Shown here: one piece after another, positions 1 to 64,000 of the stretch | Position numbering within the stretch: position 1 is the stretch's first letter | How the letters are laid out: each line of letters opens with the position of its first letter | Assembly: GCA_964386355.1 (NCBI GenBank) | Contig: CAYLQQ010000002.1 | Span: 45,374 to 109,373, forward strand | Direction of reading: 5' to 3' | Length of the DNA stretch: 64,000 nucleotides | Source of the DNA: an uncultured Pseudomonadales bacterium | GTDB taxonomy: Bacteria; Patescibacteriota; Microgenomatia; UBA1400; UBA1449 | The notes under the pieces: model-generated | Seen by the model: only the letters and a program-made list of their open reading frames with translations | Databases searched by the model: none | Told to the model about the DNA's origin: nothing | Translations under genes and position numbers: made by a program

Positions 1-465
1 TGCCCAAATAATGCCAACAATATCAAAACTCGTTGTTATGAAAGTGATCGCTTCAGTATGGACGGGATGGACTGCAAATATAAGCCCAGTAAATAGTGCT
101 AGAACCTTGTCATTTGTAAGCTGCAATGCAAGTTTATATACAAGCCATGTACAGATAAAATGGATAAAAATGGCAAATACATGGTAATAAATAACGTTTT
201 GGCCAAATATATACTGAGTGCCTGCATAATATACGCTTCTTAGGGGCCTATAGGTTCCAACATGAGCTTTAGGTACCTGTCCAAGCATGAGTGATTTGAT
301 ATCTGCAGGCGGTTTGATTTCCTTCCAGTCAATTATAAAATCAGGATCATCTCCCACAAAGCCATTTAAAAACGTATTGCTATACGGTATACATACTGCA
401 ACTAAAAGAACCAAGAATGCGTTACCCACAAACTTGCGGAAACGTGTGTAAAATGCAGTTTTCAT
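1..465 (-). CDS. GT-C fold membrane glycosyltransferase (PMT_2/ArnT-like), N-terminal 155 aa only; the gene continues past the window start
   Basis: Reverse-strand ATG at 465-463 (ATGA overlap with the stop of the upstream CAP-domain gene). Translation MKTAFYTRFRKFVGNAFLVLLVAVCIPYSNTF...DDPDFIIDW...YRPLRSVLYAGTQYIFGQNVIYYHVFAIFIHFICTWLVYKLA has a TM helix, an Asp-rich first loop, then an xRPL...HxxN block as I recall for family-39/83 GT-C enzymes. Confidence 0.5.
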   Translation of the reverse strand, partial: MKTAFYTRFRKFVGNAFLVLLVAVCIPYSNTFLNGFVGDDPDFIIDWKEIKPPADIKSLMLGQVPKAHVGTYRPLRSVYYAGTQYIFGQNVIYYHVFAIFIHFICTWLVYKLALQLTNDKVLALFTGLIFAVHPVHTEAITFITTSFDIVGIIWA

Positions 466-1250
466 ACGATTGGAAACGAGTTTGTGGTTATGGCGTACAG
501 GGTGCAGCTACTTATCAATAATATCATATTTAGCCAGTACCTCTTTACAAACAAAGAAAAACGCATTTTGTAGATCTGTTTTTTTATATCAAATACAAGC
601 ATGATGATAACTAAGCCGATAATTACCCCAAGTACTAACTTAGTAGAGTTGAAATAATTACTTGAAACATTTGATACAGGGGGATATGTTTGAGATGTTT
701 GATTTACAATGACTGCTTGTTGTGAATTGATCCAAGCTAGTTCTTCATCAGAAAATGGCGTAGCATAAAGCATGACTACAAGTATGCTACTTTTTCCATT
801 GATATTTCCCTGTATTGTCGCAATACCAGCTTGGGTAAACTTATCGTTTAAAATATTTGCTCTATGTCCAGGAGATTGCATCCAGGCTGTGACAAGGTCT
901 TCTTCCTTATAATAGTCTTTTCCCAGATTTTCACCCGCGTATTTATATACGTATCCTGCTTTTGTGATAAACTGCCAGGGTGTCTGACTGTTGGGAGATA
1001 AGTGGTCCCAATAATTGTTCTGTATCATGTCATTGGCTTTTAGTAGAGCAGCCTGATTAAGCTTGTTGTCGATTTGGAAATTTTGAAGATTGTACTGAGT
1101 ACGCTGTTGGTTCACAAGTTCGACTATTTGTGATGACTCAAGATTGAGAGCAATACCTAATACCGGCGAGTATGAACCAACTGATCTTGAGTATAAAAAA
1201 ATCTGCACGGTAATAATGAATAATAGGCATATATTACAGAGCTTTGGCAT
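462..1250 (-). CDS. CAP/SCP (YkwD-like) domain protein, membrane anchored
   Basis: YWDHLSPNSQTPWQFITKAGYVYKYAGENLGKDYYKEEDLVTAWMQSPGHRANILNDKFTQAGIA is a CAP/SCP core. The tracked ORF begins at a TTG (1349) that sits 3 nt from the divergent start at 1353. The internal ATG at 1250 gives a clean signal-anchor (MPKLCNICLLFIITVQIFL); the ATG at 1310 is an alternative. There is a C-terminal TM as well. Confidence 0.6.
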   Translation of the reverse strand: MPKLCNICLLFIITVQIFLYSRSVGSYSPVLGIALNLESSQIVELVNQQRTQYNLQNFQIDNKLNQAALLKANDMIQNNYWDHLSPNSQTPWQFITKAGYVYKYAGENLGKDYYKEEDLVTAWMQSPGHRANILNDKFTQAGIATIQGNINGKSSILVVMLYATPFSDEELAWINSQQAVIVNQTSQTYPPVSNVSSNYFNSTKLVLGVIIGLVIIMLVFDIKKQIYKMRFSLFVKRYWLNMILLISSCTLYAITTNSFPIV

Positions 1251-1352
1251 GCTATGGTATTTATTGAAGCTATCTATTAGCTTTGGTATAGTAAACTTAA
1301 ATTTGTTCATAGCAACTACTATTAAACTGCAGCAAAGTAAAATTAGCAAATT

Positions 1353-1886
1353 ATGGAATCTGACTTTTTGGACAAGCTACTTATTGTGCTCCTGATAACT
1401 ATACTACCTGTTAGCTTTTTTATTGCCTCCAATGCTCAAAAAAAATATGAATTAGAGCAAAAAGCACAAATCGAAAAAGAACAAGTGGCAAAAGTAACAC
1501 AAACAGTTGAACAGCTACGGGCGCGTGATGCTATTTCAATGCCTGAGATAGAAATAGATCAGGTATATTATGCTACTGAATCGAGTAAATTGGTCGTTAC
1601 GGGAAGAGCACCAAAGAAAAATACAGTGGTTATGGTATCAACTGTTTTTTTACAAGGATTAAAGGATGATAAGGAGGCAAGTGCATCGGTAAAAACAAAA
1701 TCAACACCGAATGTTCTGGGACAAGCAGTTGATGTTGTGGCTATTGAAACGGATGCAAATGGTGACTTTACGTTTGTAAAAAAAGTTGACGAAGAACAAG
1801 CGGGACTAGTTGATGTGCGTTTTGATCAAGATAAAAGTAGTGCTTCAGTCCAGTATGATATAAATACACAAAAGCAGGTATTTTAA
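1353..1886 (+). CDS. hypothetical membrane-anchored protein
   Basis: ATG start, one N-terminal TM (LLIVLLITILPVSFFIA), then Lys/Glu-rich helix and a beta-rich C-terminal part. No recognisable motif. Confidence 0.4.
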   Translation: MESDFLDKLLIVLLITILPVSFFIASNAQKKYELEQKAQIEKEQVAKVTQTVEQLRARDAISMPEIEIDQVYYATESSKLVVTGRAPKKNTVVMVSTVFLQGLKDDKEASASVKTKSTPNVLGQAVDVVAIETDANGDFTFVKKVDEEQAGLVDVRFDQDKSSASVQYDINTQKQVF

Positions 1887-1894
1887 AAGGAGTA

Positions 1895-4150
1895 TCAATA
1901 CTCCGGAAGGATATTATAAACAATTGTTCCCTCGTATAGATCAGATGGCTGAAGATAATTTACCTCTATTGCATAGCTTACATAAACCGTTTTTTCTTCA
2001 GCTTCTTGTGAGGACATGACGCTGTGTGAGATGGTGCTTAAAGGACCAAATTTTGCTGATGCATTTGACCACCCCTCCACTCTTGTATCAGATGTATTTA
2101 CGCCCACCCAGCCCGTATTAACGTTCCGTACTATGCCATTTGGTGCTGACCATATTTGTGGGGTTTGCCATGTGACAGAAGTTGCGGCAAATTCATCAAT
2201 ATTATTATCGGGGTAGTTCCCCTGCATTTGATTATACAGTTTGACGCTAACATCATAGCCATAGTCTGTATTGCTGTTTACCGTCAGCTTGTGAGATCCG
2301 AACTTCGGTACGCCAACACTGAGATTACCGAATGGAAGGGTAGTGTGGGTTGTGTTTATATTTGTTGTAATTCCGTTGTTTGAAGTTCCTGTAGGTACAC
2401 CTTCGATAGCAAAAGATAAGCTAGGAGTAGCTCGATGGTATATATCAAATGTTTGTCCATCACTTTGTACTGCTGAAAATGATTGTAGAAGCAAGAGATC
2501 TGAATATATGGTTTGCTCAATGGGGTATGTTGTATAGTCGCCTGCGGTTTTATTGATTCGGATGTAGTACAGAGGATGTCCACCATTTACGGTTGATTTA
2601 GTCCATTCATTCGGAACAGTATAGTACACATTTCCAGCACTTGTAAATGTGCTAGCTCCTGAGTTGCTATTAGATATTGCAAGGGTAGACCAGGTATCAC
2701 AAGGAGTATTGATATCCAAGTTTGAGCCGCAGTAAGACCAAACGGTTATAATACCAGAACCTGCACCTTTGGTTTGTAGTTGGGTATTTACACCGCTAAA
2801 CTGCGTGTGATTACCCAGGTAAAGGTAATCATTAGAATTGTCAAAAATCTGGTAGCTGCCCTGATCAAAACTGGCATTATCTTGACTATCAGCCAAGTAC
2901 TCATTTGTATCAGATGCCAAGCCACCTCTTGCCAGCTGTTTCCAGGTGTTTGAGCTGTCATAAAACCAAGCTTGTGAAAATGGTATTAAATTGGCATTAT
3001 AATCTGTATTGATCGTACGGTTTGTGCCTTCGATAGAGAAATTGGTTGGTACATTGCTTGTGCGCCAGTTTCTAAATTTGAATATAGGGGCATATCTTGA
3101 GTACGTTTCCCCATCCAAATTAAAAGAAATTATATTGTTTGAAGTTATTAGCGGGTAACTGTTTTGGGTTTGGTTAAAGTAGTCGCTTTCTCCTGTATTG
3201 GTAAACTCACTAGCAGAACTCCAGGCTGAACCTACAGATATTTTGCCAAATAAGCTGTCTGGTTGCCATAAATCTACAGCATAGCTTTTTGCTTCATTAC
3301 CGCTTAAGCTATTATCGTCAGTAATCTGAAAAACATAAGTATACGTATATGACTGTCCTCCAGAAAGACTATCATCAGTAATCAAACCGGCTGTAATTAC
3401 ATTTTCATCATTCTGGTATAAAAATTCATTATTTGGGAAAAAGCTGGGTACTTCTAGGGCATGTATCATGTAATCATTATCAGTACCGGTAGCTGGGTCA
3501 GAACCGGTGAGTGTTAGGCTAATCCCAGGAGCTGTGTATGTAATGTCAGCCACGCTCTGAATAGCTGCGCTTGGTGTGACGGTACCAGGAGCTGTATCAT
3601 GATCAGAAATAAAAGCATTTTCATCAAATAAGCTTGGTGCAAACGAAATGTAAGGTCCAGTCATTCCAGTACCAGCTGTGGATGAGCTAAAGGCACCATG
3701 CACCACAATCCTATCGGGATATATGGTATAGATTTGGGTATATTCTCCATCATTACTAGAACCGCAAGCTCCGTCTGTAAAATCATAGAGATCCCCGCTT
3801 ACTGAGATGACAATTCTTGTTTGAGTAGATTCCAAAAGGTGTATTGAAGCATTACTTTCACAAAACATGCTGTTTGTATCTCGTGTGACTAAACCCATTC
3901 CATATAACCGATTTGAAGTGCTACTAGTATCGATAATATTAGTGCTGCTTGAGCTGGGAATAACTAAGCTCGATAGTACTCCCCCGAGATCGCTCCTAAA
4001 CGTTGCTTTCCAGCTCGGGGTGGAATTACTGTTAACAACAATTGTGGTTGCAGTTATAGAGTCTACGCTCACTGATGCGGCATATACTTGTTGAGTGCAG
4101 GTCAGAAAGGTGAACGATATGAGAAATAGAAAGATACATGTTAATCGCAT
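1895..4150 (-). CDS. large secreted Ser/Thr/Asn-rich surface protein (751 aa) with a C-terminal domain shared with the downstream paralog
   Basis: Signal peptide MRLTCIFLFLISFTFLTCTQQVYA; very high S/T/N/G content. C-terminal ~140 aa (LPFGNLSVGVPKFGSHKLTVNSN...NTGWVGVNTSD...VYVSYAIEVNYLQPSDLYEGTIVYNILPEY) aligns with the C-terminus of the 369-aa protein at 4229-5338. Confidence 0.6.
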   Translation of the reverse strand: MRLTCIFLFLISFTFLTCTQQVYAASVSVDSITATTIVVNSNSTPSWKATFRSDLGGVLSSLVIPSSSSTNIIDTSSTSNRLYGMGLVTRDTNSMFCESNASIHLLESTQTRIVISVSGDLYDFTDGACGSSNDGEYTQIYTIYPDRIVVHGAFSSSTAGTGMTGPYISFAPSLFDENAFISDHDTAPGTVTPSAAIQSVADITYTAPGISLTLTGSDPATGTDNDYMIHALEVPSFFPNNEFLYQNDENVITAGLITDDSLSGGQSYTYTYVFQITDDNSLSGNEAKSYAVDLWQPDSLFGKISVGSAWSSASEFTNTGESDYFNQTQNSYPLITSNNIISFNLDGETYSRYAPIFKFRNWRTSNVPTNFSIEGTNRTINTDYNANLIPFSQAWFYDSSNTWKQLARGGLASDTNEYLADSQDNASFDQGSYQIFDNSNDYLYLGNHTQFSGVNTQLQTKGAGSGIITVWSYCGSNLDINTPCDTWSTLAISNSNSGASTFTSAGNVYYTVPNEWTKSTVNGGHPLYYIRINKTAGDYTTYPIEQTIYSDLLLLQSFSAVQSDGQTFDIYHRATPSLSFAIEGVPTGTSNNGITTNINTTHTTLPFGNLSVGVPKFGSHKLTVNSNTDYGYDVSVKLYNQMQGNYPDNNIDEFAATSVTWQTPQIWSAPNGIVRNVNTGWVGVNTSDTRVEGWSNASAKFGPLSTISHSVMSSQEAEEKTVYVSYAIEVNYLQPSDLYEGTIVYNILPEY

Positions 4151-4228
4151 ACAATGATGATAACAAAGCTAATCTAAAAAAACACCCTCTCGTTGAGAGG
4201 GTGTTTATCTAATCCGTTCTAGAAATGT

Positions 4229-5338
4229 TTAGTAGGTAGGCAAGGCGTTGTAGTACAGTATTCCTGTGTAGGTATCAGCTGGCTGATACACATTTACCTC
4301 TAATGCATAACTGACATAATCAGAAGCACCTCCGTTATCTGAGACTAAACTCTTCATAACAGTTGATTCAGTAAGATCCGAAACTCCTGCAAATTGTGCA
4401 GTATCGTCTCCAGTCCAGTTTTCTACTTCATTATCTGATGTGTTGTATCCTACCCATCCAGTGTTTGTGTTAGCAGCATTACCAGTAGGTTCAGCCCAAA
4501 CTGAGTGGCTTCCAACGTGTGGGAACGGGTCAATATTGTTGGCACTATATACTCCGGTCATGGGAGTAACCATCTTAATAGATACTGTATAACCAGCCTG
4601 TGTGTTTGTGGTCACGGTCAGTTTATGAGCAGCATATTTGGGTGTGCCTGCAGTCAAAGCTCCAAATGGCAGAGTATTATAAGAGGATGACACTGACGTT
4701 GTAACGCCATTATGTGCCTCATTATTTGTCACACCATCCACAACAAATGTGAAGGTAGCATCGACACGGGCAGTCACGCTAACTTGCTCAACAAAAGTGA
4801 TTGATGCAACAGCAGAATCTATAAGATTATTGGCATCAGTGCTTGCATCACTATATGTACCTACTTTTACGTAACATGTGCCGGTTGATGAGTTACCAAC
4901 TGCATTACATCCTGAAATAGCAGGATTGGTAATGTTATTGATTGTAAAAGAAAATAATTGGCCACCTACTCCGAATGTTTGACCAGTAGAGTTAAGTTGA
5001 AAATAGTTTGACCCAGCAGAGCCACCTAAAGACCAAGTACCATCTATTCCGACGGGACTTACTAAAGCGTTAGTTGAAACTCCTGCTAAACCTAGACCGG
5101 TTGGTATAGTACAAGCTCCTCCCCACGTAGGTTCCTTACAGTAGGTAACTGTTATATTTTTGTAAGTTCCTGCAGTACTTGTAGTAAATTCAAATACATG
5201 ACTAGTCGAAACAGCAGGGCGTGGATCTGATAGTTTTGCTTTAAAACTTCGTAAAATACTTGCAGCACCCACCGGACGGACTAATAAAAGTCCTAAAACG
5301 AGTGCCCCAAAAAATGATAATAAGCGGGCAGTTTTCAT
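4229..5338 (-). CDS. secreted protein (369 aa), paralog of the C-terminal domain of the upstream 751-aa protein
   Basis: Signal peptide MKTARLLSFFGALVLGLLLVRPVGA; C-terminal LPFGALTAGTPKYAAHKLTVTTN...NTGWVGYNTSD...YVSYALEVNVYQPADTYTGILYYNALPTY matches the neighbour block for block. Confidence 0.6.
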   Translation of the reverse strand: MKTARLLSFFGALVLGLLLVRPVGAASILRSFKAKLSDPRPAVSTSHVFEFTTSTAGTYKNITVTYCKEPTWGGACTIPTGLGLAGVSTNALVSPVGIDGTWSLGGSAGSNYFQLNSTGQTFGVGGQLFSFTINNITNPAISGCNAVGNSSTGTCYVKVGTYSDASTDANNLIDSAVASITFVEQVSVTARVDATFTFVVDGVTNNEAHNGVTTSVSSSYNTLPFGALTAGTPKYAAHKLTVTTNTQAGYTVSIKMVTPMTGVYSANNIDPFPHVGSHSVWAEPTGNAANTNTGWVGYNTSDNEVENWTGDDTAQFAGVSDLTESTVMKSLVSDNGGASDYVSYALEVNVYQPADTYTGILYYNALPTY

Positions 5339-5482
5339 ATGTTCACCTCCCCTCTCAAACGGTCTATAAAAGTATACCGTTTAAGCAAATTAATAGTATG
5401 TATCCATGTTAGTAAGTTTGATGAGCTGTTGTCAAGAGGGTAATTGAGGAGTTATCTATAGTCGCTGATAAGACCGAGCTAA

Positions 5483-7180
5483 ATGATAGAAGATATTAAA
5501 ATTGTATCAGGATCAAGTATCATTTATACTCAGAGCATGGTACTTTCTGACGATGCATTACTAGAACAGTCACTCCAGGATATTGGGATTAAATCTTACA
5601 AGGATCCCTTTGGTATGCCTGACACGTTTATATATGATCCCATAAAACCCATACAAGAAAAAGAAGGCAGCAAACGGCAAGTCCGCTTTACCCAACTGCT
5701 GAACTATTCGTTTCCAGAAGAGATAGAAGGTGGAGTAGCCGAGGTAGGGGAGGTGATATATATCGGCGATGGGGTGTGCCGGGTGGTCGGCTTATCGAAA
5801 GCTGAAATCGAAGATGTAATCAATGTTAAAACAGGTAAGGGTTGGGAAAAGGCACTCATCTTAGGTATAGAAGATACCCATATTGAGTCAGTTGTTCTTG
5901 GAGATTATTCAAATATCAAACAGGGCGACCAGGTAATCGCAACTAACTCAAGGTTAAAAGTGCCTGTTGGTAAAACTCTGTATGGCCGGGTAATTAGTCC
6001 TCTCGGAGTGCCTATAGATGGTAAGGGCAAGATTGAACCCGAAACGTACCGGGATGTGGAATTTCCAGCCCCATCAGTTATGGAGCGTGAGCCCATTTTT
6101 GAACCCCTAAAAACAGGTGAGATGGTTATAGATGCTACGATCCCTATCGGTTTAGGCCAGAGAGAATTGGTGATAGGAGACCGAAAAAGCGGGAAGAGCA
6201 GGTTTGCTATCGACATCATTTCAAACCAAAAAGGCAGAAACATGATCTGTGTATATGTTGGAGTTGGAATGCAGGCTGCTAAGGCAAAGGCTACGCTTGA
6301 GCTTTTGGAATCTAGAGAGGCCATGGATTACACCATCATGGTTGTATCTACTTCTGATGATCCTCCGTCACTACAGTACATCTCTCCATATGTAGGTACT
6401 GCCATAGCGGAGCATTTTATGTATGCAGGCAAAAATGTCTTGATTATTTATGATGATCTATCAAAACAAGCAAAAGCTTATCGGCAGGTTTCATTGCTGT
6501 TGAAACGCTCGCCAGGTCGAGATGCATATCCTGGTGATATCTTCTTTTTACATTCCAGGCTACTTGAACGCTCATCAAAAATGCATCGCAAGCTGGGAGG
6601 AGGTGCCATTACTGCCCTACCCATTGCCGAAACCCAGTCCGGTGATATATCTGATTACATCATCACCAATCTCATGTCTATTACAGATGGGCACATTTAT
6701 CTGGATGCAAATATGATGCATGAGGGAATTTTACCGGCAGTAAACTCACAAGCCTCAGTTTCCCGTATCGGGAGTAAGGTCCAGTCAAGTTTGCTAAAAA
6801 AGGTAGGAGAGCTTGCTTCGAGAGCTCTAGCCCGGTATGCAGAGTTAAAATCATTTGAAACGATTAACACCGAAGTTGCAGAGGAAACACTTCGGGATAT
6901 ACGGAGAGGCAAAAAAGTAAAGGAAATGTTAGCTCAAGTATCATCAGTAAATTATTCTACAGATGAGATAGTAGTTTTGCTCCATTTAGTAACTTCAGAT
7001 AAGCTGGAGATGATCGATCTTACAGACCTGTCTAAGTTTAAGCTGGAATTCCTGGAATACTATAGAAAAATTGTGACTCCTGAATTTAGAGGTAAATGTG
7101 AATCGTCAAAAGACCTCAAAGATATCGATGGGGAAGTGTCTGTTATGCTGGATAGGTTTTTAAAGCAACGTACAAGTTAG
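5483..7180 (+). CDS. atpA: F-type ATPase alpha subunit, with about 45-65 aa N-terminal extension
   Basis: P-loop GDRKSGKS, then DDLSKQAKAYRQVSLLLKRSPGRDAYPGDIFFLHSRLLERS, typical of alpha. The N-terminal beta-barrel core starts at EVGEVIYIGDGVCRVVGL, after extra N-terminal residues. Confidence 0.9.
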   Translation: MIEDIKIVSGSSIIYTQSMVLSDDALLEQSLQDIGIKSYKDPFGMPDTFIYDPIKPIQEKEGSKRQVRFTQLLNYSFPEEIEGGVAEVGEVIYIGDGVCRVVGLSKAEIEDVINVKTGKGWEKALILGIEDTHIESVVLGDYSNIKQGDQVIATNSRLKVPVGKTLYGRVISPLGVPIDGKGKIEPETYRDVEFPAPSVMEREPIFEPLKTGEMVIDATIPIGLGQRELVIGDRKSGKSRFAIDIISNQKGRNMICVYVGVGMQAAKAKATLELLESREAMDYTIMVVSTSDDPPSLQYISPYVGTAIAEHFMYAGKNVLIIYDDLSKQAKAYRQVSLLLKRSPGRDAYPGDIFFLHSRLLERSSKMHRKLGGGAITALPIAETQSGDISDYIITNLMSITDGHIYLDANMMHEGILPAVNSQASVSRIGSKVQSSLLKKVGELASRALARYAELKSFETINTEVAEETLRDIRRGKKVKEMLAQVSSVNYSTDEIVVLLHLVTSDKLEMIDLTDLSKFKLEFLEYYRKIVTPEFRGKCESSKDLKDIDGEVSVMLDRFLKQRTS

Positions 7181-7273
7181 TTCAAAGTACAAAATACATC
7201 AATATCTTCAATTATTAGTGGAAATTATTATTTTTATCGCAAACTTATAAAGCATTATTGACAAAAATAACGT

Positions 7274-8158
7274 ATGGCCAAAATAAATGAAATAAAGGAG
7301 CAGCAAATTGTGGTATCTGCAGTAGGAGAATTTTCAAATTCTTTGCAGCAGATAGCGACCATGCGGATGGTATCGTTGCGGAAAGTGGTTTTAGCAAGCC
7401 GGCGTTTTGTGGATGAAGCTACAGTTATCTTACGCGATTTAAAACGCGAACGGCAAGCACAGCTTATTGGAAAGCTAAAGAAAATAGATAAACGCTTTGC
7501 CAAACGGAGAACTCAGCGGGAAGCGATTATTGTTTTATCTTCCTACCAAGGGTTGTGTGGTTCTTATAATGTAGAAATATTTAACCGAATTGATAAGGTA
7601 CTTCCTGTACATCTAGAAGCTGATTATTTTGTTATTGGTTCAAAAGGTCAGGATTATTTTCGCAGGTTACTGCGTAAACATCCGAAACTCAATTTTTACC
7701 CCTATGATATTCCAGAGAGTGTTGGGATAGAGCACTTGCGCCGGCTTATAAATATGTTTCCTTACTATGATCATATTCACCTTATTTATTCCAAGTATGT
7801 GAATACAACTACCAGAGATGTTGTTTTTCTTGAATTAGTTGAACCTGCCTTTGAGGAGGATGAAAAGAAAGAAGAGCCAGAAAAAGAAGATAATAAAGGC
7901 GCATATATTTTTGAACCAGACCTTGAAGAACTTATTGAAAATGTAGCTAACAAATTACGGTATGCCCTTTTTCGGCAGCAAATATTGGATTCAAAACTAT
8001 CACTGTACAGTTCTCAAATGGTTGCTATGCAAAATGCGACGGATAATGCAAAGACACTTCTCAAAGACCTACAAATGGAATATAACAAAGCCCGTCGTAA
8101 GAATATTGATAAAAAAATACAAGAAGTCCAAGCAGGCCGAGCCCTGTGGGCAAATTAG
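7274..8158 (+). CDS. atpG: F-type ATPase gamma subunit
   Basis: N-terminal helix pattern IATMRMVSLRKVVLASRRF and C-terminal LQMEYNKARRKNIDKKIQEVQAG match the gamma termini; 294 aa. Confidence 0.75.
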   Translation: MAKINEIKEQQIVVSAVGEFSNSLQQIATMRMVSLRKVVLASRRFVDEATVILRDLKRERQAQLIGKLKKIDKRFAKRRTQREAIIVLSSYQGLCGSYNVEIFNRIDKVLPVHLEADYFVIGSKGQDYFRRLLRKHPKLNFYPYDIPESVGIEHLRRLINMFPYYDHIHLIYSKYVNTTTRDVVFLELVEPAFEEDEKKEEPEKEDNKGAYIFEPDLEELIENVANKLRYALFRQQILDSKLSLYSSQMVAMQNATDNAKTLLKDLQMEYNKARRKNIDKKIQEVQAGRALWAN

Positions 8159-8164
8159 CTATCC

Positions 8165-11973
<3,809 letters not shown>

Positions 11974-12062
11974 GTGCCAAAATGCAGTTTACCAATGAAA
12001 ACAGCAAGGCCGCATTAATTTAATTATATTACTGCTCTGCACAATCTTTTTCATTCTTATTT

Positions 12063-12323
12063 ATGGCAGAAAACAAACCACAAGTTCACGTGATTATTGT
12101 TGATCCTGATAAGGTAGTATATGAAGGTGATGCGTTACGAATATTTGTCCCAGGAAAGATCGCAGAGCTTGCTTTGTTACCTGAACATACTCCTTTGTAT
12201 AGCGAGCTTACCGCAGGTCCAGTTATTGTAGAGGAAGTATCAGGAGCAAAGCAGGAAATTAAAATAGACGGGGGAGTGGCAAAAATGCAAAATAATGAAC
12301 TGCATATATTAATTGGATACTAA
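12063..12323 (+). CDS. atpC: F-type ATPase epsilon subunit, short form (86 aa, N-terminal beta-sandwich only)
   Basis: VHVIIVDPDKVVYEGDALRIFVPGKIAELALLPEHTPLYSELTAGPVIVEE matches the epsilon N-domain. The ORF stops after about 86 residues, so the C-terminal helical hairpin is absent. Confidence 0.75.
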   Translation: MAENKPQVHVIIVDPDKVVYEGDALRIFVPGKIAELALLPEHTPLYSELTAGPVIVEEVSGAKQEIKIDGGVAKMQNNELHILIGY

Positions 12324-12376
12324 TATTGGTTCATTTTAATTAATGACAATATTCAATTACTGACTATAATTTTGAT

Positions 12377-13018
12377 ATGAAAAAAATTACCTTACTTATA
12401 TTTGCTTCGGCAGTTCTTGTTTCTTGCACGTCATCAACAGATATAGCATCTATAGATAAAAAACTCGAGTCTTCTTCAAAATCACTTGGCAATGTCAATA
12501 TGGTAAACGATATTACTAATCAAAATCAGGTTAAAGGGGAGCAAACAGTTGCCGATGATTCGCAGGATATTGAACTTTCCAGAGATGACCAACGAGCTAT
12601 AGCCGAAAATGAAAAAAAAGGATCAGGGCAAGCAAAAACAGTAAAGCCAAGCAGCAAACCACAGACAAGCATGGACCCAATAGATAAAGATACAACTACA
12701 TTACAAGTTCAGGAAAAACAACCTGGAACAGGAGTTGAAGCAGTTGAGGGAAAAATGGTTTTGGTTCATTATGTAGGAAAACTTACAAACGGTTCAGAAT
12801 TTGACAATTCATACAAGCGCGGTCAACCGATCAGTTTTACATTAGGAGCTGGTCAAGTGATCCAAGGTTGGGATATTGGGATAGCTGGCATGAAAGTTGG
12901 CGGAAAACGACACTTGGTTATACCACCTCAACTTGCATATGGTAATAACTCACCAACTCCGGATATCCCCAATGGCGCAACACTTATATTTGACGTAGAG
13001 CTGGTTGATGTAAAATAA
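12377..13018 (+). CDS. FKBP-type peptidyl-prolyl isomerase, lipoprotein
   Basis: Lipobox LVSC after MKKITLLIFASAV; C-terminal FKBP fold GKMVLVHYVGKLTNGSEFDNSYKRGQPISFTLGAGQVIQGWDIGIAGMKVGGKRHLVIPPQLAYG. Confidence 0.85.
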   Translation: MKKITLLIFASAVLVSCTSSTDIASIDKKLESSSKSLGNVNMVNDITNQNQVKGEQTVADDSQDIELSRDDQRAIAENEKKGSGQAKTVKPSSKPQTSMDPIDKDTTTLQVQEKQPGTGVEAVEGKMVLVHYVGKLTNGSEFDNSYKRGQPISFTLGAGQVIQGWDIGIAGMKVGGKRHLVIPPQLAYGNNSPTPDIPNGATLIFDVELVDVK

Positions 13019-13075
13019 TACTCTTGCATTTTTTTTCACTTTGTTTTATATAGAAATTGTTTTAGGAGGGTATGT

Positions 13076-13993
13076 ATGATTGTTCTAAAAAACGTTTCTA
13101 AAAAATTCGATCAAACCCAGGTAATATCAGATCTGAATCTTACCATCAAAGAGGGGGAAATTGTTGGCTTGCTGGGACCAAACGGGGCTGGAAAAACCAC
13201 AACAGTACGGATGATTGCTGGTGTATTACCACCGAGCAAAGGAAGTGTTCATATCAACGATAAAAATCTCTTTGATGATGAGACACAAAACGGTATTCAT
13301 ATAGGGTATTTACCGGAGAATAATCCCGTCTATGATGATATGACTGTTGAGGAGTTTTTAAACTTCTGGTCAAATATTAAGGGAATGGATAAACAAGATG
13401 CATTCCAAAGAATTACTGATGTTATAAAGCAAGTTGGTCTTGGTGATGTGTATTATCGACCGATTGCGGAGTTATCAAAAGGGTATAGGCAGCGGGTAGG
13501 TATTGCACAAGCAATTCTTGATAAACCAGACATCTTGCTGCTGGATGAGCCGACTGAAGGACTTGATCCTAACCAGCGTCGTGATATCCATGACCTTTTA
13601 ACTTCACTTGGAAAGAAACGGACAGTAATTATCTGTTCTCATGTACTCTCAGAAATCACCAGAATGTGTAACCGTATCATTATTATTAACAAAGGCACTG
13701 TAGTGGCTGATAGTCCCGTTGAGCAAGTAGGGAATTTATCTGGTGGAGTTGTGTATGAGATGATGGCAAAGGGAAAAGATGTTGAGAAAGGTTTACGAAC
13801 CATTGAGGGGGTAATTAAGGTTGATGTGATGGATGCAACTAAGCCTGCAAAAACCTATCTTATCACAAGTAATTCAAAACAAGATTTAAGGCTGTCGCTT
13901 TTTGAGATGGCTAAAGATAAAAACTGGCAGTTATATGAACTTCTAAAGAAACAGGAAGATTTGGAGCAAATCTTTGCTCAAGTTACAAAATAG
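13076..13993 (+). CDS. ABC transporter ATP-binding protein (GldA-type)
   Basis: SD AGGAGGG 5 nt upstream; Walker A GLLGPNGAGKTTT, signature LSKGYRQRVGIAQA, Walker B LLLDEPT. Confidence 0.9.
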   Translation: MIVLKNVSKKFDQTQVISDLNLTIKEGEIVGLLGPNGAGKTTTVRMIAGVLPPSKGSVHINDKNLFDDETQNGIHIGYLPENNPVYDDMTVEEFLNFWSNIKGMDKQDAFQRITDVIKQVGLGDVYYRPIAELSKGYRQRVGIAQAILDKPDILLLDEPTEGLDPNQRRDIHDLLTSLGKKRTVIICSHVLSEITRMCNRIIIINKGTVVADSPVEQVGNLSGGVVYEMMAKGKDVEKGLRTIEGVIKVDVMDATKPAKTYLITSNSKQDLRLSLFEMAKDKNWQLYELLKKQEDLEQIFAQVTK

Positions 13994-14025
13994 ACTAATT
14001 AGAATACATAGCAACAATAAATCAT

Positions 14026-16236
14026 ATGAATATTCGAAACATACTTACAATAACTAAAAAGGAATTTTTAGGCTTTATTAATTCTACAACGGCCTACCTG
14101 CTTATCGTCCCTTTTATCCTAATAAGTTTCTTTTTATACTTCAGGCAAGCATTTATCTCAAATCAGGCAAATTTACGAGCCTTCTTTGACTTTTTACCAT
14201 TTATACTCTTATTTCTTGCTCCGGCAATATCGATGCGAACGTTTGCTCAGGAACAACGTAATAAGACTCTGGAAGTGCTGTTCGCACATCCGGTTACGGA
14301 GCTAGATATTACCCTTGGGAAATTTTTAGGATCACTTGCTTTTTATGGCACTATGTTACTTGCTACGATCAGTTTGCCTATTACTATTTTGCTTTTTGCA
14401 AAACCTGATATGGGAGTGATTATCAGCCAGTACTTAGGTGCTTTATTTATTGGTGGAGCATTTTTATCAATTGGTATAGCCACATCGACGCTTGTCGCTT
14501 CTCAAGTATCGAGTTTTTTATTAGCGGCAGCAGTAAACTTTTTACTCATACTGGTCGGTTTTGACATTGTGCTTTTAAGTCTTCCATCTGCACTAGGAGC
14601 TTTTGTGTCACAGCTGGCAATACTTCCCCACGCATCCAACATTAGCAGGGGTGCACTGGATATGCGTGACTTACTCTATTTTGTGACTATCGTCGGAATT
14701 GCCCTTACAATTGCAACCATAAAACTATCTGCACGTAAGATTGCAGAAAGTCAGATTGCCCGCCAAAAACTGTACATGGCCTTAGGTTTGGTGGTTGCCT
14801 TTGGAGTGATTACTAACATTTTTATGTACAGCTATCCAATCCGTATTGATTTGACAACCAACAAACTCTTTACCTTATCAAAAGGGACCAGAACAACCAT
14901 TGGAAATTTGCCAGATTTAGTCACTATTACACTCTACTCATCAAATAATTTGCCTGGTACGGTTGAATCAACTGTCCGGCAAACCAAAGATGTGCTTCGC
15001 GATTATCACAGGTTAGCAAAAGGAAAAATAAAGCTTGTCGAGAAACATCCCGATATAAATCCTGAGGATAAAACAGCAGCTGTTAATGATGGTATACAGG
15101 AGGTGCAGTTTAATACACTAAGTAATAATGCCTTTGCAGTCCAAGCCGGGTATGTAGGTCTTTCTCTTCAGTATCTTGATAAGAAAGAGACCATTCCGTT
15201 TATTCAAAACGCATCAGAGCTGGAATATCAGTTAACACGTTTGGTTCGCAAAATGACTACAGACAGCTTGCCAATCTTAGCTCTATATACACAACCAACA
15301 ATTACCTACACAGGACAACAGGCAGCAATAAATACGCTTAGGTCGGTACTCAGGGATCAGTATGATATTCGAGATTTGGATCTATCCCAACCCGAAGCTT
15401 CTATATCAGGAAAAGCTGTTATGGTGTATGGCTTAAACTCCGCTATGGGAGCAACAGCATCAGCCAAGCTTAAAACGTTTATAGCAGAAGGTGGTAATGC
15501 TTTATTACTGCTCGACAATCACACAGTAAATCCTCAGCTTGGGACTGCCCCTTCTTATACGGTAGGTATTGAGGATATGTTGGCCAATGATTTCGGAATT
15601 ACTGTCAATCAGGATCTAGTATATGATCTACGCTTAAACGAAATTATTACTCTGCAATCGGGTAATCAGCAATACTTACTTCCATATCCGTTCTGGCTGA
15701 AATCTTTGCCTGGTGAATCTAAAAAAATACCATTAGGAACTATTGGGAGCGTGACTTTGGCATGGCCAAGCTCTTTTACTCTAACTCAAAAAGAAAATGT
15801 GGTGCAGGAGCAACTGCTTATTACCAGCAAAAATGCCGGTTCACAACAGGGAACATTTCAAATTGCTCCTGAAAAACTACAAGCTAGCGATTTTAAAGTA
15901 GACGGTCAAGAGAAACCACTAGGAGTATTTGCGTCAAATACGAAGAGCACACTAATCGTAATTGGAGATAGTGATTTTATTACTGATCAGTTTGTGCAAA
16001 ATGCTCCAGTCAATTTGCAATTTGCTAACTTGCTTATCGATACAGTTGCAGCAGATGAGATTATGGCAACCGTTACTCAAAAATCAGGAGATAATCCTAT
16101 ATTTATATTTGATAGCGCCTCGCAAGCACAACTGGTTCAATATGTAAATTTATTGGGAGTACCTATCGTAATTGGGGTATTTGGTGGCTGGTGGCTACTC
16201 AGGCGTAAAAAGATGTACCAGCGAACTTATAATTAA
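14026..16236 (+). CDS. ABC-2 permease fused to a GldG-like extracytoplasmic domain (GldF-GldG-type fusion)
   Basis: N-terminal ~240 aa with 6 TM (ABC-2 permease-like), ~450-aa soluble domain, C-terminal TM anchor LLGVPIVIGVFGGWWLLRRKK; gene order ABC-ATPase / permease / DUF4340-like. Confidence 0.6.
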   Translation: MNIRNILTITKKEFLGFINSTTAYLLIVPFILISFFLYFRQAFISNQANLRAFFDFLPFILLFLAPAISMRTFAQEQRNKTLEVLFAHPVTELDITLGKFLGSLAFYGTMLLATISLPITILLFAKPDMGVIISQYLGALFIGGAFLSIGIATSTLVASQVSSFLLAAAVNFLLILVGFDIVLLSLPSALGAFVSQLAILPHASNISRGALDMRDLLYFVTIVGIALTIATIKLSARKIAESQIARQKLYMALGLVVAFGVITNIFMYSYPIRIDLTTNKLFTLSKGTRTTIGNLPDLVTITLYSSNNLPGTVESTVRQTKDVLRDYHRLAKGKIKLVEKHPDINPEDKTAAVNDGIQEVQFNTLSNNAFAVQAGYVGLSLQYLDKKETIPFIQNASELEYQLTRLVRKMTTDSLPILALYTQPTITYTGQQAAINTLRSVLRDQYDIRDLDLSQPEASISGKAVMVYGLNSAMGATASAKLKTFIAEGGNALLLLDNHTVNPQLGTAPSYTVGIEDMLANDFGITVNQDLVYDLRLNEIITLQSGNQQYLLPYPFWLKSLPGESKKIPLGTIGSVTLAWPSSFTLTQKENVVQEQLLITSKNAGSQQGTFQIAPEKLQASDFKVDGQEKPLGVFASNTKSTLIVIGDSDFITDQFVQNAPVNLQFANLLIDTVAADEIMATVTQKSGDNPIFIFDSASQAQLVQYVNLLGVPIVIGVFGGWWLLRRKKMYQRTYN

Positions 16237-16253
16237 TCCTAGATGTGTAACAT

Positions 16254-17150
16254 ATGACAAATAAGGTTTTATCCCAGCTTACATTTCTGGTTGCATTTGT
16301 TCTGCTGATATTATTTGGCAGAAATCTTATAACCAGATACCAGCAACAACAGCCAAATGAGTATCAAAATGCGATAAAAAGCATTAAATCAGATGACATT
16401 GTTCGTATTGAGTTGACCAAAGCAAGTCAAGAGCTGGTTTTAACACGACAGGACGGTATATGGAGGATTGCATCAAAATCAGCAGATATCGCAAAAGTAA
16501 ACGAACTTATTGGAGCTTTACTACCTAAACAATCACCACAGCTAATATCGGAGAATACAGATAAATTTTCAGATCTTGAAGCTACTCAAGAAACAGGAGT
16601 TACTGTAAAGCTGATAACCCAGCAGGATGAAAAAGTATTTATAGTAGGTAAGGCAATAGATACAGTGCGGGCAGTCAAATACGAACCTTTAGAAAAAGTA
16701 TATGGCATTTCTTCGGTGCCAGAACTATCAATCCAGGCAAGCGATTGGCTTAATACAACCGTTGTCGATATTGATAGTTCAAACATAAAAAAGATTTCAG
16801 TGAGTGGTAAAGAGATATACTCACTCATCCAAACCGGAGATAGGCAATGGTCTTTTGAGGGTTCTGATGAAAAGGTTAATAGCGATGGAGTTACTACATA
16901 TGCATATAAATTTAACCCTTTAAAGGCCGATGGTATTGCCAGTGAAGATCAAAAGCAGTCATTTGATCTTAGTAGTGCGGGGTTTCGGGTTTCAATAACA
17001 GATACCAGTGATGTGAATACTGATCTTCAATTTAAACTTATAGACGATCAGTACATTATCAAGCGCTCAACTGACAATGAATATTTTATACTAGATAAAC
17101 CAACGGGTGAAAGTTTTGAAAAACAAAAATCCGGATTTGTATCCTCATAA
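16254..17150 (+). CDS. membrane-anchored periplasmic protein, DUF4340-like (GldG-associated)
   Basis: N-terminal TM, beta-rich remainder. It sits where DUF4340 proteins sit, downstream of GldG homologs; the assignment rests on position more than on a motif. Confidence 0.4.
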   Translation: MTNKVLSQLTFLVAFVLLILFGRNLITRYQQQQPNEYQNAIKSIKSDDIVRIELTKASQELVLTRQDGIWRIASKSADIAKVNELIGALLPKQSPQLISENTDKFSDLEATQETGVTVKLITQQDEKVFIVGKAIDTVRAVKYEPLEKVYGISSVPELSIQASDWLNTTVVDIDSSNIKKISVSGKEIYSLIQTGDRQWSFEGSDEKVNSDGVTTYAYKFNPLKADGIASEDQKQSFDLSSAGFRVSITDTSDVNTDLQFKLIDDQYIIKRSTDNEYFILDKPTGESFEKQKSGFVSS

Positions 17151-17221
17151 ATCTTAAGTTCCTCTTGCAATCTGTTTCCAATCTCTATCATAATGGATGG
17201 GTTACTAATTTCTATTTACGT

Positions 17222-18166
17222 ATGCCTGCCAAAAAAACTGTAAAAAAGACTGCCTCAAAAAAAGTAGCAGTCAAGAAAACTCTCAAAACTAACCCTTTAT
17301 CGATCGCTGATAATAAGTACTTAGTGATGGTGCTTATGGTATGCGCACTTATTCCTCTTGCCATGATCATGCAAGTATTTTTCAGCAACTTCAGGACAAT
17401 ACAGAGAAACATGCCTGAGGTATTTGTGGGGGAAGAATCAGGAGTTAATCGAGTCTTTGTTACAAGCACAAGGTATGATGGCAATTTAGGTGGGCTTGCT
17501 GGTGCAGATACTAAATGCCAAGACATTGCTAACGCAAAAGGTATGGGTGGTACATGGAAAGCGTGGTTAAGTGATAGTAAAACTTCAGCTAGTTCAAGAC
17601 TTATTCATTCGAATAACCCATATGTATTACTGGATGGATCTATTGTTGCAAATAACTGGACAGATCTAACTGACGGTACACTACAAACACCAATAAATAT
17701 GGATGAAAACGGTTATCAGACAATAAACGAAATGGCTGTATGGACAAGTACTAAAGTTGATGGGAGTACATATTCTCCATATGCTAATAATACATTATGT
17801 AATGATTATACGGTCGCTGATGAAAATTATTCTATGTGTGGTATGGGTTATGTGAACAATAATGAGTGGACTGATTGGTCTTCGGATTGGTGTAAGGGCA
17901 CAAATAGGTTATATTGTTTTGAACAGATCGGCAATCCTCCAACACCCACACCTAGTCCAACTCCAGTAGTATGTTCTAAGGGCATGGCTTATCCTCACTA
18001 TAAAAACGTCAAAGGAGTGTGTACGAGAATTGATGAATGCGGCAGAACAACATGTGATCCTTTAAGGACACCAAAACCGACAAAATCCGCAGTAGTGAGA
18101 CCAACAAAATTACCAGTTGCTACGGTTAATCCAATCATACCTTTACCAACTCAAAACCCATACTAA
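17222..18166 (+). CDS. secreted cysteine-rich protein with a Pro/Thr-rich tail
   Basis: The tracked ORF starts at TTG 17165; ATG at 17222 (MPAKKTVKK...) followed by a TM. Block VFVTSTRYDGNLGGLAGADTKCQDIANAKGMGGTWKAWLSDS...LYCFEQ with 8 Cys; then a PTPTPSPTP linker and a second Cys cluster. It resembles what I recall as a DUF1554-type secreted domain, weakly held. Confidence 0.45.
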   Translation: MPAKKTVKKTASKKVAVKKTLKTNPLSIADNKYLVMVLMVCALIPLAMIMQVFFSNFRTIQRNMPEVFVGEESGVNRVFVTSTRYDGNLGGLAGADTKCQDIANAKGMGGTWKAWLSDSKTSASSRLIHSNNPYVLLDGSIVANNWTDLTDGTLQTPINMDENGYQTINEMAVWTSTKVDGSTYSPYANNTLCNDYTVADENYSMCGMGYVNNNEWTDWSSDWCKGTNRLYCFEQIGNPPTPTPSPTPVVCSKGMAYPHYKNVKGVCTRIDECGRTTCDPLRTPKPTKSAVVRPTKLPVATVNPIIPLPTQNPY

Positions 18167-18184
18167 ATTGAATAAAAAGATATT

Positions 18185-18213
18185 AAAAAGCCCTGGTGAA
18201 ACAGGGCTTTTTT
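18185..18213. terminator. bidirectional rho-independent terminator between convergent genes (GCCCTG-GTGAAA-CAGGGC)
   Basis: A-run upstream and T-run downstream of a 6-7-bp GC stem. Confidence 0.55.
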
Positions 18214-19252
18214 AGTCATAGAGGCCAGAAGTATCGATCATCTGCCATTGGTGATTAGTAAACGCCCAGTCAACTAGCTTTACTGTCTCTCCGAAGCGGT
18301 CGTAACTACCCAATACTGCTGTTACGATCCGGTGCCCGTCTCGCTCTACATAGGATACGAAGCATTCTCCAGCTGATTCAGTCCATCCTGTTTTAATTCC
18401 TTTTATGCCCGGCACTTTATCCAATAATTGATTAATAGCTATAAGGTCGTGGGGGATTGCATTTGTGACATCGTATACAGTTTCACTTTTAGTTGAGACC
18501 ATTTTTACCAGAGTATCATTCTCCATCAAATGAGAGCCGATGATTGCCAGGTCATGAACTGTAGAGAGGTGTCTGCCATTAGAAAGACCGGCAGGTTCTA
18601 AAAAATAGCTATCTTTAATACCAAAGGCCTCCAGTTTGCGGTTCATCTTTGCCACAAAGCCATCCATGCCATTTGGATCAAGATCAGCAAGGACGTAAGC
18701 TGCATCATTAGCTGAGTGAATGAGCAAGCCTTTAAGTAAATTCTCAACCGTAATATTCTCATCCTGCTGCAAAAACATAACTTGCCCGACACGAAGCGGA
18801 CTGGAAACGCTGGCAACTGTATCGAGCTTGTACTGATCAATAGCGACTAAAGCAGTAAGCATTTTTGTAGTTGATGCCGGGTGAAGTTTCAGATCAGGGT
18901 TTTTCATATACATGACCGCTTTGGAATCGACATCTACCACAATAGCTGACTGGGCGGAAATGTAGGGTGCTTGCGTACCTGTCGCATTAATGGGGTATGG
19001 ATTGGGTGTTGGAATGCTAGCTTTAATTTGTCTATATATCGGCTTGTCTTCAGGGATTTCGAATATGGGATAGGGGATCGTATTGGGAATGGTGAGGAAA
19101 AAGAGTGTAAGAGTAATGGTGAAAATAGAACGTTGTCTGGTTTTGGTCAGGCGCTTGAGATAGTTTCGCAGCTCTTCTTTGAGAGATTGAGGTTTTACAA
19201 GTATTGGTTTTATAACTTTGGGTTTGATAACTTTCTTTTTTGCCATGGTCAT
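18212..19252 (-). CDS. D-alanyl-D-alanine carboxypeptidase (S11, PBP5/6-like)
   Basis: SxxK ASTTKM, SxN HSANDAA, KTG IKTGWTE; N-terminal TM. Confidence 0.85.
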   Translation of the reverse strand: MTMAKKKVIKPKVIKPILVKPQSLKEELRNYLKRLTKTRQRSIFTITLTLFFLTIPNTIPYPIFEIPEDKPIYRQIKASIPTPNPYPINATGTQAPYISAQSAIVVDVDSKAVMYMKNPDLKLHPASTTKMLTALVAIDQYKLDTVASVSSPLRVGQVMFLQQDENITVENLLKGLLIHSANDAAYVLADLDPNGMDGFVAKMNRKLEAFGIKDSYFLEPAGLSNGRHLSTVHDLAIIGSHLMENDTLVKMVSTKSETVYDVTNAIPHDLIAINQLLDKVPGIKGIKTGWTESAGECFVSYVERDGHRIVTAVLGSYDRFGETVKLVDWAFTNHQWQMIDTSGLYD

Positions 19253-19293
19253 ATCATAGCAAATACACGAAATGTATGAGCGTCGGTATATGA

Positions 19294-19926
19294 TTAGGTT
19301 TTTCTAGTAAAAACAAAAATATGAGGCTCTTTATCTTCACCAATATATATTGTTTCACATTTAATTAGTTCTAAGCCTACAATTTTAGTCCACTTCCTAA
19401 TCTCTTTTTCTGAAAAATAGTGAAAAAATGTAGATGTACTACCTGACTCATCATAATATTCAGGTTCAATTTCTTCTTTATCACCTCCCAAGACACATGC
19501 GCATATGATTCCGCCACTTTTAAGCACTCTTTTAAACTCATCAAATGTAGACTCTAATTCGTTTGAAGGTATATGGATTAAGGTTCGAGCAGTCCAAATA
19601 CCATCAAATGTATTATCTGCAAAGCTCATTTTTCTTACATCCATGACTTTAAAGTCAACATCTTTTACTTTCTCTTGTGCTAATTCGATCATTGAAGGAG
19701 TTATGTCTATTCCTATGACTTTATAACCAAGTTTTCTTATTTTTTGACTCTCTCCGCCAGGTCCACAACCAGCATCAAGAATATACTTACCTGTAGAAAT
19801 AAGCTCAAGAAACTGTTTAATTTCTGGATCAAACTCAACTTGATCAAAATGTTTTTGATAATAGGAGTCGGTAATTACCGTATATGGTTTGATAATATTA
19901 TCTTTAATTATTGAATCTAATCTCAT
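19294..19926 (-). CDS. class I SAM-dependent methyltransferase
   Basis: Motif I ILDAGCGPGGES, then acidic-loop VIGIDITPSMI. Confidence 0.75.
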   Translation of the reverse strand: MRLDSIIKDNIIKPYTVITDSYYQKHFDQVEFDPEIKQFLELISTGKYILDAGCGPGGESQKIRKLGYKVIGIDITPSMIELAQEKVKDVDFKVMDVRKMSFADNTFDGIWTARTLIHIPSNELESTFDEFKRVLKSGGIICACVLGGDKEEIEPEYYDESGSTSTFFHYFSEKEIRKWTKIVGLELIKCETIYIGEDKEPHIFVFTRKT

Positions 19927-19929
19927 AAA

Positions 19930-21810
19930 TTAATTATTTTTTACAAATAATCCAAGTATAGGCTTTTCTGTACTTTTAAAATCCTCGCTTTTCATCTGCA
20001 CTGACTGCGTGTTTGATCCGGCATTGAAGTTGATCCAGGCTTGCTCAAGTAAGCCTTCATCAACATAGGTCGGAATATTAAATAAACTTCCAAATGGCGG
20101 GACGGAACCGGGTCGTAAGCCCGTGACCTTTAGTAACGTATCCTTATCTACTAGAGCAACATCTTTAAATCCAGTTGCTTGCTTAAATGCTTTTAGGTCA
20201 AGTTTAGATGCAGCTGAGACAACAACCATGATGGGTTTGCCATCAGCCATACAAACCAAGGCTTTAGCACCGGATTCTATGGAAGTTCCTCTAGCTTGTG
20301 CGGCCTCTTCGCTGGTAAACACAGGTTTATGCTCGAATTTCTTGTACTCAACTTTTTCATTATCTAAGTAATTGCAGATCTGCTCAAAGATCGATTTAGA
20401 AGTAGTCTGTTTCATAGAGCGGATCTGAATACCCAGCTCTTTCATCTGTTCTTCTGAGATGGGGCTGGGGGCATCCATCACTGCCGTTCTACCTGTTGAG
20501 GTCATCGGGAAGGCAATTGCCTCTTTAAGAGAGCTTTGGTTACTTAATAGCATGACAAACCTGTCTAAACCCAATGCTAGACCACCATGTGGCGGAGTTC
20601 CAAGACGAAACGCTTCAAGCATATGACCAACTGATGCTTCAATTTCTTCTTTAGAATATCCCATTATCTCAAACGTTTTATAAAGAGCGTTTGGGTTATG
20701 TGCCCGGATAGATCCTCCACCCATTTCGTATCCATTACAAACAAGGTCATATTGTGTTGTGAGAATATTCTCAATATTTTTCCCTTCCAGATGATCGGCA
20801 ATAAACTCATCTTTAGGCTGAGAAAACGGGTTGTGAGTGAATGTCCAGCCGCTTTTACCGTCACGCACCTCGGCCACGTCTTCTTTATTTACTTTCTTGA
20901 AAAATGGAAAGTCTACTACCCAAGCAAAAGCTAATACTCCATCCTTCTTTTCCTGTTCCGTTCGGATATCAAACCTGTCTGCACCATAGGTTTTAATAGC
21001 TTCATCATAAGTAATTATGGGAAATTTCCCTTCTCTTAGTTTACCTCCTACAGCCAAGATTGCTGCTTTGGTAGCCTGTTCAACCATTTCCATTACGTCC
21101 TCTCGTTTGACAAAGGACATCTCCAAATCAAGCTGGGTAAACTCAAATCCCCGGTCAGCCCGCAGATCCTCATCGCGGATGCAACGGGCAATCTGGAAAT
21201 AGCGTTCAAAGCCGGCTGTCATCAAAAGCTGTTTGTACTGCTGGGGTGATTGGGGCAAGGCATAGAACTTGCCTGGTTGGAAACGGGAAGGAACCACAAA
21301 ATCTCGGGCGCCTTCTTTGGTTGATTTGGTCAGCATGGGTGTCTCGATCTCGACAAAATCATTGGCAAATAAAGACTTGCGGAACTCTTCGATGAGCTTA
21401 CTTCGAAGCCTGATTGCTTTTTGCAGACGCTCACGTCGAAGGTCCAGGTATCTGTATTTTAACTTGAGCTCTTCATCAAGTTGAGTGCCATCAGTATCTA
21501 TGGGGAAGGGTAGTTCTTTGCATTCATTTAACAGGCTAAATGATGATGCTTGAATTTCGATTGCGCCGGTAGGAAGGTCTTTATTTACCATTTGCTCGGG
21601 ACGGTTATTAACTATACCGACTACTTCAACCACATCTTCCTGACTGAGTTTTCCCATTTTTGAGTCGCCCACTACCTGCACCTTGCCCGATCTATCGCGA
21701 AGCTCGATGAAAACTAATTTGCCGTGATCGCGGACCGTATCAACCCAACCTTGTAGCAAGATCTCCTCACCAATCTTTTTAAATGTTTCAAGTGCGAGTG
21801 TGCGTTTCAT
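19930..21810 (-). CDS. aspS: aspartyl-tRNA synthetase (no GAD insertion) with a C-terminal YbaK/ProX-type deacylase domain
   Basis: Class II motif 2 FQIARCIRDEDLRADRGFEFTQLDLEMSF, motif 3 GGLALGLDRFVMLL. The C-terminal ~155 aa (KALVCMADGKPIMVVVSAASKLDLKAFKQATGFKDVALVDKDTLLKVTGLRPGSVPPFG) aligns along its length with E. coli YbaK, including the conserved Lys and the GxxxPxG loop. Good SD AAAGGAGATAT before the ATG. Confidence 0.85.
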   Translation of the reverse strand: MKRTLALETFKKIGEEILLQGWVDTVRDHGKLVFIELRDRSGKVQVVGDSKMGKLSQEDVVEVVGIVNNRPEQMVNKDLPTGAIEIQASSFSLLNECKELPFPIDTDGTQLDEELKLKYRYLDLRRERLQKAIRLRSKLIEEFRKSLFANDFVEIETPMLTKSTKEGARDFVVPSRFQPGKFYALPQSPQQYKQLLMTAGFERYFQIARCIRDEDLRADRGFEFTQLDLEMSFVKREDVMEMVEQATKAAILAVGGKLREGKFPIITYDEAIKTYGADRFDIRTEQEKKDGVLAFAWVVDFPFFKKVNKEDVAEVRDGKSGWTFTHNPFSQPKDEFIADHLEGKNIENILTTQYDLVCNGYEMGGGSIRAHNPNALYKTFEIMGYSKEEIEASVGHMLEAFRLGTPPHGGLALGLDRFVMLLSNQSSLKEAIAFPMTSTGRTAVMDAPSPISEEQMKELGIQIRSMKQTTSKSIFEQICNYLDNEKVEYKKFEHKPVFTSEEAAQARGTSIESGAKALVCMADGKPIMVVVSAASKLDLKAFKQATGFKDVALVDKDTLLKVTGLRPGSVPPFGSLFNIPTYVDEGLLEQAWINFNAGSNTQSVQMKSEDFKSTEKPILGLFVKNN

Positions 21811-22005
21811 ATATCTCCTTTAATCATTAATAATTTGAACAATAGGTACAAAAAAACCGCCATAGTTCCCCATCAAAAAGGGCCAATCTGGCGGTACCAC
21901 CTAATTCTTTACTTATCCTGCTATTACGGGCTTACCCGTTCCGGTTATTACTCCGGACAGCTCGTCCTTTGTCAGAGGACTCAGACGCTTGTATGATTTA
22001 TTAGT
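21811..22005 (-). promoter_or_regulatory. T-box-like riboswitch leader of aspS (Asp specifier GAC)
   Basis: On the minus-strand RNA, a T-box sequence AAUUAGGUGGUACCGCC (plus strand 21890-21906) overlaps a terminator, CCGCCAGA...CUAUGGCGG followed by UUUUUUU (21851-21894). Upstream, the hairpin GUCCU-CUGACAA-AGGAC (21964-21980) carries GAC in its loop. A CGGGUAAGCCCG hairpin and an AGCAGG block are shared with the serS leader. Confidence 0.6.
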
Positions 22006-22064
22006 AATAATTATAAAATATGAGGGAAAAAAATACAAACTGAAATCAAAACCTAATTTAATTA

Positions 22065-22093
22065 TTGACGAGAGCGAAGTTTACTATAGAATA
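22065..22093 (+). promoter_or_regulatory. putative sigma70-like promoter (TTGACG-N16-TAGAAT)
   Basis: Consensus-like hexamers read from the sequence; drives the short structured transcript at 22100-22250. Confidence 0.3.
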
Positions 22094-22223
22094 ATTAGGC
22101 TATGAATTGCAGATCCAATTACCAACACCTTACCAAATGCCAAGTCCGCTTTATGTGGATTATTTTGGGTGGTATTAAGGAGGTTCTTGGGTAAGTTTGT
22201 ATAAAAAGATAGAAAACCAAAAC

Positions 22224-22249
22224 CTCCTTAAACCAAGGAGGTTTTTTTA
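22224..22249 (+). terminator. rho-independent terminator (CCTCCTT-AAACC-AAGGAGG, then T7) that also sequesters the SD of the next ORF
   Basis: Perfect 7-bp stem followed by TTTTTTT and ATG at 22249. An upstream copy of AAGGAGGTT (about 22166) can pair with the same CCTCCTT instead. Confidence 0.5.
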
Positions 22250-22494
22250 TGCCCTATGATGAAACCGCAACTTCTTTCTCAATCAACCGATTCAAACCTG
22301 TATGTAAGCAGAGGCACTGAACTGCCTTGGCAGTATGTATATCGGCAACTACGCCTACATAAGCTTTCAGATGTAACCAGCTATCAAGTTAACGGTAATT
22401 TGTACATCGTTGTTTCGGTGGGAAAGGAGAAAAATAATGCATAATTTTAAAATATCAATGTTCAAAATAGTTAATAATTTTATTGGAGGTAAAT

Positions 22495-22689
22495 ATGCCT
22501 AGAGAAATGGATAGTCCTATAGTGGGGGCATCTTACATGCCGGATCCTGAAAATGCTAGGAGAGAGTTAGTGCATGCTGTAGCAGAAGCACAGAAATTAC
22601 TGGAACTACATGGAATAGATTCCTCTGCATTAAGCATGAGCCCACTGGAAACATTATCAGTAGCAGCGCAAATACAAACGTATTCATAA
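22495..22689 (+). CDS. small hypothetical protein (64 aa)
   Basis: Strong SD GGAGG 5 nt before ATG 22495; followed by a terminator at 22757-22778. Confidence 0.45.
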   Translation: MPREMDSPIVGASYMPDPENARRELVHAVAEAQKLLELHGIDSSALSMSPLETLSVAAQIQTYS

Positions 22690-22756
22690 GATTTATAGGT
22701 CATACATAGAAAGTATGTATACATAAAGACCGCAATCTCTTATACAATAGCAAAAG

Positions 22757-22778
22757 AAACGCGAAAGCGTTTTTTTTG
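22757..22778 (+). terminator. rho-independent terminator (AAACGC-GAAA-GCGTTT, then T-run)
   Basis: Read directly; palindromic context, so it may act in both directions. Confidence 0.5.
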
Positions 22779-22804
22779 CGGTTAATCATAAATTTAAAGT
22801 TATT

Positions 22805-23095
22805 ATGTCACAGCTTTGTGAGAGAGAACGAGTCCGTATGGTCGAAGATTTGGGATTACCCTCAAGTTGTGACTTTTATAGAATATTAACTGTCAAAGAG
22901 GGTGAGGAACTAGTTAAAAAGTTTAATGTATTAGCCCAAAAATTTTCTACTGATGGAGCCGAGTGTTTTGATTTAAAGGAAGCGTATTTGCATATGTTAC
23001 GTACTACGCAGTTTAATAAGGATAATTTGCCGCAACATGTTTCTATACCATCACTTTTTGTATTTAATAAACTGTATGATCAATATGGAAAATGA
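22805..23095 (+). CDS. hypothetical protein (96 aa)
   Basis: ATG ORF with no motif recognised. Confidence 0.35.
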   Translation: MSQLCERERVRMVEDLGLPSSCDFYRILTVKEGEELVKKFNVLAQKFSTDGAECFDLKEAYLHMLRTTQFNKDNLPQHVSIPSLFVFNKLYDQYGK

Positions 23096-23097
23096 GA

Positions 23098-24843
23098 TTA
23101 TTGTAGGTCTTTTACTATTAATTGTATCTTTTGTTTACTATTCCACTCATTCAAATCTATCTGGTATGCAAGATCGATTTTGTCACCCAGTTTATGTGTT
23201 TTGATGGAGTCGGGAGCGTTGAAGTAAAGGGTATCGTAAGTAGTTGTTGGTTGTAGGTTGTTGGTTGTAGGTGAAACCATAAGTTTATAATGCTGGCCGG
23301 ATTTGCCCATAGGATACAGCCCTTTTAATTCGATTCCCTTGGTTACAAATACAGGTTTTTGGTTTCCCATCCCAAAAGGTGCGAACTTTTCAATTTCTGC
23401 ATACAGGTCCATAGTAATATCTTCAGTCTTAAGTTCTGTTTCTGCTTCTAATGAAGGGACAAGCAATTTTTCATCAATATGTTCCTGAGCGTATGTTTGT
23501 AGCTTTTGAGTCAGATTCTTTATGTTATCTGTAGCGACACTAAAGCCCGCAGCCATGGGATGTCCACCAAGCTCCAGGAACTCCGTTTCAAATACGCGTA
23601 AAATTTCTATGATATTGACACCGGGAACCGAGCGGACTGAGCCTTTGGCAAAGCCGTCCATGATGGCTATAGCAATGCTTGGTCGGGCGAACGTTTCTGT
23701 GATTTTGCCGGCAATCAGTCCGATCACGCCGGCATTATACTGCTTGGATGAGATAATGATGATTTTGGGAATTGGTGTCTTGTGCTGAATGCTTTCAATA
23801 ATTGGCTGTAGATTATCATTGGTCAGTTCCTGACGCTGCTTGTTGGTTTGGCCAAGATGAAAAGCCAGCTCAATTGCCCGCTCCTGTTTACGTGTACAAA
23901 GTAAGCGTAAAGAATCAATTGAGTGTTCAAGCCTCCCGCTGGCGTTGATACGGGGAGCAATGACAAAACCGATATGGTATGTGGTCAGGGGTTTTTGGGG
24001 ATCAATACCAGCATCAGCCATAAGAGCTTTAAGACCGGGTCTGGTAGTTTTTGGGAGCAGTTGCAGGCCGCGCTTGACTATCTGGCGGCTGGGACCAAGT
24101 AGGGGAACAAGGTCGGCGATGATACCAATTGCTGCCAGCTCTACCAATGAATTTAATATCTCTTCTTTCTTGGATTGCTCGGTTTTAAAAAATGATAATA
24201 TTTCCTTTGCGAATATGTAAGCAACGCCTGCACCTGCAGTTTGAGTAGTATGGACAATGGCAAGACATTTAGGGAATTTGGTCTGTGATGTATTTTCAGG
24301 GAACCTGTTTGAACCCGGGATTGGCTCATGGTGGTCGCAGATAATGAGGTCTATTCCCTGCTGCTTACAAAACCCTGCCCCTTCAAAGGCCACAATGCCG
24401 TTATCAACTGTGATGATTAGTTTGGGCTTACCATGCTCAGAAATTGCATCTTCAAGTGATCTTGGTTTTATGCCATAGCCATGTTTTTCACGGTGAGGCA
24501 AAAACGGCAGAACCTCAAAACCTAAAAAATGTAAGGTTTCCCACATGATAGCAGTAGAGGTAACCCCATCTGTATCGTAATCTCCGTAAATCAGGATCTT
24601 TTCATCATTGATCTTAGCCTTTTTTAGCCGTTCCAAAGCCAGTTTGAGCTGCTGAAGGTCAATACCCAAGTCTTTTGGTGTTATATCATGAGGGTTAGTA
24701 TCATTAAAAAATTGATCGCGTTTCTTTTGTGTTTCAAGACTTCTATTTTTTAATAATATATCAATGATAGCCTGTTGCCGGTTGAAAGCATTTTGGGGTA
24801 TCTGGTGTTTAGTGATCCATTTTTTTTGCATATTCTTATACAT
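23098..24843 (-). CDS. recJ: single-stranded-DNA-specific exonuclease RecJ (DHH/DHHA1)
   Basis: DHH motifs YGDYDTDGVTS, DLIICDHHEP, and DHHA1 GGHPMAAG. Confidence 0.85.
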   Translation of the reverse strand: MYKNMQKKWITKHQIPQNAFNRQQAIIDILLKNRSLETQKKRDQFFNDTNPHDITPKDLGIDLQQLKLALERLKKAKINDEKILIYGDYDTDGVTSTAIMWETLHFLGFEVLPFLPHREKHGYGIKPRSLEDAISEHGKPKLIITVDNGIVAFEGAGFCKQQGIDLIICDHHEPIPGSNRFPENTSQTKFPKCLAIVHTTQTAGAGVAYIFAKEILSFFKTEQSKKEEILNSLVELAAIGIIADLVPLLGPSRQIVKRGLQLLPKTTRPGLKALMADAGIDPQKPLTTYHIGFVIAPRINASGRLEHSIDSLRLLCTRKQERAIELAFHLGQTNKQRQELTNDNLQPIIESIQHKTPIPKIIIISSKQYNAGVIGLIAGKITETFARPSIAIAIMDGFAKGSVRSVPGVNIIEILRVFETEFLELGGHPMAAGFSVATDNIKNLTQKLQTYAQEHIDEKLLVPSLEAETELKTEDITMDLYAEIEKFAPFGMGNQKPVFVTKGIELKGLYPMGKSGQHYKLMVSPTTNNLQPTTTYDTLYFNAPDSIKTHKLGDKIDLAYQIDLNEWNSKQKIQLIVKDLQ

Positions 24844-25192
24844 GAGAATATTCTAAAAATAGTCGTTCCCGCTCCTGTTCTAGGAATTTAAGATTAGCTT
24901 CAATGTTTCGCAATGCAGTCTGAAGGTGTGGTTTTTTACTAAAGTCCAATACGTTGTTAATATCTGCCCACTGTTTTATCAGTTGTCTATTTCGATTATC
25001 CAGCGCTTGTTTGATGAGCTCAAATTGGCCATGCGTGGTCAGTTTGTGCCACTCTGGGAAATTTGCTAAATATAATGGATCATACTCACCAAATTCAATA
25101 GCTTTTGTTAGGGTGATTAGATCAGTTGTTGGCTGAGGGGATCCTGATTTTAAGGTTTCTCCAAATTCACCCGATTCATTGTAGTTAGCCAT
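24836..25192 (-). CDS. hypothetical protein (118 aa), overlapping recJ by 8 nt
   Basis: ATG start with an 8-nt overlap with recJ; no motif recognised. Confidence 0.4.
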   Translation of the reverse strand: MANYNESGEFGETLKSGSPQPTTDLITLTKAIEFGEYDPLYLANFPEWHKLTTHGQFELIKQALDNRNRQLIKQWADINNVLDFSKKPHLQTALRNIEANLKFLEQERERLFLEYSHV

Positions 25193-25237
25193 AGATTGGA
25201 ATTAGATTTATTAATCAAGCTTGATTATAATACAAGC

Positions 25238-26638
25238 ATGAATGTTAGCCTACCTAGATTAGTTTCACTAGTTTTACAAACTTTAGAAAAACAGAATTAT
25301 GCTGCCTACGTTGTGGGTGGATCGGTGCGGGATGTTTTATCAAACAACGGTCATGGAGTCAAAGACTGGGATTTTACTACAAATGCGACACCCGAGCAGA
25401 TCACAGAGCTTTTCCCGGAGTCTTTTTATGATAACCAGTTCGGTACGGTTGGGGTGACAGTAGAAGAACTCTTAAAGCAATTTGGTTTAGAGAATTATGA
25501 TCTGGAAAAAGATCATCTTAAGAACGAAGATGTATTTGAAATAACTACGTTTAGGAGCGAGGGATCATATAGTGATTTCAGGCGTCCGGATTTTGTAACA
25601 TGGGGAAAAACGATCGAAGAAGACCTTAAACGGCGTGATTTTACCATGAATGCCATGGCGCTTCGGTTAATTAAAGACGATGACTTTGAGCTGATCGATC
25701 TGTTTGGCGGAAAGCAGGACTTAGATAATAGATTAATCAAAGCAGTAGGAGACCCAAATGAACGCTTTGGTGAAGATGCTCTGCGGATGATGCGGGCAGT
25801 GCGTATGGCTGCTCAGCTTGGATTTATGATCGAGCCAAAAACGCTTGAGGCGATCAATCGCAATTCTCATTTGATTGCCAAAATTGCCTGGGAGCGTATC
25901 CGTGATGAGCTGCTCAAGCTTGTCTCTACGGACTTTGCTGTCGATGGCATGAAGCTGCTGCTTTCTACCGGCCTCTTGCATTTTATTTTACCCGAGATGG
26001 AGCGGACAGTCGGAGTGGTGCAAGCAGGGCACCACACAAAAGATGTCTGGCATCACAGTATTGATGCAATGGGAGCATGTCCTACAAAAGATCCGATCGT
26101 GAGGTTGGCTACTCTTATCCATGACTCTGGCAAGCCGATTGCTTTTAGACAAGAGGGCGGCAAGATCACGTTCTACGGACATGAGGTAATTAGTGGCAAG
26201 ATTGCCAAGCGGATCGGGCAAAGGCTTCACTTATCTAATCTTGATCAGGAGCGACTGTATATTCTGACCCGCTACCACATGTTTGCCTATGACTCAAATA
26301 TGACAGATGCCGCAATACGTAGGTTTATCCGTAAAGTTGGTTTGGAAAATATCAAAGATATGATGCGGTTAAGAATTGGAGACAGGGTCGGTGGAGGGTC
26401 GCCTGAAACATCGTGGAGGTTGCGAGAACTTAATGATCGTATTGAGGCAGTTCTTTACACTCCCATGCAGATCAAAGACCTTAAAGTCAGCGGCAATGAC
26501 ATTATGGAGATCTTAGGGATTAAACCTGGACCTAAGATTGGTGAGATATTACAGAAACTGTTTGACGAGGTGATGGAGGATAGCAGTAAAAATGAAAGAG
26601 AATATTTGATAGGCAGAATTAAGGAGCTAAGTAGTTAA
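25238..26638 (+). CDS. cca: CCA-adding enzyme (tRNA nucleotidyltransferase with HD domain)
   Basis: GGSVRD, RDFTMNA, and HD block GHHTKDVWHHS...LIHDSGK. The tracked ORF starts at TTG 25196. The ATG at 25238 sits 7 nt after a TATAAT, so the mRNA may be leaderless. Confidence 0.8.
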   Translation: MNVSLPRLVSLVLQTLEKQNYAAYVVGGSVRDVLSNNGHGVKDWDFTTNATPEQITELFPESFYDNQFGTVGVTVEELLKQFGLENYDLEKDHLKNEDVFEITTFRSEGSYSDFRRPDFVTWGKTIEEDLKRRDFTMNAMALRLIKDDDFELIDLFGGKQDLDNRLIKAVGDPNERFGEDALRMMRAVRMAAQLGFMIEPKTLEAINRNSHLIAKIAWERIRDELLKLVSTDFAVDGMKLLLSTGLLHFILPEMERTVGVVQAGHHTKDVWHHSIDAMGACPTKDPIVRLATLIHDSGKPIAFRQEGGKITFYGHEVISGKIAKRIGQRLHLSNLDQERLYILTRYHMFAYDSNMTDAAIRRFIRKVGLENIKDMMRLRIGDRVGGGSPETSWRLRELNDRIEAVLYTPMQIKDLKVSGNDIMEILGIKPGPKIGEILQKLFDEVMEDSSKNEREYLIGRIKELSS

Positions 26639-26643
26639 TCGCC

Positions 26644-27096
26644 CTACATTTCTGTATGGTATCGTGCACTCATACTAACGAGGTGTTTTCTCGTTATATT
26701 AAGCAACTTGTTAGGATTTGTTGTTGCCTTGAGTAAGTAATCGGCTGCTCCCATATTTATCCCTTTTTGGATTGAGTTCATATCTCCCAGTTTGGTAAGA
26801 AATACAACTGGTATATCATGAGTTACGGGATGTTGTTTTAGATTCTGGCAAAGCCGGAATCCGTCCTGATTCGGAATAAGTAGATCAAGATAAATTAAAT
26901 CAGGTTTTAAAATAACTGCCTTTTCTAATACATCTTCAAACCTGAAGAAAATATTCACTAAAAAGCCACTGGCTTCCAGGAAGGATTTATACTGGTTAGC
27001 TTTATCTAAGTCATCATCAACAATAAACACTCTTCTGGGAATAAGTGTTTCTCTAACATCAAGCATACTCTCATTATACTCTAAAATTTTATCCAT
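26644..27096 (-). CDS. stand-alone response-regulator receiver domain protein (CheY-like)
   Basis: DD at VFIVDDDLD, phospho-acceptor region LIYLDLLIPNQDG, and the T/K region VVFLTKLGD. Confidence 0.75.
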   Translation of the reverse strand: MDKILEYNESMLDVRETLIPRRVFIVDDDLDKANQYKSFLEASGFLVNIFFRFEDVLEKAVILKPDLIYLDLLIPNQDGFRLCQNLKQHPVTHDIPVVFLTKLGDMNSIQKGINMGAADYLLKATTNPNKLLNITRKHLVSMSARYHTEM

Positions 27097-27125
27097 ATCA
27101 TTTATATGTAGGTTATAATATAGGT

Positions 27126-28184
27126 ATGAATTTTCACAACCTTACGCAGGTGCTTAGCAAATACAATGAACCCAGCTATCGCTATACTCAAATAAGCTCA
27201 GATGTTGTGTCGGGGAGAGTCTTGTCTTTTAACGATATTTTTACTATCCCTATTTCACTAAGAACTACTCTATCGCAAGAATTGCTGGTATCTTCACTGA
27301 CTTCCCAGTCATTATTTGTTTCACAAGACAGAAAGGCTTATAAAGCACTTTTAAAATTACAAGATGGTCAGCTCATAGAAACCGTATTACTCAATCCAGC
27401 TCCAAGCCTCTGGTCTGTCTGTCTTTCGTGCCAAGTTGGGTGTCCTATGGGATGCACATTTTGTGCAACTGGTAAACAGGGTTTTACCCGCAATTTAACG
27501 AGTGAAGAAATTTGTGACCAGATACTCTTCTGGCGACAATATGTGGTGTCACAAAAACTTAAAATCCGTATTAGTAATATAGTTTATATGGGTATGGGTG
27601 AACCTTTTGCAAACCTTGATCCGGTACTGGAAAGCATTCAGTGGTTTATTGATCCAAAGCTATATGGGTTTGGGCAAAGACACATTTCCGTTTCAACCTG
27701 TGGTATTCCGGCAGGCATTGATAAGCTTGCACAAGTATTCCCTCAAGTTAATCTGGCACTTTCGTTACACGCCCCCAATGATGATTTACGAAAGGAGATT
27801 ATGCCAGTTGCTCGACAATTCTCGCTTGAAGAGGTTATGAATTCACTTAAAGAGTATGTTCAAAACACAAACAGGCAGGTATTTATAGAGTATGTAATGT
27901 TGGCACACAAAAACGACACAGACAAACATGCGCTTGAACTGGGTAATCTGTTAACTTCATTTTTTAAAGATAAATTTCATTTGATTCATGTAAATTTAAT
28001 TCCCTACAACTCAACAGGCAACACATTTATTGGATCCTCGATTGAAAGGATGGGGAAGTTTGAATCTATTCTGACTCACTTCCATATTAGTACGACCATC
28101 AGGAAAAGTTTGGGACAGGATATATCAGGTGCTTGTGGGCAGCTAAAGGGAAAGCTATCGGAAAACGATTTACAGCAGCTTTAG
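27126..28184 (+). CDS. rlmN: 23S rRNA m2A2503 / tRNA methyltransferase RlmN (radical SAM)
   Basis: CQVGCPMGCTFCATG, MGMGEPFANL, SLHAPNDDLRKEIMP, and C-terminal GACGQL align along the length with E. coli RlmN. Confidence 0.85.
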   Translation: MNFHNLTQVLSKYNEPSYRYTQISSDVVSGRVLSFNDIFTIPISLRTTLSQELLVSSLTSQSLFVSQDRKAYKALLKLQDGQLIETVLLNPAPSLWSVCLSCQVGCPMGCTFCATGKQGFTRNLTSEEICDQILFWRQYVVSQKLKIRISNIVYMGMGEPFANLDPVLESIQWFIDPKLYGFGQRHISVSTCGIPAGIDKLAQVFPQVNLALSLHAPNDDLRKEIMPVARQFSLEEVMNSLKEYVQNTNRQVFIEYVMLAHKNDTDKHALELGNLLTSFFKDKFHLIHVNLIPYNSTGNTFIGSSIERMGKFESILTHFHISTTIRKSLGQDISGACGQLKGKLSENDLQQL

Positions 28185-28760
28185 TTTTACTCTTGAATCA
28201 TACATTTTTTGAGCTATTTCATATATTCGGTCTTCGATGCTTTTTTCACCAAAGTATATAAATGCAGGATGTTGTAAGACATCCGAAGGTAAAAATGAAA
28301 TACAGAATTCAAGTTGAGTTATGGATTGTGTATATACATATAAGCACGCCAATAACTGATCGTTTCGTATCTTCATCGCTAAAAAATAATCCTTCATTTT
28401 GTCACCTGAACTGATTTCTGCGGCTTTTAACTGAATAAACAGTTCAAATGCCTGAGGAGAATCGACATTTTCTTTGATACGGTGAGTTATATGACCTGGA
28501 AGGGAATGAATTTGGTTGATCGCTGAGATAGCAATGTCTTGCTTAGATATATAGGCCAAGTCACGTACCTGATTCCAAAATTGTTGCTTATCTCCCAATT
28601 GAATCAATAGTTCGAATTTGTGATGAATTATTGTGAAATGTTCCAGAATAAAGTTGCGAAGCGTTTCTTTATCTAGTTGATTTCCTTTAAAAAAATTTTT
28701 CAAAAGCGTAGAAACATCGCTATCATTATTCAAGTCTGGTAATAGTATTTGATCGGACAT
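28170..28760 (-). CDS. hypothetical cytoplasmic protein (196 aa)
   Basis: ATG ORF; 15-nt overlap with the rlmN 3' end; no motif. Confidence 0.4.
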   Translation of the reverse strand: MSDQILLPDLNNDSDVSTLLKNFFKGNQLDKETLRNFILEHFTIIHHKFELLIQLGDKQQFWNQVRDLAYISKQDIAISAINQIHSLPGHITHRIKENVDSPQAFELFIQLKAAEISSGDKMKDYFLAMKIRNDQLLACLYVYTQSITQLEFCISFLPSDVLQHPAFIYFGEKSIEDRIYEIAQKMYDSRVKLKLL

Positions 28761-28778
28761 ACTCTGGGATATACTTAG

Positions 28779-30809
<2,031 letters not shown>

Positions 30810-30885
30810 GAGGGTGATAGATTATAGGGTTTGAATACTGATCGATAAAACTAGTATACTTAAACTAATACATTTTACTGCCCAT

Positions 30886-31404
30886 ATGTTTGATACTTTA
30901 TTTATATACACCCTAACAGTAATTATTTACATTGGCATTCTTTTCTTTTTCTTTTGGAGGCGTAATAGAAAACAAGAAGAACAGCTTAATGCTTTTTTGA
31001 AAGAAGCTAAAGAAAAACTTGAATTGCATAGAAAAGAGGCAAAAGTTCAAGCCTCAGGTAAAGTTGCCAAAGCATTTGAGCTGATCAAACGTTTACAAGG
31101 TGTTGCTGAGGATTTGGAGGGTCAAGTACAGACAGAGTATGAAAAAGTACTGGAAGAAGCCCAGCAGCAGAAAAAAGATATCATCGCTGAAGCACGCAGA
31201 CAATCTAAAGAAATACTTGAAGGAGCTGATGGAGAGCTCGCTCAGTATAAAGAAGAACGTAAGCGGGAAATTGAGAAAAACCTAGTGAAATTAGTAATGA
31301 GTGTCACTGAAAAGGTAGTCGGTAGGGGATTAACGCGTGAAGACCAAGTTGATCTGATCAGGGAAGCTGTTGAGGAAGTCAGGAAAGAAAAGGGACATTT
31401 ATAA
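30886..31404 (+). CDS. atpF: F-type ATPase subunit b
   Basis: One N-terminal TM (IYTLTVIIYIGILFFFFW), then a ~140-aa charged coiled coil; sits between the c-like gene and atpH. Confidence 0.7.
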   Translation: MFDTLFIYTLTVIIYIGILFFFFWRRNRKQEEQLNAFLKEAKEKLELHRKEAKVQASGKVAKAFELIKRLQGVAEDLEGQVQTEYEKVLEEAQQQKKDIIAEARRQSKEILEGADGELAQYKEERKREIEKNLVKLVMSVTEKVVGRGLTREDQVDLIREAVEEVRKEKGHL

Positions 31405-31431
31405 ATTGCTTACGTTTACTCTAAAGCATAT

Positions 31432-32010
31432 ATGGAAAAAGGTGTTGATAAATTAGCAAAACAACTGCTCTCTCAAATCTATACCACATCAGAACTTAAA
31501 AAAACTTCTCTGGCGTTAGAAGAACTATCACACTCTTCAACTTTTAAGGCAGAAACGCGCGCTATAGTAGCTAATCCTAAATTAGCTGATGAAGCTAAAG
31601 CAACACAATTACTAAAACTGTTTGATGAAATAGATATTCCTATAATCCAATCGTTTTTTTCAGGGGTTTTTAGTGAAGGAGAGTTCTGGATGTTTTCCTC
31701 CAAACAATTCGATTACTTCGACGAATTTGTAAGAGCTTTTCAGCTGGCTACTGAGAATGTACTAGTGGTATCGATGGTTACTGCTATTGAGCTTTATCCG
31801 CGTGAGCAGATGGTTTTTGCGCAAGAACTAGGGAAAAGCCTCGAAAGACAAGTTGTTTTGGACTTTAAACTTAATTCTGGAATTATCGGCGGAGCTCAGA
31901 TTCGAATCGGAAACCTAGTATTTGACTATACGTTGCGCTCTAAGTTTAATCAGTTTGAAAGGCAATGGATAAGTCGCATGGCAAAAACAGCTGCTTTTGT
32001 GGGGGAGTAA
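31432..32010 (+). CDS. atpH: F-type ATPase delta subunit (OSCP)
   Basis: C-terminal IIGGAQIRIGNLVFDYTLRSKFNQF fits the delta signature (GG...D.S..); length 192 aa. Confidence 0.65.
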   Translation: MEKGVDKLAKQLLSQIYTTSELKKTSLALEELSHSSTFKAETRAIVANPKLADEAKATQLLKLFDEIDIPIIQSFFSGVFSEGEFWMFSSKQFDYFDEFVRAFQLATENVLVVSMVTAIELYPREQMVFAQELGKSLERQVVLDFKLNSGIIGGAQIRIGNLVFDYTLRSKFNQFERQWISRMAKTAAFVGE

Positions 32011-32012
32011 AG

Positions 32013-32085
32013 TGATCCCACGGGGAATCGAACCCCGGTTTACGGGATGAGAACCCGCTGTCCTAGGCCACTAGACGATGGGACC
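32013..32085 (-). tRNA. tRNA-Glu (anticodon CUC), CCA not encoded
   Basis: Reverse complement GGTCCCATCGTCTAGTGGCCTAGGACAGCGGGTTCTCATCCCGTAAACCGGGGTTCGATTCCCCGTGGGATCA folds as a cloverleaf: 7-bp acceptor stem, anticodon loop UUCUCAU, TTCGATT T-loop. The genome continues CT after the discriminator A. Confidence 0.85.
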
Positions 32086-32270
32086 AAAATAGTTTCAAAA
32101 TTGAGAATAAAATTAAATTCTAATTTTGAATAATGTATTATATCGTACAACTCAAGGCTTCGCACTCTCTTTTTGCAGAATTCTTACAAAATACCGACTG
32201 GATTCTTACAGATTAAATTCACTATTAAAAGGCCAAATTGGACAGTTGCTGGATATATAAAAAATACATA

Positions 32271-32299
32271 TTGACGATTACTGGTAAAAACCGTATATT
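32271..32299 (+). promoter_or_regulatory. putative sigma70-like promoter (TTGACG-N17-TATATT) upstream of greA
   Basis: Hexamers read from the sequence, about 125 nt before the greA ATG. Confidence 0.35.
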
Positions 32300-32424
32300 C
32301 TAGACAAGTTAAAAATGGTCATCCCGAGAGGGGTGTTTTTTTTCTAGCAAAATCAGTAATTATTAACATTTTAATCCTGTTATTTTAGCAAAATATTGCT
32401 GACCTGACTGGATAAATACTCTAT

Positions 32425-32904
32425 ATGGCAGATTTGAGCGCAAACAGCGTCTACCTGACCAAGGACGGTTTAACAAACCTTGAAAAAGAACTTGAAGAGC
32501 TAAAAAAGGTTAAATTACCAAAACTAGTTAAACGCGTTGCGATAGCACGTGATAATGGTGATTTATCAGAAAATGCTGAGTATAGTTCTGCCCGTGAAGA
32601 ATTGTCATTTGTTGAAGGCAGAGTAGATGAACTTGAAGATATTCTAGCTCATGCGAAAGTGATAAAACAATCAAATGGGAGTGGTAAAAAGCAAGTCTCC
32701 TTGGGCAGCCAGATAACTGTTAAAGTTAATAATGGTGAGCATGTTTTTACTATTGTGGGTGAGTGGGAAGCGGATCCTATGGAAAAGAAAATCAGCCATG
32801 ATTCACCACTTGGAAAAGCGCTTTTAGGTAAAAAAGAAGGCGAAGAAGTTGAGGTAGAAGCTCCGGCGGGCAGGGTTGTATATAAAATCGTAAAAATTCA
32901 TTAA
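32425..32904 (+). CDS. greA: transcription elongation factor GreA
   Basis: N-terminal coiled coil YLTKDGLTNLEKELEELK...ARDNGDLSENAEYSSAREEL; C-terminal FKBP-like domain. Confidence 0.85.
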   Translation: MADLSANSVYLTKDGLTNLEKELEELKKVKLPKLVKRVAIARDNGDLSENAEYSSAREELSFVEGRVDELEDILAHAKVIKQSNGSGKKQVSLGSQITVKVNNGEHVFTIVGEWEADPMEKKISHDSPLGKALLGKKEGEEVEVEAPAGRVVYKIVKIH

Positions 32905-32930
32905 TCATGCTGTTTTTATTAAACAGCAAA

Positions 32931-32962
32931 AAATCCTCCCGACGAACCGGGGGGATTTTTGG
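32931..32962 (+). terminator. rho-independent terminator after greA (10-bp stem AATCCTCCCG / CGGGGGGATT, then T-run)
   Basis: Read directly; a smaller hairpin GCTGTTT...AAACAGC precedes it. Confidence 0.55.
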
Positions 32963-32995
32963 TAAAATAGCTACGTTTAGTAAATCAAAAAATAT

Positions 32996-35290
32996 ATGTA
33001 TTGGGCAGATAAAATCGCAGATCAGATTGTAAAAAGTGGACAGCATAAACCATACTGGGTTGATGATATGAAAACCCCCTCTGGAAGGATTCATGTTGGG
33101 TCTTTACGGGGTGTGTTGATACATGATTTTGTCCACAAAGCTCTTATGCATCAAGGAAAATCCTCGACTTTTACGTATGTGTACAACGACATGGATCCAA
33201 TGGATGCATTACCGGGGTACTTAGATAAAGATGTTTATACTCAACATATGGGTAAGCCTCTGTATAAAATACCTGCACCTGAAGGTAACAAAAGTTTTGC
33301 TCAGTATTATGCCGATGAGTTTACTGGGGTTTTTAATCGCCTTGGGGCAACTCCCAAGATAGTGTTGTCGCATGAGCTGTATGAATCCGGCCAGATGAAT
33401 CCTCTTATACAGATAGCTTTAGATAATGTTGAAGAGTTAAAACACATTTATCGCGACATTGCTCATTACGAATTAGAAAAGAACTGGTATCCATTTCAGG
33501 TATTCTGTGAGCACTGCGGAAAAGAGGGTTCTACTACAACCTATCATTGGGATGGTGAGTATGTATATTACCGATGTGAAAAAAGTAAAGTAGAATGGGC
33601 TGTTGGCTGTGGTCATGAGGGCAAGGTTTCACCCTTTAACGGTACCGGTAAATTTCTTTGGAAAGTTGACTGGCCAGCTCACTGGAAGTTGATTGGTATT
33701 ACTATTGAAGGTGCTGGAAAGGATCATACTTCAGCCGGAGGTTCCCGTGATATGGCTCGGGAAATTGTGAAGCGTGTTTTCAAATACCCTGAGCCGTATG
33801 ACATCCCTTATGAGTGGTTGCTTATCCGTGGTGCCAAAATGTCTTCATCTAAAGGTATTGGAGCCTCTGCTAAAGAGTTTGCTGATCTTTTACCTCCGGA
33901 AGTGGGTAGGTTCTTGTTTGCCCGTACCCATTGCAATACAGTAATCGATTTTGATTTAGTTGGTAATACCATCCCTGATCTATTTGATGAATATGACAAA
34001 TGTGCACAGGCATATTTTAGTGGTAAACAAGATATGTATGCCCGGATTTATGAAGCTTCACAAGTGACTGATAAAAAATCAGATCCCGTATTTTTACCAA
34101 GATTTAGAGATGTAGCAATGTATAGCCAAATGCCCAGCGTTGATCTGATTGCAAAATTTGAACAGGTAAAAGGTTCTATCTTATCACCTGCAGAAAGGCA
34201 TATCCTGGAAGAGAGGGTAAATTACGCAAAGAAGTGGATTAAAAACTATGCTCCGTCTAATTTGAACTTTCAACTCTCAGATAACTCAACTCAATCTGTA
34301 ACACTTAATCAAAAACAGAAAGATTATTTAGGCTCTGTAATAGCGTTATTACAGAAAACATGGAATAAACCGGAAGATTTTCAATTTGAGCTGTTTGAAG
34401 AAACAAAACGACTTGGAATTTCAGCCAAGGAAGCTTTTGCTGCCATTTATCAGATACTGTTAGGTAAGAATTTTGGTCCTAAAGCAGCATGGTTTCTGTT
34501 GGAACAGGATAAAGAAGAGTTAATTAAGCGATTTAGCGAGGTGATAGGAGAAACTAATAAAAGTGATGTATCCATTTCCCAAACTTTTCCAACAATTACT
34601 GACTCAAAGATGATACAAATCAGTACAGCCATTGCACATCAATACCCTTCAGTGCATATCGGGTTTGCCATTATCAGAGGCATACAAGTGGTCAAAACCA
34701 ATGAACAGCTAGAACAAGAAAAAGAAACCCTATATGCAAAACTAAAAAGCATGACGACAGAAGAGATTGGCACTATGCCAGAGATCTTAAGTTATAGAAA
34801 AATGTACAAACAAATGGGGGTAGATTGGCATTCCAGAAGGCCTAGTCCAGAAGCTTTACTACGCCGTATCGTACAAGGCAAGGATTTGTATGCTGTAAAT
34901 ACTTGCGTTGATGCGTACAACCTGATTGTGATGAAATATAGAGTAAGTGTCGGGACATTTGACCTAAAAAATTTGGATTTTCCGGTAGAACTGTGTGTTG
35001 CGAAGGGTGGAGAAAAGATATTGCTTTTGGGCAATGATGAAGAAACCGAAATAAAAGCAGGTGAAGTGTATTATCAAGATCAAACTGGACCATACAATCT
35101 AGATTATAACTACAGAGACTCTCAGCGGGTGAGTGTGAATGAAGACACTGAAGACATTATGATCAACGTTGATGGCGTGTATGATGTTGGTAGACCACAT
35201 GTAGAAAGAGCACTGAAAGAGACTTTAGAGATTATCAAAAAGTACTGCGGTGGAGTGATAGAAGTCGCTGGTATTATTGAAGCGAAATAA
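32996..35290 (+). CDS. class I lysyl-tRNA synthetase with a C-terminal B3/4 (COG3382-like) domain
   Basis: HIGH-region TPSGRIHVGSLRG and KMSSSKG are the LysRS-I signature. Residues about 540-764 (PSPEALLRRIVQGKDLYAVNTCVDAYNLIVMKYRVSVGTFDL...GEVYYQD) fit the B3/4 tRNA-binding/editing-domain pattern known from PheRS beta. Confidence 0.75.
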   Translation: MYWADKIADQIVKSGQHKPYWVDDMKTPSGRIHVGSLRGVLIHDFVHKALMHQGKSSTFTYVYNDMDPMDALPGYLDKDVYTQHMGKPLYKIPAPEGNKSFAQYYADEFTGVFNRLGATPKIVLSHELYESGQMNPLIQIALDNVEELKHIYRDIAHYELEKNWYPFQVFCEHCGKEGSTTTYHWDGEYVYYRCEKSKVEWAVGCGHEGKVSPFNGTGKFLWKVDWPAHWKLIGITIEGAGKDHTSAGGSRDMAREIVKRVFKYPEPYDIPYEWLLIRGAKMSSSKGIGASAKEFADLLPPEVGRFLFARTHCNTVIDFDLVGNTIPDLFDEYDKCAQAYFSGKQDMYARIYEASQVTDKKSDPVFLPRFRDVAMYSQMPSVDLIAKFEQVKGSILSPAERHILEERVNYAKKWIKNYAPSNLNFQLSDNSTQSVTLNQKQKDYLGSVIALLQKTWNKPEDFQFELFEETKRLGISAKEAFAAIYQILLGKNFGPKAAWFLLEQDKEELIKRFSEVIGETNKSDVSISQTFPTITDSKMIQISTAIAHQYPSVHIGFAIIRGIQVVKTNEQLEQEKETLYAKLKSMTTEEIGTMPEILSYRKMYKQMGVDWHSRRPSPEALLRRIVQGKDLYAVNTCVDAYNLIVMKYRVSVGTFDLKNLDFPVELCVAKGGEKILLLGNDEETEIKAGEVYYQDQTGPYNLDYNYRDSQRVSVNEDTEDIMINVDGVYDVGRPHVERALKETLEIIKKYCGGVIEVAGIIEAK

Positions 35291-36169
35291 TTACTTCTTT
35301 TTAGCCATCCTATCCCACAGCACCAAGAGCGGGGCGGCGGTGAAGGTTGAGGAATACGTCCCGGAAACAGTTCCTACCAGCAAGGCAAAGACAAACCACT
35401 TGGTCGTTTCTCCTCCCAATAGGTATAAGGCCAAAAGCATAAAAATAATTGTCATGGAATTATTGATAGACCTGGTTAGTGTTTCATTGACGGCTTTATT
35501 GATCAGCATATCAGAAGGAATGCCTGACATCTTGCGTTTTGACTCACGGATGCGGTCATAGACGACGATAGTATCATGGACTGAGAAGCTTAAAATAGTT
35601 AGTAAGGCTGTCATAAACAGGGTGTCCACTTCCACATCCATAAAATATCCCAGCAGAGAAAAGACACCTAAAACCACAAGTGTATCGTGTAGCATAGCGA
35701 GGACTGCACAAATGCCATACTTTTTATCTTTAAATTGCTTCCAGATAAACAGAAGGATGACCCCTGCAGCTATCAATAGGGCTGTAAGAGCTCGCCTAAG
35801 CGTTTCTGCACCAAATGTTGGTCCCAGTGTTTCGAACCGTTTCTCCGTAATGGTAGTGCCGGCTGCTGAAGCTACTTTTTGTTGCAACAGGGAATTTGTT
35901 GCCTGGTCAAATGTTTTGGAACGGATGGTAAAAGTAGAATCTTCCTGTCTGACAGAACTGGCTTCAATTCCCTCCTGCACCAATAATTGTGATAGCTCTT
36001 CCTGGTTATATTGGTTGGGATTTTCGTTGAGTTGGAACTCAAGCAAGGTACCACCAGTAAAATCAATGGAGAGTTTGAGGCCATGAACAATGAGAGAATA
36101 TAGTCCTGGAATGATCACCAGACCGGAGATAACAAAGTAGAGCCAGTAGTATTTCATGAATTTGATCAT
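35291..36169 (-). CDS. secF: protein translocase subunit SecF
   Basis: SIDFTGGT motif and 6 TM; its stop abuts the lysS stop (35290/35291). Confidence 0.85.
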   Translation of the reverse strand: MIKFMKYYWLYFVISGLVIIPGLYSLIVHGLKLSIDFTGGTLLEFQLNENPNQYNQEELSQLLVQEGIEASSVRQEDSTFTIRSKTFDQATNSLLQQKVASAAGTTITEKRFETLGPTFGAETLRRALTALLIAAGVILLFIWKQFKDKKYGICAVLAMLHDTLVVLGVFSLLGYFMDVEVDTLFMTALLTILSFSVHDTIVVYDRIRESKRKMSGIPSDMLINKAVNETLTRSINNSMTIIFMLLALYLLGGETTKWFVFALLVGTVSGTYSSTFTAAPLLVLWDRMAKKK

Positions 36170-36170
36170 A

Positions 36171-37529
36171 TTATTCTTTTCCTCGGTATAAAACTCTTAT
36201 TAGAGTGCGTGAAACAACAATTCCTGTAAACATGCTTACAGCTACCCCTACAAGTAATGTCAAAGCAAAACCTCTGACCATGCCGGAGGTTACCAGCCAG
36301 TTGAAATTTAGAGGGTTTAGCAGAATAATTGCAGTTAAGATTGTGGCTAAGTTGGCATCTTTGATGCTATCCCAGGCGCGACCAAATCCGAGTTCCATAG
36401 CCCGTTTCCATGGCTGACCGGTTCTCATTTCTTCTTTCATGCGTTCGAAAATAAGAATATTAGCATCCACGGCCATTCCTACAGAAAGTATAAAACCGGC
36501 TATTCCAGGCAAAGATAAAGTAATTGGTACTAGTTTATAAATTGATAATGTGATTAAGCTATAAATAATAAGTGCAATATTTGCAATAATTCCCAGTCGA
36601 CCATACAAACCTATCATAAACAGCATGACAATCGCCAGGCCAATTAGTCCGGCAATCACGCTTTTTTGGACTGAATCGGCACCGAGGCTAGGACCGACAG
36701 TACGCTGTTCAATGATTTGTATAGGGACGGGGAGAGCACCTGCATTGAGCTGAATGGCTAGTTCTTTTGCTGAATCGGTAGTAAAACTACCTGAAATGAT
36801 TGCTTCACCAGATGTAATTTCGTCTTGGACAGTGGGTGCAGTGACCGGCATTTCATCCAGAAAGATGGCTACCTGTCTTTGTAGGTTTCGTTTAGTAATT
36901 TCGGCAAACTTGGTTGCCCCTTCGCTTGTAAACTGGATGGCAACTACCGGCTCACCGGAAATACTATTACTACCAAATTGTACAGAAGCGCGTTTGAGGT
37001 CTTTTCCTGTCAAGCCTGTGCTGACAAAGTTTAAAATGGATAAGGCAGAAGGTGAGGCATCTTGGAGTTCGGCAGGCAGCTCACGGAAATCGAGCTGGGC
37101 AGTTTTCCCGATGAGTGAAATGGCATCTTCAACGTTTTGAATACCAGGCATTTCTACGATAATCCGGTACTGGTCATTCATTCTAGAAGTAATAATATTA
37201 GGTTCGGTGACACCATACAAGTCAACGCGCCTACTGATCACTTCCCTGGTCGATTCAAGGGCTGTTGTTCGGTCTTCATTGGGAATAATACTCATATCCG
37301 CTTGCAGAACAAGCTGTACACCCCCCTGCAAATCAAGACCTTGCTGAATATTAAGGTCTCGACTGAACGTTTTATTGCCGATATTAATATTAATTATTGG
37401 GGAACCAATCTTTGTATCTATTTGTTTACCAAAAATAGTAAATTTTACTGGGATGTTTTTTGGGAGAGATATTACCAGTGTAATAAGGGTAAGGAAAATA
37501 ATGAAAATGAATAGCCGAATCGGTTTCAT
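36171..37529 (-). CDS. secD: protein translocase subunit SecD
   Basis: LGLDLQGGVQLVL motif and a large periplasmic domain; 1-nt spacing to secF. Confidence 0.85.
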   Translation of the reverse strand: MKPIRLFIFIIFLTLITLVISLPKNIPVKFTIFGKQIDTKIGSPIININIGNKTFSRDLNIQQGLDLQGGVQLVLQADMSIIPNEDRTTALESTREVISRRVDLYGVTEPNIITSRMNDQYRIIVEMPGIQNVEDAISLIGKTAQLDFRELPAELQDASPSALSILNFVSTGLTGKDLKRASVQFGSNSISGEPVVAIQFTSEGATKFAEITKRNLQRQVAIFLDEMPVTAPTVQDEITSGEAIISGSFTTDSAKELAIQLNAGALPVPIQIIEQRTVGPSLGADSVQKSVIAGLIGLAIVMLFMIGLYGRLGIIANIALIIYSLITLSIYKLVPITLSLPGIAGFILSVGMAVDANILIFERMKEEMRTGQPWKRAMELGFGRAWDSIKDANLATILTAIILLNPLNFNWLVTSGMVRGFALTLLVGVAVSMFTGIVVSRTLIRVLYRGKE

Positions 37530-37581
37530 ACGGATACTATTCTAAAGGATTTAAGCATGCAAGCAAGAGGTTAATCAGAAT

Positions 37582-38163
37582 TTAATTGATCAGTTCTTCC
37601 TCATCCCCGAGCAGCATTAATTTTGGACTTCCCAGAATCTTAATAATAAAGGGATCGTTACGATTTTTTCTAAACTCAAACTCATCTTTGGTCATCACTG
37701 AGTAATTGATCTCTCGATCCATTCGTTTTTCATAATCAGAAATTATTTGAGCTATTTGAGCTAATACAACATCACCTACAATTAAAACATCTACATCATT
37801 TTCCTGGTGGGGACGGTGGCGGATAAAACGGCCCGACAAAAAAGCAAACCGTATCTTACCGATCCGGTTTTTCTGCTTGACAATTTCTGCACCTAGACCT
37901 GTTGATTTGGCGACTAAATTTAACAATTCCAGATAGTAGAGGTAATCTTTACGGAAACCATAATAAAGCCTATTTCCACGCTGCTCCTTTTTTACCATTC
38001 CGTTTTTCTCCATGTGTTCTAGCTCGCGCCGTACTGCATTAATCTCCTCATCACTCAGACGTACGAGTTCCCGTACGAAGTATATTTTTGCTGGATCTTC
38101 AAGAAATATCTTCATTAACTTAACCCGAACTTTGGAGATCATGAAGTTTTCTAAATCTGCCAT
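37582..38163 (-). CDS. winged-helix DNA-binding domain plus minimal nucleotidyltransferase-like domain protein
   Basis: N-terminal wHTH-like region; block FLSGRFIRHRPHQENDVDVLIVGD resembles the GS...D.D nucleotidyltransferase fold. Low certainty. Confidence 0.35.
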   Translation of the reverse strand: MADLENFMISKVRVKLMKIFLEDPAKIYFVRELVRLSDEEINAVRRELEHMEKNGMVKKEQRGNRLYYGFRKDYLYYLELLNLVAKSTGLGAEIVKQKNRIGKIRFAFLSGRFIRHRPHQENDVDVLIVGDVVLAQIAQIISDYEKRMDREINYSVMTKDEFEFRKNRNDPFIIKILGSPKLMLLGDEEELIN

Positions 38164-38279
38164 AAAAAAGAATTAAGAATATAGAAATAAGAATCAGGGT
38201 ACACTCTATACTCTAAATTATCATAAATCAAGTTATTTAAACCGATTATAACACACTACAAAAAAATTATAGACCAGAT

Positions 38280-38310
38280 AAAAAACCCTTCAGATACTTC
38301 TGAAGGGTTT
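38280..38310 (-). terminator. rho-independent terminator (CCCTTCAGA-TACT-TCTGAAGGG) downstream of the DUF3048 gene; could act in both directions
   Basis: 9-bp perfect stem flanked by an A-run on one side and a T-run on the other. Confidence 0.55.
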
Positions 38311-38371
38311 ATCTAATTGCTAATATGTTGTTATCAAATTATATAAGTGCAGCTATACTGAACTATTACTG

Positions 38372-39610
38372 CTAATACTCAAGAGTCTTATTTCCCACAG
38401 GTATATTACTGATCCAAATAGATCCAGGCAGGAATTCTATTTCCTTCCCATCTTCACCAAAATACTTAGTCCTTGAAGTTCTGGTTTTCTTTTCCCATGT
38501 AATTTCTTCTGCATTTCCGTTCTGGAACAGCACGGCTTTGCCTTTTCCAATCAAACCATATATAAGGTGGGCATTGTTAGGATAACCATCGTTGGCATTA
38601 CTTTCGACTGAGTACATAACTATCAGATTTTTTACCGTCAGCTGTTCGTTTGTATTTAAATCAGTATGGGGTTGTCCAGACTGTACCCGCTTATACGATT
38701 TAGTAGCTGGGTCAAAGTCCCAGGCTACTGAGTAGTCACCGGCAGGTGAGTTTGCCCAAAAATTGTAACTGACTTTGACAGTTTGGCCTTGTTCGACCTT
38801 TGACTCATCAGCAAATTTCCAGGGGACATAGTCTTCATCCCATGCAACACCCTCTGCATCTTCATAGTTCCACTCGCGTTTGGCTGCGACTGCCCAGAGT
38901 CTTTCACTAGTTGAATACATCGTATGTTCTGTAGCAACGGTATGTCCAAGACGTTCGTAATCGCGCCAAAATGTAGGATAACCAATAGAGTATTGCGATA
39001 AATCGTTGCCCATAGCACCTCCCCAGCCGTATCTATCAATCTGACCAAGGGCATCAGCTTTTGAAGTTCCTCCAGGACAACCATGATTACAATTTGCTCC
39101 CCCAACATGCGTATACAAGGGATTAGCTCCGTATTCGGATGCCCAGTCAAGATAGTAGGTGCGAGCACTTCGTATAGGTCCCATCATAACTTCATATGCT
39201 TGTGCGTTACAGTAAAATACACCCATAAACCGGGTTATTCCGCCTTCAGCAACAGTCTCGTAGATGATATCAGCGTTTAAAAGACCAGATTGAGGACGGG
39301 CTTCTTCATGATTTTCGATCATTACGAGCAGGGGCCTACGTTTGCTCCAGGCATCTTTTTCGGCTTTTGAAAACAGTGCTCCATTTAACGGGCATACTTC
39401 TGTCTTGGGACCTGAATTATCAATGAGTAGTTTAAACTTTGACTCAGTCTTTGTATCTGACGATAAATTATCCTTGTTTTGGTCGTTTCCAGGGTTAATT
39501 ATATTGAGGCTTGAAGGTAAAACAAAAGTGAATACAGCAAACGAAGTGCCGGCACTAAAGAGATACAAACCAAATAAAGCGATTACACTATATAGTAATT
39601 TTTGTTTCAT
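38372..39610 (-). CDS. secreted DUF3048-family (YerB-like) protein
   Basis: Blocks LLVMIENHEEARPQSGLLNADIIYETVAEGGITRFMGVF match what I recall as the DUF3048 N-domain. The tracked ORF begins at TTG 39634; ATG at 39610 gives signal peptide MKQKLLYSVIALFGLYLFSAGTSFA. Confidence 0.55.
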   Translation of the reverse strand: MKQKLLYSVIALFGLYLFSAGTSFAVFTFVLPSSLNIINPGNDQNKDNLSSDTKTESKFKLLIDNSGPKTEVCPLNGALFSKAEKDAWSKRRPLLVMIENHEEARPQSGLLNADIIYETVAEGGITRFMGVFYCNAQAYEVMMGPIRSARTYYLDWASEYGANPLYTHVGGANCNHGCPGGTSKADALGQIDRYGWGGAMGNDLSQYSIGYPTFWRDYERLGHTVATEHTMYSTSERLWAVAAKREWNYEDAEGVAWDEDYVPWKFADESKVEQGQTVKVSYNFWANSPAGDYSVAWDFDPATKSYKRVQSGQPHTDLNTNEQLTVKNLIVMYSVESNANDGYPNNAHLIYGLIGKGKAVLFQNGNAEEITWEKKTRTSRTKYFGEDGKEIEFLPGSIWISNIPVGNKTLEY

Positions 39611-39704
39611 GAGCCTTTGTAGTAAAAAATACAAAATCCAAAACAGTAGGGATTGTTTTGGATGATCTACTAATTACTCTCCGATGCATATATCATAAAC
39701 TATA

Positions 39705-40163
39705 TTAGCTAGCTGAGGCAATGACATATTCTTCCTCTTTTGATAAGGGAAACTGTTCAGATTTGGCTTTTTTTATCCGTTTTGCATATACCCTTGTCGT
39801 ATCACGGCTGTGTAAAAATGTTAAAACCATACCACTTTTTGTGTCATCAAGTAAAGCTAGGGCAAAGCTTTGATCTCCGCCAGTTTCATCAAAAGGATTA
39901 AATCTTACAAATCCAACCTTTTGAATATGAAGAGATGTTTTTTGCTTTAACTGCTCAAACAAGTGTTTAATTTGTGCATTTTCCTGAGTTAAACGTTTTT
40001 CATTTTTGATAATGTTTTCAAGTAGTTGCACAAGATCATGTTCTTTGCTTTTACCAACTAATTGCTTATAGTGTTTGTACATTTGGGTGAAAAGAATGCT
40101 CAGTAGAATTAGCCAGATAAACAATAACGAACTTACAATAAATAGTAGCGTATATTCATGCAT
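39705..40163 (-). CDS. membrane-anchored DUF4446-like protein
   Basis: N-terminal TM, coiled segment, then GFVRFNPFDETGGDQSFALALLDDTKSGMVLTFLHSRDTTRVYAKRI, which resembles DUF4446. Confidence 0.45.
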   Translation of the reverse strand: MHEYTLLFIVSSLLFIWLILLSILFTQMYKHYKQLVGKSKEHDLVQLLENIIKNEKRLTQENAQIKHLFEQLKQKTSLHIQKVGFVRFNPFDETGGDQSFALALLDDTKSGMVLTFLHSRDTTRVYAKRIKKAKSEQFPLSKEEEYVIASAS

Positions 40164-40263
40164 AGTATGGATAAACTGTATTAAATTGGGTAATTACAAA
40201 GTTTAACTTGTCAAACCCTCAGTCTTTGCTATTATGATGGTATCAAAAATTATATTTTAAATT

Positions 40264-40536
40264 ATGTCAAAACACAAAACACGTGCAGAAAAAAAACAAT
40301 CCTCAAAAAGAAGTGAGGTTAACAAACACAATACTGCATTTACATACTCGACAACAGGAGCAATACCTAAAACCCGAATTCAAGTAAATGAGAATGAGCT
40401 GCTTGTTACTGATCCGAAGTATATATATAAAGATCTCTTGAGAACGTTAGTGCTTGCCATTATTTTTTTTGCTGTGCTTATCTGGCTTTATACCGCCATG
40501 GAATCAGGAAAATTACAGCTTACACTTCCTTTGTAG
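40264..40536 (+). CDS. small basic membrane protein (90 aa)
   Basis: Lys/Arg-rich N-terminus and one C-terminal TM. Confidence 0.35.
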   Translation: MSKHKTRAEKKQSSKRSEVNKHNTAFTYSTTGAIPKTRIQVNENELLVTDPKYIYKDLLRTLVLAIIFFAVLIWLYTAMESGKLQLTLPL

Positions 40537-40591
40537 TACAAAAAAAACACCCCGTAGATGCGAGGCGTTTTTTATTAATTCCCTTTTTTCT

Positions 40592-40894
40592 TTATTTTGG
40601 TAGGAATTGCTTAAGGTCAATCACAGGCTTCTCATAATTATCCTTGAGTTCACCCAGGTCTTGGCCTGCGTTACGTACGCCTCGAATATTATCTTCAAAG
40701 CGATTAAGCATATTTGATTGAACAGGTTCTCCTACATACGTTTCTGCAGTTTCAGCTTGAGTTACATTTTTTGCCGTTATACTAGTCATAAGCAGTACGG
40801 TAACAACGCTGCTGACAACTGCAACTACAACTGATAGCAGTAGCATGGTTAGTATATTTTGTCTTGGTTGAGTTGGTATATTTGTTTCATTCAT
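40592..40894 (-). CDS. small single-pass membrane protein
   Basis: The tracked ORF starts at TTG 40906; ATG at 40894 has SD GGAGG 5 nt upstream. TM LLLSVVVAVVSSVVTVLLM. Confidence 0.4.
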   Translation of the reverse strand: MNETNIPTQPRQNILTMLLLSVVVAVVSSVVTVLLMTSITAKNVTQAETAETYVGEPVQSNMLNRFEDNIRGVRNAGQDLGELKDNYEKPVIDLKQFLPK

Positions 40895-40910
40895 ATAATC
40901 CTCCAATAAT

Positions 40911-41291
40911 TTATTGTCTTGGTCTTGAAGGTATTGACATACCTGTAGGAAATGTAGGTGTGGGTCTTATTGACGATCCCGGTAAGCCACCCCTACTATC
41001 GCGAGTACTTCCCAATCTTTCCCTGCTTGGTTTGGTACAAGCGCTAGATGGCCACCAATCAGGAGCGTCACTTGCATCGCAAACATCATCAGGATCTTCC
41101 TGATGACAGCCTGCCATTTGCATCCATTGACATGGCATATCAGGTAGGCCTTGAGCCATAAATTGAGCAATTACGTTTTCTGAAGGCTTCCAATTCACCG
41201 GTCCTGTTGGCTCTATTGCATATTTGTACCAATCATATGCCCACCAAAAGGTATGAAACATATCTTGAAGTATGTATTTTGCCTCTTCCAT
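40911..41291 (-). CDS. Trp/Cys-rich hypothetical protein (126 aa)
   Basis: 8 Trp and 5 Cys (DMPCQWMQMAGCHQEDPDDVCDASDAPDWWPSSAC), with a Pro/Ser/Arg-rich tail. Confidence 0.35.
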   Translation of the reverse strand: MEEAKYILQDMFHTFWWAYDWYKYAIEPTGPVNWKPSENVIAQFMAQGLPDMPCQWMQMAGCHQEDPDDVCDASDAPDWWPSSACTKPSRERLGSTRDSRGGLPGSSIRPTPTFPTGMSIPSRPRQ

Positions 41292-41430
41292 TACTTCCTT
41301 AGCTGGGATTACACATGAATTTGTACCATCACAATCTTCAAGTATGCGCGTCGCATCATCGTATAGTTTTGATGCCTCTGCCCAGTCTTTATTAAATCGT
41401 GAATCTGAATTTGTAATGTATTGTCTATAT

Positions 41431-42267
41431 TTATTTATTTATATAGTCTGCTTTTTTATAATTCACCTGATGATTTGGATACGCTTTTGATAAACCAGCA
41501 CTCATTTTTGCTGCATGTTCCTCTGTAAAACTGGCTTCCATCTGAGTGATCACAGCGCTGACTATGTCATTGCCGTAGGTAACCAAAGTTTGGACACAAT
41601 ACTTGAAACGTTGAATACGGCTTGCCATGACATTACTGGTTACTGATTTCCATGCAGTTTCGTTCGCATCGATCTTTTGTTGAGTATTGGAAATTATTGT
41701 TTTTAACTGATCAATACTCGTAGCAGCATTTACTTGACCTTTCAGTGTTGTCGGATCGTTTGGATTGTTGGGGTTCTCGATTAATGGAAGTACGACTGTG
41801 CGAATATAATCAATTGCTTCAGTTTCACCAACTGTAGGAATGTTATACTCTGCCATCGATGCGGCTTCAGTTTCAAGCTTTGTTATCTTCTCATTCAGTT
41901 TGCATTTTAAGTTTTCAACAACTAAAAGCGCATACTGTTTGACTTGGGGAAATGCCTGTTCCCACATGGCATTTGTCTGTTGTTGATCTAAAGCCTGAAG
42001 AGCTTCCCATCTTACTGTTTGCATAGTATTTTGGAAGTCTGCACCGTGCAGGTTCATGATCTCAGCACGAATATCATCAACAGTCTGACCATTCATATAA
42101 TAACGAACAGTATCACCCGGATTGGGGAATTCCTGCCATCCTGGTTCAGGGTAGGGGTGTGGGGGTAAATAAGGTTCGGGAGCGTCATAAGCCCGAATTG
42201 CTGTAAATGTCAAAAAAACTGATGCTAAGCCAACAGCCACTGGTAATAAAAACCTTGCATTTTTCAT
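41431..42267 (-). CDS. secreted hypothetical protein (278 aa)
   Basis: Signal peptide MKNARFLLPVAVGLASVFLTFTAIRA; helical, Gln/Asn-rich. Confidence 0.4.
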   Translation of the reverse strand: MKNARFLLPVAVGLASVFLTFTAIRAYDAPEPYLPPHPYPEPGWQEFPNPGDTVRYYMNGQTVDDIRAEIMNLHGADFQNTMQTVRWEALQALDQQQTNAMWEQAFPQVKQYALLVVENLKCKLNEKITKLETEAASMAEYNIPTVGETEAIDYIRTVVLPLIENPNNPNDPTTLKGQVNAATSIDQLKTIISNTQQKIDANETAWKSVTSNVMASRIQRFKYCVQTLVTYGNDIVSAVITQMEASFTEEHAAKMSAGLSKAYPNHQVNYKKADYINK

Positions 42268-42357
42268 AAGCAGAAAGGTATTTTATAACTAATACCAGTC
42301 TGACAATACAAAATAGCTATGTCAAGAAGTAAATAACAGAGAAACTTGTTTTGATAA

Positions 42358-43578
42358 TCAAACTTTAAACTGGCCTTGGTCGTATATTACTTGCATAGAA
42401 CCATTGCTGGTGAATGCCTCTACTTTACGAGGAGCTGTGGATACTATATCTGTATGTACTGCTGAATCATTAAATCCCAGTTTATCCCAATCTTTTTTGG
42501 TCATCTTATTCATTTGACCCGTAAAACAGTCGTTGTATGCTCTACCTAGGGCAATGTGTGTATTGCCCTGAGGTCCACCCATATTTTCATCATATAATGT
42601 TTCTGCCATAAAGTGGGTTATATGGGAAAACCGCCCATCAGTAAGCGAAAATTCACCTACTTTATCTGCGTTTTTAGTAGCTATCATAGTTTTTAAAATT
42701 GCATAATTATGAGAAGCATGAGACTTGGTTACTATACCGTTTTTAAACTCGAGTTCTACATCTTTGATAAGGTTGCCATAGACATATAGGGGTTGGTTGA
42801 ATTTAATCCAGCCGTTAGTGCCTCTCCAGTTTGGTGAGGTGAAAATCTCAAAGCTAGGAATATTGCGGCCACCACCCCCTTTCCACATACGTTCATTTCC
42901 TATTGCTATCCACAAATCGACATCTGGACCGATCATATGGATCTTCTCAATCTTCATTCCCGTAAGCGTGTTACGAATCAGTTCATTGGCAGCCGATACT
43001 TCTTTCCACTTTGCGATCGGATCTTTTTCCTGCAAAAAACAACCATCAATAATTTGTTGCCAATATTGTTCGAGCGTTAATCCAGCTTCTTTAGCCATCT
43101 CGGCCGTACCGTATAAACCCAATGTCCAGGTGAATTTATTTATATTTTCCTTATCAAACAACCAATCTGAATAAGGCTTCATTGCCTTCGTTGTAGCCAG
43201 TATTTTTTGAGGATCAATGCCTTGCAGAACATGTTTGTTGCGTGTTGAGATAATGGATATTGTGTGGTCAAGCTGATCGGATAGACCTTTTAGATATTTC
43301 TTGGGGAAAAAAGACAATTGATCGTCAGAAGCTAATTCATAAAAATCCCGCGTAGGCATGTTTTTGGCATCATCTTCAGCAATATAGTGACTGATGACAT
43401 GAGCCCCAGCTCTTAAAGCTGTACGTCTCAATTCCAAGAATAAGGGTTTGGCTGATTCCGAGGCTGAGATTCGAACCACTTCGCCTTTTTTAATTCCTTC
43501 TCCGCTATTTAGGGCAAAATTAACCAGAACACGTGCGTACTTTTGTAGGATTTCTTGAGATGGTGTGTAGTGAGTCAT
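42358..43578 (-). CDS. aminopeptidase, M29 (AmpS/PepS) family
   Basis: N-terminal KYARVLVNFALNSGEGIKKGEVVRISA matches the aminopeptidase T/S family start pattern; length 406 aa. Confidence 0.55.
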   Translation of the reverse strand: MTHYTPSQEILQKYARVLVNFALNSGEGIKKGEVVRISASESAKPLFLELRRTALRAGAHVISHYIAEDDAKNMPTRDFYELASDDQLSFFPKKYLKGLSDQLDHTISIISTRNKHVLQGIDPQKILATTKAMKPYSDWLFDKENINKFTWTLGLYGTAEMAKEAGLTLEQYWQQIIDGCFLQEKDPIAKWKEVSAANELIRNTLTGMKIEKIHMIGPDVDLWIAIGNERMWKGGGGRNIPSFEIFTSPNWRGTNGWIKFNQPLYVYGNLIKDVELEFKNGIVTKSHASHNYAILKTMIATKNADKVGEFSLTDGRFSHITHFMAETLYDENMGGPQGNTHIALGRAYNDCFTGQMNKMTKKDWDKLGFNDSAVHTDIVSTAPRKVEAFTSNGSMQVIYDQGQFKV

Positions 43579-43623
43579 ATAGTACTAAGTGACAAGTAAC
43601 GGAATGGATTGTACCATTTGCTT

Positions 43624-44691
43624 ATGTTTATTGGAAAAAGTGAATTATTAGGTCGCTATAATAACATCAGGAACATACTAGCACTAGGAAAATTGGATGC
43701 GGTATTAATTTCCAGTTCTCAAAACATTTTCTATCTGAGCAATTTCAAGTCGTTGAGTCATGATGAACGGGAAGCATTTGTATTGGTTGAACCCGACAGT
43801 ATGACTATGATTAGCTCGGCTTTGTTTACAAGTCAGCTTGAACACGTGCATGCTGGTTTAAAAATTATTACAGACTCCAAAGGCATGTATGCTAGTTTAC
43901 GAGAGCTTTGTAAGAATAAGCGGATTGGTTTTGAAGAACATGACTTGAGAATGAACGAGTATGAGTTTTTGTTAAAATCTGCCGTTTCACTCAAAGGTAT
44001 TAGCAAACAACTGCTTAACTTTAGATCAATAAAAAGCAGCTATGAAATAGAAGCAATGAAAGAAGTTGAGAAAATCACTCAAACATGCCTGGATGGGATT
44101 ATAAAATCAATACGTACCGGTCAAACAGAAAGAGAAATTGCATGGTTGATAGAGCAGAACTTTAGAGAGTTGGGAGCTGAAGGTTCTGCATTTCCTCCTA
44201 TAGTAGCCAGTGGACCTAATTCAGGATCACCTCACCATACTTGTAGTGACCGAGTCATACAAAATGGAGATATAGTATTGTTAGATATCGGGGCTCGAAA
44301 AGATGAGTATTGTGGTGATATTACCAGGACTTGTATGGTGGGTGGTGAAACAGACCAATACACGCAAACATATAACCTAGTGAAAAAGGCTCATGATACA
44401 GGACTATCATTAATTAAACCTGGAGTGAAGTTTGCTGATGTGGACTTGGGAGTGAGAAAGGTATTTGAAGATGCTGGTGAGCTTGAACAGTATGTACATA
44501 CCAGTGGTCATGGGCTGGGTGTTGGGATTCATGAATACCCAAGCATTTCGTATAAAGCTGAGGGAACTTTGGAAGAGGGCATGGTAATTACTATGGAACC
44601 TGGTCTTTATTACGACTGGGGTGGGGTAAGGATCGAAGATGTGGTTGTGGTTACAAAAGATGGTTTTGATACAATATCAAGACTTGATTAA
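43624..44691 (+). CDS. Xaa-Pro aminopeptidase / M24B family peptidase
   Basis: HGLGVGIHEYP, ITMEPGLYY, and DIGARKDEYCGDITRT metal-ligand blocks. The tracked ORF starts at TTG 43609; first ATG is 43624. Confidence 0.8.
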   Translation: MFIGKSELLGRYNNIRNILALGKLDAVLISSSQNIFYLSNFKSLSHDEREAFVLVEPDSMTMISSALFTSQLEHVHAGLKIITDSKGMYASLRELCKNKRIGFEEHDLRMNEYEFLLKSAVSLKGISKQLLNFRSIKSSYEIEAMKEVEKITQTCLDGIIKSIRTGQTEREIAWLIEQNFRELGAEGSAFPPIVASGPNSGSPHHTCSDRVIQNGDIVLLDIGARKDEYCGDITRTCMVGGETDQYTQTYNLVKKAHDTGLSLIKPGVKFADVDLGVRKVFEDAGELEQYVHTSGHGLGVGIHEYPSISYKAEGTLEEGMVITMEPGLYYDWGGVRIEDVVVVTKDGFDTISRLD

Positions 44692-45171
44692 CTACAGGCT
44701 TATATCTGTTGATGAACCAACAGTTACACCATTTTTTTGACTCCATCCGGCAGGGACTTCAAGCACGTAATCGATAGGCAGAACAGAAGAATAGTGTTTG
44801 AGTTGATTTTGGGGTATGTTTGGTTCTGGTTTGACATGTTCATAAAGAGTTACCACTTTACTATCCATAATAAATATCATATCGATCGGAATCAGCATAT
44901 CCTTCATCCAGAATGTGACTTCTTGAGGCGGAGCATAGGGGAAAAGCATCCCGGCACCTTCTTTTAGCTCGCCCCTACCAGACAGACCCTGCATTTGCTT
45001 TTCCGGAGTATTGGCAATTTCGACTTCAAGAGAAATCCCATTAACTTCTATTGCGGGTGATTTTTCTGACATCTTTGCCTGGGGGACAAGTATGCTTTTA
45101 TTTTGTCTAATAAAAAGCATAGCCGCTAATAACAAGATAATAAAAATACTTACAAAGAATAGCTTGGGCAT
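44692..45171 (-). CDS. DUF192-domain protein (COG1430-like), secreted/anchored
   Basis: GMLFPYAPPQEVTFWMKDMLIPIDMIFI is the DUF192 core. The tracked ORF starts at TTG 45201; ATG at 45171 precedes a TM. Confidence 0.5.
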   Translation of the reverse strand: MPKLFFVSIFIILLLAAMLFIRQNKSILVPQAKMSEKSPAIEVNGISLEVEIANTPEKQMQGLSGRGELKEGAGMLFPYAPPQEVTFWMKDMLIPIDMIFIMDSKVVTLYEHVKPEPNIPQNQLKHYSSVLPIDYVLEVPAGWSQKNGVTVGSSTDISL

Positions 45172-45244
45172 AAAATTAAAGTATAACCAAATTACTCTCA
45201 AATTTAAATCTGTACTTTTATATGCCTGACTCTACATTAAATGC

Positions 45245-46345
45245 ATGCCTCTATTGGAACAGAAAACAAGATTGCCCGCGTATGGTGAAACCATGATTAG
45301 TTTTCAGGGGAGAGCTGAAGAGCTTCTTAGATTAAATGGCTGTCCTGATCGGATGATCTCAGCTGGTTGGCAAACATGGATTGATAATGCTAGAGCATTA
45401 AACAATTTGGAAAGAGATTTGAGGGGTGAGAATTACGAACAGTTTGGGTTATTTGTAACACATACAGACTCACTAACACATCAAATCCAAGCTGCATGGT
45501 GGCCGATACCCGGATTAAACACATTTTCAGCAAAAGGCCGGAGAGATAGGGAAGCATTGTTTGATGACCATAATGGAGGATTCGCGCTTCACTGGTTTGA
45601 CAGACAAAACAGTTCAACAAGAGCATGTATAAGACGCGGCTATCATGCCGCAGTCTGTTTAGTAACTTCAGACGGGGTTGTAATAGCCCAAACCAAGCAG
45701 TATCCGGGAAAACCCATAACTGCAGATATTATTGGAGGCGGACCTGACATGGATATGCCTCTTGCGCACGGACTGGTAGCACAACTTGAAGCTATTCAAG
45801 AATTGTGTTTGGTTGGAAATGACGGATATATTCATATACCGAAAATTTCGGAAACCATATCAGATATAGATCTAATGAGAATGTTTGCTGCCAGAATGGC
45901 ATCCTTGGATCGAGCAGGAGCCTTGCGTGATAGTCCAGTTCCATGGCATTTACCAGTAAAGATTATAGAAGCCCATGAAAAATTCAGAGGAATGGATAGA
46001 ATTGTCATGCATGATGAAGTTGGACAAGTTGTCGATTGTGGTGATGATGCTATGCTTTGCATAAATGGGGTTGGATATGATGCTGTACATATCAGGCAAT
46101 TACCTCAGCCTGCCTCAGCTTATTCCCAATTTATTGATGTAGAATATTTGGATGGAGATGAGCACCCAAGTTACAGACAGGGAGATGTACTTTGCGTTCC
46201 ATTTAACGAGTTAGTTAGATCAGGTGATTTATGCATGTATCATTATGTATCTTCAGATGGTCAGAAAAGAACTGCTGAACTACCCGCAAATAAATGTTTA
46301 GGCAGTTTTATTAAACGGGCTAGATTATTAGGTTTGCAGCTGTGA
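45245..46345 (+). CDS. hypothetical protein (366 aa), compositionally somewhat GC-richer than neighbours
   Basis: ATG start; Cys/His-containing (CINGVGYDAVH, CLVGNDGYIH); no family recognised. Confidence 0.4.
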   Translation: MPLLEQKTRLPAYGETMISFQGRAEELLRLNGCPDRMISAGWQTWIDNARALNNLERDLRGENYEQFGLFVTHTDSLTHQIQAAWWPIPGLNTFSAKGRRDREALFDDHNGGFALHWFDRQNSSTRACIRRGYHAAVCLVTSDGVVIAQTKQYPGKPITADIIGGGPDMDMPLAHGLVAQLEAIQELCLVGNDGYIHIPKISETISDIDLMRMFAARMASLDRAGALRDSPVPWHLPVKIIEAHEKFRGMDRIVMHDEVGQVVDCGDDAMLCINGVGYDAVHIRQLPQPASAYSQFIDVEYLDGDEHPSYRQGDVLCVPFNELVRSGDLCMYHYVSSDGQKRTAELPANKCLGSFIKRARLLGLQL

Positions 46346-47008
46346 TTATTTGCATAGAACAAACATATTTGATAGGTTTCTGATCAGCTTTATATCAGAA
46401 AAATGTTTTTCAAGCTGTTTGATCAGCTTGGGAACCTTTTGTTTGTATTGGTCAAAGAAGAGATGATTAACCAGTAATTGACCTTGGGGATTAATAGTGT
46501 GTCTTATTTTATCTAGAAATTGTGTTTGATATAATTGCTTAGGTATCTCATGACCCTGGTACAGATCTACCAAGACTAGATCGTATTTCTGATTACAGTT
46601 TTGTATCCAGTGAAAACAGTTAGATTGAATTAGTTGTAAGGAAACAGAATTATTATTACGTACAGTTCTAAAATATTTTTCATAGATTACAATCATGACC
46701 GGATCTATTTCAATGCCTGTGATTTGGGCATTGGGGAATTTTTTAAATAGGAGTTGGGCAGCGGTACCACCGCCAAAGCCGAGGATCAATATTTGTAAGG
46801 GTACATCATGATGCACCCCTACTGATTTCAATGGTTTCTGCCATAGGTCTTTGATAATACTTCCGGATTGCAGCAGGCCTCCAGCATAAATTTTCCGCTG
46901 CCCAAATTGTTCGACAACCATAACCTCCCCGTTATACTGAGAATTGTATGTTTCTATTGTGTTTGGGAATAAAAATTTAGATGCTTTACTTAGAACCATA
47001 GTACTCAT
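46346..47008 (-). CDS. spermidine-synthase-like SAM-dependent methyltransferase-fold protein
   Basis: ILILGFGGGTAAQLL, then ITGIEIDPVMI and VLVDLYQGHEIP, resembles the PABS family. Confidence 0.45.
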   Translation of the reverse strand: MSTMVLSKASKFLFPNTIETYNSQYNGEVMVVEQFGQRKIYAGGLLQSGSIIKDLWQKPLKSVGVHHDVPLQILILGFGGGTAAQLLFKKFPNAQITGIEIDPVMIVIYEKYFRTVRNNNSVSLQLIQSNCFHWIQNCNQKYDLVLVDLYQGHEIPKQLYQTQFLDKIRHTINPQGQLLVNHLFFDQYKQKVPKLIKQLEKHFSDIKLIRNLSNMFVLCK

Positions 47009-47022
47009 GATACAATAAATTT

Positions 47023-47412
47023 ATGAAAAGTGTTGTTGTCTGTGCTTCAAAAAAATACAAAGATGAAGTAGCCCAGTTTTGCGACAAGCTGAGAAAGCTG
47101 GGTGTTCTGGTATTTGAACCGAGTATAAGCAAGCCAATATTTGAAAATCAGCAATTTGATACTGAACACCTGACAAAAGTAATATTTAAAGGATTAACTC
47201 TCGAACATTTTGACTGGATTAGAAAAGCAGATGTGTGTTACATATTCAATAAAAATGGGTATGTAGGAACAAGTGTCAGTTTAGAAATGGGTTATGCAAC
47301 AGCCTTGGGTAAACCAATATTTGCTCTAGAACCCAAAACAGGAGATCCATGCAGGGATTCATTGATTGATAAAGTTATACCTTCTGCTCAGGAACTTGTT
47401 AAAATTCTTTGA
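47023..47412 (+). CDS. nucleoside 2-deoxyribosyltransferase-like protein
   Basis: ADVCYIFNKNGYVGTSVSLEMGYATALGKPIF carries the family's catalytic-Glu motif E(L/M)GYA. Confidence 0.4.
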   Translation: MKSVVVCASKKYKDEVAQFCDKLRKLGVLVFEPSISKPIFENQQFDTEHLTKVIFKGLTLEHFDWIRKADVCYIFNKNGYVGTSVSLEMGYATALGKPIFALEPKTGDPCRDSLIDKVIPSAQELVKIL

Positions 47413-47433
47413 TCTAGAGACTTTAGTTATCTG

Positions 47434-47745
47434 TCATGCTGAACTGGTTTCAGCATCCCCATAAAGATTCATTAGATTATTAAAATTTGGATTGACTGAT
47501 TTAATTAGGTTTATTTTCCATTGCCTATGCCACTTTTTTAGCTGCTTTTCTCTGGCAATAGCTTGAGTAATATTTTCAAATACTTCAAAATAGAACAGTT
47601 TATCCACGTTATATTTGCTTGTGAAAGAATGAGTAATTTTATGCTCGTGTTGCCATTCTCTTTTTATTAAATTACTGGTTACACCAATATAGAAAACGGT
47701 GTTGTGCTTATTGGTAAGAATATATATGTAACCACTCATAGACAT
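47434..47745 (-). CDS. small GIY-YIG nuclease-family protein (COG2827-like)
   Basis: GYIYILTNKHNTVFYIGVTSNLIKREWQH is a GIY-YIG core. The long ORF to 47871 would overlap serS by 90 nt; the internal ATG at 47745 is preferred. Confidence 0.65.
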   Translation of the reverse strand: MSMSGYIYILTNKHNTVFYIGVTSNLIKREWQHEHKITHSFTSKYNVDKLFYFEVFENITQAIAREKQLKKWHRQWKINLIKSVNPNFNNLMNLYGDAETSSA

Positions 47746-47779
47746 AAGGGGATCCTGAAACAAGTTCAGGATGACACAT

Positions 47780-49048
47780 TTATCTAATGTTCTCTTTACC
47801 CATGTACGATTGTAGTACTTTTGGTACATATACCGATCCATCTGCTTGTTGGAAATTTTCCAAAACTGCAATTAGAATCCTCGGGCTGGCAATAGCAGTA
47901 TTATTGAGCATGTGGACAAATTTTATTTGGCCATCCTTGGCTTGGTACTTAACATTTGCTCGTCTTGATTGGTACTCACCCATCATTGAGCAAGACATGG
48001 TTTCACCATACTCCTGCCTTCCGGGCATCCAAGTTTCGATATCATACTTTTTGACTTGAGGCTCACCCATATCGCCAGTACACATAAGTAACACGTGATA
48101 TGGGAGACCTAATTCCTGAAGAATTTCTTCTGAATATGATCTTAGATTCTCATGCCATTTCTTTGATTCTTCCCAGTCATTTTTACATATAATAACCTGT
48201 TCAACCTTAGCAAATTCATGAATGCGGTAAATTCCTTTTGTATCTTTGCCGTAACTACCGATCTCCCGCCTGAAGCACTGGCTATATCCTGCATACAACT
48301 TTGGCAGTTCTTTTTCTGGTAAAGTTTCATCCATGTGGTATGACACAAGCGGAACTTCGGCTGTACCTGCCAGGTAGCGGGCATCCTGATTGTCTTTATC
48401 ATCATATGTTTTGTAGACATCTTCTTTACCCCAAGGGAAATGGGCAGTGTTGTAAAACGGACGTTCGAGTAAAACAGTGGGAGGAATTACCGGAGTGAAG
48501 CCTTTTTCTATTAATTTTTTTAGTGCAAATTGCAGAATTGCCAAGTGAAGTAGGGCACCATCTCCCTTTAGGTAATAACCTCGAAATCCTGCAACCTTTA
48601 CACCCCTGTCCATGTCAAGTATTCCTAGGTCTAAACCCAGTTGGATATGGTCTTTAGGCTGGAAATCGAACTTGGTAGGCTCCCCCCACTTTGAGATCTC
48701 AATGTTACCGCTGCTGTCTTTACCAATGGGGACTTCTGGAGCAGGGACGTTTGGAATAGTGAACATCAATCTATCATATTCCTGTTCAACCTCTCTCAGT
48801 TGCGGTTCAAGGGCTGCTAATTGGTCTTTGAGTGCTTTGCCCTGGTCAATTATCTCCTGACTTGGTTTGCCAAACACCCCTTTCATCAGGTCATTGCGCT
48901 GCTTGCGAATTTCTTCAGTTTGCTTAATTAAGCTGCGTCGTTTCTCATCAGCTGCTAATAGTTCGTCTATGGTATCTTTGACACCTTTACTTGCAGCAGC
49001 CTGCTTGACCAAGTCTTTGTTGTCACGGATGAATTGGATATCTAGCAT
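47780..49048 (-). CDS. serS: seryl-tRNA synthetase
   Basis: N-terminal coiled coil; motif 2 FRREIGSYGKDTKGIYRIHEF; motif 3 region; 422 aa. Confidence 0.9.
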   Translation of the reverse strand: MLDIQFIRDNKDLVKQAAASKGVKDTIDELLAADEKRRSLIKQTEEIRKQRNDLMKGVFGKPSQEIIDQGKALKDQLAALEPQLREVEQEYDRLMFTIPNVPAPEVPIGKDSSGNIEISKWGEPTKFDFQPKDHIQLGLDLGILDMDRGVKVAGFRGYYLKGDGALLHLAILQFALKKLIEKGFTPVIPPTVLLERPFYNTAHFPWGKEDVYKTYDDKDNQDARYLAGTAEVPLVSYHMDETLPEKELPKLYAGYSQCFRREIGSYGKDTKGIYRIHEFAKVEQVIICKNDWEESKKWHENLRSYSEEILQELGLPYHVLLMCTGDMGEPQVKKYDIETWMPGRQEYGETMSCSMMGEYQSRRANVKYQAKDGQIKFVHMLNNTAIASPRILIAVLENFQQADGSVYVPKVLQSYMGKENIR

Positions 49049-49300
49049 ATTTGATATTTAGAATTAAGAACAATGAATTTAGCAAATAAATTCAATTATG
49101 TTCTATTTTTCATTTTATGTGCTCTTAATTACCAAAAACCGCCACTAACCCTATACGTAAAAGGGCCAATATGGCGGTACCACCTTTATTTTGTCGCTAA
49201 AAGCATCGCTTTTAACTTCCTCAACCTGCTGTAACGGGCTTACCCGGGCTTGCATTTCCTCAAGCCAACTCGACAGTTGGAAGCTGTCTCAAATGTTGTT
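49049..49300 (-). promoter_or_regulatory. T-box-like riboswitch leader of serS (Ser specifier UCC)
   Basis: On the minus-strand RNA, a T-box sequence AAUAAAGGUGGUACCGCC (plus strand 49171-49190) overlaps a terminator, CCGCCAU...GUGGCGG followed by UUUUU (49134-49179). The specifier-like hairpin GACAG-CUUCCAA-CUGUC (49272-49288) and the CGGGUAAGCCCG and AGCAGG blocks are shared with the aspS leader. Confidence 0.6.
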
Positions 49301-49316
49301 ATATATAGATACTATA

Positions 49317-49619
49317 TCACCTATACCATCTTAATTCCAACGCTGTGATATCAACAGCTGGACATCCACAGGTAGCGTATTTTTCCTGATCGCCAAACGG
49401 ATCGATTGTAATGATACCCATCGTTGGGGTGTTTTTTGAATTTTCTCTAAGCTCTTGTTGTGCAAGATATGCTTTAAAATCCTCAGGTAAGCAAGTAGTG
49501 TCCATTCTGGTTAATTGTGAAGCTTTTTGATGATATTCTTGTTGCTCAAACAATGCCCATAAACAAATATTGCCATTTGTGACTGCTAATCTACGAGAAC
49601 ATTTTTGTTCAACTGACAT
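49317..49619 (-). CDS. small Cys-containing hypothetical protein (100 aa)
   Basis: ATG ORF; a CGCP motif near the C-terminus. Confidence 0.35.
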   Translation of the reverse strand: MSVEQKCSRRLAVTNGNICLWALFEQQEYHQKASQLTRMDTTCLPEDFKAYLAQQELRENSKNTPTMGIITIDPFGDQEKYATCGCPAVDITALELRWYR

Positions 49620-49659
49620 ATAGAAAAGAATTTATATAATATTGTTTGCTGGGATTGTA

Positions 49660-50121
49660 TCACCTCAAGATTTGTAGTGCCTGGGAAATGATATGCTGAG
49701 TATTTGGAAGACAATCGAGATGAGCAATTTCTGTTTCCGTAAACCATCGCATCTCACCTGTTTCATGGTCCGGATCACTATTTATTGGGTGTTGATCTCC
49801 AATTTCTACAATAAACGCAAGCAGTAATAGATGTACGTTTGAAGAGAACGTATCGCCGTCTTTTCTCCACGTATTTGTAACTACTATTGGGTGAGGATAT
49901 CTAATATCTGGGGTTACAGATAATTCTTCTTGAAACTCTCTAATAATCGTTTGTTGCGGAGTTTCTCCAAACTCCATTTCCCCTCCGGATAATTGCCATT
50001 TAAGGTGGATGCTAAGTCTATTGGGAGCTACTCTTTGGGTTAGAAAAAATTCGTACTCTTGCCCCTTTTTACGTATCGGCAATCCAAGGACTCCAACGAT
50101 AATCTTTTCAGAATTTTTCAT
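49660..50121 (-). CDS. NUDIX hydrolase
   Basis: Nudix box GGEMEFGETPQQTIIREFQEELSV. Confidence 0.8.
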   Translation of the reverse strand: MKNSEKIIVGVLGLPIRKKGQEYEFFLTQRVAPNRLSIHLKWQLSGGEMEFGETPQQTIIREFQEELSVTPDIRYPHPIVVTNTWRKDGDTFSSNVHLLLLAFIVEIGDQHPINSDPDHETGEMRWFTETEIAHLDCLPNTQHIISQALQILR

Positions 50122-50123
50122 AA

Positions 50124-50687
50124 TTATAAACCTAATTCATCAGATATTCCCTGCATGGCTTTCAGACATATCCCAACAAAATCGGGGAATTTGATGCCAA
50201 GTTCCGGTTCGCATCGCTCTACATTTTCCCTTATTACACCTTTGGCAAAATCTCTTTTCGGCCATTTTTTGAGCACATTCTCTACTGTAGTATCTGCCAA
50301 TTTTTTAGAAGGCCTCATAAGAGTTACGGCGATGATAAAACCAGTCAGCTCATCGCAGCAGTAAAGTGACCAGTCCATTTTTGATTCCGGTTTGGGAAGA
50401 TCTTCTTTCCAGCCCCAGCCATGGGCTTTGACAGCTTGGATTATTTTAGGATCATATCCATCTTTTTCAAGCCATTCAAACACAAGAGAAGGATGTTTTT
50501 CTGGCTCGTTTTTTAGTATTTCGTAATCTGCATCATGCACGAGGCCGGCAATTTCCCACATCTGCTTATCTTCACCAAAATGCTTAGCCAACACTTTCAT
50601 ACAAGCTGCAACTGCCAGCATGTGTTTAATAAGGTTGGGGTTTTTGGCATTTTGATTAACGAGTGATAGAGCGTTTGTTTTATTCAT
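50124..50687 (-). CDS. HD-domain phosphohydrolase
   Basis: H...HD: KHMLAVAACM and LVHDADYE. Confidence 0.6.
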   Translation of the reverse strand: MNKTNALSLVNQNAKNPNLIKHMLAVAACMKVLAKHFGEDKQMWEIAGLVHDADYEILKNEPEKHPSLVFEWLEKDGYDPKIIQAVKAHGWGWKEDLPKPESKMDWSLYCCDELTGFIIAVTLMRPSKKLADTTVENVLKKWPKRDFAKGVIRENVERCEPELGIKFPDFVGICLKAMQGISDELGL

Positions 50688-50763
50688 GAGGGAAATTATA
50701 CCAAATTCGGCTTGTACGTGTTAAAATAAAAAATTACAGGAATTTCCCAATGTATAACCATTA

Positions 50764-51693
50764 TTGGCAAATTTTCATGTTCATATGAATATTCTTAATG
50801 TGGTGTGTCTATCCAAACACTACAAAAACTATAAAGCAGTCGATGATATAAGTTTCTCGCTCAAAGAAGGAGAGATACTGGGTTTTTTGGGTCCCAATGG
50901 AGCAGGTAAGACTACAACAATTCAGATGCTTTTGGGAGTTCTCACTCCAACATCTGGCAAAGTAAACTACTTTGGTAAAGATTTATTTACAAATCGAGAG
51001 GAAGTTTTAGAAAAAGTGAATTTTTCTTCAACCTATACTCACCTTCCTTGGCGTCTAACTGTTTGGGAAAATTTATTGTATACCAGCTACCTATACAATA
51101 TTCGGGACAGGAAAAAGCGTTTGGATAAGATAATTGACATTTTTAAACTTAAGAAACTGAGTAATCAGACAATGAGTGAGCTCTCTGCGGGACAGTTGAC
51201 AAGAGTAAATCTTGCTAAGTCATTTGTAAATTTTCCAAAAGTCTTGCTTTTGGATGAACCAACAGCCTCACTAGATCCTGATGTAGCTGCGTATATTCAT
51301 GATTTTCTGCTTAATCAGCGATCCCAGTTTCAAGTTTCTATAATTTTCACCTCACATAATATGGGTGAGGTTGAAAAACTTTGTGGAAGGATCATTTTTA
51401 TTAACAAAGGGAAAATCATTGCTGATGATACACCGAGTAACTTATCAAAAACGATTGAAATAAGCCACGTAACATTATTTATTCAAAAAGGAGAGCAGGA
51501 GGTTATGGATTACTGTAACAAGTACAAACTTTCATTGGCATTGGATGGTGCATATATGACTATTGATTGTAGAGAAAAGGAAATACCTAAAATCCTTCGT
51601 GATCTGATGGAACTAGGTGTTGGGTATAGTGAGATAAGCATTGATAAACCTAATTTGCAGGATTATTTTCTGGCAAAAGCCGGAGGCAAGTGA
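50764..51693 (+). CDS. ABC transporter ATP-binding protein
   Basis: GFLGPNGAGKTTT, LSAGQLTRVNLAKS, LLLDEPTASLD. Confidence 0.85.
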   Translation: MANFHVHMNILNVVCLSKHYKNYKAVDDISFSLKEGEILGFLGPNGAGKTTTIQMLLGVLTPTSGKVNYFGKDLFTNREEVLEKVNFSSTYTHLPWRLTVWENLLYTSYLYNIRDRKKRLDKIIDIFKLKKLSNQTMSELSAGQLTRVNLAKSFVNFPKVLLLDEPTASLDPDVAAYIHDFLLNQRSQFQVSIIFTSHNMGEVEKLCGRIIFINKGKIIADDTPSNLSKTIEISHVTLFIQKGEQEVMDYCNKYKLSLALDGAYMTIDCREKEIPKILRDLMELGVGYSEISIDKPNLQDYFLAKAGGK

Positions 51694-51695
51694 TA

Positions 51696-52480
51696 TGAAA
51701 TTTCATAGAATATTCGCCATAATTTTACGATTCATGATGCTGTTTAGGCGCAGTTATGACCGGATTTCGGATGTGTTTTATTGGCCGACAATTGATCTGT
51801 TGCTCTGGGGTTTGACCAGTCAGTTTTTTAGGAGCTTTAATCCTGAGGCTGATAAAGTCCTGATTATGATCATCACGGGAATTCTGTTTTGGATTATTGC
51901 CTGGAGAGCTCAGTATGAAATATCAGTTAATTTGCTGGAAGATTTATGGAATGAAAACTTTATCAATATTTTCGTTTCGCCGATCAAATTTTCCGAATGG
52001 GTTAGTGCCTTTCTGATAATCGGTGTATTAAAAGGTTTGATAAGTTTAGTATTTGCTGCCTTTATGGCATTCTTGCTTTACAAGGTCCAGATATTTGGCT
52101 ACGGATTCTATCTATTACCCTTTCTGTTCTCTCTATTACTGACTGGCTGGTGGGTGGGACTTTTTGTGGGTGGATTGATATTGCGATTTGGGACTAAGGT
52201 GCAAACGTTTGCCTGGACGCTGGTGATGGTATTATCTCCATTTGCAGCCATTTATTACCCTGTATCTATACTGCCGCACTGGGCGCAGATTGTAGCTAAA
52301 TTTGTACCGGCAAGTTATATTTTTGAAGGCGGGAGGAGTATTTTATACGAAGGTAGATTTGATAGCATAAACTTGCTATACAGCTTTGTTCTGAATTTTA
52401 TCTATTTGATTTTAGGGTATGTATTTATGAAAAAAAGTTTTAGCAAAATAATGAATAAGGGGATGGTGCACTTGAATTAA
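51696..52480 (+). CDS. ABC-2 family permease
   Basis: ATG 3 nt after the ATPase stop, with GGAGG upstream; 6 TM. Confidence 0.7.
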
Positions 52481-52515
52481 TATAATAATTATTTTGTAAC
52501 ACAAAATTAGTCAAT

Positions 52516-52749
52516 TTATAATTTAAGCACAATTATTTTTTTATTACGATAACCAAGATACATGCTAGATAACAAGACTGCAATAAGCACAAACAGAGAA
52601 TAAACCTCTTGAAGTCTTTGAGCCCATATCGGCCATGGGTCATCACCAAAAATAAATATCCAAAATATGCCCATGATGAGTATGTATGTTAGAGCTGCCA
52701 GAAAGAGAGCAGTGATAAAGCCAATAATGGTAAAGATAAAAAAATACAT
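52516..52749 (-). CDS. small membrane protein (77 aa, 2-3 TM)
   Basis: Hydrophobic ORF downstream of the Nif3-like gene. Confidence 0.35.
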   Translation of the reverse strand: MYFFIFTIIGFITALFLAALTYILIMGIFWIFIFGDDPWPIWAQRLQEVYSLFVLIAVLLSSMYLGYRNKKIIVLKL

Positions 52750-52777
52750 GTGTTTTTTTCATTGAATGGGTTAGTGC

Positions 52778-53563
52778 TTACAGCTCATTCCAAACTTCGA
52801 TAAACTGAACTTCTAATTCAGGGAATTTCTGTTTGATTTCCTCACCCAACGCCTGTATTCCAAATACTTCTGTAGCATAGTGGCCGCAGGCAAAGTAAGA
52901 TATTCCCAGTTCACGCGCGCTACCAGGAGAACTTTCTTTTATTTCTCCCGTGATATGAAGATCAATATGTTTGTCCAGCATTTCCCAATACTGTTCACCA
53001 ACAGGTACAGCTCCTCCAGAACAAACGCCAATACGTTTGACTGTTTCTTTTGAACCTTTGACAATGAACACATCGTGTTTGAACAGTTTCGAGCTCTCAT
53101 GTGCTAGTTCAGTAAGTGGCTTTTCTTCTTCAAACTCTCCAATCCACCCCCAACCGTAAAAGTATTCTTCAAAGGTCTCTATTGCTCCCAGTTTTTTTAT
53201 GATCTGTACATTATTTCCAATACTTGGATGCACATCGAGGACATAATGATAACCAGCAATGGTAAGGTCATGCTTGAAAATATACTCCAATTCCTGCTGA
53301 GTCGAGGGTAATAGCCTTGAGTTGAAGATATATCTATCATTCAACCCTAAGCCATGATGAAATATACAAACATCAGCACCCCAGGATACAGCTTTTTGTA
53401 GAAATTCAAGATTACAAGAGACGCCTAGAGCAACTTTTTTGACATCGTGTTTTCCTGATATCTGAATTCCATTGGCATTGCGGTCGATAGTTCTTGATTT
53501 TTCTATTAAATCTTTTCCAAAAATTTCATTGTGAACAGAGTTGAACAGGTTAAATGTATTCAT
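52778..53563 (-). CDS. Nif3-family dinuclear metal-centre protein
   Basis: ADVCIFHHGL and C-terminal ACGHYATE metal-ligand blocks; 261 aa. Confidence 0.55.
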   Translation of the reverse strand: MNTFNLFNSVHNEIFGKDLIEKSRTIDRNANGIQISGKHDVKKVALGVSCNLEFLQKAVSWGADVCIFHHGLGLNDRYIFNSRLLPSTQQELEYIFKHDLTIAGYHYVLDVHPSIGNNVQIIKKLGAIETFEEYFYGWGWIGEFEEEKPLTELAHESSKLFKHDVFIVKGSKETVKRIGVCSGGAVPVGEQYWEMLDKHIDLHITGEIKESSPGSARELGISYFACGHYATEVFGIQALGEEIKQKFPELEVQFIEVWNEL

Positions 53564-53647
53564 AATTTAGCTATTGGTAATTGATAGGTATATATACTCT
53601 GTACTAGTAATTCAAATAATCATCTCTTAAAAAAGTAAATATATTTC

Positions 53648-54697
53648 CTATTTGATAATAATTTGTTCATCCAAGGCTGGTACATAAGCGATAAAATCAC
53701 CATCGCCTTTAAATACATAAACCGGTTGAAAGAATTCCTGTTGGATGGGTGGGTCAAAATAGGCGAGTTCAATTCTTCGAATAGTGATTTGATCTGAGTT
53801 GTTTGTATTGCTGGCAATATATCCATTACCAGCTTTTAACTGTTCCCAAGCTAAAGCGATGGGAGTGAGCGGATAAGTTTCCGGTTGCTCGTAGTTTACC
53901 TGGTAATAATCATACCTTGCTGTGATAATTTGTTTATCGTACTGTGACGATTTTGAGACTAGAAGACTGATGATACCATCCTGAGGCTTGTATGTTAAAA
54001 CAGGGATGTTATCGATATCATTTCGGAAATAATCCACTTTTATGAAATCTGCCTCAGAAAGACTAATTGATGGAACAAGTGATCCACCAGCTACTTTGTA
54101 GTAGGATAGTTTTCCTTTTAAAAAGTCAATATCAGTAAGTTTTTGGGATTCCTTTTTTAGAAATGCTAATGCGATTTGGTAAATCTGATCTTCTGTGAGT
54201 GGCCGCTTATCACTGAGTAATGAGGTATCTGCTTCCCACTGGTACTCATATGAAAAAGCACCAGTAATGATATCAATTTTCATGGTCAAAGGTTGGGGGA
54301 TCCGTCTTTGCCATTGGTATACTGTTTGGTTGATTTTGTCACCAGAACCACTAAATTGGTACGATGCCGCCAATGAATCAGCTTGTTGTTTTGCAAATAA
54401 TGATGCCTTTTTGGGTGGAATGTAATACACATTAGCCCTATCAGAAAACTGTGGAAATGTCCCTGTTGGAGTCTGGAGTATAAAATTGTACTGGTATTGG
54501 CCGTTTTGGGGGAATTTTAATCTTGGTAACGGTCCAAATCCCATAGTTGGTGGCGGTGGGGGTGGAGGATTTAGTCTGCGGTATAGGTCTATTCCATACA
54601 GCACTGCGGCTTGTAAAAATATGTACACAACTATGCCTATTCCTCCATATTTGATTGCCTTTCGGGATATGTATGAAACCTCAGTGAGCGTAGCCAT
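53648..54697 (-). CDS. membrane-anchored Pro-rich hypothetical protein
   Basis: TM (GIGIVVYIFLQAAVLYGI), PPPPPPPP run, then a beta-rich domain. Confidence 0.4.
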   Translation of the reverse strand: MATLTEVSYISRKAIKYGGIGIVVYIFLQAAVLYGIDLYRRLNPPPPPPPTMGFGPLPRLKFPQNGQYQYNFILQTPTGTFPQFSDRANVYYIPPKKASLFAKQQADSLAASYQFSGSGDKINQTVYQWQRRIPQPLTMKIDIITGAFSYEYQWEADTSLLSDKRPLTEDQIYQIALAFLKKESQKLTDIDFLKGKLSYYKVAGGSLVPSISLSEADFIKVDYFRNDIDNIPVLTYKPQDGIISLLVSKSSQYDKQIITARYDYYQVNYEQPETYPLTPIALAWEQLKAGNGYIASNTNNSDQITIRRIELAYFDPPIQQEFFQPVYVFKGDGDFIAYVPALDEQIIIK

Positions 54698-54751
54698 AAG
54701 AGATAGTATAATGTATTCAGTATTAAGTATAAAGATACATCATTTTGGATT

Positions 54752-54780
54752 TTGTACTTTATATGTATCGTGCTTATAAT
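54752..54780 (+). promoter_or_regulatory. putative promoter TTGTAC-N17-TATAAT, 7 nt before ATG 54788 (leaderless candidate)
   Basis: Hexamers and spacing read from the sequence. Confidence 0.4.
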
Positions 54781-54787
54781 CGACAAT

Positions 54788-56002
54788 ATGTCAGATACTC
54801 TTCTTTGTCCCCACTGCGGTAAGTCTATTGCAATAAGTGATGCTATTTCTCATCAGATGCAGGCTCAGTTAGAAAAAAAATATGCAGTAGAAAAAAGGAA
54901 GTTAGAAGAATCATTTCAGAAAGAATTGGAAAGCACTCAACGGAATCTAAAAAAAGAATTATGGGAGAAGGCACAAGTTGCAGCTGCAAAACTACAGGAA
55001 GAGAAAGCGAAACAGCAGTCTATTGAACTTATTGATCTCAAATCACAGTTGGATGAGCAAAAGAAGCGTAATGAGGAAATGGTTAAACAGGAATTAGAGC
55101 TGAGAAAACAAAAACGTGAACTTGAAGAAATGAAGAAAGGTTTTGAGTTACAAAAACAGCGTGAGTTAGATGAAGAAAGGCAAAAGATACACAAACAAGC
55201 CGAAGAAGAACATAGGTTAAAAGAGCTTGAAAAAGATAAAACAATAAATGACCTAAAGAAATTATTGGAAGAAGCAAGACGAAAATCACTACAGGGTTCA
55301 CAGCAGACTCAGGGTGAGGTGTTAGAACTGGATCTGGAACAGAACCTGCGCAGTGCGTTTACTCAAGACAAAATAGATCCTGTTGCCAAAGGAGTTCATG
55401 GGGCTGATATCGTACAGGTTGTTTGCAACCCCAGTGGTTCAAGTTGTGGTGTGATTCTCTGGGAGATAAAACAAACTAAGAACTGGGTGGATGGTTGGGT
55501 AAGCAAATTGAAAGATGATCTGCGGGCACAAAAAGCTAACATTCCCGTGATCGTAACGATGAGTCTGCCAAAAGAAATTGAAAGTTTTGGTAAATACAAG
55601 GGGGTTTGGGTGGTCAGTCCAGATTTAGCTATTCAACTGGCTACTGTATTGCGGACTGTTCTGGTTAATGCTGCATTTGAAAGAAGTGCGGCATTACATA
55701 AAGGCGATAAAGCTGACCTTTTGTTTACATACGTATCTTCACATGAATTTCGACAAAGAGTTGAGGCTTTGGTTGAGGCATACACAGAAATGCAATCTGG
55801 GATTATGAAAGAACGGATGGGGTATGAGAAGCTATGGAAACAACGGGAAGCACAGTTACAGAGATTATTTTTAAATACTGCAGGAATGTATGGTGAGATG
55901 CAGGGATTAGTCGGTTCGACTATGCCGGAGATCAAAGGATTAGAAATTGGTTCTGCAGTACAGTTGGGAGATGGGGTTAGCGGTGAGGGAACATTATTTT
56001 AG
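54788..56002 (+). CDS. DUF2130-like protein: N-terminal CxxC, long coiled coil, C-terminal globular domain
   Basis: MSDTLLCPHCGKSI, then ~200 aa of Lys/Glu heptads and a C-terminal domain. The tracked ORF start (54752) lies inside the promoter. Confidence 0.45.
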   Translation: MSDTLLCPHCGKSIAISDAISHQMQAQLEKKYAVEKRKLEESFQKELESTQRNLKKELWEKAQVAAAKLQEEKAKQQSIELIDLKSQLDEQKKRNEEMVKQELELRKQKRELEEMKKGFELQKQRELDEERQKIHKQAEEEHRLKELEKDKTINDLKKLLEEARRKSLQGSQQTQGEVLELDLEQNLRSAFTQDKIDPVAKGVHGADIVQVVCNPSGSSCGVILWEIKQTKNWVDGWVSKLKDDLRAQKANIPVIVTMSLPKEIESFGKYKGVWVVSPDLAIQLATVLRTVLVNAAFERSAALHKGDKADLLFTYVSSHEFRQRVEALVEAYTEMQSGIMKERMGYEKLWKQREAQLQRLFLNTAGMYGEMQGLVGSTMPEIKGLEIGSAVQLGDGVSGEGTLF

Positions 56003-56218
56003 TTACACATTGACACCAGAGTCTAAATCGCTCAGACCATCATTGGGATCGAATTTTCTTGGCTTCATTAATAAACCAGTTAATAAATCCCAAAATCTTT
56101 CAGCTGCAACATGGCGTAACTTTGCAGATTCTTCAAATAACCCATCCAATGCTTTATTCCATGCATCTCTCGCTACTATTTGTTCTGGTGATCTAGGCCT
56201 AAATTCAATGGACATCAT
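56003..56218 (-). CDS. small hypothetical protein (trimmed to the internal ATG to avoid overlap with miaB)
   Basis: The longest ORF (to 56353) overlaps miaB by 87 nt; internal start MMSIEF. Confidence 0.25.
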   Translation of the reverse strand: MMSIEFRPRSPEQIVARDAWNKALDGLFEESAKLRHVAAERFWDLLTGLLMKPRKFDPNDGLSDLDSGVNV

Positions 56219-56266
56219 TTTTAATAAATATTTGAACAATATTTCGAATATAATACTCGATACATT

Positions 56267-57385
56267 ATGAAAAGCAAGACATACTATATCTATACATGGG
56301 GATGTGCTATGAACGCAGCCGATAGTCAGCGGATTGCGGGTTGGTATGAACAAAATGGCTATGTACTGGCTAAAACAGTTGATGAGGCTGACGAGATTAT
56401 TCTGACAACCTGTTCGGTACGTAAATCGGCGGAGGATAGGGTACTGGGACTGGTTGTCAATTTAAGTAAAGAATTTAAGTTAAAAAAAAGAAAGCCTAAG
56501 ATCATTCTTACGGGTTGCATGCTTCACTATGGTGAAGAAAAACTGAGGGGAATTCTACCGGATGTGGGTGAGTTTAAGCACATTACTGAGATTGGATTCC
56601 AAAATCCATCTGTAAGGCCTGACCCAAGGCATGCCCTTATTCCGATTTCAACTGGCTGCAATTCTTTTTGCACCTACTGCGTCGTGCCTCTGGCTAGAGG
56701 AAGAGAAAAATCAAGGCCAATGGATGAAATTATTAAAGAGATACAGGAATTGGTGGAAAAGGAATACATAGAATTTACACTTCTTGGTCAAAACGTAAAC
56801 AGTTACGGACTGGAAAAAGTGGGCATGTCTATGCGAAAGCGTTTAGATACTGATAAATCACTCCCCTCAAACCAAAGCCAGTACAAGGTGTTCCGGGGTG
56901 ACCCGCCATTTGTTAAGCTTCTTGATAAAATCTGTGCGATTGATGGAGTTAAAAAAGTCAATTTTATGTCTTCTAACCCCTGGGATTTCCATGATGAGCT
57001 AATCGAATGTATTACCCGAAATCCTAAGATCAACCGCGAACTACATATTGCCTTACAATCTGGAGATGATGAGATTCTGGTAAAAATGAATAGGGGATAC
57101 ACAGCTAGGCAGTATCTTAATCTGATTAAAAAACTACGTGAGAAAGTGTCTGGGGTCAGTTTTACAACCGACCTGATTGTCGGGTTTCCTGGCGAAACGG
57201 AAGAGCAATTTCAACATACTGCTAATCTATGCAAACAGATCGGGTTCAACATTGCATATGTCAATCGTTACTCTCCCCGCCCAGGAACGATATCTGCTAA
57301 GTTATATACTGATGATATTCATGATCTAGAGAAGAAGAAAAGGTGGAAGGTGCTTGATACGCTAATTAATAAAAATGATAATTAA
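56267..57385 (+). CDS. miaB: MiaB-like radical-SAM methylthiotransferase, short (no TRAM domain)
   Basis: UPF0004 N-domain YIYTWGCAMNAADSQRIAG; radical-SAM STGCNSFCTYCVVPLARGRE; 372 aa; adjacent to miaA. Confidence 0.65.
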   Translation: MKSKTYYIYTWGCAMNAADSQRIAGWYEQNGYVLAKTVDEADEIILTTCSVRKSAEDRVLGLVVNLSKEFKLKKRKPKIILTGCMLHYGEEKLRGILPDVGEFKHITEIGFQNPSVRPDPRHALIPISTGCNSFCTYCVVPLARGREKSRPMDEIIKEIQELVEKEYIEFTLLGQNVNSYGLEKVGMSMRKRLDTDKSLPSNQSQYKVFRGDPPFVKLLDKICAIDGVKKVNFMSSNPWDFHDELIECITRNPKINRELHIALQSGDDEILVKMNRGYTARQYLNLIKKLREKVSGVSFTTDLIVGFPGETEEQFQHTANLCKQIGFNIAYVNRYSPRPGTISAKLYTDDIHDLEKKKRWKVLDTLINKNDN

Positions 57386-57388
57386 CTT

Positions 57389-57994
57389 ATGCGTGTATTT
57401 ATTGTCCGGCATGGTGAAACCGATTGGAATGTAGAGCACAAGTTCCAAGGTGAAGTTGACGTGCCTCTTAATCAAAATGGATTAGATCAGGCTCAACGGA
57501 TTGCCAGTAGATTGCGTTTGGAGCATTTTGATGTTATCTATTCTTCTCCTCTATCAAGAGCTTTAGAAACTGGCAAGTCTATTGCGAAGTACCATCCCCG
57601 GGCTCCTTTTCTTATTGAACATGAGCTACGTGAGGTATCATTTGGAAGTTGGGAGGGAAAAACATGGGCTGATATAGAGCAAGAATTAGGCGGTATGCGA
57701 CATCTTAGTCCTCATGAGGAATTTATCGATAGAATCCATGGAGGCAATTCACTCGAACAGCGCGTAGAGAAGTTGATACCAGTAGTTGAACAATGGCTGA
57801 AGACTTATAAAAACAAAACAATTCTACTTTCTACTCATGGATACATTAAAAAGGGTATATTGATAGCATTTAAAGTCGCCACCTATGACAGTGAGTTTCA
57901 AAGTCAAAGGTTTGAAAATACGGCATTGACTATTATCCGGCCGTTTGATGAGGAAAAAATTGAACTGCTGGCTGATACTTCTCATTTACTATGA
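57389..57994 (+). CDS. histidine phosphatase family protein (phosphoglycerate-mutase-like)
   Basis: Catalytic RHGETDWN at the N-terminus. Confidence 0.75.
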   Translation: MRVFIVRHGETDWNVEHKFQGEVDVPLNQNGLDQAQRIASRLRLEHFDVIYSSPLSRALETGKSIAKYHPRAPFLIEHELREVSFGSWEGKTWADIEQELGGMRHLSPHEEFIDRIHGGNSLEQRVEKLIPVVEQWLKTYKNKTILLSTHGYIKKGILIAFKVATYDSEFQSQRFENTALTIIRPFDEEKIELLADTSHLL

Positions 57995-59013
57995 ACAACC
58001 TAATCATGCTTTCGGGTCCGACTGCTTCAGGAAAAACGCAACTGGCACTGAACCTCGCTAAACAGTTTAATGGCGAACTGATATCAGCTGATTCTAGGCA
58101 AGTATATACAGGGATGGATATAGTAACTGGCAAAGACTTGCCAGTAAATTCAAAATTCAAAACACTAAGTTTAGAAGTAAAAAGACAATTATGTTTTGGC
58201 TACTATGTTGTAGAGGAAATTAAAGTATGGGGATTGGATATTGTCGATCCTGATCAGGAGTTTGATGTGTCTTCTTTTATTCAATATACATCTCTTGTAT
58301 TAGCCGACATAGTGCAAAGAGAGAAAGTGCCTATAATTATTGGAGGGACTGGATTTTGGATACGGTCGTTACTTAAGCAGCCAGAAACAGTGGGTGTTCC
58401 AATTAATAAAGATTTGAGGCTGGAGCTTGCAAACTTCACAATTGAAAAACTACAGGTAAAGTTGAAAGAGGTACATATGCAGAAGTGGGAACAGATGAAT
58501 AATTCTGATAGAAATAACCCACGTAGGCTAATCAGGGCGATTGAAATAGAAGAATATAGAATTGAGAACATGAAACATAGTAAAGATGAAAGAGCAGAAT
58601 GTAATTCTGAATTTGATTTGGAACCTCATTGGGGTCTACGTAACAAAAAGGGAATGATGGATATTGTTTGGATAGGATTAAAAATTGAAAAAGAAATTCT
58701 TGAAAAAAAGATTAGGGCTCGGGTTTTAGATAGATTACATAACGGAGCAGTCGAAGAAACAAAAAGATTGGTTGAGCGCTATGGGTGGGATAAGCCTTCC
58801 ATGACCGGGATTGGATATAGGGATCTAAAGCCTTATATCGAAGGTGAAGTTTCACTCGCGCAAGCTACTGAAAACTGGATAATGCATGAGATGCAGTATG
58901 CTAAAAGACAAATGACATGGTTTGCTAAAGAAGAACGTATCGAATGGTTTGACGTGCACACCGATGGGATATTTGATAGAATTAACTGTAGAGTAGAAAC
59001 ATTTTTAAACTGA
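57991..59013 (+). CDS. miaA: tRNA dimethylallyltransferase MiaA
   Basis: P-loop GPTASGKT, SADSRQVY, and DIVTGK blocks; ATGA overlap with the upstream gene. Confidence 0.85.
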   Translation: MNNLIMLSGPTASGKTQLALNLAKQFNGELISADSRQVYTGMDIVTGKDLPVNSKFKTLSLEVKRQLCFGYYVVEEIKVWGLDIVDPDQEFDVSSFIQYTSLVLADIVQREKVPIIIGGTGFWIRSLLKQPETVGVPINKDLRLELANFTIEKLQVKLKEVHMQKWEQMNNSDRNNPRRLIRAIEIEEYRIENMKHSKDERAECNSEFDLEPHWGLRNKKGMMDIVWIGLKIEKEILEKKIRARVLDRLHNGAVEETKRLVERYGWDKPSMTGIGYRDLKPYIEGEVSLAQATENWIMHEMQYAKRQMTWFAKEERIEWFDVHTDGIFDRINCRVETFLN

Positions 59014-59020
59014 AAACTAT

Positions 59021-59989
59021 ATGAATAAAATAGAAATTTCACCTAAAACAGTATTTTATACAATACTTATTCTGATCGGATTTTGGTTGGTGTATCAGAT
59101 ACGGTCTGTGCTGCTGATTGTCTTTGTATCTTTTATCTTAGCAACCGCGCTTAATCCGCTTGTTAACGGGTTGCAGAAAATTAAATTACCCAGGGTACTG
59201 GCAATTTTTATCAGCTTTATCATTGTTATTGGAATAGTAAGCCTGGTATTTGCTGGCATTATCCCAACTCTGATTGAGCAAACGGCGATTTTGGCCACCA
59301 GTTTGATTCAGATACTTAATGAAAATCACCTTTTGGATTTTGACCAGAACGCAATTGCATCACAAATACAAACAATTTCATCCAGCCTAATTAATGTATT
59401 GAAGATAATCATGGGGGCTGCCTCTAATGTGATTGCACTTTTTTCACTTTTGGTAATGACCTTTTATCTTCTTATCGAAAGACCATATCTAGAAAAATAT
59501 TTACGAATATTGTTTCACGACGGGGAAAAAGAAAAAAAATGGCTACAGGTTATTGAGGCAGTTGAGCAACGGCTTGGAGGTTGGGTGAGGGGCGAGATAT
59601 TACTTATGGTGATAGTTGGGACACTTACGTATATTGGTTTGTCTGCTATACGTATTCCCTTTGCTTTACCATTGGCATTGTTAGCAGGTTTGTTGGAGTT
59701 AGTTCCCAATTTAGGACCTACTATTGCAGCTATTCCAGCGGCAATTATTGGCTTTACCATATCGACACCGGTAGCAATTGGAACAATCATTGTTTCCATT
59801 GCTGTCCAGCAACTCGAAAATAATATTATTGTTCCCTTGGTCATGCGATCATCAGCAGGTATTAGGCCGATCGTTACATTACTTTGCCTTATGATTGGAG
59901 TTACGATTGGAGGAGTTGGTGGAGCAATTCTTGCTGTACCAACATATATTACGATTGAAACCGTAGTGAAACAACTGATTAGAAAATAA
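59021..59989 (+). CDS. AI-2E family transporter (PerM/YhhT-like)
   Basis: 8 TM; LIVFVSFILATALNPLVNGL block typical of the family. Confidence 0.55.
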   Translation: MNKIEISPKTVFYTILILIGFWLVYQIRSVLLIVFVSFILATALNPLVNGLQKIKLPRVLAIFISFIIVIGIVSLVFAGIIPTLIEQTAILATSLIQILNENHLLDFDQNAIASQIQTISSSLINVLKIIMGAASNVIALFSLLVMTFYLLIERPYLEKYLRILFHDGEKEKKWLQVIEAVEQRLGGWVRGEILLMVIVGTLTYIGLSAIRIPFALPLALLAGLLELVPNLGPTIAAIPAAIIGFTISTPVAIGTIIVSIAVQQLENNIIVPLVMRSSAGIRPIVTLLCLMIGVTIGGVGGAILAVPTYITIETVVKQLIRK

Positions 59990-60049
59990 TCTATTTTGAA
60001 GGCAATACCTCCCAGATATTTTCGAGTATGCCTGTATATGTTAGTTGTT

Positions 60050-62491
60050 TTAGATTACAGCTACTTTGAGCACATCCCCAATCTGGTCTGCATAACGGAT
60101 AGAAAGTTCCTGCTTGACCCTCTCAGGCACTTCTTCCATATCTTTTTCATTTGATTTGGGAATGACCACAGTTTTAAGACCTGCACGATGGGCTGCGATT
60201 AATTTCTCTTTCAAGCCTCCAATTTCTAGTACTCGGCCACGTAAGGTAATTTCCCCTGTCATACCTACATCTTTATGGACTTTCTTTTTGGATAGTGCTG
60301 AATAGAGAGCAGTAGTGATAGCCACACCCGCGGAAGGTCCATCTTTTGGTACTGCACCTTCCGGTACATGTATATGGAAGTCGTATTTAGAATATGCATC
60401 CTTATCGATTCCCAGTTCTTCCCAGTGACTACGAATGTATGAGAGGGCAGCTTTACATGACTCTTGCATGACCTCACCCAGCTTGCCGGTAATGATTATT
60501 CTACCTTTACCTGGCATTAGAGCGACTTCGATGAAAAGTATATCACCACCTACTTGTGTCCATGCCAACCCAGTTGAGATACCAATATCATCCTTTGCCT
60601 CAGCAACCGCATCGCTATATTTGCGAGGTCCCAGATACTCATGCAAGTTATCTTCAGTTACTTTAGCTTTTTCTATCTCGCTAGAATTAATCTTTTTAGC
60701 GATTTTGCGCATGATTTTATTTAAATTACGTTCCAATTCGCGTACACCTGCTTCTCTCGTATAACCACGAATAATCTTTTTATACGCAGCTGAGGTGATA
60801 GTAACCTGTTCTTTGAGTAGGCCGGATCCGTTTAAAGTTTTATCATAAAGGTACTTTTTTGCAATTTCGTACTTTTCATCATCGGTATATCCTGAAAAGC
60901 GAATGATCTCCAAACGATCTCTCAAGGCTGGCGGAATGGTATCCAAAACGTTAGCTGTGGTAATAAATAATACCTGTGATAAATCGAAAGGAACCTCCAG
61001 GTAATGGTCTGAAAACCCAGTATTCTGTTCTGGATCTAGAGCTTCAAGTAAAGCAGATGATGGATCTCCTCGGAAATCATTACCAATTTTATCGATTTCA
61101 TCGAGCATAAAAACCGGATTCATGGTGCCAGAATCCTTAAGACCCTGGATAATACGTCCAGGCATAGCACCCACATAGGTACGCCTATGGCCGCGAATTT
61201 CAGCCTCGTCCCGAATACCACCTATTGAGACTTTAATAAATTTTCGACCCAGGGCTTTTGCAATAGATTTGCCAATGGAGGTTTTACCGACCCCGGGAGG
61301 GCCAGAGAAGCACAAGATAGTTGTGTTTTTTGCATCCTTAGCTTTATCTGGTAACTTATCAGCCTGTTTTTTGCGAAGCGCCATAACTGATAAGTATTCC
61401 AATATGCGTTCTTTAACCTCTTTTAATCCATAATGATCGTGTTCTAATACTTTTTCTGCTTTAGTAGCTCCATTATCACTTTTTGTGTATTTACCCCATG
61501 GCATCTCAAAAATGGTCTCAAGATAGGTCCGAATATATCCTGACTCGGGATTATAGGAGTGCATTTTGGCTAACCTGCCAATTTCTTTTTGGATCTTTTC
61601 TTTTATATCTTGGGGTATTTTAAGTGTTTTCAGTTTTTTTCGAAATTCCCCAACCTCCGGATCATCCATATCCTCTTCACCAATATTCTCTCCCAGTTCT
61701 TTTTGAATTGTTTTCATCCGTTCGCGCAGGACTGCTTCACGCATTGATTTGTCAAACTTCTTTTGGGTTTTGCTTGCGATGTTGTGTTCGATTTCGAGTA
61801 CTGCAATCTCCTTTGCTAATAGGTCATTGACAGTTTTGAGTCTGACATTGACATCAGTTATATCTAAAAGGGCTTGTTTTTGAGAAATAGGAATATCAAG
61901 AATTGAACCGATTTGATCGGCAAGTTCAGGTTTAGGCACACCGGACATAAGTTTCATAAAAACCAAAAAGTCAATGGGTTTGCCCATGTTTACGGCACGC
62001 TTAAGATTATTAGTTAATACTTTTACTAGAGATTCAGCTTCAGGTGTGATGTCGTTAACTTCCTCAACCATGTCCAGTTTGGCGATACCAAAATCACCTA
62101 CTAGATTGCAGGAAACAATTTTTGCCCGTCTGACACCATGCACTAACGCATTGATTTCATCGCCTGTTTTTAAGAGCCGTTCAATTCGGCAGATAGTTCC
62201 CGTTTTATAGAGGTCATCCATGCTGGGATTTGCTACTGCTGCATTTTTTTGTGTTGTTAAGAAGATAAACTTACTTGTTTTGAAGGCATGCTCGACAGCT
62301 TTGATAGATTGCGTGCGCCCGAAAGCCAGAACAATTTCAAGGTGTGGAAACATAACCACATCACGAAGAGGCACCATGGGTAAAATCATATTTTTATCCT
62401 GGACTTCTGGATTTTTAACCTCTGGAATAATTTGTTCCGGTTGCTGGTCAGCAGGAGTTGGTTGATTTGGTTTTGTCAATGAATCTGTCAT
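60050..62491 (-). CDS. lon: ATP-dependent Lon protease
   Basis: N-domain; AAA+ GPPGVGKTS; protease PKDGPSAGV with the catalytic Ser. Confidence 0.92.
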   Translation of the reverse strand: MTDSLTKPNQPTPADQQPEQIIPEVKNPEVQDKNMILPMVPLRDVVMFPHLEIVLAFGRTQSIKAVEHAFKTSKFIFLTTQKNAAVANPSMDDLYKTGTICRIERLLKTGDEINALVHGVRRAKIVSCNLVGDFGIAKLDMVEEVNDITPEAESLVKVLTNNLKRAVNMGKPIDFLVFMKLMSGVPKPELADQIGSILDIPISQKQALLDITDVNVRLKTVNDLLAKEIAVLEIEHNIASKTQKKFDKSMREAVLRERMKTIQKELGENIGEEDMDDPEVGEFRKKLKTLKIPQDIKEKIQKEIGRLAKMHSYNPESGYIRTYLETIFEMPWGKYTKSDNGATKAEKVLEHDHYGLKEVKERILEYLSVMALRKKQADKLPDKAKDAKNTTILCFSGPPGVGKTSIGKSIAKALGRKFIKVSIGGIRDEAEIRGHRRTYVGAMPGRIIQGLKDSGTMNPVFMLDEIDKIGNDFRGDPSSALLEALDPEQNTGFSDHYLEVPFDLSQVLFITTANVLDTIPPALRDRLEIIRFSGYTDDEKYEIAKKYLYDKTLNGSGLLKEQVTITSAAYKKIIRGYTREAGVRELERNLNKIMRKIAKKINSSEIEKAKVTEDNLHEYLGPRKYSDAVAEAKDDIGISTGLAWTQVGGDILFIEVALMPGKGRIIITGKLGEVMQESCKAALSYIRSHWEELGIDKDAYSKYDFHIHVPEGAVPKDGPSAGVAITTALYSALSKKKVHKDVGMTGEITLRGRVLEIGGLKEKLIAAHRAGLKTVVIPKSNEKDMEEVPERVKQELSIRYADQIGDVLKVAVI

Positions 62492-62611
62492 GTATGTAAA
62501 TAGTAATAAATAAAGTGTATTTATTTTACTCTTGCGATTACTACTATATTTTCCAGGTGATCGATAATGTTATATAGACTTATGTATGTGAACACTGTTG
62601 GACTTATACGG

Positions 62612-62638
62612 TTAGCAATATACCAAAAAGAGTGCTAG
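62612..62638 (-). promoter_or_regulatory. CIRCE-like inverted repeat upstream of lon (TTAGCAATA-N9-GAGTGCTAG)
   Basis: Matches the HrcA operator consensus TTAGCACTC-N9-GAGTGCTAA at 15 of 18 positions; about 125 nt upstream of the lon ATG. Confidence 0.35.
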
Positions 62639-62714
62639 AAGTCAAAAGGAAAGATAGAGGTATTGTTAGGGAGTTAACAGCTTATTGTTTGGTAATTTTT
62701 AACCAGTAAGTCTA

Positions 62715-63866
62715 TTAGCCAAGTATAATCTCTTTCAGCAACTCTTCCGTTTCTATCCCCTTATCCTCATGGTCCGGGTGCAGGTATATTTTAATCCGCC
62801 AACACAGTTTTTGGATCGGTTCATGTTCAGTTTGTACCGTAGGTCCTATGAAGGGAAGATGAATCTTTTTAAAGCCTTTATCTTTGCCTGCGTATACGGT
62901 CACGCATTCTCGGGGGATTGATAAGCTATCAGATAGTATATCTGCGATTTTTTGTCGCTCTGTCCAGCTGGTGCATAACGTTTGGACTATTTCACTGACT
63001 TTGTCAACCTCACTAACCTCACCAGCAGGTTTGTAAAAACGCCATGCTCTCATGTCATGAATCAGATTTTGAGTTTGAGGATTACATCTGTGTTCAAGTG
63101 TATACAGAGCTTGAGAGTCGGTAAGGTCAAAAAAATGCTCATCTAGCTCTTTATTTTCAAATGCAAACTGCATAGCTCTAAAAAGCATCGTTTCGGGTGT
63201 TAAATTAAGATCAGAATACACAACATCATACACAAGCCGCCTGCACAATTCCCATTTCTGTATCTGACCGATAAAATCTCCCTTTAGAGCTAATTTACCA
63301 TCCGACATCATATATGCATGTAAAAGCTGTTTTGGATCGTAAAAGTTGACAGGGATGATACCAATGGCTGAACCCCAACGAAGTGAGTTATCGATGTTAT
63401 CCAAATCAATTGAACCATTTATTAAATCAGACCATGGAGCGTACTCTCCGGTAATCAATCTGTATACAGTTTGTGGATCGGCACCAAACTTCTTGATAGC
63501 ATCGCTGTTATCCTTGGAAAAAATTGCATTTTGAGCAAACTCTTCATGATCTTTGCCTGTTATGTCTGACATAATCCGTTCTGTAATGTGTGAAAAAGGG
63601 GGACTGCCAGTATCATGGAATAGTGAAGCGACTAATAAATCTTTTTTAAGATGTTCGAACTCAGGTCTTAAAGTAAGAAGTTGGGAAAGGTAGGCGACCC
63701 CTACTGAGTGTTCAAACCTAGATCCAATCATACCAGATGGAGTGGCTAAAGGCGGGACTGCTGAAAGTGATATATCCCGGATTCGTGTCAAAGCAGGAGT
63801 CTGAAAAAGCTTGAAAAGGTCATTATCAAACTCGAGTTGGCCATAGAGGGGGTCAAGGTAGTACAT
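62715..63866 (-). CDS. HD-domain dNTP-triphosphohydrolase-like protein
   Basis: RFEHSVGVAYLSQ and LFHDTGSPPFSH match the dGTPase/SAMHD1-type HD motif. Confidence 0.55.
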   Translation of the reverse strand: MYYLDPLYGQLEFDNDLFKLFQTPALTRIRDISLSAVPPLATPSGMIGSRFEHSVGVAYLSQLLTLRPEFEHLKKDLLVASLFHDTGSPPFSHITERIMSDITGKDHEEFAQNAIFSKDNSDAIKKFGADPQTVYRLITGEYAPWSDLINGSIDLDNIDNSLRWGSAIGIIPVNFYDPKQLLHAYMMSDGKLALKGDFIGQIQKWELCRRLVYDVVYSDLNLTPETMLFRAMQFAFENKELDEHFFDLTDSQALYTLEHRCNPQTQNLIHDMRAWRFYKPAGEVSEVDKVSEIVQTLCTSWTERQKIADILSDSLSIPRECVTVYAGKDKGFKKIHLPFIGPTVQTEHEPIQKLCWRIKIYLHPDHEDKGIETEELLKEIILG

Positions 63867-64000
63867 AATAAGGTATTATACTTTAATTAAGCGACTTATT
63901 CAGTTTGGATTGCTCACTACTTCTACTTATTAATGACATCATATGATTTACTATTGTTAATATATGTGGTTCAAGATGAGAGCCTGTGCTGGTATGACAT

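What the first reader, a model, noticed from the sequence alone, without database searches (positions are those of the whole stretch)
1..5338. Surface module: two paralogous Ser/Thr-rich secreted proteins with a shared uncharacterised C-terminal domain, flanked by a CAP-domain protein and a GT-C-like glycosyltransferase
Seen in sequence:
- The 751-aa and 369-aa proteins both have signal peptides and extreme S/T/N/G content.
- They end in a ~140-aa domain that aligns block for block: LPFG.L..G.PK...HKLTV..NT..GY.VS.K, then NTGWVG.NTSD, then YVSYA.EVN..QP.D.Y.G...YN.LP.Y.
- I cannot assign this domain to a known family. The logic (secreted protein, conserved C-terminal module) resembles cell-wall-association domains such as WxL, but the motifs differ.
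- A PMT_2/ArnT-like GT-C enzyme starts at 465, and a second candidate sits inside the atp operon.

Inference: O-glycosylated surface or S-layer-like proteins with a novel attachment domain.
Basis: partly seen in the sequence, partly recalled or inferred. Interest (0 to 1): 0.55.

Follow-up and report, generated by a model that had tools for sequence, protein, structure and literature searches.

The report
Pam-type pilus subunit gene pair
Two neighbouring genes of an uncultured ultra-small (CPR/Microgenomatia) bacterium most likely encode subunits of the recently described Pam pilus, probably a shaft subunit and a tip adhesin, and not an S-layer with a new wall anchor.

Summary
Two secreted, Ser/Thr-rich proteins (369 aa and 751 aa, minus strand) share a C-terminal region of about 190 aa (42% identity, E 3e-43).

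The domain has no Pfam family. It matches NCBIfam NF058581, "Pam pilus system pilin subunit, C-terminal", end to end but below the curated cutoff: E 2.8e-6 for the window protein, down to 1e-10 in relatives.

Pam pili were described in a 2026 preprint on Ca. Mycosynbacter amalyticus. Subunits have a nine-strand N-terminal sandwich, a donated linker strand and an incomplete Ig-like C-terminal domain, and the genes lie next to ATP synthase genes. All these features are found here.

The predicted C-terminal domain most resembles subunits of donor-strand filaments. The linker is the most conserved segment of the small protein's family. Long relatives, including the 751-aa protein, lack a conserved linker and carry variable N-terminal modules.

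My reading: the small protein is the major shaft pilin and the large one a tip adhesin.

A putative membrane-anchored chaperone lies 4.6 kb beyond the window and belongs to the WxL-interacting protein family (DUF916). This hints at a link to Gram-positive WxL clusters. Homology of the two C-terminal domains is not shown.

Glycosylation by the neighbouring GT-C-like enzymes is plausible but untested.

The parts
4229..5338 (-). Protein B, 369 aa (mature about 35.8 kDa, pI 4.6). Pam-type pilin, proposed major shaft subunit.
   Evidence: ORF. NF058581 CPR_Pam_pilin_C: E 2.8e-6, residues 221-369 against model positions 4-148 of 148. 56 full-length homologs in Microgenomates/Beckwithbacteria. AF2 model with mean pLDDT 91.
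5261..5338 (-). B signal peptide (residues 1-26, ...VGA|AS).
   Evidence: Hydrophobic N-terminus. Low pLDDT helix at residues 7-17.
4790..5260 (-). B N-terminal domain (residues 27-183): nine-strand beta-sandwich with two Cys pairs (C67/C76, C144/C155).
   Evidence: Nine strands in the AF2 model. C144 and C155 are nearly invariant. Cys positions.
4754..4789 (-). B linker, proposed donor strand (residues 184-195, EQVSVTARVDAT). It has an alternating hydrophobic pattern and is unpaired in the monomer models.
   Evidence: Coil in both AF2 models. The most conserved 12-mer of the family lies at residues 187-198, 3.63 bits. Conserved in 146 short family members, not in 33 long ones.
4232..4753 (-). 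B C-terminal domain (residues 196-369): Pam-pilin-C-like Ig-like domain, proposed strand acceptor.
5406..5435 (-). Promoter-like site upstream of B (TTGACA-18-TAACAT).
   Evidence: Consensus scan only; the count in the region is not above shuffles.
4180..4206 (-). Terminator-like hairpin (12-bp stem plus T-run) between B and A.
   Evidence: An equivalent hairpin plus U-tract follows the small pilin gene in L001, L003, L005 and L006 despite different sequences.
1895..4150 (-). Protein A, 751 aa (mature about 79 kDa). A variable N-terminal region of about 550 aa plus a Pam-like C-terminal domain. Proposed tip adhesin (acceptor-only subunit).
   Evidence: ORF. CTD is 42% identical to B. The N-terminal region has no family hit and no detectable similarity to positional orthologs, whose CTDs are 45-56% identical. 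No conserved linker in long members.
1898..2425 (-). A C-terminal domain (residues ~576-751).
   Evidence: BLASTP and tblastn. Included in profile A2.
1353..1886 (+). 177-aa protein: N-terminal TM anchor, helical linker and a ~110-aa beta domain. Syntenic with the pilin pair; role unknown (possible anchor or assembly factor).
   Evidence: ORF and TM prediction. Orthologs at the same position and orientation in L003 and L006, 33-37% identity. No family hit.
462..1310 (-). CAP/YkwD-like extracellular domain protein with flanking TM segments. Its stop overlaps the GT-C start by 4 nt.
   Evidence: Pfam CAP 71.9 bits. TIGR02909 YkwD E 1.5e-33, below cutoff. Syntenic in L003 and L006.
1..465 (-). 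First 155 codons of a 585-aa polytopic protein (9 TM) with C-terminal TPR repeats. GT-C-like (PMT/TMTC-like) candidate pilin O-glycosyltransferase.
   Evidence: Translation. Weak PMT, PMT_2 and ArnT hits. Full length from L008. 'FVGDDPDF' lies in the first loop.
8165..10555 (+). 796-aa polytopic membrane protein inserted between atpG and atpD. Second GT-C-like candidate.
   Evidence: At least 12 predicted TM segments. No family hit. Ortholog in L004 has a precomputed weak PMT_2 hit.
5483..8158 (+). atpA and atpG, divergent from B. This is the ATP-synthase neighbourhood typical of pam loci.
   Evidence: Pfam on orthologous genes. The paper's neighbourhood analysis.

Best explanation
A and B are subunits of a Pam-type pilus, the donor-strand-exchange filament recently found in CPR bacteria.

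Proposed mechanism:
1. Both proteins are exported by Sec and their leaders are cleaved.
2. B is the abundant shaft subunit. Its conserved linker strand, between the N-terminal sandwich and the C-terminal domain, is inserted into the open Ig-like C-terminal domain of the preceding subunit. This gives a linear head-to-tail polymer.
3. A has the acceptor domain but no conserved donor linker, and carries a large, fast-evolving N-terminal region. It most likely sits at the distal tip as the host-binding adhesin, analogous to FimH or PapG.
4. Before polymerisation the acceptor groove is probably capped by a membrane-anchored two-domain Ig-like protein of the WxLIP/DUF916 family, encoded 4.6 kb beyond the window's left end.
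5. The neighbouring GT-C-like membrane proteins probably O-glycosylate the Ser/Thr-rich subunits.

Shown here: the homology signal, the domain architecture, the fold class, the conservation pattern and the synteny.
Inferred: polymerisation, the tip and shaft roles, the chaperone role and glycosylation.
For: Sequence:
- NF058581 'Pam pilus system pilin subunit' matches B at E 2.8e-6 over model positions 4-148 of 148, at the extreme C-terminus.
- 30 of 45 B orthologs match it, best 2.4e-9. 42 of 97 diverse family members match, best 1.1e-10.
- The more distant locus L007 matches at 36.2 bits, E 5.6e-9, and also gives a PamT N-terminal hit at 2.9e-7.

Architecture compared with the cryo-EM description:
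- Signal peptide, a nine-strand N-terminal sandwich, a linker and an all-beta C-terminal domain (AF2 pLDDT 91.1).
- Paired cysteines.
- B's mature mass is about 35.8 kDa, in the range of PamB (38.7 kDa as listed).

Linker:
- It is the most conserved segment, as the paper reports for PamA and PamB: 3.32 bits, against 2.10 for the NTD and 2.77 for the CTD (paper).
- It stays unpaired in the monomer models.

Context:
- The pilin pair lies next to ATP synthase genes in the window and in L001, L003, L005 and L006. The paper reports the same for pam operons.
- Homologs are named Beckwithbacteria or Microgenomates, a class in which the paper reports distant Pam homologs.

Roles:
- A terminator-like hairpin follows the small gene in five loci.
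- B orthologs are 43-46% identical over their full length. A orthologs share only the CTD.
- Long family members carry DUF2341, LamG or beta-propeller N-terminal modules.
- The donor linker is conserved in 146 short members and not in 33 long members.

Chaperone candidate:
- L008 18801..19757 has a signal peptide, two beta domains, a C-terminal TM segment and a basic tail.
- Pfam WxLIP_PGBD scores 31.8 bits, above the 27.3 cutoff.
- tblastn gives 1e-10 to annotated DUF916 proteins.
- The best PDB sequence hit is EfmWxLIP1, E 4.4e-5.
- In L007 two such genes alternate with two pilin genes.

Glycosylation:
- Each of the five loci has a GT-C, TMEM260 or Wzy_C-type membrane protein within a few genes of the pilins.
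- PamA shows extra density on Ser356, modelled with a docked galactose.
Against: - All NF058581 scores (20-41 bits) are below NCBI's cutoff of 55. Protein A alone gives no hit.
- I could not obtain the PamA or PamB sequences or structures. They are absent from the PDB copies, so there is no direct pairwise or structural comparison.
- No PamC, PamD, PamR or PamT family hit was found for any window or flanking protein.
- The putative chaperone is separated from the pilins by CAP, GT-C and PPDK genes and lies outside the window.
- No multimer prediction could be run, so strand exchange is not modelled here.
- A's N-terminal region was not modelled.
- The GT-C assignments are sub-threshold.
Confidence: 0.72

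Rival explanations
1. This is a wall-associated surface complex of the WxL/Csc type. A and B do not polymerise. Their C-terminal domains dock, non-covalently, to the membrane-anchored WxLIP-like protein and/or to peptidoglycan, displaying A's N-terminal domains.
For: - The gene logic is the same as in WxL clusters: a small protein, a large protein with the shared C-terminal domain and N-terminal adhesin modules, and one WxLIP with a C-terminal TM helix.
- The genome's 318-aa protein is a WxLIP_PGBD member.
- The published interpretation of WxL is peptidoglycan attachment.
Against: - No WxL Pfam hit in A, B or 97 relatives.
- hmmsearch finds nothing, and hhalign finds only the C-terminal hairpin at P 0.013.
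- The domain does match the Pam pilin model, and Pam pilins are experimentally filaments.
- The strongly conserved unpaired linker in B has no role in a simple docking model.
- The peptidoglycan-binding role of WxL itself rests largely on prediction and docking.
Confidence: 0.13
2. These are S-layer or glycoprotein coat proteins. A and B form a 2-D lattice, and the C-terminal domain is the lattice-forming or anchoring module.
For: - High Ser/Thr content, acidic pI, a probably strong promoter and a terminator for B.
- One Foldseek hit to a Haloferax S-layer protein among many Ig-like hits.
Against: - No SLH, S-layer or other anchoring family hit.
- The CTD's fold neighbours are filament subunits.
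- The Pam model hit and the pam-like synteny.
- The S-layer hit is one of 1248 generic matches.
Confidence: 0.05
3. These are pilins of another known type: sortase-assembled Gram-positive pilins or type IV pilins.
Against: - Both proteins end in ...LPTY/LPEY with no LPXTG sorting signal, TM segment or basic tail.
- No sortase is seen in the locus.
- The leaders are ordinary Sec type, not class III prepilin signals.
- No alpha-helical N-terminus is present in the model.
Confidence: 0.02

Closest known systems
Pam pilus of Ca. Mycosynbacter amalyticus (PamA WP_260763287.1, PamB WP_260763280.1; bioRxiv 10.64898/2026.03.03.709456; NCBIfam NF058581 and NF058579)
   Same: - Sec leader, nine-strand N-terminal sandwich, highly conserved linker, Ig-like C-terminal domain ending at the protein's C-terminus, and paired cysteines.
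- Two paralogous pilins encoded side by side.
- ATP-synthase neighbourhood and restriction to CPR.
- A membrane-anchored, two-Ig-domain putative chaperone.
- Evidence of O-linked modification in PamA, matched here by GT-C-like neighbours.
   Different: - Only sub-threshold sequence similarity (27.5 bits against a cutoff of 55). This is the Microgenomatia branch, which the paper reached only with a language-model search.
- The second pilin here is much larger (751 aa) with a hypervariable N-terminal region and no conserved donor linker. It looks like a two-domain tip adhesin, whereas the paper proposes the single-domain PamT as the tip.
- No PamC, PamD, PamE, PamR or PamT family hits.
- The locus is interrupted by CAP, GT-C/TPR and PPDK genes.
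- The conserved extra neighbours (177-aa anchor-like protein, CAP protein) are not described in the paper.
WxL / Csc cell-surface clusters of Firmicutes and Actinobacteria (small WxL, large WxL, WxLIP = DUF916+DUF3324+TM; PMC9772566, PMC10599100; PDB 9i1y and 9i25)
   Same: - One small and one large secreted protein share a C-terminal all-beta domain of about 160-190 aa.
- The large protein carries N-terminal lectin or adhesin modules.
- The partner protein has two Ig-like domains and a C-terminal TM helix, and AF2 predicts that one of its strands inserts into the shared domain.
- The CPR partner protein is a detectable member of WxLIP_PGBD.
- Motif-level resemblance: T-x-A-G-[WY]-x-[LV], I-D...W..P, and the C-terminal Y-x-G-T-L-x-[LY].
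   Different: - No Pfam WxL hit. The two Trp-x-Leu motifs are absent, with Tyr in their place.
- Profile-profile comparison gives only P 0.013 over the last hairpin.
- WxL is interpreted in the literature as a peptidoglycan binder, not a pilin.
- Small WxL proteins have no separate N-terminal sandwich domain.
Chaperone-usher pili (Fim, Pap, CFA/I, Csu): FimA-type shaft subunit and FimH/PapG-type two-domain tip adhesin
   Same: - The C-terminal domain's fold class.
- A conserved donor strand with alternating hydrophobic residues.
- An acceptor-only, two-part adhesin at the tip.
- A terminator after the major subunit gene.
- A PapD-like L-shaped two-Ig chaperone concept.
   Different: - No usher and no outer membrane.
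- The donor strand is an interdomain linker, not an N-terminal extension.
- Each subunit has an extra N-terminal sandwich.
- The chaperone is membrane-anchored.
- No sequence homology was detected: no PapD_N or fimbrial Pfam hits.
TasA / TasA-like fibres and archaeal donor-strand filaments (Sulfolobus 0406 threads, Pyrobaculum bundling pili)
   Different: No sequence similarity. The domain composition differs, and there is no SipW-type signal peptidase or dedicated partner genes here.
Protein O-mannosyltransferase-type GT-C enzymes (PMT, TMTC, TMEM260) and Wzy_C-type pilin O-oligosaccharyltransferases (PglL/PilO)
   Same: - A polytopic membrane protein with an acidic first-loop motif (FVGDDPDF) and C-terminal TPR repeats, as in TMTC-type enzymes (architecture recalled from my own knowledge).
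- Adjacency to Ser/Thr-rich Ig-like substrates.
- TMEM260_N and Wzy_C proteins occupy the equivalent place in L001 and L005.
   Different: Only sub-threshold PMT, PMT_2 and ArnT hits. The donor, the acceptor and the activity are all unknown.

Membership tests
Pam pilus pilins (CPR) | C-terminal domain matches the family model NF058581 (CPR_Pam_pilin_C) | tested here: inconclusive
   B scores 27.5 bits, E 2.8e-6, with full model coverage 4-148 of 148, but below the curated cutoff of 55. A has no hit. 72 of 142 relatives match at E<=0.01, best 1.1e-10. L007 pilin scores 36.2 bits. This is statistically significant distant homology, not curated membership.
Pam pilus pilins (CPR) | Sec signal peptide, with no prepilin or sortase signals | tested here: met
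   Hydrophobic leaders with VGA|AS and VYA|AS. No LPXTG and no C-terminal TM segment.
Pam pilus pilins (CPR) | Two all-beta domains: a nine-strand N-terminal sandwich plus a C-terminal Ig-like domain joined by a single linker strand | tested here: met
   For B, AF2 (pLDDT 91) gives nine strands in residues 30-183, an unpaired linker at 184-195 and an all-beta CTD. A was not modelled.
Pam pilus pilins (CPR) | Linker (donor strand) and its binding site are the most conserved parts | tested here: met
   Linker 3.32 bits per position, against NTD 2.10 and CTD 2.77. The top 12-mer lies at residues 187-198. Not met for A-type long members, which I read as acceptor-only tip subunits.
Pam pilus pilins (CPR) | C-terminal domain has the truncated Ig-like fold of donor-strand pilins | tested here: met
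Pam pilus pilins (CPR) | Assembles into helical filaments by donor-strand exchange | not testable with these tools
   No multimer prediction or experiment was available.
Pam pilus pilins (CPR) | Operon with membrane-anchored PapD/FimC-like chaperones (PamC/D), and PamT, PamE and PamR | tested here: inconclusive
   No NCBIfam Pam accessory hits. A 318-aa protein with a signal peptide, two beta domains and a C-terminal TM segment lies 6.5 kb from gene A, outside the window. In the related locus L007, such genes alternate with pilin genes.
Pam pilus pilins (CPR) | Neighbourhood of ATP synthase genes; CPR lineage | tested here: met
   atpA is divergent from B. The same adjacency is found in L001, L003, L005 and L006. 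Homologs are named Beckwithbacteria or Microgenomates.
WxL domain proteins (PF13731) | C-terminal domain with two Trp-x-Leu motifs, matching the Pfam WxL model | tested here: not met
   No Pfam hit in A, B or 97 relatives at E<=1. hmmsearch is negative. hhalign gives probability 3%, P 0.013, over the last hairpin only.
WxL domain proteins (PF13731) | Cluster of small WxL + large WxL + WxLIP (DUF916/DUF3324/TM) | tested here: met
   By analogy: small B, large A and a WxLIP_PGBD member (31.8 bits, above the 27.3 cutoff) in the same gene neighbourhood. Definition taken.
Chaperone-usher pili | Outer-membrane usher and periplasmic PapD-family chaperone | tested here: not met
   No usher or PapD_N hits in the window or flanks. 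Precomputed Pfam lists for five loci show none.
GT-C glycosyltransferases (PMT/ArnT/TMTC-like) | Match to a PMT, PMT_2 or ArnT model; polytopic topology with an acidic first-loop motif | tested here: inconclusive
   PMT 20.0 bits (cutoff 22.7), PMT_2 18.1 bits (cutoff 26.1), ArnT E 2e-3. The full-length protein has 9 TM segments plus TPR repeats. 'GDDPDF' follows TM1. The 796-aa protein has topology only, plus the ortholog's weak PMT_2 hit.
CAP / YkwD superfamily | CAP domain (PF00188) | tested here: met
   71.9 bits, E 1.1e-19, residues 76-191.

The most novel reading that the evidence does not exclude
Pam pili of CPR bacteria and the WxL/Csc surface clusters of Firmicutes and Actinobacteria may be one ancient, usher-less donor-strand system of monoderm-type envelopes.
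- The WxLIP (DUF916-DUF3324-TM) protein would be the membrane-anchored chaperone.
- 'Small' subunits would be shaft pilins.
- 'Large' subunits would be tip adhesins that keep only the acceptor domain.

If so, WxL proteins would be pilins or strand-exchange polymers rather than peptidoglycan binders, and Pam pili would not be exclusive to CPR.

A further unexcluded reading is that dedicated GT-C enzymes encoded beside or inside the atp operon glycosylate these pilins.
Probability: 0.3. Interest if true: 0.75.

Novelty: new member of a known kind. Interest (0 to 1): 0.45.

Why it matters
CPR bacteria are thought to live attached to host cells, and how they find and hold hosts is largely unknown.

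Pam pili were described only in 2026, in one cultivated Saccharibacterium. This locus shows what the system looks like in Microgenomatia, which have no cultured members.
- The shaft pilin is conserved.
- The large subunit has a hypervariable, lectin-type N-terminus and looks like the host-specificity determinant.
- The partner genes (WxLIP-type chaperone, GT-C enzymes, CAP protein, a small anchored protein) were not discussed in the paper.

The large subunits are natural candidates for predicting host range from metagenomes.

The WxLIP link, if it holds, would connect a CPR novelty to a widespread and poorly understood Gram-positive adhesion system, and would suggest a testable assembly mechanism for both.

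For annotation, about 1500 protein clusters are currently labelled 'hypothetical' because they fall below the NF058581 cutoff.

Tried and rejected
- Pfam, PDB sequence and PDB profile searches with A, B and the B family found nothing for the shared domain.
- I could not retrieve PamA or PamB. The paper's supplement has no sequences, and the structures (given as 25PZ and 25QA) are not in the PDB copies.
- afdb50 was unavailable, so the structural test against AFDB WxL models could not be run.
- The homolog search with full-length A returned only 2 proteins. The search with the 177-aa protein returned only 6, so I did not model it.
- WxL homology was tested by three routes:
  - hmmsearch of the CTD profile against actinobacterial WxL proteins was negative.
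  - hhalign of the CTD profile against a single small WxL-like protein was negative.
  - hhalign of a 173-sequence CTD alignment against a 48-sequence actinobacterial WxL alignment aligned only the terminal hairpin, P 0.013.
  I therefore rejected it as a demonstrated relationship and kept it as a hypothesis.
- A Deinococcus DUF916-like locus, tried as a possible bridge, matched neither profile.
- NCBIfam found no PamC, PamD, PamR or PamT-like proteins in the window or flanks.
- Recent private tandem duplication is rejected: 1520 representatives, with the small + large pair conserved in at least 5 loci.
- Sortase and type IV pilin readings are rejected on the sequence features.

Full report
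**What is there**

The left 5.3 kb of the window carries five genes.
- The 5' end of a polytopic membrane protein gene: minus strand, ATG at 465, running off the window.
- A CAP-domain protein at 462..1310/1349, minus strand. Its stop overlaps that ATG.
- A 177-aa protein at 1353..1886, plus strand.
- Protein A, 751 aa, at 1895..4150, minus strand.
- Protein B, 369 aa, at 4229..5338, minus strand.

B is divergent from atpA at 5483.

A and B have Sec-type leaders. They have the two highest Ser+Thr contents of the 51 large ORFs in the window, 24% and 23% against 12 +/- 4%. They share a C-terminal region of about 190 residues at 42% identity, E 3e-43, ending at the last residue of both. There is no third copy in the window.

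**Identity of the shared domain**

Pfam has nothing for A or B. NCBIfam release 20 (June 2026) matches B residues 221-369 to NF058581, 'CPR_Pam_pilin_C, Pam pilus system pilin subunit'. The match covers model positions 4-148 of 148 at E 2.8e-6 and 27.5 bits, below the curated cutoff of 55.

The signal is reproducible across the family.
- 30 of 45 B orthologs match, best 2.4e-9.
- 42 of 97 diverse relatives match, best 1.1e-10.
- The pilins of the more distant locus L007 match at 36.2 and 25.6 bits.
- In every case shown the match covers the whole model and ends at the protein's C-terminus.

The source of the name is a bioRxiv preprint (10.64898/2026.03.03.709456). Cryo-EM of filaments from the Saccharibacterium Ca. 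Mycosynbacter amalyticus identified two pilins, PamA (55 kDa) and PamB (38.7 kDa).
- Each has a Sec leader, a nine-strand N-terminal beta-sandwich and a single linker strand.
- The C-terminal open Ig-like barrel accepts the linker of the neighbouring subunit (donor-strand exchange).
- The linker and its binding site are the most conserved parts.
- There are paired cysteines and an extra density on Ser356.
- The operon encodes PapD/FimC-like chaperones with a C-terminal TM helix.
- ATP synthase genes are conserved neighbours.
- Distant homologs in Microgenomatia were found only with a language-model search.

**Tests of that assignment**

1. *Architecture.* AF2 on a 45-sequence alignment gives a confident B model (pLDDT 91.1). 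It has exactly nine strands in residues 30-183, an unpaired segment at 184-195 and an all-beta C-terminal domain. B has two Cys pairs, and C144/C155 are nearly invariant.
2. *Conservation.* The linker is the most conserved region of the B family, at 3.32 bits per position against 2.10 for the NTD and 2.77 for the CTD. The best 12-mer is SVTARVDATFTF, residues 187-198.
4. *Context.* B orthologs sit beside ATP synthase genes in four other loci, and a larger CTD-bearing paralog follows each of them. The locus identical to the window (L008) shows the same.
5. *Lineage.* Named homologs are from Beckwithbacteria and the Microgenomates group.

I could not compare directly with PamA or PamB. Their sequences and structures are not in the supplement or in the PDB copies.

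**Family size and the two classes**

An exhaustive HMM search with the linker+CTD profile finds 1520 cluster representatives at E<=1e-3, and 966 at <=1e-10. Among the 150 best hits listed, the domain ends at the C-terminus in nearly all. Two length classes appear, about 350-410 aa and 500-1100 aa.

Short members conserve 'VTVTAxVDP' immediately before the CTD, at 2.1-3.4 bits per position (n=146). In long members (n=33, including A) those ten positions are unconserved, at 0.5-1.2 bits. The first CTD strand, 'PSLTFTIxGV', remains conserved in them.

Long members carry diverse N-terminal modules: DUF2341, Laminin_G_3, a PD40 propeller and MG2. A's own N-terminal 550 aa has no family hit. It has no detectable similarity to its positional orthologs in L001, L003 and L006, although their CTDs are 45-56% identical to A's. 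B orthologs in the same genomes are 43-46% identical over their full length.

A strong terminator-like hairpin plus T-run lies between B and A. An equivalent structure with a different sequence follows the small gene in all four other loci.

**Mechanistic reading**

This section is inference. B is the abundant shaft pilin that donates its linker. A is an acceptor-only subunit with a rapidly diversifying binding region, that is, a tip adhesin in the manner of FimH or PapG. In the paper's model the tip is the single-domain PamT, which also lacks a linker.

**Accessory genes**

None of the window proteins matches a Pam accessory model. The window is the reverse complement of part of a longer contig, L008 (window position = 14151 minus L008 position).

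Beyond the window's left end lie the rest of the GT-C-like gene (585 aa, 9 TM segments plus TPR repeats), then PPDK, a 254-aa anchored protein, a 318-aa protein and a 412-aa Big/dockerin protein.

The 318-aa protein has a signal peptide, two beta domains, a C-terminal TM helix and a basic tail. That is the PamC/D architecture. Three results place it in the WxL-interacting protein family.
- It passes Pfam's threshold for WxLIP_PGBD (DUF916): 31.8 bits against a cutoff of 27.3.
- It hits annotated DUF916 proteins of Actinobacteria at 1e-10.
- A profile of five CPR homologs has E. faecium WxLIP1 (9i25/9i1y) as its only significant PDB sequence match, E 4.4e-5.

The same 254/318/412 trio is found near the pilins in L003 and L005. 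In L007, two such TM-anchored proteins alternate with two pilin genes.

**The WxL connection**

Published bioinformatics on WxL/Csc clusters (PMC9772566, PMC10599100) describes the following.
- One small and one large protein share a C-terminal beta domain.
- The large protein carries N-terminal adhesin modules.
- One WxLIP has two perpendicular Ig-like domains plus a TM helix, and AF2 predicts that one of its strands inserts into the WxL domain beside a loosely attached N-terminal strand.

That is the same logic as in Pam. The Pam preprint does not mention WxL or DUF916.

I tested whether the two C-terminal domains are homologous. In Actinobacteria, DUF916 genes sit next to small secreted proteins and a large GH43/ricin protein with a bona fide Pfam WxL domain. 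I collected 80 actinobacterial relatives. HMM-sequence comparison gave nothing. Profile-profile comparison aligned only the terminal hairpin, at P 0.013. No CTD family member hits Pfam WxL.

Several motifs resemble each other by eye, but homology of the pilin and WxL domains is not demonstrated. It stays a hypothesis. The membership of the putative chaperone in WxLIP_PGBD is solid.

**Glycosylation**

The hits to PMT, PMT_2 and ArnT are sub-threshold, and the 796-aa protein has no hit of its own.

The context is consistent, however. Every one of the five loci has a polytopic GT-C, TMEM260 or Wzy_C-type protein within a few genes of the pilins. The PamA map shows an O-linked density on Ser356, modelled with a docked galactose. 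I rate pilin O-glycosylation by these enzymes as plausible, about 0.4, and untested.

**Verdict**

The finding is a real module that public annotation leaves as hypothetical proteins. It belongs to a system described in 2026, so it is a new member of a known kind.

Features worth following up:
- the tip-adhesin class of long subunits;
- the WxLIP-type chaperone, and with it a possible bridge to Gram-positive WxL clusters;
- the conserved CAP, 177-aa and GT-C neighbours.

Noticed in passing
window 28848..30809 (+): A 653-aa protein with a signal peptide, duplicated Big_1 Ig-like region, Gly-rich linker and a C-terminal hairpin matching ATP synthase subunit c. Pfam PF00137 scores 24.1 bits, at its cutoff, and several NCBIfam subunit-c models hit at about 1e-5. 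The GRNP loop is present, but the helix-2 ion-binding carboxylate is replaced by Leu here and in the L005 ortholog. It sits where atpE would be, directly upstream of the b and delta genes. Homologs (tblastn for L005) or positional counterparts with a weak Big_1 hit occupy the same place in L001, L005 and L006. It may be the 'tail fibre-like protein' that the Pam paper finds linked to atp and pam genes. It could be a surface protein using a c-like hairpin as anchor, or a candidate pilus anchor.
   Followed up: partly
window 5483..12323 and 28848..32010: The atp operon is split into [alpha, gamma, 796-aa polytopic protein, beta, epsilon] and, 17 kb away, [Big_1-c-like fusion, b, delta]. I did not see a canonical a or c subunit gene among the ORFs I annotated in the window. 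An insertion between gamma and beta is conserved in L003/L004, and a 556-aa gene lies between beta and epsilon in L006.
   Followed up: partly
L008 17908..22256 (4-8 kb beyond the window's left end): A conserved trio lies next to the pilin region: a 254-aa N-anchored protein, the 318-aa WxLIP_PGBD protein with a C-terminal TM segment, and a 412-aa secreted Big-domain protein ending in a dockerin type I module (25.9 bits, above the 22.9 cutoff). A 550-aa protein follows. Proteins of the same sizes, order and family hits occur in L003 and L005.
   Followed up: partly
L009, L010, L011 (Clavibacter, Cellulosimicrobium and Streptomyces plasmids): Actinobacterial DUF916 genes are flanked by ~210-aa secreted proteins annotated 'hypothetical' that align at 32-35% with a bona fide WxL domain. 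Large GH43, ricin or LamG proteins lie alongside. These are WxL/Csc-type clusters outside Firmicutes, partly unannotated. The Streptomyces large WxL ORF at L011 2822..4852 is missing from the PLSDB gene table.
   Followed up: partly
window 1353..1886 (+) and 462..1310 (-): The 177-aa N-anchored beta-domain protein and the membrane-flanked CAP/YkwD protein keep their position and orientation beside the pilin pair in three genomes (window, L003, L006), at only 31-39% identity. This suggests a functional link that the Pam paper does not describe. JGI names one homolog of the 177-aa protein 'NqrC', which looks spurious.
   Followed up: partly
window 5483..7180 (+): The atpA product is 565 aa, longer than the 541-aa alpha subunits of L001 and L005. 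The L006 ortholog is 664 aa.
   Followed up: no
window 17165..18166 (+): A 333-aa protein with weak DUF1554 / endostatin-like (LenA/LenB family) hits lies downstream of an ABC-2 / DUF4340 transporter module. It may be another surface protein.
   Followed up: no
P0100 (family member, 652 aa): One CTD family member fuses a seven-bladed beta-propeller (TIGR04275, E 8.5e-81) to the Pam-like C-terminal domain. Another family member gives a WxLIP_HBD (DUF3324) hit at 2e-5. Both illustrate modular N-terminal swapping in the long class.
   Followed up: no

What the first reader, a model, noticed from the sequence alone, without database searches (positions are those of the whole stretch)
19930..21810. 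AspRS lacking the GAD insertion and carrying a C-terminal YbaK/ProX-type trans-editing domain
Seen in sequence:
- The catalytic core runs from motif 2 to motif 3 without the bacterial GAD domain.
- A ~155-aa extension follows. It aligns across its length with E. coli YbaK, including K...LDLKK...G.K, the TG...G.V.PFG loop, and the conserved Lys.

Established knowledge: YbaK/ProX-family domains deacylate mischarged tRNAs (Cys-, Ala-, Ser- and Thr-tRNAPro and related), normally free-standing or inside ProRS.

Inference: a cis-fused deacylase on AspRS is not an arrangement I know. It could proofread a specific mischarging product, or act on Asp-tRNAAsn if this AspRS is non-discriminating.
Basis: partly seen in the sequence, partly recalled or inferred. 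Interest (0 to 1): 0.6.

Follow-up and report, generated by a model that had tools for sequence, protein, structure and literature searches.

The report
AspRS fused to a tRNA-editing domain
This gene encodes an aspartyl-tRNA synthetase that lacks the usual bacterial GAD insert and carries a C-terminal YbaK/ProX-type aminoacyl-tRNA deacylase domain, an arrangement common in ultra-small CPR bacteria and DPANN archaea that I could not find described in the literature and that suggests proofreading on an enzyme thought to have none.

Summary
ORF 19930-21810 (-), 626 aa, is a bacterial-type AspRS above the NCBIfam equivalog cutoff. It has no GAD insertion. It carries a C-terminal INS-superfamily (YbaK/ProX fold) domain: Pfam tRNA_edit E=1e-27, model pLDDT 95, TM about 0.8 to solved relatives. 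The catalytic Lys516 and the GXXXP loop are invariant.

It is not an artefact. More than 120 homolog clusters share the architecture.

It is not YbaK itself. Its nearest relative is the uncharacterised lpg1207 (3op6) subfamily, which is mostly free-standing.

New context:
- GAD loss is general in Patescibacteria (80 of 80 loci), but the editing domain is patchy: fused, adjacent as a separate gene, or absent, interleaved on the tree.
- DPANN archaea carry the same domain on a GAD-containing AspRS, with gatCAB 5-10 kb away.
- One CPR lineage couples the editing gene translationally to an archaeal-type AspRS.
- All 150 fused or split enzymes have the His seen in the non-discriminating AspRS structures compared here.
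- The Asp pocket is identical in fused and unfused enzymes.

Best reading: a tethered deacylase acting on an AspRS product, most plausibly Asp-tRNAAsn that escapes transamidation. The substrate is untested. I found no description of this architecture in the literature. It is a new variant of a known kind.

The parts
19930..21810 (-). Complete ORF, 626 aa plus stop codon: AspRS fused to an editing domain.
21532..21759 (-). N-terminal OB-fold anticodon-binding domain, residues 18-93.
   Evidence: Pfam PF01336, E=3.3e-13. Aligns to AspRS structures.
21724..21726 (-). His29 in the motif RDHG, the position that differs between the ND (His) and discriminating (Leu) AspRS structures compared here.
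   Evidence: The residue is invariant in 43/43 CPR fused or split enzymes and 107/107 DPANN fusions.
20500..21477 (-). Class IIb catalytic core, residues 112-437, including QSPQQYKQ (187-194), RDEDLRADR (212-220) and GLDR (414-417).
   Evidence: Pfam PF00152, E=1.7e-107. Motif residues are invariant.
20923..20961 (-). Site where the bacterial GAD insertion (about 105 aa) is missing, residues about 284-296 (TEQEKKDGVLAFA).
   Evidence: Alignment gap relative to 4rmf and 4o2d. No PF02938 hit. Translation checked.
20392..20499 (-). Bacterial-type C-terminal tail of AspRS plus a flexible linker, residues 438-473.
   Evidence: Aligns to the C-terminus of solved AspRS up to about residue 466. pLDDT is below 50 for 444-451 and 458-461.
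19933..20391 (-). INS-superfamily (YbaK/ProX fold) aminoacyl-tRNA editing domain, residues 474-626.
   Evidence: Pfam PF04073, E=1.1e-27. 3op6 at E=1.2e-19. Model pLDDT 95.1. Foldseek TM 0.79-0.86.
20263..20265 (-). Lys516, the counterpart of the catalytic Lys of the INS superfamily.
   Evidence: Invariant in A1, A2 and A4. Aligned with the YbaK K46 position. Translation checked.
20095..20109 (-). GXXXP loop, G568-S-V-P-P572.
   Evidence: G568, P571, P572 and G574 are invariant. Translation checked. The loop is a defining feature of the superfamily according to PMC11286415.

Best explanation
The gene encodes a working AspRS, probably non-discriminating so that it also charges tRNAAsn. A catalytically competent INS-superfamily aminoacyl-tRNA deacylase is attached to its C-terminus by a flexible linker of about 30 residues.

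Proposed mechanism:
1. The dimeric synthetase binds tRNA through its OB-fold domain and aspartylates it.
2. The tethered domain can then capture the acylated CCA end as it leaves the synthetic site.
3. It hydrolyses the ester bond using Lys516 and the GXXXP oxyanion loop.

The target I consider most likely is Asp-tRNAAsn that is not handed on to the GatCAB amidotransferase. That would make the domain a fail-safe keeping Asp out of Asn codons.

Shown here: AspRS identity, editing-domain identity and fold, conservation of catalytic residues, and a recurrent genetic link with AspRS.

Inferred: non-discriminating status, cis action, and the substrate.
For: The AspRS is intact:
- It scores above the equivalog cutoff, and all catalytic and Asp-pocket residues are invariant.

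The editing domain looks active:
- Lys516, G568, P571, P572 and G574, plus H494, T499, N596 and D610, are invariant across 34 homologs at 55-82% identity.
- The fold is confirmed.
- Lys and GXXXP are the features that define the superfamily.

The link to AspRS recurs with three different kinds of AspRS:
- Fused to the GAD-less bacterial type in CPR.
- Fused to the GAD-containing bacterial type in DPANN, in more than 100 clusters.
- Present as a separate gene immediately downstream of, or translationally coupled to, the bacterial type (L007, L073).
- Translationally coupled to an archaeal-type 'aspartate--tRNA(Asn) ligase' (L085, NF003483 486 bits against a cutoff of 353).

Hints that the fused enzymes are non-discriminating:
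- His in RDHG is found in 150/150 fused or split enzymes.
- The same His occurs in structures named Asp/Asn ligase, while the discriminating T. thermophilus enzyme has Leu and a shorter loop.
- The only unfused AspRSs found next to an AsnRS gene with this position readable (L023, L025; L049 is masked there) have Met at this position.
- gatC, gatA and gatB lie 5-10 kb from the fusion gene in both DPANN loci examined.

Supporting context:
- The linker has low pLDDT, consistent with a flexible tether.
- H. pylori GluRS2 hydrolyses excess Glu-tRNAGln, which is a precedent. ND-AspRS retention of Asp-tRNAAsn is described as editing-like.
Against: - No biochemical data exist for this subfamily. The closest solved structure, lpg1207, is uncharacterised.
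- asnS and gatCAB were not found in the roughly 74 kb of this genome that I could inspect. The pathway is therefore unknown for this organism.
- Asp-tRNAAsn is an essential intermediate when GatCAB is used, so hydrolysis would have to be kinetically restrained.
- The domain is dispensable in many close relatives: unfused enzymes are interleaved with fused ones.
- The family is free-standing in unrelated gene contexts in other bacteria. This fits a more general function.
- The His signature also occurs in 49 of 71 unfused enzymes.
Confidence: 0.4

Rival explanations
1. The domain performs classical amino-acid proofreading. It removes a non-cognate amino acid or analogue that AspRS mis-attaches to tRNAAsp or tRNAAsn, as INS does for Ala-tRNAPro on ProRS.
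For: - All characterised INS-superfamily members select by amino acid.
- The catalytic residues are conserved.
- The domain is on the same polypeptide as a class II aaRS, like the ProRS INS domain and the ProXp-ala-ProRS fusions.
- CPR and DPANN organisms are commonly described as scavenging amino acids, so they could meet unusual amino-acid pools. This is general knowledge, not tested here.
Against: - No alignment column of the AspRS core distinguishes fused from unfused enzymes, and the Asp pocket is identical. Nothing suggests a leakier synthetic site.
- AspRS is not known to need editing.
- The domain is frequently lost.
Confidence: 0.25
2. The domain is a general trans-editing factor of broad tRNA specificity. 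It is tethered to, or co-expressed with, an abundant dimeric tRNA-binding enzyme, which gives it tRNA affinity or matched expression in a streamlined genome. It has no special relation to Asp or Asn.
For: - The family is mostly free-standing: 3523 representative hits, many of 150-165 aa.
- It occurs in unrelated contexts and in other fusions: Peptidase_S11, RuvX, and triple tandems.
- L081 keeps the gene with no AspRS nearby.
- The same window has a class I LysRS carrying a B3/B4 editing-type domain, which suggests a lineage habit of appending editing modules.
- Added domains raise tRNA binding in plant ProXp-ala and T. brucei MCP3.
Against: - Among aaRS partners seen here, only AspRS recurs, in three different AspRS types and in two domains of life.
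- Translational coupling is retained after in-situ replacement of the synthetase in L085.
Confidence: 0.2
3. The domain is non-catalytic. It binds or shields the acylated CCA end, for example to hold Asp-tRNAAsn for hand-over to GatCAB, taking over a role proposed for GAD.
For: - GAD has been proposed to trap Asp-tRNAAsn next to the active site.
- CPR enzymes lack GAD.
Against: - The catalytic Lys and the GXXXP loop are invariant.
- DPANN fusions have both GAD and the domain.
- 71 of 80 CPR AspRS lack both.
Confidence: 0.07
4. The domain substitutes for D-aminoacyl-tRNA deacylase, clearing D-Asp-tRNAAsp.
For: - From memory: AspRS can charge D-Asp.
- The gene has a conserved neighbourhood with a D-Ala-D-Ala carboxypeptidase.
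Against: - A canonical Dtd (PF02580) is encoded just beyond the window end in the same contig.
- The neighbourhood is explained by general synteny among related genomes.
Confidence: 0.05
5. The architecture is an assembly or gene-calling artefact that joins two genes.
For: Separate adjacent genes exist in some relatives.
Against: - The ORF is continuous.
- More than 120 independent clusters have the same architecture.
- GC content is continuous across the junction.
- The artefact I did find runs the other way: public gene calls split continuous fused ORFs.
Confidence: 0.01

Closest known systems
Bacterial ProRS with the INS editing domain, and the ProXp-ala-ProRS fusions of protists
   Same: An INS-superfamily deacylase domain (Lys plus GXXXP) sits on the same polypeptide as a class II synthetase and edits its product.
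   Different: - The partner here is AspRS (class IIb), not ProRS.
- The domain is C-terminal on a flexible linker, not inserted between motifs 2 and 3 and not N-terminal.
- It belongs to a different, uncharacterised subfamily, and its substrate is unknown.
- A 2024 review lists ProRS as the only synthetase partner for this superfamily.
Free-standing lpg1207 (PDB 3op6)-like proteins, an uncharacterised branch of the YbaK/ProX superfamily
   Same: - Closest relative by sequence (E=1.2e-19) and structure (TM 0.79-0.86).
- Free-standing homologs of 38-49% identity share the motifs EHxPVxTSExAA, GAKAL, G[SA][VI]PPFG and FNAG.
   Different: Here the domain is covalently attached to AspRS. No function is known for the free-standing proteins.
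YbaK (Cys-tRNAPro deacylase), ProXp-ala and ProXp-x
   Same: Same fold and the same catalytic Lys and loop.
   Different: - Sequence similarity is remote (E about 1e-7).
- The YbaK equivalog cutoffs are missed by a wide margin.
Bifunctional AspRS/GatC fusion (NCBIfam NF009460), and transamidosomes built on non-discriminating AspRS
   Same: A module that deals with the Asp-tRNAAsn product is appended to the AspRS C-terminus, or assembled with AspRS.
   Different: The appended module here is a hydrolase-type editing domain, not an amidotransferase subunit. NF009460 scores 389 bits against a cutoff of 1379.
H. pylori GluRS2, which hydrolyses excess Glu-tRNAGln
   Same: A non-discriminating synthetase of an indirect pathway that removes surplus mischarged intermediate (citing PMC3241645).
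   Different: That paper's title attributes the hydrolysis to GluRS2 itself; no separate editing domain is mentioned in what I read, and I did not read the paper. The system is Glu/Gln, not Asp/Asn.

Membership tests
Bacterial-type aspartyl-tRNA synthetase (aspS; NF001750 / TIGR00459) | Whole-protein score above the curated equivalog cutoff. | tested here: met
   NF001750 scores 591 bits against 443. TIGR00459 scores 512 bits against 374.
Bacterial-type aspartyl-tRNA synthetase (aspS; NF001750 / TIGR00459) | N-terminal OB-fold anticodon-binding domain, plus a class II core with the QSPQ Asp-binding motif and the motif 2 and 3 arginines. | tested here: met
   PF01336 and PF00152 hits. QSPQQYKQ, RDEDLRADR and GLDR are invariant.
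Bacterial-type aspartyl-tRNA synthetase (aspS; NF001750 / TIGR00459) | GAD insertion domain between motifs 2 and 3, which the literature uses to tell bacterial-type from archaeal-type AspRS. | tested here: not met
   No PF02938 hit. About 105 residues are missing relative to 4rmf. All 80 Patescibacteria loci are equally short.
Bacterial-type aspartyl-tRNA synthetase (aspS; NF001750 / TIGR00459) | Aspartylation of tRNAAsp. | not testable with these tools
   Needs an enzyme assay.
INS (YbaK/ProX) superfamily of aminoacyl-tRNA deacylases | Pfam tRNA_edit (PF04073) score above the gathering cutoff. | tested here: met
   97 bits against 25.5, E=1.1e-27.
INS (YbaK/ProX) superfamily of aminoacyl-tRNA deacylases | Strictly conserved catalytic Lys and Gly-XXX-Pro loop (PMC11286415). 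| tested here: met
   K516 and G568-SVP-P572 are invariant in fused and free-standing relatives.
INS (YbaK/ProX) superfamily of aminoacyl-tRNA deacylases | YbaK-like alpha/beta fold. | tested here: met
   Model pLDDT 95.1. All 37 significant Foldseek PDB hits contain a YbaK/ProX-type (INS-superfamily) domain, with TM 0.7-0.85.
INS (YbaK/ProX) superfamily of aminoacyl-tRNA deacylases | Hydrolysis of an aminoacyl-tRNA ester bond. | not testable with these tools
   Needs a deacylation assay.
YbaK proper (Cys-tRNAPro deacylase; TIGR00011, NF007951) | Score above the curated equivalog cutoff. | tested here: not met
   TIGR00011 scores 63-67 bits against 153. NF007951 scores 24-28 bits against 243.
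ProXp-ala / ProXp-x | Closest similarity to the characterised members (5vxb, 2cx5). | tested here: not met
   E=9e-7 and E=3e-7, against 1.2e-19 for 3op6. The names some sources give to relatives ('Ala-tRNA(Pro) deacylase') conflict with each other, so I did not rely on them.
Non-discriminating AspRS (Asp-tRNAAsn-forming) | Genome lacks AsnRS and has GatCAB. | tested here: inconclusive
   Neither asnS nor gatCAB is present in the roughly 74 kb of this genome that I inspected. gatCAB lies beside the DPANN fusion genes.
Non-discriminating AspRS (Asp-tRNAAsn-forming) | Anticodon-domain signature: His rather than Leu in RDxG, and a longer L1-type loop. | tested here: met
   The query has RDHG, like 5w25 and 4rmf (named Asp/Asn ligase). 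6hhv (named Asp ligase) has RDLG. The His is present in 150/150 fused enzymes. The diagnostic value of this signature rests on PDB molecule names and on my memory of a P. aeruginosa mutagenesis study that I could not retrieve.
Non-discriminating AspRS (Asp-tRNAAsn-forming) | Aspartylation of tRNAAsn; U1-A72 in tRNAAsn. | not testable with these tools
   No tRNA-Asn or tRNA-Asp gene was found in the window or in the 60 of the related loci that were scanned.

The most novel reading that the evidence does not exclude
The appended domain proofreads by tRNA identity rather than by amino-acid identity. It would hydrolyse Asp-tRNAAsn but spare Asp-tRNAAsp on a non-discriminating AspRS. That would give CPR bacteria and DPANN archaea a built-in safety valve for the transamidation route to Asn-tRNAAsn. 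It would be the first editing activity associated with an AspRS.
Probability: 0.3. Interest if true: 0.8.

Novelty: new variant of a known kind. Interest (0 to 1): 0.62.

Why it matters
AspRS is the textbook example of a synthetase with no editing function. A 2024 review lists ProRS as the only synthetase partner of the INS superfamily.

A conserved and widespread AspRS-deacylase fusion, in two radiations of ultra-small organisms, points to an unrecognised fidelity problem in Asp/Asn decoding. It also gives a concrete functional lead for a large uncharacterised branch of the YbaK/ProX superfamily.

The natural series of states offers ready-made comparisons for experiment:
- fused
- translationally coupled
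- free-standing
- absent

There is also an annotation consequence. Some public gene calls split continuous fused ORFs, and some label the protein only as 'amino acid--tRNA ligase-related protein'.

Tried and rejected
Rejected readings:
1. Assembly artefact. Rejected by the continuous ORF, more than 120 concordant clusters and continuous GC.
2. YbaK or ProXp-ala orthologue. Rejected because the equivalog cutoffs are missed and 3op6 is far closer.
3. 'The editing domain replaces GAD'. Rejected because DPANN fusions have both, and 71 of 80 CPR AspRS have neither.
4. A relaxed Asp pocket in fused enzymes. No alignment column discriminates fused from unfused, apart from one surface position at residue 100.
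5. A Dtd substitute. A canonical Dtd is encoded next to the window.

Dead ends:
6. tRNA-Asn/Asp acceptor-stem test. No such tRNA gene is in the window or in the 60 of the related loci that were scanned.
7. asnS and gatCAB. Not found in the window, in the 10 kb extension, or in the CPR loci, using motif and phmmer searches. The look-up at the left end of the window failed.
8. Metagenome locus scan with free-standing alignments. It failed because no conserved 7-mer was available.
9. 'Free-standing' database proteins. P0300, P0292 and P0283 turned out to be partial gene calls of continuous fused ORFs. Counts of free-standing forms are therefore inflated.
10. Single or multiple origin of the fusion. 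The editing-domain NJ tree places the DPANN fusions apart from several CPR clusters, but the alignment is only 154 columns and has no support values. I leave this open.
11. Literature. Nine searches found no description of an AspRS-INS fusion, of GAD-less CPR AspRS, or of lpg1207 function.
12. Regulatory RNA. Rfam found nothing near aspS.
Full report
**What is there.** The minus-strand ORF 19930..21810 encodes 626 residues.
- Pfam finds an OB-fold anticodon-binding domain (18-93), the class II D/K/N catalytic core (112-437, E=1.7e-107) and the aminoacyl-tRNA editing domain PF04073 (494-612, E=1.1e-27).
- NCBIfam places the protein above the curated cutoff of the bacterial aspS equivalogs (NF001750, 591 bits against 443), but matched in two stretches.
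- Alignments to solved bacterial AspRSs show why. Query residues 13-284 pair with chain residues 15-287. The alignment then resumes at chain residue about 395. The roughly 105-residue GAD insertion is simply absent.
- No PF02938 hit is found. The same library detects GAD in a related protein, so this negative is meaningful.
- After the normal bacterial C-terminal tail (to about residue 466), a stretch of low predicted confidence leads into a compact domain of about 150 residues.

**The C-terminal domain.**
- By sequence it is closest to PDB 3op6, the uncharacterised Legionella protein lpg1207 (E=1.2e-19).
- It is only remotely similar to YbaK (about 8e-8), ProXp-x/TTHA1699 (3e-7), ProXp-ala (9e-7) and the ProRS INS domain (5e-5).
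- It falls far below the curated cutoffs for YbaK.
- A dedicated AlphaFold model is very confident (pLDDT 95.1, pTM 0.89).
- Foldseek against the PDB returns only proteins containing a YbaK/ProX-type (INS-superfamily) domain among its 37 significant hits, with TM 0.7-0.85.
- The literature names two features as defining the superfamily: a strictly conserved Lys and a Gly-XXX-Pro loop. Both are present, as K516 and G568-S-V-P-P572. Both are invariant in 34 fusion homologs of 55-82% identity, along with H494, T499, N596 and D610.
The domain is not a YbaK orthologue. It belongs to a separate branch that has no assigned activity.

**Not an artefact, and not rare.** All 120 best homolog clusters in the 5.8-billion-protein collection carry the same three Pfam domains. 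They span 56-100% identity and contigs up to 1.4 Mb. They come from NCBI, JGI, ENA and Logan, and are named Beckwithbacteria, Dojkabacteria, Woesebacteria or Patescibacteria. GC content is continuous across the junction.

**How the two unusual features are distributed.** A scan of GTDB species representatives returned 80 Patescibacteria loci. I analysed them with HMMs built from the two halves of the protein.
- Every one of the 80 AspRSs is GAD-less. Unfused ORFs are about 460-550 aa and fused ones about 620-640 aa.
- Only 7 are fused.
- 2 have the editing gene as a separate ORF immediately downstream.
- 71 have no editing domain within 10 kb either side.
- In L007 (WWE3), aspS ends with TAG, followed by a GGGGAG Shine-Dalgarno sequence and the ATG of the editing gene 13 nt later. 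L073 has a spacer of about 80 nt.
- A neighbour-joining tree of 114 AspRS cores interleaves fused and unfused enzymes. For example, unfused L012 sits beside fused L001, and unfused L002 is 70% identical to the window protein. This implies repeated loss or fission (no support values).
- No alignment column of the AspRS core separates fused from unfused enzymes, and every catalytic and Asp-pocket residue is identical. Nothing suggests a leakier synthetic site that would call for amino-acid editing.

**The wider family.** An exhaustive search of 1.84 billion representatives with the 160-residue domain gave the following.
- 3523 hits at E<=1e-3 and 855 at E<=1e-10.
- Most hits are 150-165-aa single-domain proteins, 38-49% identical to the query and sharing all its motifs.
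- A few are fusions or triple tandems.

Some 'free-standing' entries are gene-calling artefacts. In L083, L084 and L086 the DNA contains continuous fused ORFs of 637-639 aa, of which only the last 144-166 residues were called. Genuine free-standing genes also exist.
- L081 keeps the gene in the same syntenic slot as the window (CCA enzyme, RecJ..., edit, Peptidase_S11..., GluRS) with no AspRS remnant.
- L082, L087 and L088 carry it in unrelated contexts.

**Two findings that bear on function.**

First, the same editing subfamily is fused to a bacterial-type AspRS that retains GAD.
- This form occurs in more than 100 clusters of about 744-aa proteins named Woesearchaeota or Nanoarchaeota, which are DPANN archaea. 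Close relatives of about 590 aa lack the domain.
- In both DPANN loci examined, gatC, gatA and gatB lie 5-10 kb downstream of the fusion gene.

Second, L085 has a different synthetase in the slot upstream of the editing gene.
- It is an archaeal-type AspRS that scores above cutoff for 'aspartate--tRNA(Asn) ligase' (NF003483, 486 bits against 353).
- Its stop codon overlaps the editing gene's start as ATGA.

The editing module therefore travels with three different kinds of AspRS. No other synthetase partner turned up.

**Discriminating or not?**
- The fused and split enzymes all have His in the motif RDHG: 43/43 in CPR and 107/107 in DPANN.
- Solved enzymes named Asp/Asn ligase (5w25, 4rmf) share this His and the loop length. 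The discriminating T. thermophilus enzyme (6hhv) has Leu and a loop two residues shorter.
- Among unfused CPR enzymes the position is H (49), Q (19) or M (2).
- The two Met cases, L023 and L025, both sit next to a bona fide AsnRS gene. L025's neighbour scores 541 bits against a cutoff of 414. L049, the third locus with an adjacent AsnRS-like gene, is masked at this position.
- This is suggestive rather than proof. I could not find asnS, gatCAB or tRNA-Asn in the window, in 10 kb beyond its right end, or in the CPR loci.

**Interpretation.** The conserved catalytic residues argue for an active hydrolase. The flexible linker and the recurrent fusion or coupling argue that it acts on tRNA handled by AspRS.

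I favour clearance of Asp-tRNAAsn that escapes transamidation (confidence about 0.4), for three reasons.
- The partner enzymes look non-discriminating.
- gatCAB accompanies the DPANN fusions.
- There is a published precedent in GluRS2 hydrolysing excess Glu-tRNAGln, and ND-AspRS is described as retaining Asp-tRNAAsn in an editing-like manner.

Rivals:
- Classical amino-acid editing on tRNAAsp (0.25).
- A general trans-editing factor merely tethered for tRNA affinity or co-expression (0.2). The free-standing distribution and a second appended editing-type domain in the same window (LysRS-B3/B4) support this.
- A non-catalytic CCA-holding role (0.07).
- A Dtd substitute (0.05). This is weakened by a canonical Dtd next to the window.

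**Novelty.**
- Nine literature searches found no description of an AspRS-INS fusion, of GAD-less CPR AspRS, or of lpg1207.
- The GAD insertion is used in the literature as the mark of bacterial-type AspRS.
- The parts are all known. The combination, its breadth across CPR and DPANN, and its implication of editing linked to AspRS appear new.
- I rate it a new variant of a known kind, with interest about 0.6.

Noticed in passing
window 32996-35290 (+): A 764-aa class I LysRS (PF01921, E=4.7e-89) carries a C-terminal B3/B4 domain (PF03483, residues 600-752, E=4.6e-21), which is the PheRS-beta editing-type fold. It is a second synthetase in this window with an appended editing-type module. Extra C-terminal domains on Microgenomates LysRS are mentioned in PMC5370408.
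   Followed up: partly
L001-L080 (Patescibacteria AspRS loci): All 80 Patescibacteria AspRS found in GTDB representatives lack the GAD insertion, whether or not they carry the editing domain. GAD loss looks like a phylum-wide trait.
   Followed up: partly
P0136 and P0327-P0445; L089 10001-12235; L090 10001-12241: DPANN archaea (Woesearchaeota/Nanoarchaeota) encode a bacterial-type AspRS with GAD plus the same C-terminal editing domain (about 744 aa). gatC, gatA and gatB lie 5-10 kb downstream.
   Followed up: partly
L085 3712-5465: An archaeal-type AspRS (NF003483, 486 bits) occupies the syntenic slot of the bacterial-type enzyme. It is translationally coupled (ATGA overlap) to a free-standing editing gene. 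This looks like in-situ replacement of the synthetase with the editing gene retained.
   Followed up: yes
L083 3552-5462; L084 3516-5432; L086 3582-5498: Public gene calls annotate only the last 144-166 residues ('aminoacyl-tRNA deacylase' or 'hypothetical protein') of continuous fused ORFs of 637-639 aa. The AspRS part is left uncalled.
   Followed up: yes
P0164, P0239; window 18212-19252 (-): Proteins exist that join the editing domain to a Peptidase_S11 D-Ala-D-Ala carboxypeptidase. They mirror the conserved gene order (editing gene, then S11) seen in the window and in L081 and L083-L086. They could be real fusions or stop-codon read-through calls.
   Followed up: no
P0123, P0127, P0126, P0172: Other architectures occur in the same editing subfamily: three tandem copies in one protein (448 and 491 aa), two hit stretches (apparently two copies) in P0126 (303 aa; only, not Pfam-scanned), and a fusion to RuvX/YqgF.
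   Followed up: no
L091 8829-9260 (about 1 kb beyond the right end of the window): A canonical D-aminoacyl-tRNA deacylase (PF02580) is encoded next to a triose-phosphate isomerase gene in the same contig.
   Followed up: no
L023 6016-7413; L025 9947-11254; L049 8451-9557: In some unfused lineages (for example Uhrbacteria) an AsnRS gene lies directly beside aspS. In the two loci where the position can be read (L023, L025), the AspRS has Met instead of His in the RDxG motif.
   Followed up: partly
window 21811-23097: The 1.3-kb stretch between aspS and recJ holds only small plus-strand ORFs (62, 68 and 96 aa) and has no Rfam match. A similar gap is seen in related loci.
   Followed up: no
window 1895-4150 (-), 8165-10555 (+), 28848-30809 (+): Two large ORFs (751 and 796 aa) have no Pfam match. 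A 653-aa ORF combines a Big_1 Ig-like domain with a C-terminal ATP-synthase subunit c hit, and sits among scattered ATP synthase genes.
   Followed up: no

Follow-up and report, generated by a model that had tools for sequence, protein, structure and literature searches.

The window, a stretch of 64,000 nucleotides, includes the gene aspS on its minus strand (19930..21810). The encoded protein is an AspRS of 626 aa, whose C-terminal part is an editing domain of the YbaK type; it matched the NCBIfam model NF001750, aspartate--tRNA ligase, with 591 bits (cutoff 443), and included the Pfam domains tRNA-synt_2, tRNA_anti-codon and tRNA_edit. AspRS homologues with the same fusion architecture carry the names Beckwithbacteria, Woesebacteria, Dojkabacteria or Patescibacteria group, and judged from its sequence the window belongs to a Microgenomates-like bacterium of the candidate phyla radiation (CPR). 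The contig of the window is also present in SRR11845627. The original prediction, which placed a T-box-like leader upstream of aspS, had considered T-box regulation to be classically a Firmicutes feature that bears on lineage. The organism is of the Patescibacteria/Microgenomates type and not a Firmicute.

A putative sigma-70-type promoter is found upstream of aspS at 22010..22038 (minus strand), with a -35 element UUGUAU (22038-22033), a 17-nt spacer and a -10 element UAUAAU (22015-22010). The -10 element is near the consensus and the -35 element is weak; the promoter was absent from the output of an automated promoter scan because its -35 matches at only three of six positions. Transcription of the leader is predicted to start at about 22003, and TATAAT or TATACT occurs at a similar upstream distance in many of the related leaders described below, as judged by eye. 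An unrelated terminator-like hairpin (22245-22219) sits between the aspS leader and the upstream genes. Weak Rfam matches at 22090-22300 (Phe_leader and others) all corresponded to this one hairpin (22219-22245) and were discarded. A leader-peptide attenuator was also considered and rejected, since the sole small open reading frame, AUGGGGAAC...UAA, has a single Asp codon and is not preceded by a Shine-Dalgarno (SD) sequence.

The predicted T-box-like leader was borne out, and all of its listed elements were found on the minus strand at the positions given for them. At its 5' side is an ultrashort stem I (21959..21989) that combines a K-turn-like GA motif with a helix of 5 bp, GUCCU/AGGAC, capped by a 7-nt loop. 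The K-turn-like part includes the C-stem AGC/GCU, the bulge GUCU and the G.A/A.G pairs from UGA...GAG; the K-turn itself is a prediction from the UGA...GAG flanks and from the covarying C-stem (AGC/GCU, AAC/GUU). The specifier hairpin, read directly from the sequence as GUCCU-CUGACAA-AGGAC (21980-21964), is the one described originally, and its apical loop CUGACAA (21969..21975) includes the Asp codon GAC at 21973-21971, followed by A.

Stem I is followed by two further hairpins. The first, UCCGG-AGUAAUAA-CCGGA (21940..21957), is a reduced stem II: its helix has 5 bp, its 8-nt loop is of the RGUARYAA type, and an internal S-turn is missing. The second, CGGG-UAAG-CCCG (21938-21927), is a stem IIA. 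Both had been listed, as CCGG...CCGG and ACGGG-UAA-GCCCGU, and both are present, with the loop of the latter being UAAG and not UAA. Stem IIA, an F-box-like CCCGUAA and an invariant AGCAGG tail together form the region 21917..21938, which is presumed to be a IIA/B pseudoknot region. We looked for the IIB pairing partner, considering the IIA loop with the AGCAGG tail and, from the minimum free energy (MFE) fold, GCUGU with AUAGC; neither pairing was convincing by complementarity or covariation. GCUGU/AUAGC was rejected, as its GCU is better accounted for as a strand of the K-turn C-stem. Stem III is absent from the aspS leader. The decoding module comprises about 74 nt (21990-21917), and about 140 nt separate the start of the K-turn from the end of the U-tract.

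The T-box sequence AAUUAGGUGGUACCGCC is located at 21890..21906 and agrees with the T-box consensus as had been claimed, its core GGUGGNACCGC being exact. Compared to the conserved T-box sequence (AGGGUGGNACCGCG), the leader reads UAGGUGGUACCGCC at 21903-21890, and 11 of 14 positions agree with the 14-mer given in PMC11297988. The UGGU at 21899-21896 is the predicted partner of the tRNA 3' NCCA. An antiterminator that holds this UGGU in its bulge can be drawn at 21879..21902 as AGG / UGGUACC / GCCA-GAU-UGGC / CCU, in which the helix A1 (AGG/CCU) is just 3 bp long, the bulge UGGUACC is of 7 nt and the helix A2 is GCCA-GAU-UGGC. Its computed energy is -3.7 kcal/mol.

The same region also folds as an intrinsic terminator (21850..21895) of the form ACCGCCA...CCC/GGG...UGGCGGU, in which ACCGCCA (21895-21889) pairs with UGGCGGU (21862-21856) and is followed by U7, ending at 21850. 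Thus the 3' part of the T-box does serve as the 5' half of a terminator hairpin, as originally proposed. The terminator is computed to be far more stable (MFE -18.5 kcal/mol) than the antiterminator. The bulge (through its ACC) and the 5' strand of A2 supply the 5' arm of the terminator; the two folds therefore share ACCGCCA and are mutually exclusive. The SD sequence AAGGAG (21820-21815) and the ATG of aspS (21810-21808) both lie beyond the terminator helix. The SD sequence is 29 nt past the U-run and is unpaired in the terminator and antiterminator folds alike, and the ATG begins 46 nt past the last terminator stem pair.

A scan of the whole window with Rfam 15 at gathering thresholds identified no T-box; tRNA-Glu was the only match. 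The T-box covariance model RF00230, proposed originally as a check, found no match in the aspS leader when the region 21700-22300 was searched at E<=10. The T-box core GGTGGNACCGC, allowing for up to one mismatch, occurs three times in the window compared to 0.98 expected, and 9 of 100 shuffled sequences reached three; the core alone does not surpass chance in the window. One of the three copies, at 46761-46771, was rejected as a T-box because it is coding sequence for GFGGGTAAQ. The significance of the aspS leader derives instead from a paralogous leader, from compensated conservation in relatives and from family-wide statistics. Of the two outcomes named originally as refuting the T-box, the lack of a covariance-model match did occur, and the inability to draw an antiterminator that includes the UGGU bulge did not. 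We accepted the leader as a T-box despite the failure of RF00230, because this cross-species evidence overrides it.

The third copy of the T-box core belongs to a paralog of the aspS leader, found at 49134..49300 (minus strand) upstream of serS (CDS 47780-49048), whose product matched TIGR00414. The two leaders align over their full length. The stem I of the serS leader is GACAG-CUUCCAA-CUGUC, with the Ser codon UCC at 49281-49279; hence both leaders have a CU-NNN-AA loop, with GAC in aspS and UCC in serS. Besides stem II and stem III, the serS leader has the IIA motif of the aspS leader and a nearly identical T-box, antiterminator and terminator (computed energies of -5.5 kcal/mol for the antiterminator and -21.5 kcal/mol for the terminator). 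RF00230 matched the serS leader with 50.2 bits (E=2.3e-10 in a small search), which is under the gathering score of 93. In this alignment the UGA/GAG flanks fall on the K-turn, 76 stem I model positions are skipped, and the hairpins that follow fall on stem II, on stem IIA with CGUUA, on stem III and on the T-box antiterminator. Based on this alignment of the paralog, the two hairpins of the aspS leader were assigned as stem II and stem IIA. By the sequence comparison, both leaders lack distal stem I, and the aspS leader alone also lacks stem III. The original description of the leader as glyQS-like with no obvious stem II therefore reverses its architecture.

The leaders of three aspS orthologues, whose proteins share 82, 73 and 68% identity, all keep the GAC loop. 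Their stem I helices are compensated (GUCCU/AGGAC, GUUGG/CCAAC, GCCAG/CUGGC), and in the most distant orthologue A2 is GUCA/UGAC in place of GCCA/UGGC, and A1 is CGA/UCG in place of AGG/CCU. In order to find further relatives, we scanned one genome per GTDB species with a 22-nt stem IIA/F-box motif, CGGGTAAGCCCGTNANAGCAGG, the other elements of the leader not being part of the pattern. The scan identified 108 loci, nearly all in Patescibacteria, among them Pace-, Woese-, Beckwith-, Gottesman-, Moran-, Buchanan-, Magasanik- and Nomurabacteria, WWE3 and Saccharibacteria, and several loci per genome were frequent. The motif CGGGUAAGCCCGUNANAGCAGG is the stem IIA-region motif of the related leaders. 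Two of the loci, one archaeal and one planctomycete, are without any T-box and were rejected as chance matches. Three others (L030, L056 and L095), from genomes of the Bacillota type, have a canonical long stem I as read from their sequence, with only L095 confirmed over the Rfam threshold. That these three share the motif supports homology of the scanned leaders with the T-box family. With RF00230, a canonical Bacillota control passed the gathering score, while the 16 patescibacterial leaders scanned all stayed below it.

A covariance model (R1) was built from 11 short-form leaders. Its only matches in the window were the aspS leader with 106.6 bits, the serS leader with 81.1 bits and one weak antisense match inside an open reading frame. 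When 100 leaders were aligned to the model, 93.6% of the cells were paired compared to 66.7% after shuffling and at most 46.6% with slid partners, values to be read with the alignment having been fitted to the model. In the same model-fitted alignment cells with double changes numbered 400 vs 104, pairing reached 96% in stem I and 91.5% in the C-stem, and changes on both sides were seen in all five pairs of stem I, all five of stem II and all three of the K-turn C-stem. The stem II of the related leaders takes two forms: 29 have the 8-nt loop (RGUARYAA), and 31 of 40 long forms have the canonical S-turn AGAA...AGUAGA.

As a caveat, the related loci were selected through the IIA motif. Of 110 non-redundant leaders, 108 have a T-box sequence of the GGUGGNACC type (regular expression TGGNA[CA][CA]) following the anchor motif. 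MAFFT could not align the 3' strands of the antiterminators, as the length of A2 varies, and a scripted parse was used in its place, which required A1 of at least 3 bp, a 7-nt UGGNACC bulge and A2 of at least 3 bp. This parse fits 99 of 108 leaders, compared to 29 expected when the downstream sequence is shuffled and 14-51 when the bulge is shifted. An overlapping terminator, defined as a helix with a minimum of 5 bp whose start lies within the antiterminator and which adjoins a U-run, was present in 88 of these 99 leaders vs 25.5 expected from shuffled sequences, and the called start codons are at a median of 34 nt past the U-run.

These numbers bear on two alternative explanations. One is that the aspS leader resembles a T-box by chance or is a decayed relic, leaving a constitutive terminator or attenuator that does not sense tRNA. 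Both the insignificance of the T-box core alone in the window and the missing match to RF00230 would fit such an origin. It is nevertheless very unlikely in light of the compensated conservation across orthologues, the switched codon in the serS paralog and the family-wide statistics, and the aspS leader holds no Asp-rich leader peptide through which an attenuator could act. The other is that a true T-box acts here on translation or on mRNA stability, as do the actinobacterial ileS leaders with their similarly short stem I, with the hairpin before the U-run being a sequestrator or a stability element. All characterised T-boxes with an ultrashort stem I act on translation (PMC7583486), and by inspection the SD sequence AAGGAG has weak complementarity to CCCUUUU, the 3' strand of A1. 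However, the competing helix runs straight into U7 while the SD sequence lies outside it, and the helix with its U-run recurs in the related leaders far above expectation, well ahead of the starts. We regard control at the level of translation or stability as unlikely, and consider control of transcription to be the better reading of the aspS leader.

The genes downstream of the related leaders cluster into AspRS (34), IleRS (27), SerRS (23) and ValRS (9), as assigned by NCBIfam on representatives. Single further cases include a HAD/SerB-like gene behind a UCC loop. K-turn-flanked loops upstream of AspRS genes include GAC (17), AAC (6) or AGC (3) and never AUC, GUC or UCC; those upstream of IleRS genes include AUC (16) and no GAC; those upstream of SerRS genes include UCC (8) or AGC (7), and those upstream of ValRS genes GUC (4). 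These counts come from a search that demanded K-turn flanks and passed over many stem I hairpins in which the flanks are atypical or further hairpins are inserted. When the hairpins were left unconstrained, which gives a high background, the cognate codon was found in a hairpin loop of 85 of 87 leaders, compared to a mean of 51.9 (sd 3.8, maximum 65) in 10,000 shuffles of the gene labels. This match of codon and gene, along with the NF001750 match of the aspS product, upholds the original assignment of GAC as the Asp specifier of aspS. The specifier codons of the related leaders are all NNC and are mostly followed by A, which is also the pattern in known T-boxes. Some patescibacterial leaders (L053, L061, L083 and L068) have AAC instead of GAC before AspRS.

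The shape of the specifier hairpin, a 5-bp stem with a 7-nt CU-NNN-AA loop, is that of an anticodon arm, and could be taken to indicate that the hairpin mimics the anticodon arm for AspRS in an autoregulation of the E. coli thrS type, to which the likeness to a T-box would be incidental. The loop displays the codon GAC, however, and not the anticodon GUC, and the serS, ileS and valS leaders likewise display codons; moreover, such mimicry leaves unexplained the conserved antiterminator with its 7-nt bulge and the correlation, given below, between UGGN and the discriminator base. We consider it extremely improbable, and read the loop as a T-box specifier.

At the N of UGGN, 28 of 34 Ile/Val leaders have U, and 38 of 56 Asp/Ser leaders have C (Fisher p=3.7e-6). 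In the loci, tRNA-Ser genes of Patescibacteria have G73 and the tRNA-Val gene has A73, and across the related leaders the N of UGGN clearly tracks the expected discriminator base of the tRNA. In the aspS leader N is U. No tRNA-Asp gene was found in the window or in the related loci that were retrieved. Bacterial tRNA-Asp usually has the discriminator G73; with such a tRNA-Asp, UGGU of the aspS leader would pair only via a G.U wobble.

Taken together, the aspS 5' leader (about 22003-21850, minus strand) is very probably a tRNA-Asp-specific T-box riboswitch that most likely acts by transcription attenuation. It belongs to the T-box family by its core features, and fails several of the peripheral features that define the family as well as the Rfam threshold. 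In the proposed mechanism, the GAC in the 7-nt apical loop of the short, K-turn-based stem I would pair with the GUC anticodon of tRNA-Asp, and the mini stem II with stem IIA/B would stand in for the missing elbow-binding platform, by analogy to actinobacterial ileS T-boxes. The UGGU in the antiterminator bulge would then pair with the free NCCA end of uncharged tRNA-Asp, which would stabilise the weak antiterminator against the strong terminator and enable RNA polymerase to read into aspS. Charged tRNA would be unable to stabilise the antiterminator, and transcription would halt at the U7 tract. Binding of tRNA, discrimination of its charging state, the K-turn and pseudoknot folds, and termination and readthrough are all steps that we infer.

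The aspS leader has much in common with canonical RF00230 T-boxes of the B. subtilis tyrS type: a predicted K-turn at the base of stem I, an NNC specifier followed by a purine, a stem IIA that carries an F-box-like CCGUNA, the GGUGGNACCGC T-box, a 7-nt bulge in the antiterminator, an intrinsic terminator that competes with the antiterminator and is more stable, and a location upstream of an aminoacyl-tRNA synthetase gene. It differs from them in that about 76 nt of stem I are gone, as estimated from the alignment of the serS paralog, and with them the AG bulge and the distal-loop platform for the tRNA elbow. The specifier is in the terminal loop CUGACAA, where canonical T-boxes use an internal loop bearing an S-turn; stem II is cut to a hairpin with an 8-nt loop, stem III is missing, and the 5' arm of the terminator begins inside the bulge and not at the 3' strand of the antiterminator. 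Unlike the canonical T-boxes, it falls under the Rfam threshold (93 bits). With T-boxes of the glyQS type it shares a compact form, a transcriptional mode and the lack of some accessory stems; glyQS retains the long stem I and its platform and is without stem II and IIA/B, whereas the aspS leader is the converse.

A close counterpart is found in the translational ileS T-boxes of Actinobacteria, which are composed of a K-turn stem I with an apical specifier, a stem II and a 22-nt stem IIA/B region (PMC10651847; PMC7583486). As far as can be compared by description, those of M. tuberculosis, M. smegmatis and N. farcinica (TBDB class II) follow the same logic in their decoding module. In contrast to them, the aspS leader has a terminator with a U-run as its platform and not an SD sequestrator; its stem II is without the S-turn that is essential in ileS, and its decoding module is of about 74 nt compared to 87-99 nt (the T87 and T99 constructs). 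The related leaders also depart from the actinobacterial ileS set in their lineage, the Patescibacteria, in preceding AspRS, IleRS, SerRS and ValRS genes, and in their specifiers for Asp, Asn (AAC, at some AspRS genes), Ser, Val and Ile.

According to a review (PMC7583486), transcriptional T-boxes generally need a long stem I with an elbow-binding motif in order to capture the tRNA fast enough, a kinetic reason, and in Actinobacteria the ultrashort stem I goes along with slower translational control. This view speaks against a transcriptional T-box with so short a stem I. The short-stem leaders described here, with their terminators, form a large set in a different and very reduced lineage, which makes the long-stem-I rule directly testable. 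Many, not all, of the short-stem leaders of Sherwood et al. 2015 are reportedly translational, and some precedent for short-stem transcriptional leaders may exist. In Clostridium acetobutylicum, a T-box with an Asn specifier is said to control a non-discriminating AspRS; the likeness to it is confined to the relatives that carry AAC, as the aspS leader carries GAC.

On a broader scale, the related leaders suggest, with a probability that we place slightly above even, that CPR bacteria use widespread, unannotated T-boxes that are doubly minimised, with a K-turn stem I that displays the codon in a 7-nt loop, and that act co-transcriptionally via terminators to control at least the AspRS, SerRS, IleRS and ValRS genes. 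As part of the same reading, the stem II of the aspS/serS subclass would be just the hairpin with the 8-nt loop. If this is true, a transcriptional T-box can function without the stem II S-turn or a platform for the tRNA elbow, and the 74-nt decoding module is the smallest natural one, as far as known. T-boxes serve as a model system for the sensing of tRNA charging by RNA and as antibiotic targets, and the aspS leader provides a natural scaffold of minimal size (about 140 nt, K-turn to U-tract).

Our literature search, which covered few subscription journals, found no paper that links T-boxes with the CPR (Patescibacteria, Parcubacteria, Saccharibacteria). As the leaders fall under the Rfam threshold, regulation of aminoacyl-tRNA synthetases in Patescibacteria would be missed by standard annotation. 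The CPR leaders would add a T-box-bearing lineage, and a CPR that bears T-boxes is compatible with the placement of the CPR among the Terrabacteria. Among the loci identified in the scan are many metagenome-assembled genomes labelled 'uncultured Pseudomonadales', and these carry the same CPR-type genes.

A second leader of the same minimal T-box type as the aspS leader is found in the window upstream of serS (47780-49048), at 49134-49300 on the minus strand. It carries the Ser codon UCC as its specifier and includes a stem III. The stretch that comprises the T-box and the antiterminator helices A2 and A1 is nearly identical between the serS and aspS leaders (AGGUGGUACCGCCAnAUUGGCCCUUUU), and a similar likeness between leaders of a single genome is observed in a relative represented by contigs L002 and L066. 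This near-identity suggests either duplication followed by a codon switch or concerted evolution.

A third exact copy of GGTGGTACCGC in the window, at 46761-46771 on the minus strand, is taken to be a chance match rather than a leader. It lies within the open reading frame 46346-47008, where it codes for GFGGGTAAQ, a peptide resembling a glycine-rich nucleotide-binding motif. R1, the covariance model built from 11 short-form leaders, also gave a weak match at 9793-9875 on the minus strand (21.7 bits, E ~0.008; 31% GC), antisense within the open reading frame 8165-10555, that is probably noise. This plus-strand frame (796 aa) and the frame 1895-4150 on the minus strand (751 aa) had no Pfam match at E ≤ 0.001. 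The 12-bp hairpin AAAACCUCCUU-GGU-UUAAGGAGGUUUU at 22219-22245 has a U-run on each strand and resembles a terminator acting in both directions; several weak Rfam matches were spurious and arose from it.

The AspRS encoded at 19930-21810 on the minus strand carries a C-terminal YbaK/ProX-type tRNA_edit domain, a fusion common to all of the homologues among the matches listed (at least 120). The bacterial AspRS model matched this protein in two separate stretches, and thus its insertion domain appears to be missing. Another fused synthetase of the window, a class I lysyl-tRNA synthetase joined to a B3_4 domain, is encoded at 32996-35290 on the plus strand; the gap 5' of its gene is just 90 nt and holds no T-box, and a tRNA-Glu(CUC) gene lies nearby (32012-32085, minus strand). 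Among the related loci, L028 encodes an IleRS of 1343 aa (2621-6649, minus strand) that is interrupted, at roughly residues 513-680, by a domain of the histidine-phosphatase (phosphoglycerate-mutase-like) type.

Four leaders of AspRS genes among the related loci (L053, L061, L083 and L068) present AAC (Asn) rather than GAC in the stem I loop, which may reflect control of a non-discriminating AspRS by tRNA-Asn. The AspRS leader of L059 (Gottesmanbacteria) is an exception: GAC is absent from the loop of its K-turn-flanked stem I hairpin, GUCCU-GAGUUUACCGA-AGGAC. At locus L111, a Ser codon, UCC, was read by eye in the leader sequence GGCUUUCCAAC upstream of a HAD-family hydrolase gene (567-1238, minus strand), which may encode a phosphoserine phosphatase. 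The UCC-bearing loop was not picked by the hairpin finders used on the related leaders. If this candidate leader is real, the T-box leader family would extend beyond aminoacyl-tRNA synthetase genes.

Many of the metagenome-assembled genome records among loci L008-L113, including one named HK-STAS-PATE-16, are titled 'uncultured Pseudomonadales', 'Gammaproteobacteria' or 'Bdellovibrionales', yet they carry genes of the candidate phyla radiation type, for example an AspRS-YbaK fusion with 82% identity to the AspRS of the window. The taxonomic titles of these records look unreliable.

Follow-up and report, generated by a model that had tools for sequence, protein, structure and literature searches.

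A CtdA-like B3/4 module, a putative editing domain, on the class I lysyl-tRNA synthetase of an uncultured CPR bacterium

The domains carried by ProRS (INS/YbaK-like) and by ThrRS and AlaRS (AlaX-like) also exist as free-standing deacylases and correct the errors of their host synthetases. In bacterial PheRS, the B3/B4 region of the beta subunit is a cis-acting post-transfer editing domain within the synthetase itself. To our knowledge, LysRS is the sole synthetase existing in two unrelated classes. LysRS of both classes and ArgRS are, as far as we know, taught as being devoid of a post-transfer editing domain, and a literature search gave no contradiction to this view. The kinship between synthetase domains and trans-editing factors is exemplified by AlaX (PMC11580382).

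Among free-standing proteins of the B3/4 fold, CtdA, of about 230 residues, is an experimentally established aminoacyl-tRNA deacylase that removes canavanine from tRNA-Arg in trans (PMC10018355, PMC12449066). Its N105A, G116H, and G116W mutants are inactive (PMC12449066). Specificity is tuned by C166, and the Q173G mutant is also inactive. Neither LysRS nor fusions are mentioned in the CtdA literature, including the published CtdA-1/CtdA-2 phylogeny, and our literature search found no publication describing a LysRS-B3/4 fusion. The sole mention of COG3382 that it returned is in the context of a regulon under guanidine-riboswitch control; this agrees with CtdA but not with the LysRS fusion.

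Here, we describe such a fusion in a stretch of 64,000 nucleotides (hereafter, the window) from an uncultured small-celled CPR bacterium. The encoded protein is made up of a class I LysRS (LysRS-I), a linker of about 25 residues, and a B3/4 module of 224 residues (Table 1); it is identical to protein P0001 of a 136-kb contig. The start of the reading frame is confirmed by the alignment with the Pyrococcus horikoshii LysRS-I structure (1irx), which begins at residue 2. The gene lies in a neighbourhood of greA, secDF, and ATP synthase genes.

Table 1. Features of the fusion gene (positions in the window; residues of the encoded protein)
Feature	Position	Strand	Basis
LysRS-I + CtdA-like B3/4 fusion gene, complete	32996..35290	+	Single uninterrupted ORF of 764 codons and a stop codon
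LysRS-I catalytic (Rossmann-fold) domain, residues 2-357	32999..34066	+	tRNA-synt_1f (PF01921), E 4.7e-89
HIGH-region motif TPSGRIHVGSLRG, residues 27-39	33074..33112	+	Read from sequence
C171, C174, C194, C205 stretch, probable zinc site	33506..33610	+	Invariant columns (alignment A1)
KMSSSKG (KMSKS loop), residues 281-287	33836..33856	+	Read from sequence
Alpha-helical anticodon-binding domain, residues 358-515	34067..34540	+	TIGR00467 and 1irx alignment
Flexible linker, residues 516-540	34541..34615	+	Low pLDDT, low identity, variable length
Putative aminoacyl-tRNA deacylase (CtdA-like B3/4 module), residues 541-764	34616..35287	+	
Pfam B3_4 (PF03483), residues 600-752	34793..35251	+	75.6 bits vs cut-off 29.3
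Predicted aminoacyl pocket N642, G653, F655, N701, D708, N724	34919..35167	+	Aligned to CtdA pocket

The synthetase body, residues 1-515, corresponds to a canonical LysRS-I over its full length, as an orthologue that shares its motifs and its domain order. The NCBIfam model TIGR00467 (lysS_arch) covers these residues with 381.2 bits (cut-off 147.55), and 1irx aligns to residues 2-513 (E 1.7e-71). The catalytic domain is predicted with pLDDT values mostly above 90 in the full-length model; in the anticodon-binding domain, the Pfam Anticodon_2 match is weak. Both signature motifs reported in the preliminary description, TPSGRIHVGSLRG and KMSSSKG, are present. In an alignment of 73 homologues, T27, P28, S29, G30, H33, and G35 are invariant in the first (H33-V-G-S corresponding to residues 33-36), and K281, M282, S285, K286, and G287 in the second. 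Four invariant cysteines probably form a zinc site, as suggested by the four-cysteine pattern. Judged by these matches, which are far beyond chance, the LysRS-I core is intact. No second LysRS was found within the window. Canonical LysRS-I enzymes, however, stop at about residue 520 and have no editing domain, whereas the present protein is 250 residues longer.

The preliminary description had assigned the region after about residue 540 to a B3/4 domain, and the PF03483 profile search bears this out (E 4.6e-21), with profile positions 2-174 of 174 covered. This match rules out a generic class I anticodon-binding extension. The PSPEALLRRI, AVNTCVDAYNLIVMKYRVSVGTFDL, and GEVYYQD blocks pointed out earlier are all located within the C-terminal module. 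Among PDB entries, CtdA (9f7e, 9mkl) matches it best in sequence (profile E 5.5e-9), and the module displays a B3/B4 fold with the CtdA-type topology over its entire length. It is a complete, CtdA-like B3/4 protein of the free-standing type (COG3382/PF03483), here borne as the C-terminal domain of a 764-residue LysRS. In the model of the whole fusion (pTM 0.67), the linker is disordered, with pLDDT values below 50 at residues 521-527. Although identity with CtdA is only about 18%, the two proteins have in common an S-x-EAL-x-x-R motif, the required asparagine (N105 in CtdA, N642 here), and the required small residue (G116, here G653).

The module had also been described as "PheRS-beta editing-type, COG3382-like"; the second half of this label is the better one. 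The editing site of PheRS comprises R244, N254, Y255, H265, F267, A312, G318, and E334 in E. coli numbering (PMC12449066). Alignment to 3pco_B shows that only two of these eight residues, N254 (N642) and F267 (F655), are found in the module, where R244, Y255, H265, A312, G318, and E334 are replaced by Y, L, G, N, D (D708), and N, respectively; G318 was placed via CtdA Q173 and E334 by a one-column extension of the alignment. The PheRS-specific helices and the B1, B2, and B5-B8 domains are lacking. The PheRS beta model TIGR00472 gives 21.8 bits on the fusion against a cut-off of 402.65, and the partner is a LysRS-I. A plain duplicate of the PheRS-beta editing domain was rejected, sequence, profile, and fold all being closer to CtdA. 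PheRS nevertheless offers the working model for the fusion, even if its B3/B4 domain is embedded in the synthetase and the LysRS module is appended through a flexible linker.

Within the fusion protein, the B3/4 module is the most conserved segment, with a mean pairwise identity of 0.592; the catalytic domain follows at 0.556, the anticodon-binding domain reaches 0.417, and the linker falls to 0.168. The six predicted pocket positions N642, G653, F655, N701, D708, and N724 align with N105, G116, E118, C166, Q173, and I189 of CtdA, respectively, so that an N-G-E-C-Q-I signature in CtdA faces N-G-F-N-D-N in the fusion. Four of the six residues, which are the specificity residues of CtdA (with Q or E at position 173), differ (E118 to F655, C166 to N701, Q173 to D708, and I189 to N724). 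Each of the six is kept in at least 128 of 139 LysRS-I fusions; N642 is retained by 138 of these and G653 by 137. To judge from these alignments, the pocket is remodelled relative to CtdA and was then fixed. The replaced positions are not drifting, which fits a ligand-binding pocket under selection. A genuine CtdA function in canavanine removal was not adopted, because these four residues differ and are fixed across LysRS fusions. NGFNDN occurs in 127 LysRS-I and six LysRS-II fusions and otherwise solely in short or partner-less proteins, which are most simply read as fragments of LysRS fusions. A scaffold made of L621, R624, N635, V638, D639, E690, Y693, D695, N705, and R707 predominates in all architecture classes and is weakest in stand-alone proteins (N705 in 47/83, Y693 in 53/83).

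These conservation data bear on a non-catalytic alternative, in which the module would serve tRNA binding or assembly and would aid aminoacylation by holding the acceptor end of tRNA-Lys or by dimerizing the enzyme. B3/4-fold domains do occur in proteins not known to edit, such as LRRC47; a stand-alone relative is labelled "DNA/RNA-binding domain of Phe-tRNA-synthetase-like protein" by JGI; CtdA is itself a dimer; and plain tRNA-binding partners exist, as illustrated by tRNA_bind in P0140 and P0165. That the pocket departs from CtdA at four positions out of six would also agree with a non-catalytic role. However, the asparagine required for CtdA activity and the mutation-intolerant glycine are nearly invariant, the replaced positions are fixed (128-137 of 139), and the identity of the module exceeds that of the anticodon-binding domain. 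We consider a purely non-catalytic role unlikely.

PF01921 and PF03483 occur together in 120 of the 120 best LysRS homologues, and module and LysRS form one ORF in all of the 80 best species genomes, about 71 with a class I and nine with a class II body. Inspection of the best 150 of 3172 representatives showed that the recognized synthetase partners are LysRS-I, LysRS-II, or ArgRS, without exception; representatives of lower rank may be fused to other synthetases. The exchange of LysRS bodies can be followed at one locus. L082, with a class II body, and L083, with a class I body, are syntenic, their flanking proteins being 63-86% identical; their modules are 75% identical over 232 residues and their LysRS bodies are unrelated. 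In addition, five class II modules are nested within a clade of 129 class I modules. In these best genomes, the module is linked to LysRS exclusively and repeatedly, even when the body changes class; it follows lysine rather than the enzyme fold. That the best-conserved module survives the class swap suggests that the need for it arises from the amino acid and the tRNA, not from the catalytic fold.

ArgRS-B3/4 fusions form the other group of synthetase partners, with PF03483 in 120 of 120 best homologues; those with names belong to Gracilibacteria, Peregrinibacteria, or "Patescibacteria group", except for a single one that bears the label Nitrospirota. Their modules have a CtdA-type pocket (NGECEV in 4/7), which matches tRNA-Arg, the known substrate of CtdA. 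Hence, pocket and partner co-vary for the two main groups. The mapping of pocket type to partner is not clean, because a CtdA-like pocket is also carried by some LysRS fusions, in the N-terminal modules of P0185, P0200, and P0261 and in the C-terminal one of P0252. On LysRS or ArgRS, B3/4 modules were found solely in uncultured lineages, and the named matches are almost all CPR/Patescibacteria.

As stated in the preliminary description, the window contains a second synthetase with an appended editing-type module. This is an AspRS (19930..21810, minus strand) of bacterial type (NF001750, 591 bits). At its C-terminus lies a YbaK-type tRNA_edit domain (PF04073, residues 493-611, 97 bits), which recurs in 120/120 best homologues. 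The third synthetase of the window, SerRS (47780-49048, minus strand), has no appended domain. A lineage-wide strategy of appending domains had been proposed, and as far as it is testable it holds, with complete counts for LysRS, AspRS, and ArgRS among their best homologues and for the one-ORF arrangement of LysRS.

The AspRS case is also relevant to the possibility that the B3/4 module is a trans deacylase for another tRNA, for instance a CtdA-like enzyme acting on canavanyl- or analogue-tRNA-Arg, whose attachment to LysRS would merely secure co-expression in a reduced genome and which would leave the products of LysRS untouched. Indeed, AspRS is no obvious source of YbaK substrates, CtdA, the closest characterized relative, acts in trans on tRNA-Arg (PMC10018355, PMC12449066), and the long flexible linker as well as the CtdA-type pocket of some LysRS fusions are compatible with such an arrangement. 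Against it, NGFNDN departs from CtdA at E118, C166, Q173, and I189, the CtdA-type pocket is retained by the ArgRS-fused modules, so that pocket and partner co-vary in the two main groups, and the module remained attached to LysRS when the body at one and the same locus changed from class I to class II. CtdA acts on tRNA-Arg, whereas the LysRS partner of the module points to tRNA-Lys. A deacylase serving another tRNA appears improbable.

We favor, with a probability of roughly 0.6, the reading that the module, tethered to a working LysRS-I, serves in the post-transfer editing of mischarged tRNA-Lys; its hydrolytic activity and its action on tRNA-Lys are what we infer from the features described above. 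The LysRS body would charge tRNA-Lys, and the tethered module would sample the 3' aminoacyl end before the tRNA leaves the enzyme or upon its immediate recapture. It would then cleave the ester bond of non-cognate aminoacyl-tRNA-Lys and spare Lys-tRNA-Lys. Candidates for rejection are lysine analogues and related basic or diamino acids, for example thialysine, oxalysine, ornithine, arginine, homoarginine, and diaminopimelate. LysRS-I is described as fairly selective; ornithine is charged by LysRS2 and not by LysRS1 (PMC8001834). The error needing correction is therefore not obvious. The position of the module, beyond the anticodon-binding domain and far from the synthetic site on a disordered linker, also weakens the case for a geometry suited to editing in cis.

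The strict linkage to LysRS of both classes could be explained as well if the substrate were the correct Lys-tRNA-Lys, subject to regulated hydrolysis or to transfer of its lysyl moiety to a different acceptor. LysX, a LysRS fused to a lysyl-phosphatidylglycerol synthase, whose NCBIfam model NF002821 was among the matches, is a precedent for a LysRS joined to a consumer of Lys-tRNA. The fusion described here, however, has neither a transferase-like domain nor a membrane segment, the reactions known for this fold are those of hydrolytic editing, and cognate hydrolysis would amount to a futile cycle where energy is scarce. Moreover, the greA, secDF, and ATP synthase neighbours suggest no acceptor pathway. 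Such a use of the cognate product is very improbable.

With editing of mischarged tRNA-Lys as the preferred reading, LysRS may have gained a proofreading step in this CPR lineage. The evolutionary logic would be that of the ProRS, ThrRS, and AlaRS editing domains, cases that are ancient and experimentally established. A wider proposal, to which we give even odds, is that lysine decoding in CPR bacteria of the Microgenomates group depends on an unrecognized CtdA-derived editing domain, with its own NGFNDN pocket, kept at its locus during LysRS class replacement. Together with the ArgRS-CtdA fusions, this would place LysRS and ArgRS among the synthetases having a dedicated editing domain, and it would point to a specific threat, from a basic or diamino amino acid, that these organisms face as symbionts. 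A module that survives the swap of the LysRS body between classes constitutes a natural experiment. It takes the newly defined CtdA family into a third kind of context, where the pocket is a new one, and offers a handle on the protection of translation in genome-reduced, amino-acid-scavenging CPR bacteria. Genetic-code engineering might draw on it for orthogonal or fidelity-enhancing parts.

As to expression of the gene, an Rfam scan, in which tRNA-Glu was the sole match, found no T-box or lysine riboswitch upstream of the fusion. Between positions 32000 and 35700, promoter-like sites are rarer than in shuffled sequence, and the sole terminator-like hairpin lies after greA.

The preliminary description had read the lysRS gene as encoding a class I lysyl-tRNA synthetase (LysRS-I) fused to a B3/4 domain. 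This holds. The ORF is intact, and the C-terminal sequence blocks quoted in that description are present in its translation. Both TIGR00467 (NCBIfam; lysine--tRNA ligase, archaeal/class I type; residues 1-515, 381 bits vs. a cut-off of 147.55) and PF03483 (Pfam; B3_4; residues 600-752, whole 174-position profile, 75.6 bits vs. a gathering score of 29.3) exceed their cut-offs. The synthetase body is also matched by the Pfam family tRNA-synt_1f (residues 2-357, E 4.7e-89) and aligns over residues 2-513 with the Pyrococcus horikoshii LysRS-I structure (1irx, E 1.7e-71). An identical protein, P0001, is encoded on a 136-kb contig.

Features of the window, and two fusion loci (L082, L083) from other genomes
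Feature	Location	Strand	Basis
LysRS-B3/4 fusion gene, single uninterrupted ORF, 764 aa	32996..35290	+	ORF translation
TPSGRIHVGSLRG motif of the fusion protein	residues 27-39		read from sequence
KMSSSKG motif of the fusion protein	residues 281-287		read from sequence
AspRS, bacterial-type	19930-21810	-	NCBIfam NF001750, 591 bits
SerRS, canonical, 422-aa ORF	47780-49048	-	Seryl_tRNA_N + tRNA-synt_2b
ATP synthase b-like + delta-like ORFs	30886-32010		reading of translations, without profile search
tRNA-Glu(CUC)	32012-32085	-	
greA-like gene	32425-32904		
GC-rich hairpin, then T-run	32928-32965	+	
secF-like + secD-like genes, convergent	35291-37529		
751-aa ORF	1895-4150	-	
ATP synthase alpha-type gene	5483-7180		
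796-aa ORF	8165-10555	+	
ATP synthase beta-type gene	10558-11973		
P0121 fusion, class II LysRS body	L082 4619-6781		
P0013 fusion, class I LysRS body	L083 2546-4933		

Among PDB sequences, the closest to the module is not PheRS-beta but CtdA, a stand-alone canavanyl-tRNA(Arg) deacylase. A single-sequence search gave E 1.6e-5 (9f7e) and 2.3e-4 (9mkl) for CtdA vs. 0.013 for PheRS-beta, and a profile of 26 modules gave 5.5e-9 and 2e-8 vs. 3.8e-4 at best. Foldseek agrees, with E 3.5e-15 over 233 columns and a TM-score of 0.76 (query-normalised) or 0.82 (target-normalised) for CtdA vs. about 0.55 (query-normalised) for PheRS-beta. AF2 modelling of residues 516-764 yields a pLDDT of 92.2 and a pTM of 0.89. 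Since the fold match begins at about residue 540, ahead of the Pfam match at residue 600, the appended unit corresponds to an entire CtdA-like protein of ~225 aa. This unit is tethered flexibly, because the full-length model (pLDDT 93.1) reaches a pTM of only 0.67, residues 521-527 fall below pLDDT 50, and the linker (516-540) is variable in length and poorly conserved.

The pocket of Salmonella enterica CtdA is made up of N105, G116, E118, C166, Q173, and I189; the N105A, G116H, G116W, and Q173G variants are all inactive, and C166 tunes specificity (PMC12449066). N105 is the sole residue shared with the editing site of PheRS, in which the corresponding N254 positions the catalytic water (PMC12449066). 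HMMER alignments map the six positions to N642, G653, F655, N701, D708, and N724 of the window protein. Of 139 LysRS-I fusions, 138, 137, 135, 128, 137, and 128, respectively, have the same residue there. The residues on which the chemistry depends have thus been retained, and those that set specificity have been altered and then frozen. Scaffold residues L621, R624, N635, V638, D639, E690, Y693, D695, N705, and R707 predominate in every architecture class and are less strict among stand-alone proteins. Over 73 fusion proteins, mean pairwise identity is 0.592 for the module (541-764), 0.556 for the catalytic domain (1-357), 0.417 for the anticodon-binding domain (358-515), and 0.168 for the linker. 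Such a pattern would be expected of an active enzyme domain that binds a defined ligand, and it speaks against an appendage that is degenerating or has only a structural role.

The analyses establish the domain architecture, the fold, its conservation, the remodelled pocket, and the tie to LysRS. Beyond these, we infer, with a probability of about 0.6, that the module is an editing domain of LysRS. The LysRS body would charge tRNA-Lys, and the tethered module would hydrolyse tRNA-Lys bearing a wrong amino acid while sparing Lys-tRNA-Lys. Given that it is attached C-terminally to the anticodon-binding domain through a disordered linker of ~25 residues, the module may work through recapture instead of strict shuttling of the CCA end. 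Ornithine is charged by LysRS2 and not by LysRS1, both of which bind it weakly (PMC8001834). As a speculation, the rejected amino acid could be a lysine analogue, an arginine-like compound, or a cell-wall diamino acid scavenged by auxotrophic symbionts. A non-catalytic role of the module, in tRNA binding or dimerisation, seems improbable in view of the conserved catalytic Asn and the fixed pocket.

The fusion is widespread. PF01921 and PF03483 occur together in 120/120 best homologues of the window protein, and the nearest named relatives (43-67% identity) belong to Candidatus Woesebacteria, Roizmanbacteria, Gottesmanbacteria, Dojkabacteria, Pacebacteria, and CPR3, which places the source of the window in the Microgenomates group of the CPR/Patescibacteria. 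With one genome per species, the module profile matched 179 genomes; in all of the best 80, module and LysRS share one ORF (~71 class I, 9 class II). Record titles of fusion-bearing MAGs (L001-L080) often read 'uncultured Gammaproteobacteria' or 'Pseudomonadales' (binchicken assemblies), others Vitreimonas, Eisenbacteria, Methylomirabilota, and similar (SMAG assemblies); on MAGs with CPR-type fusions, such labels look like placeholders or errors.

Searched with HMMER against 1.84 billion cluster representatives, the module profile matched 3172 at E <= 1e-3, 1659 at <= 1e-10, and 120 at <= 1e-30. Partners were assigned with Pfam, NCBIfam, and phmmer in 270 proteins (the best 150 of the 3172 representatives, the best homologues, and the window protein). 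The module is found C-terminal to LysRS-I or to LysRS-II (TIGR00499 above cut-off in P0131, P0132, and P0140), N-terminal to LysRS-II (P0185, P0200), LysRS-I (P0261), or ArgRS (P0162, P0187, P0206, P0212, P0226, P0243, P0265), with tRNA_bind, HD, or DUF2000 domains, and stand-alone (~215-240 aa). Among these 270 proteins, LysRS-I, LysRS-II, and ArgRS are the only synthetase partners found. More elaborate architectures include P0008 (1077 aa, LysRS-I with two tandem B3_4 modules), P0131 (LysRS-II, B3_4, DUF2000), P0140 (LysRS-II, tRNA_bind, B3_4, HD), P0165 (B3_4, tRNA_bind), and P0133.

The pocket co-varies with the partner in the two main groups, LysRS and ArgRS. The signature NGFNDN, read over the six positions, occurs in 127 LysRS-I and 6 LysRS-II fusions; its other carriers are all short or lack a partner and are most easily explained as fragments of LysRS fusions. 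ArgRS fusions have a CtdA-type pocket (CtdA, NGECQI), with NGECEV in 4/7 and E at position 655 in 7/7, in agreement with the known substrate class of CtdA. This type is also present in the few N-terminal LysRS fusions, in P0252, and in 11 stand-alone proteins; in LysRS fusions and stand-alone proteins of greater divergence, the pocket reads NA/G-Y-C-D-x or NGFTD-x. PF03483 is combined with ArgRS domains in 120/120 best homologues of P0212 (P0391-P0509 among the ArgRS fusions). Those with names belong to Gracilibacteria, Peregrinibacteria, and the 'Patescibacteria group', except one labelled Nitrospirota; ArgRS-B3/4 fusions are thus widespread in another CPR branch. They are probably cis-editing ArgRS enzymes; no description of them was found in the literature searched. 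P0162 carries the module in two copies. The module of the LysRS fusions could also be a trans-acting deacylase for another tRNA, merely tethered to LysRS. Co-variation of the pocket with ArgRS vs. LysRS makes this unlikely.

The top-scoring representative overall is a LysRS-II fusion, P0121, whose module is 61% identical to that of the window. With the module of P0013, which is fused to LysRS-I, it shares 75% identity over 232 aa, and the remainder of the two proteins is without similarity. Their loci, L082 and L083, share the order ATP synthase beta/epsilon, greA, lysRS-B3/4, HD-domain gene, serS, with identities of 86% (ATP synthase beta), 67% (epsilon), 63% (GreA), 75% (module), 63% (HD protein), and 78% (SerRS); the greA-lysRS adjacency is also present in the window. 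It looks as if the LysRS class had been exchanged in situ and the appended domain retained. In a neighbour-joining tree, not rigorously rooted, five class II modules are nested within a clade of 129 class I modules, which fits replacement of the class I body by class II in a minority of lineages. Since one module accompanies both classes at syntenic loci, its association is with lysine and tRNA-Lys and does not depend on which catalytic fold is present. That the module was kept when the class changed favours the editing model, as do the conserved catalytic Asn, the fixed pocket, and its co-variation with the partner. Action on Lys-tRNA-Lys itself is very unlikely.

A second window synthetase with an appended editing-type module, as previously proposed, is AspRS, which ends in a YbaK/ProX-type tRNA_edit domain (PF04073, residues 493-611, 97 bits; TIGR00011, 63 bits). 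This architecture recurs in 120/120 best homologues, with Beckwith-, Dojka-, and Woesebacteria among the named ones. The class II core of AspRS is one continuous Pfam match; the GAD domain, the insertion usual in bacterial enzymes, hence appears to be missing. The suggestion of lineage-wide appending of trans-editing domains finds support: the AspRS, LysRS, and ArgRS fusions together speak for a habit of CPR bacteria of joining homologues of trans-editing factors to synthetases. The habit is not universal, as the window SerRS is canonical and no appended domain was found on it.

In public databases, the fusion proteins bear the plain name 'lysine--tRNA ligase', and both Pfam domains are already assigned to them. 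Full-text searches, which were not exhaustive, found no paper that connects editing either with B3/B4 and LysRS or with lysyl-tRNA synthetase and Patescibacteria. Neither fusions nor LysRS are mentioned in the CtdA papers, and in the text of the AARS Online paper LysRS-I is not associated with any B3/B4 or editing domain. Given these annotations and searches, what appears new is a CtdA/B3-4 deacylase-type module that is part of a new kind of fusion and has a pocket of its own, although a prior description may exist elsewhere.

The G+C content of the window is ~0.36-0.44 throughout. The hairpin between greA and the LysRS gene resembles an intrinsic terminator and may act in both directions, so that a separate promoter for the LysRS gene is possible; neither a T-box nor a lysine riboswitch was found upstream of this gene. 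The 751-aa and 796-aa ORFs had no Pfam match at E <= 1e-5, and the latter is flanked by the ATP synthase alpha-type and beta-type genes.
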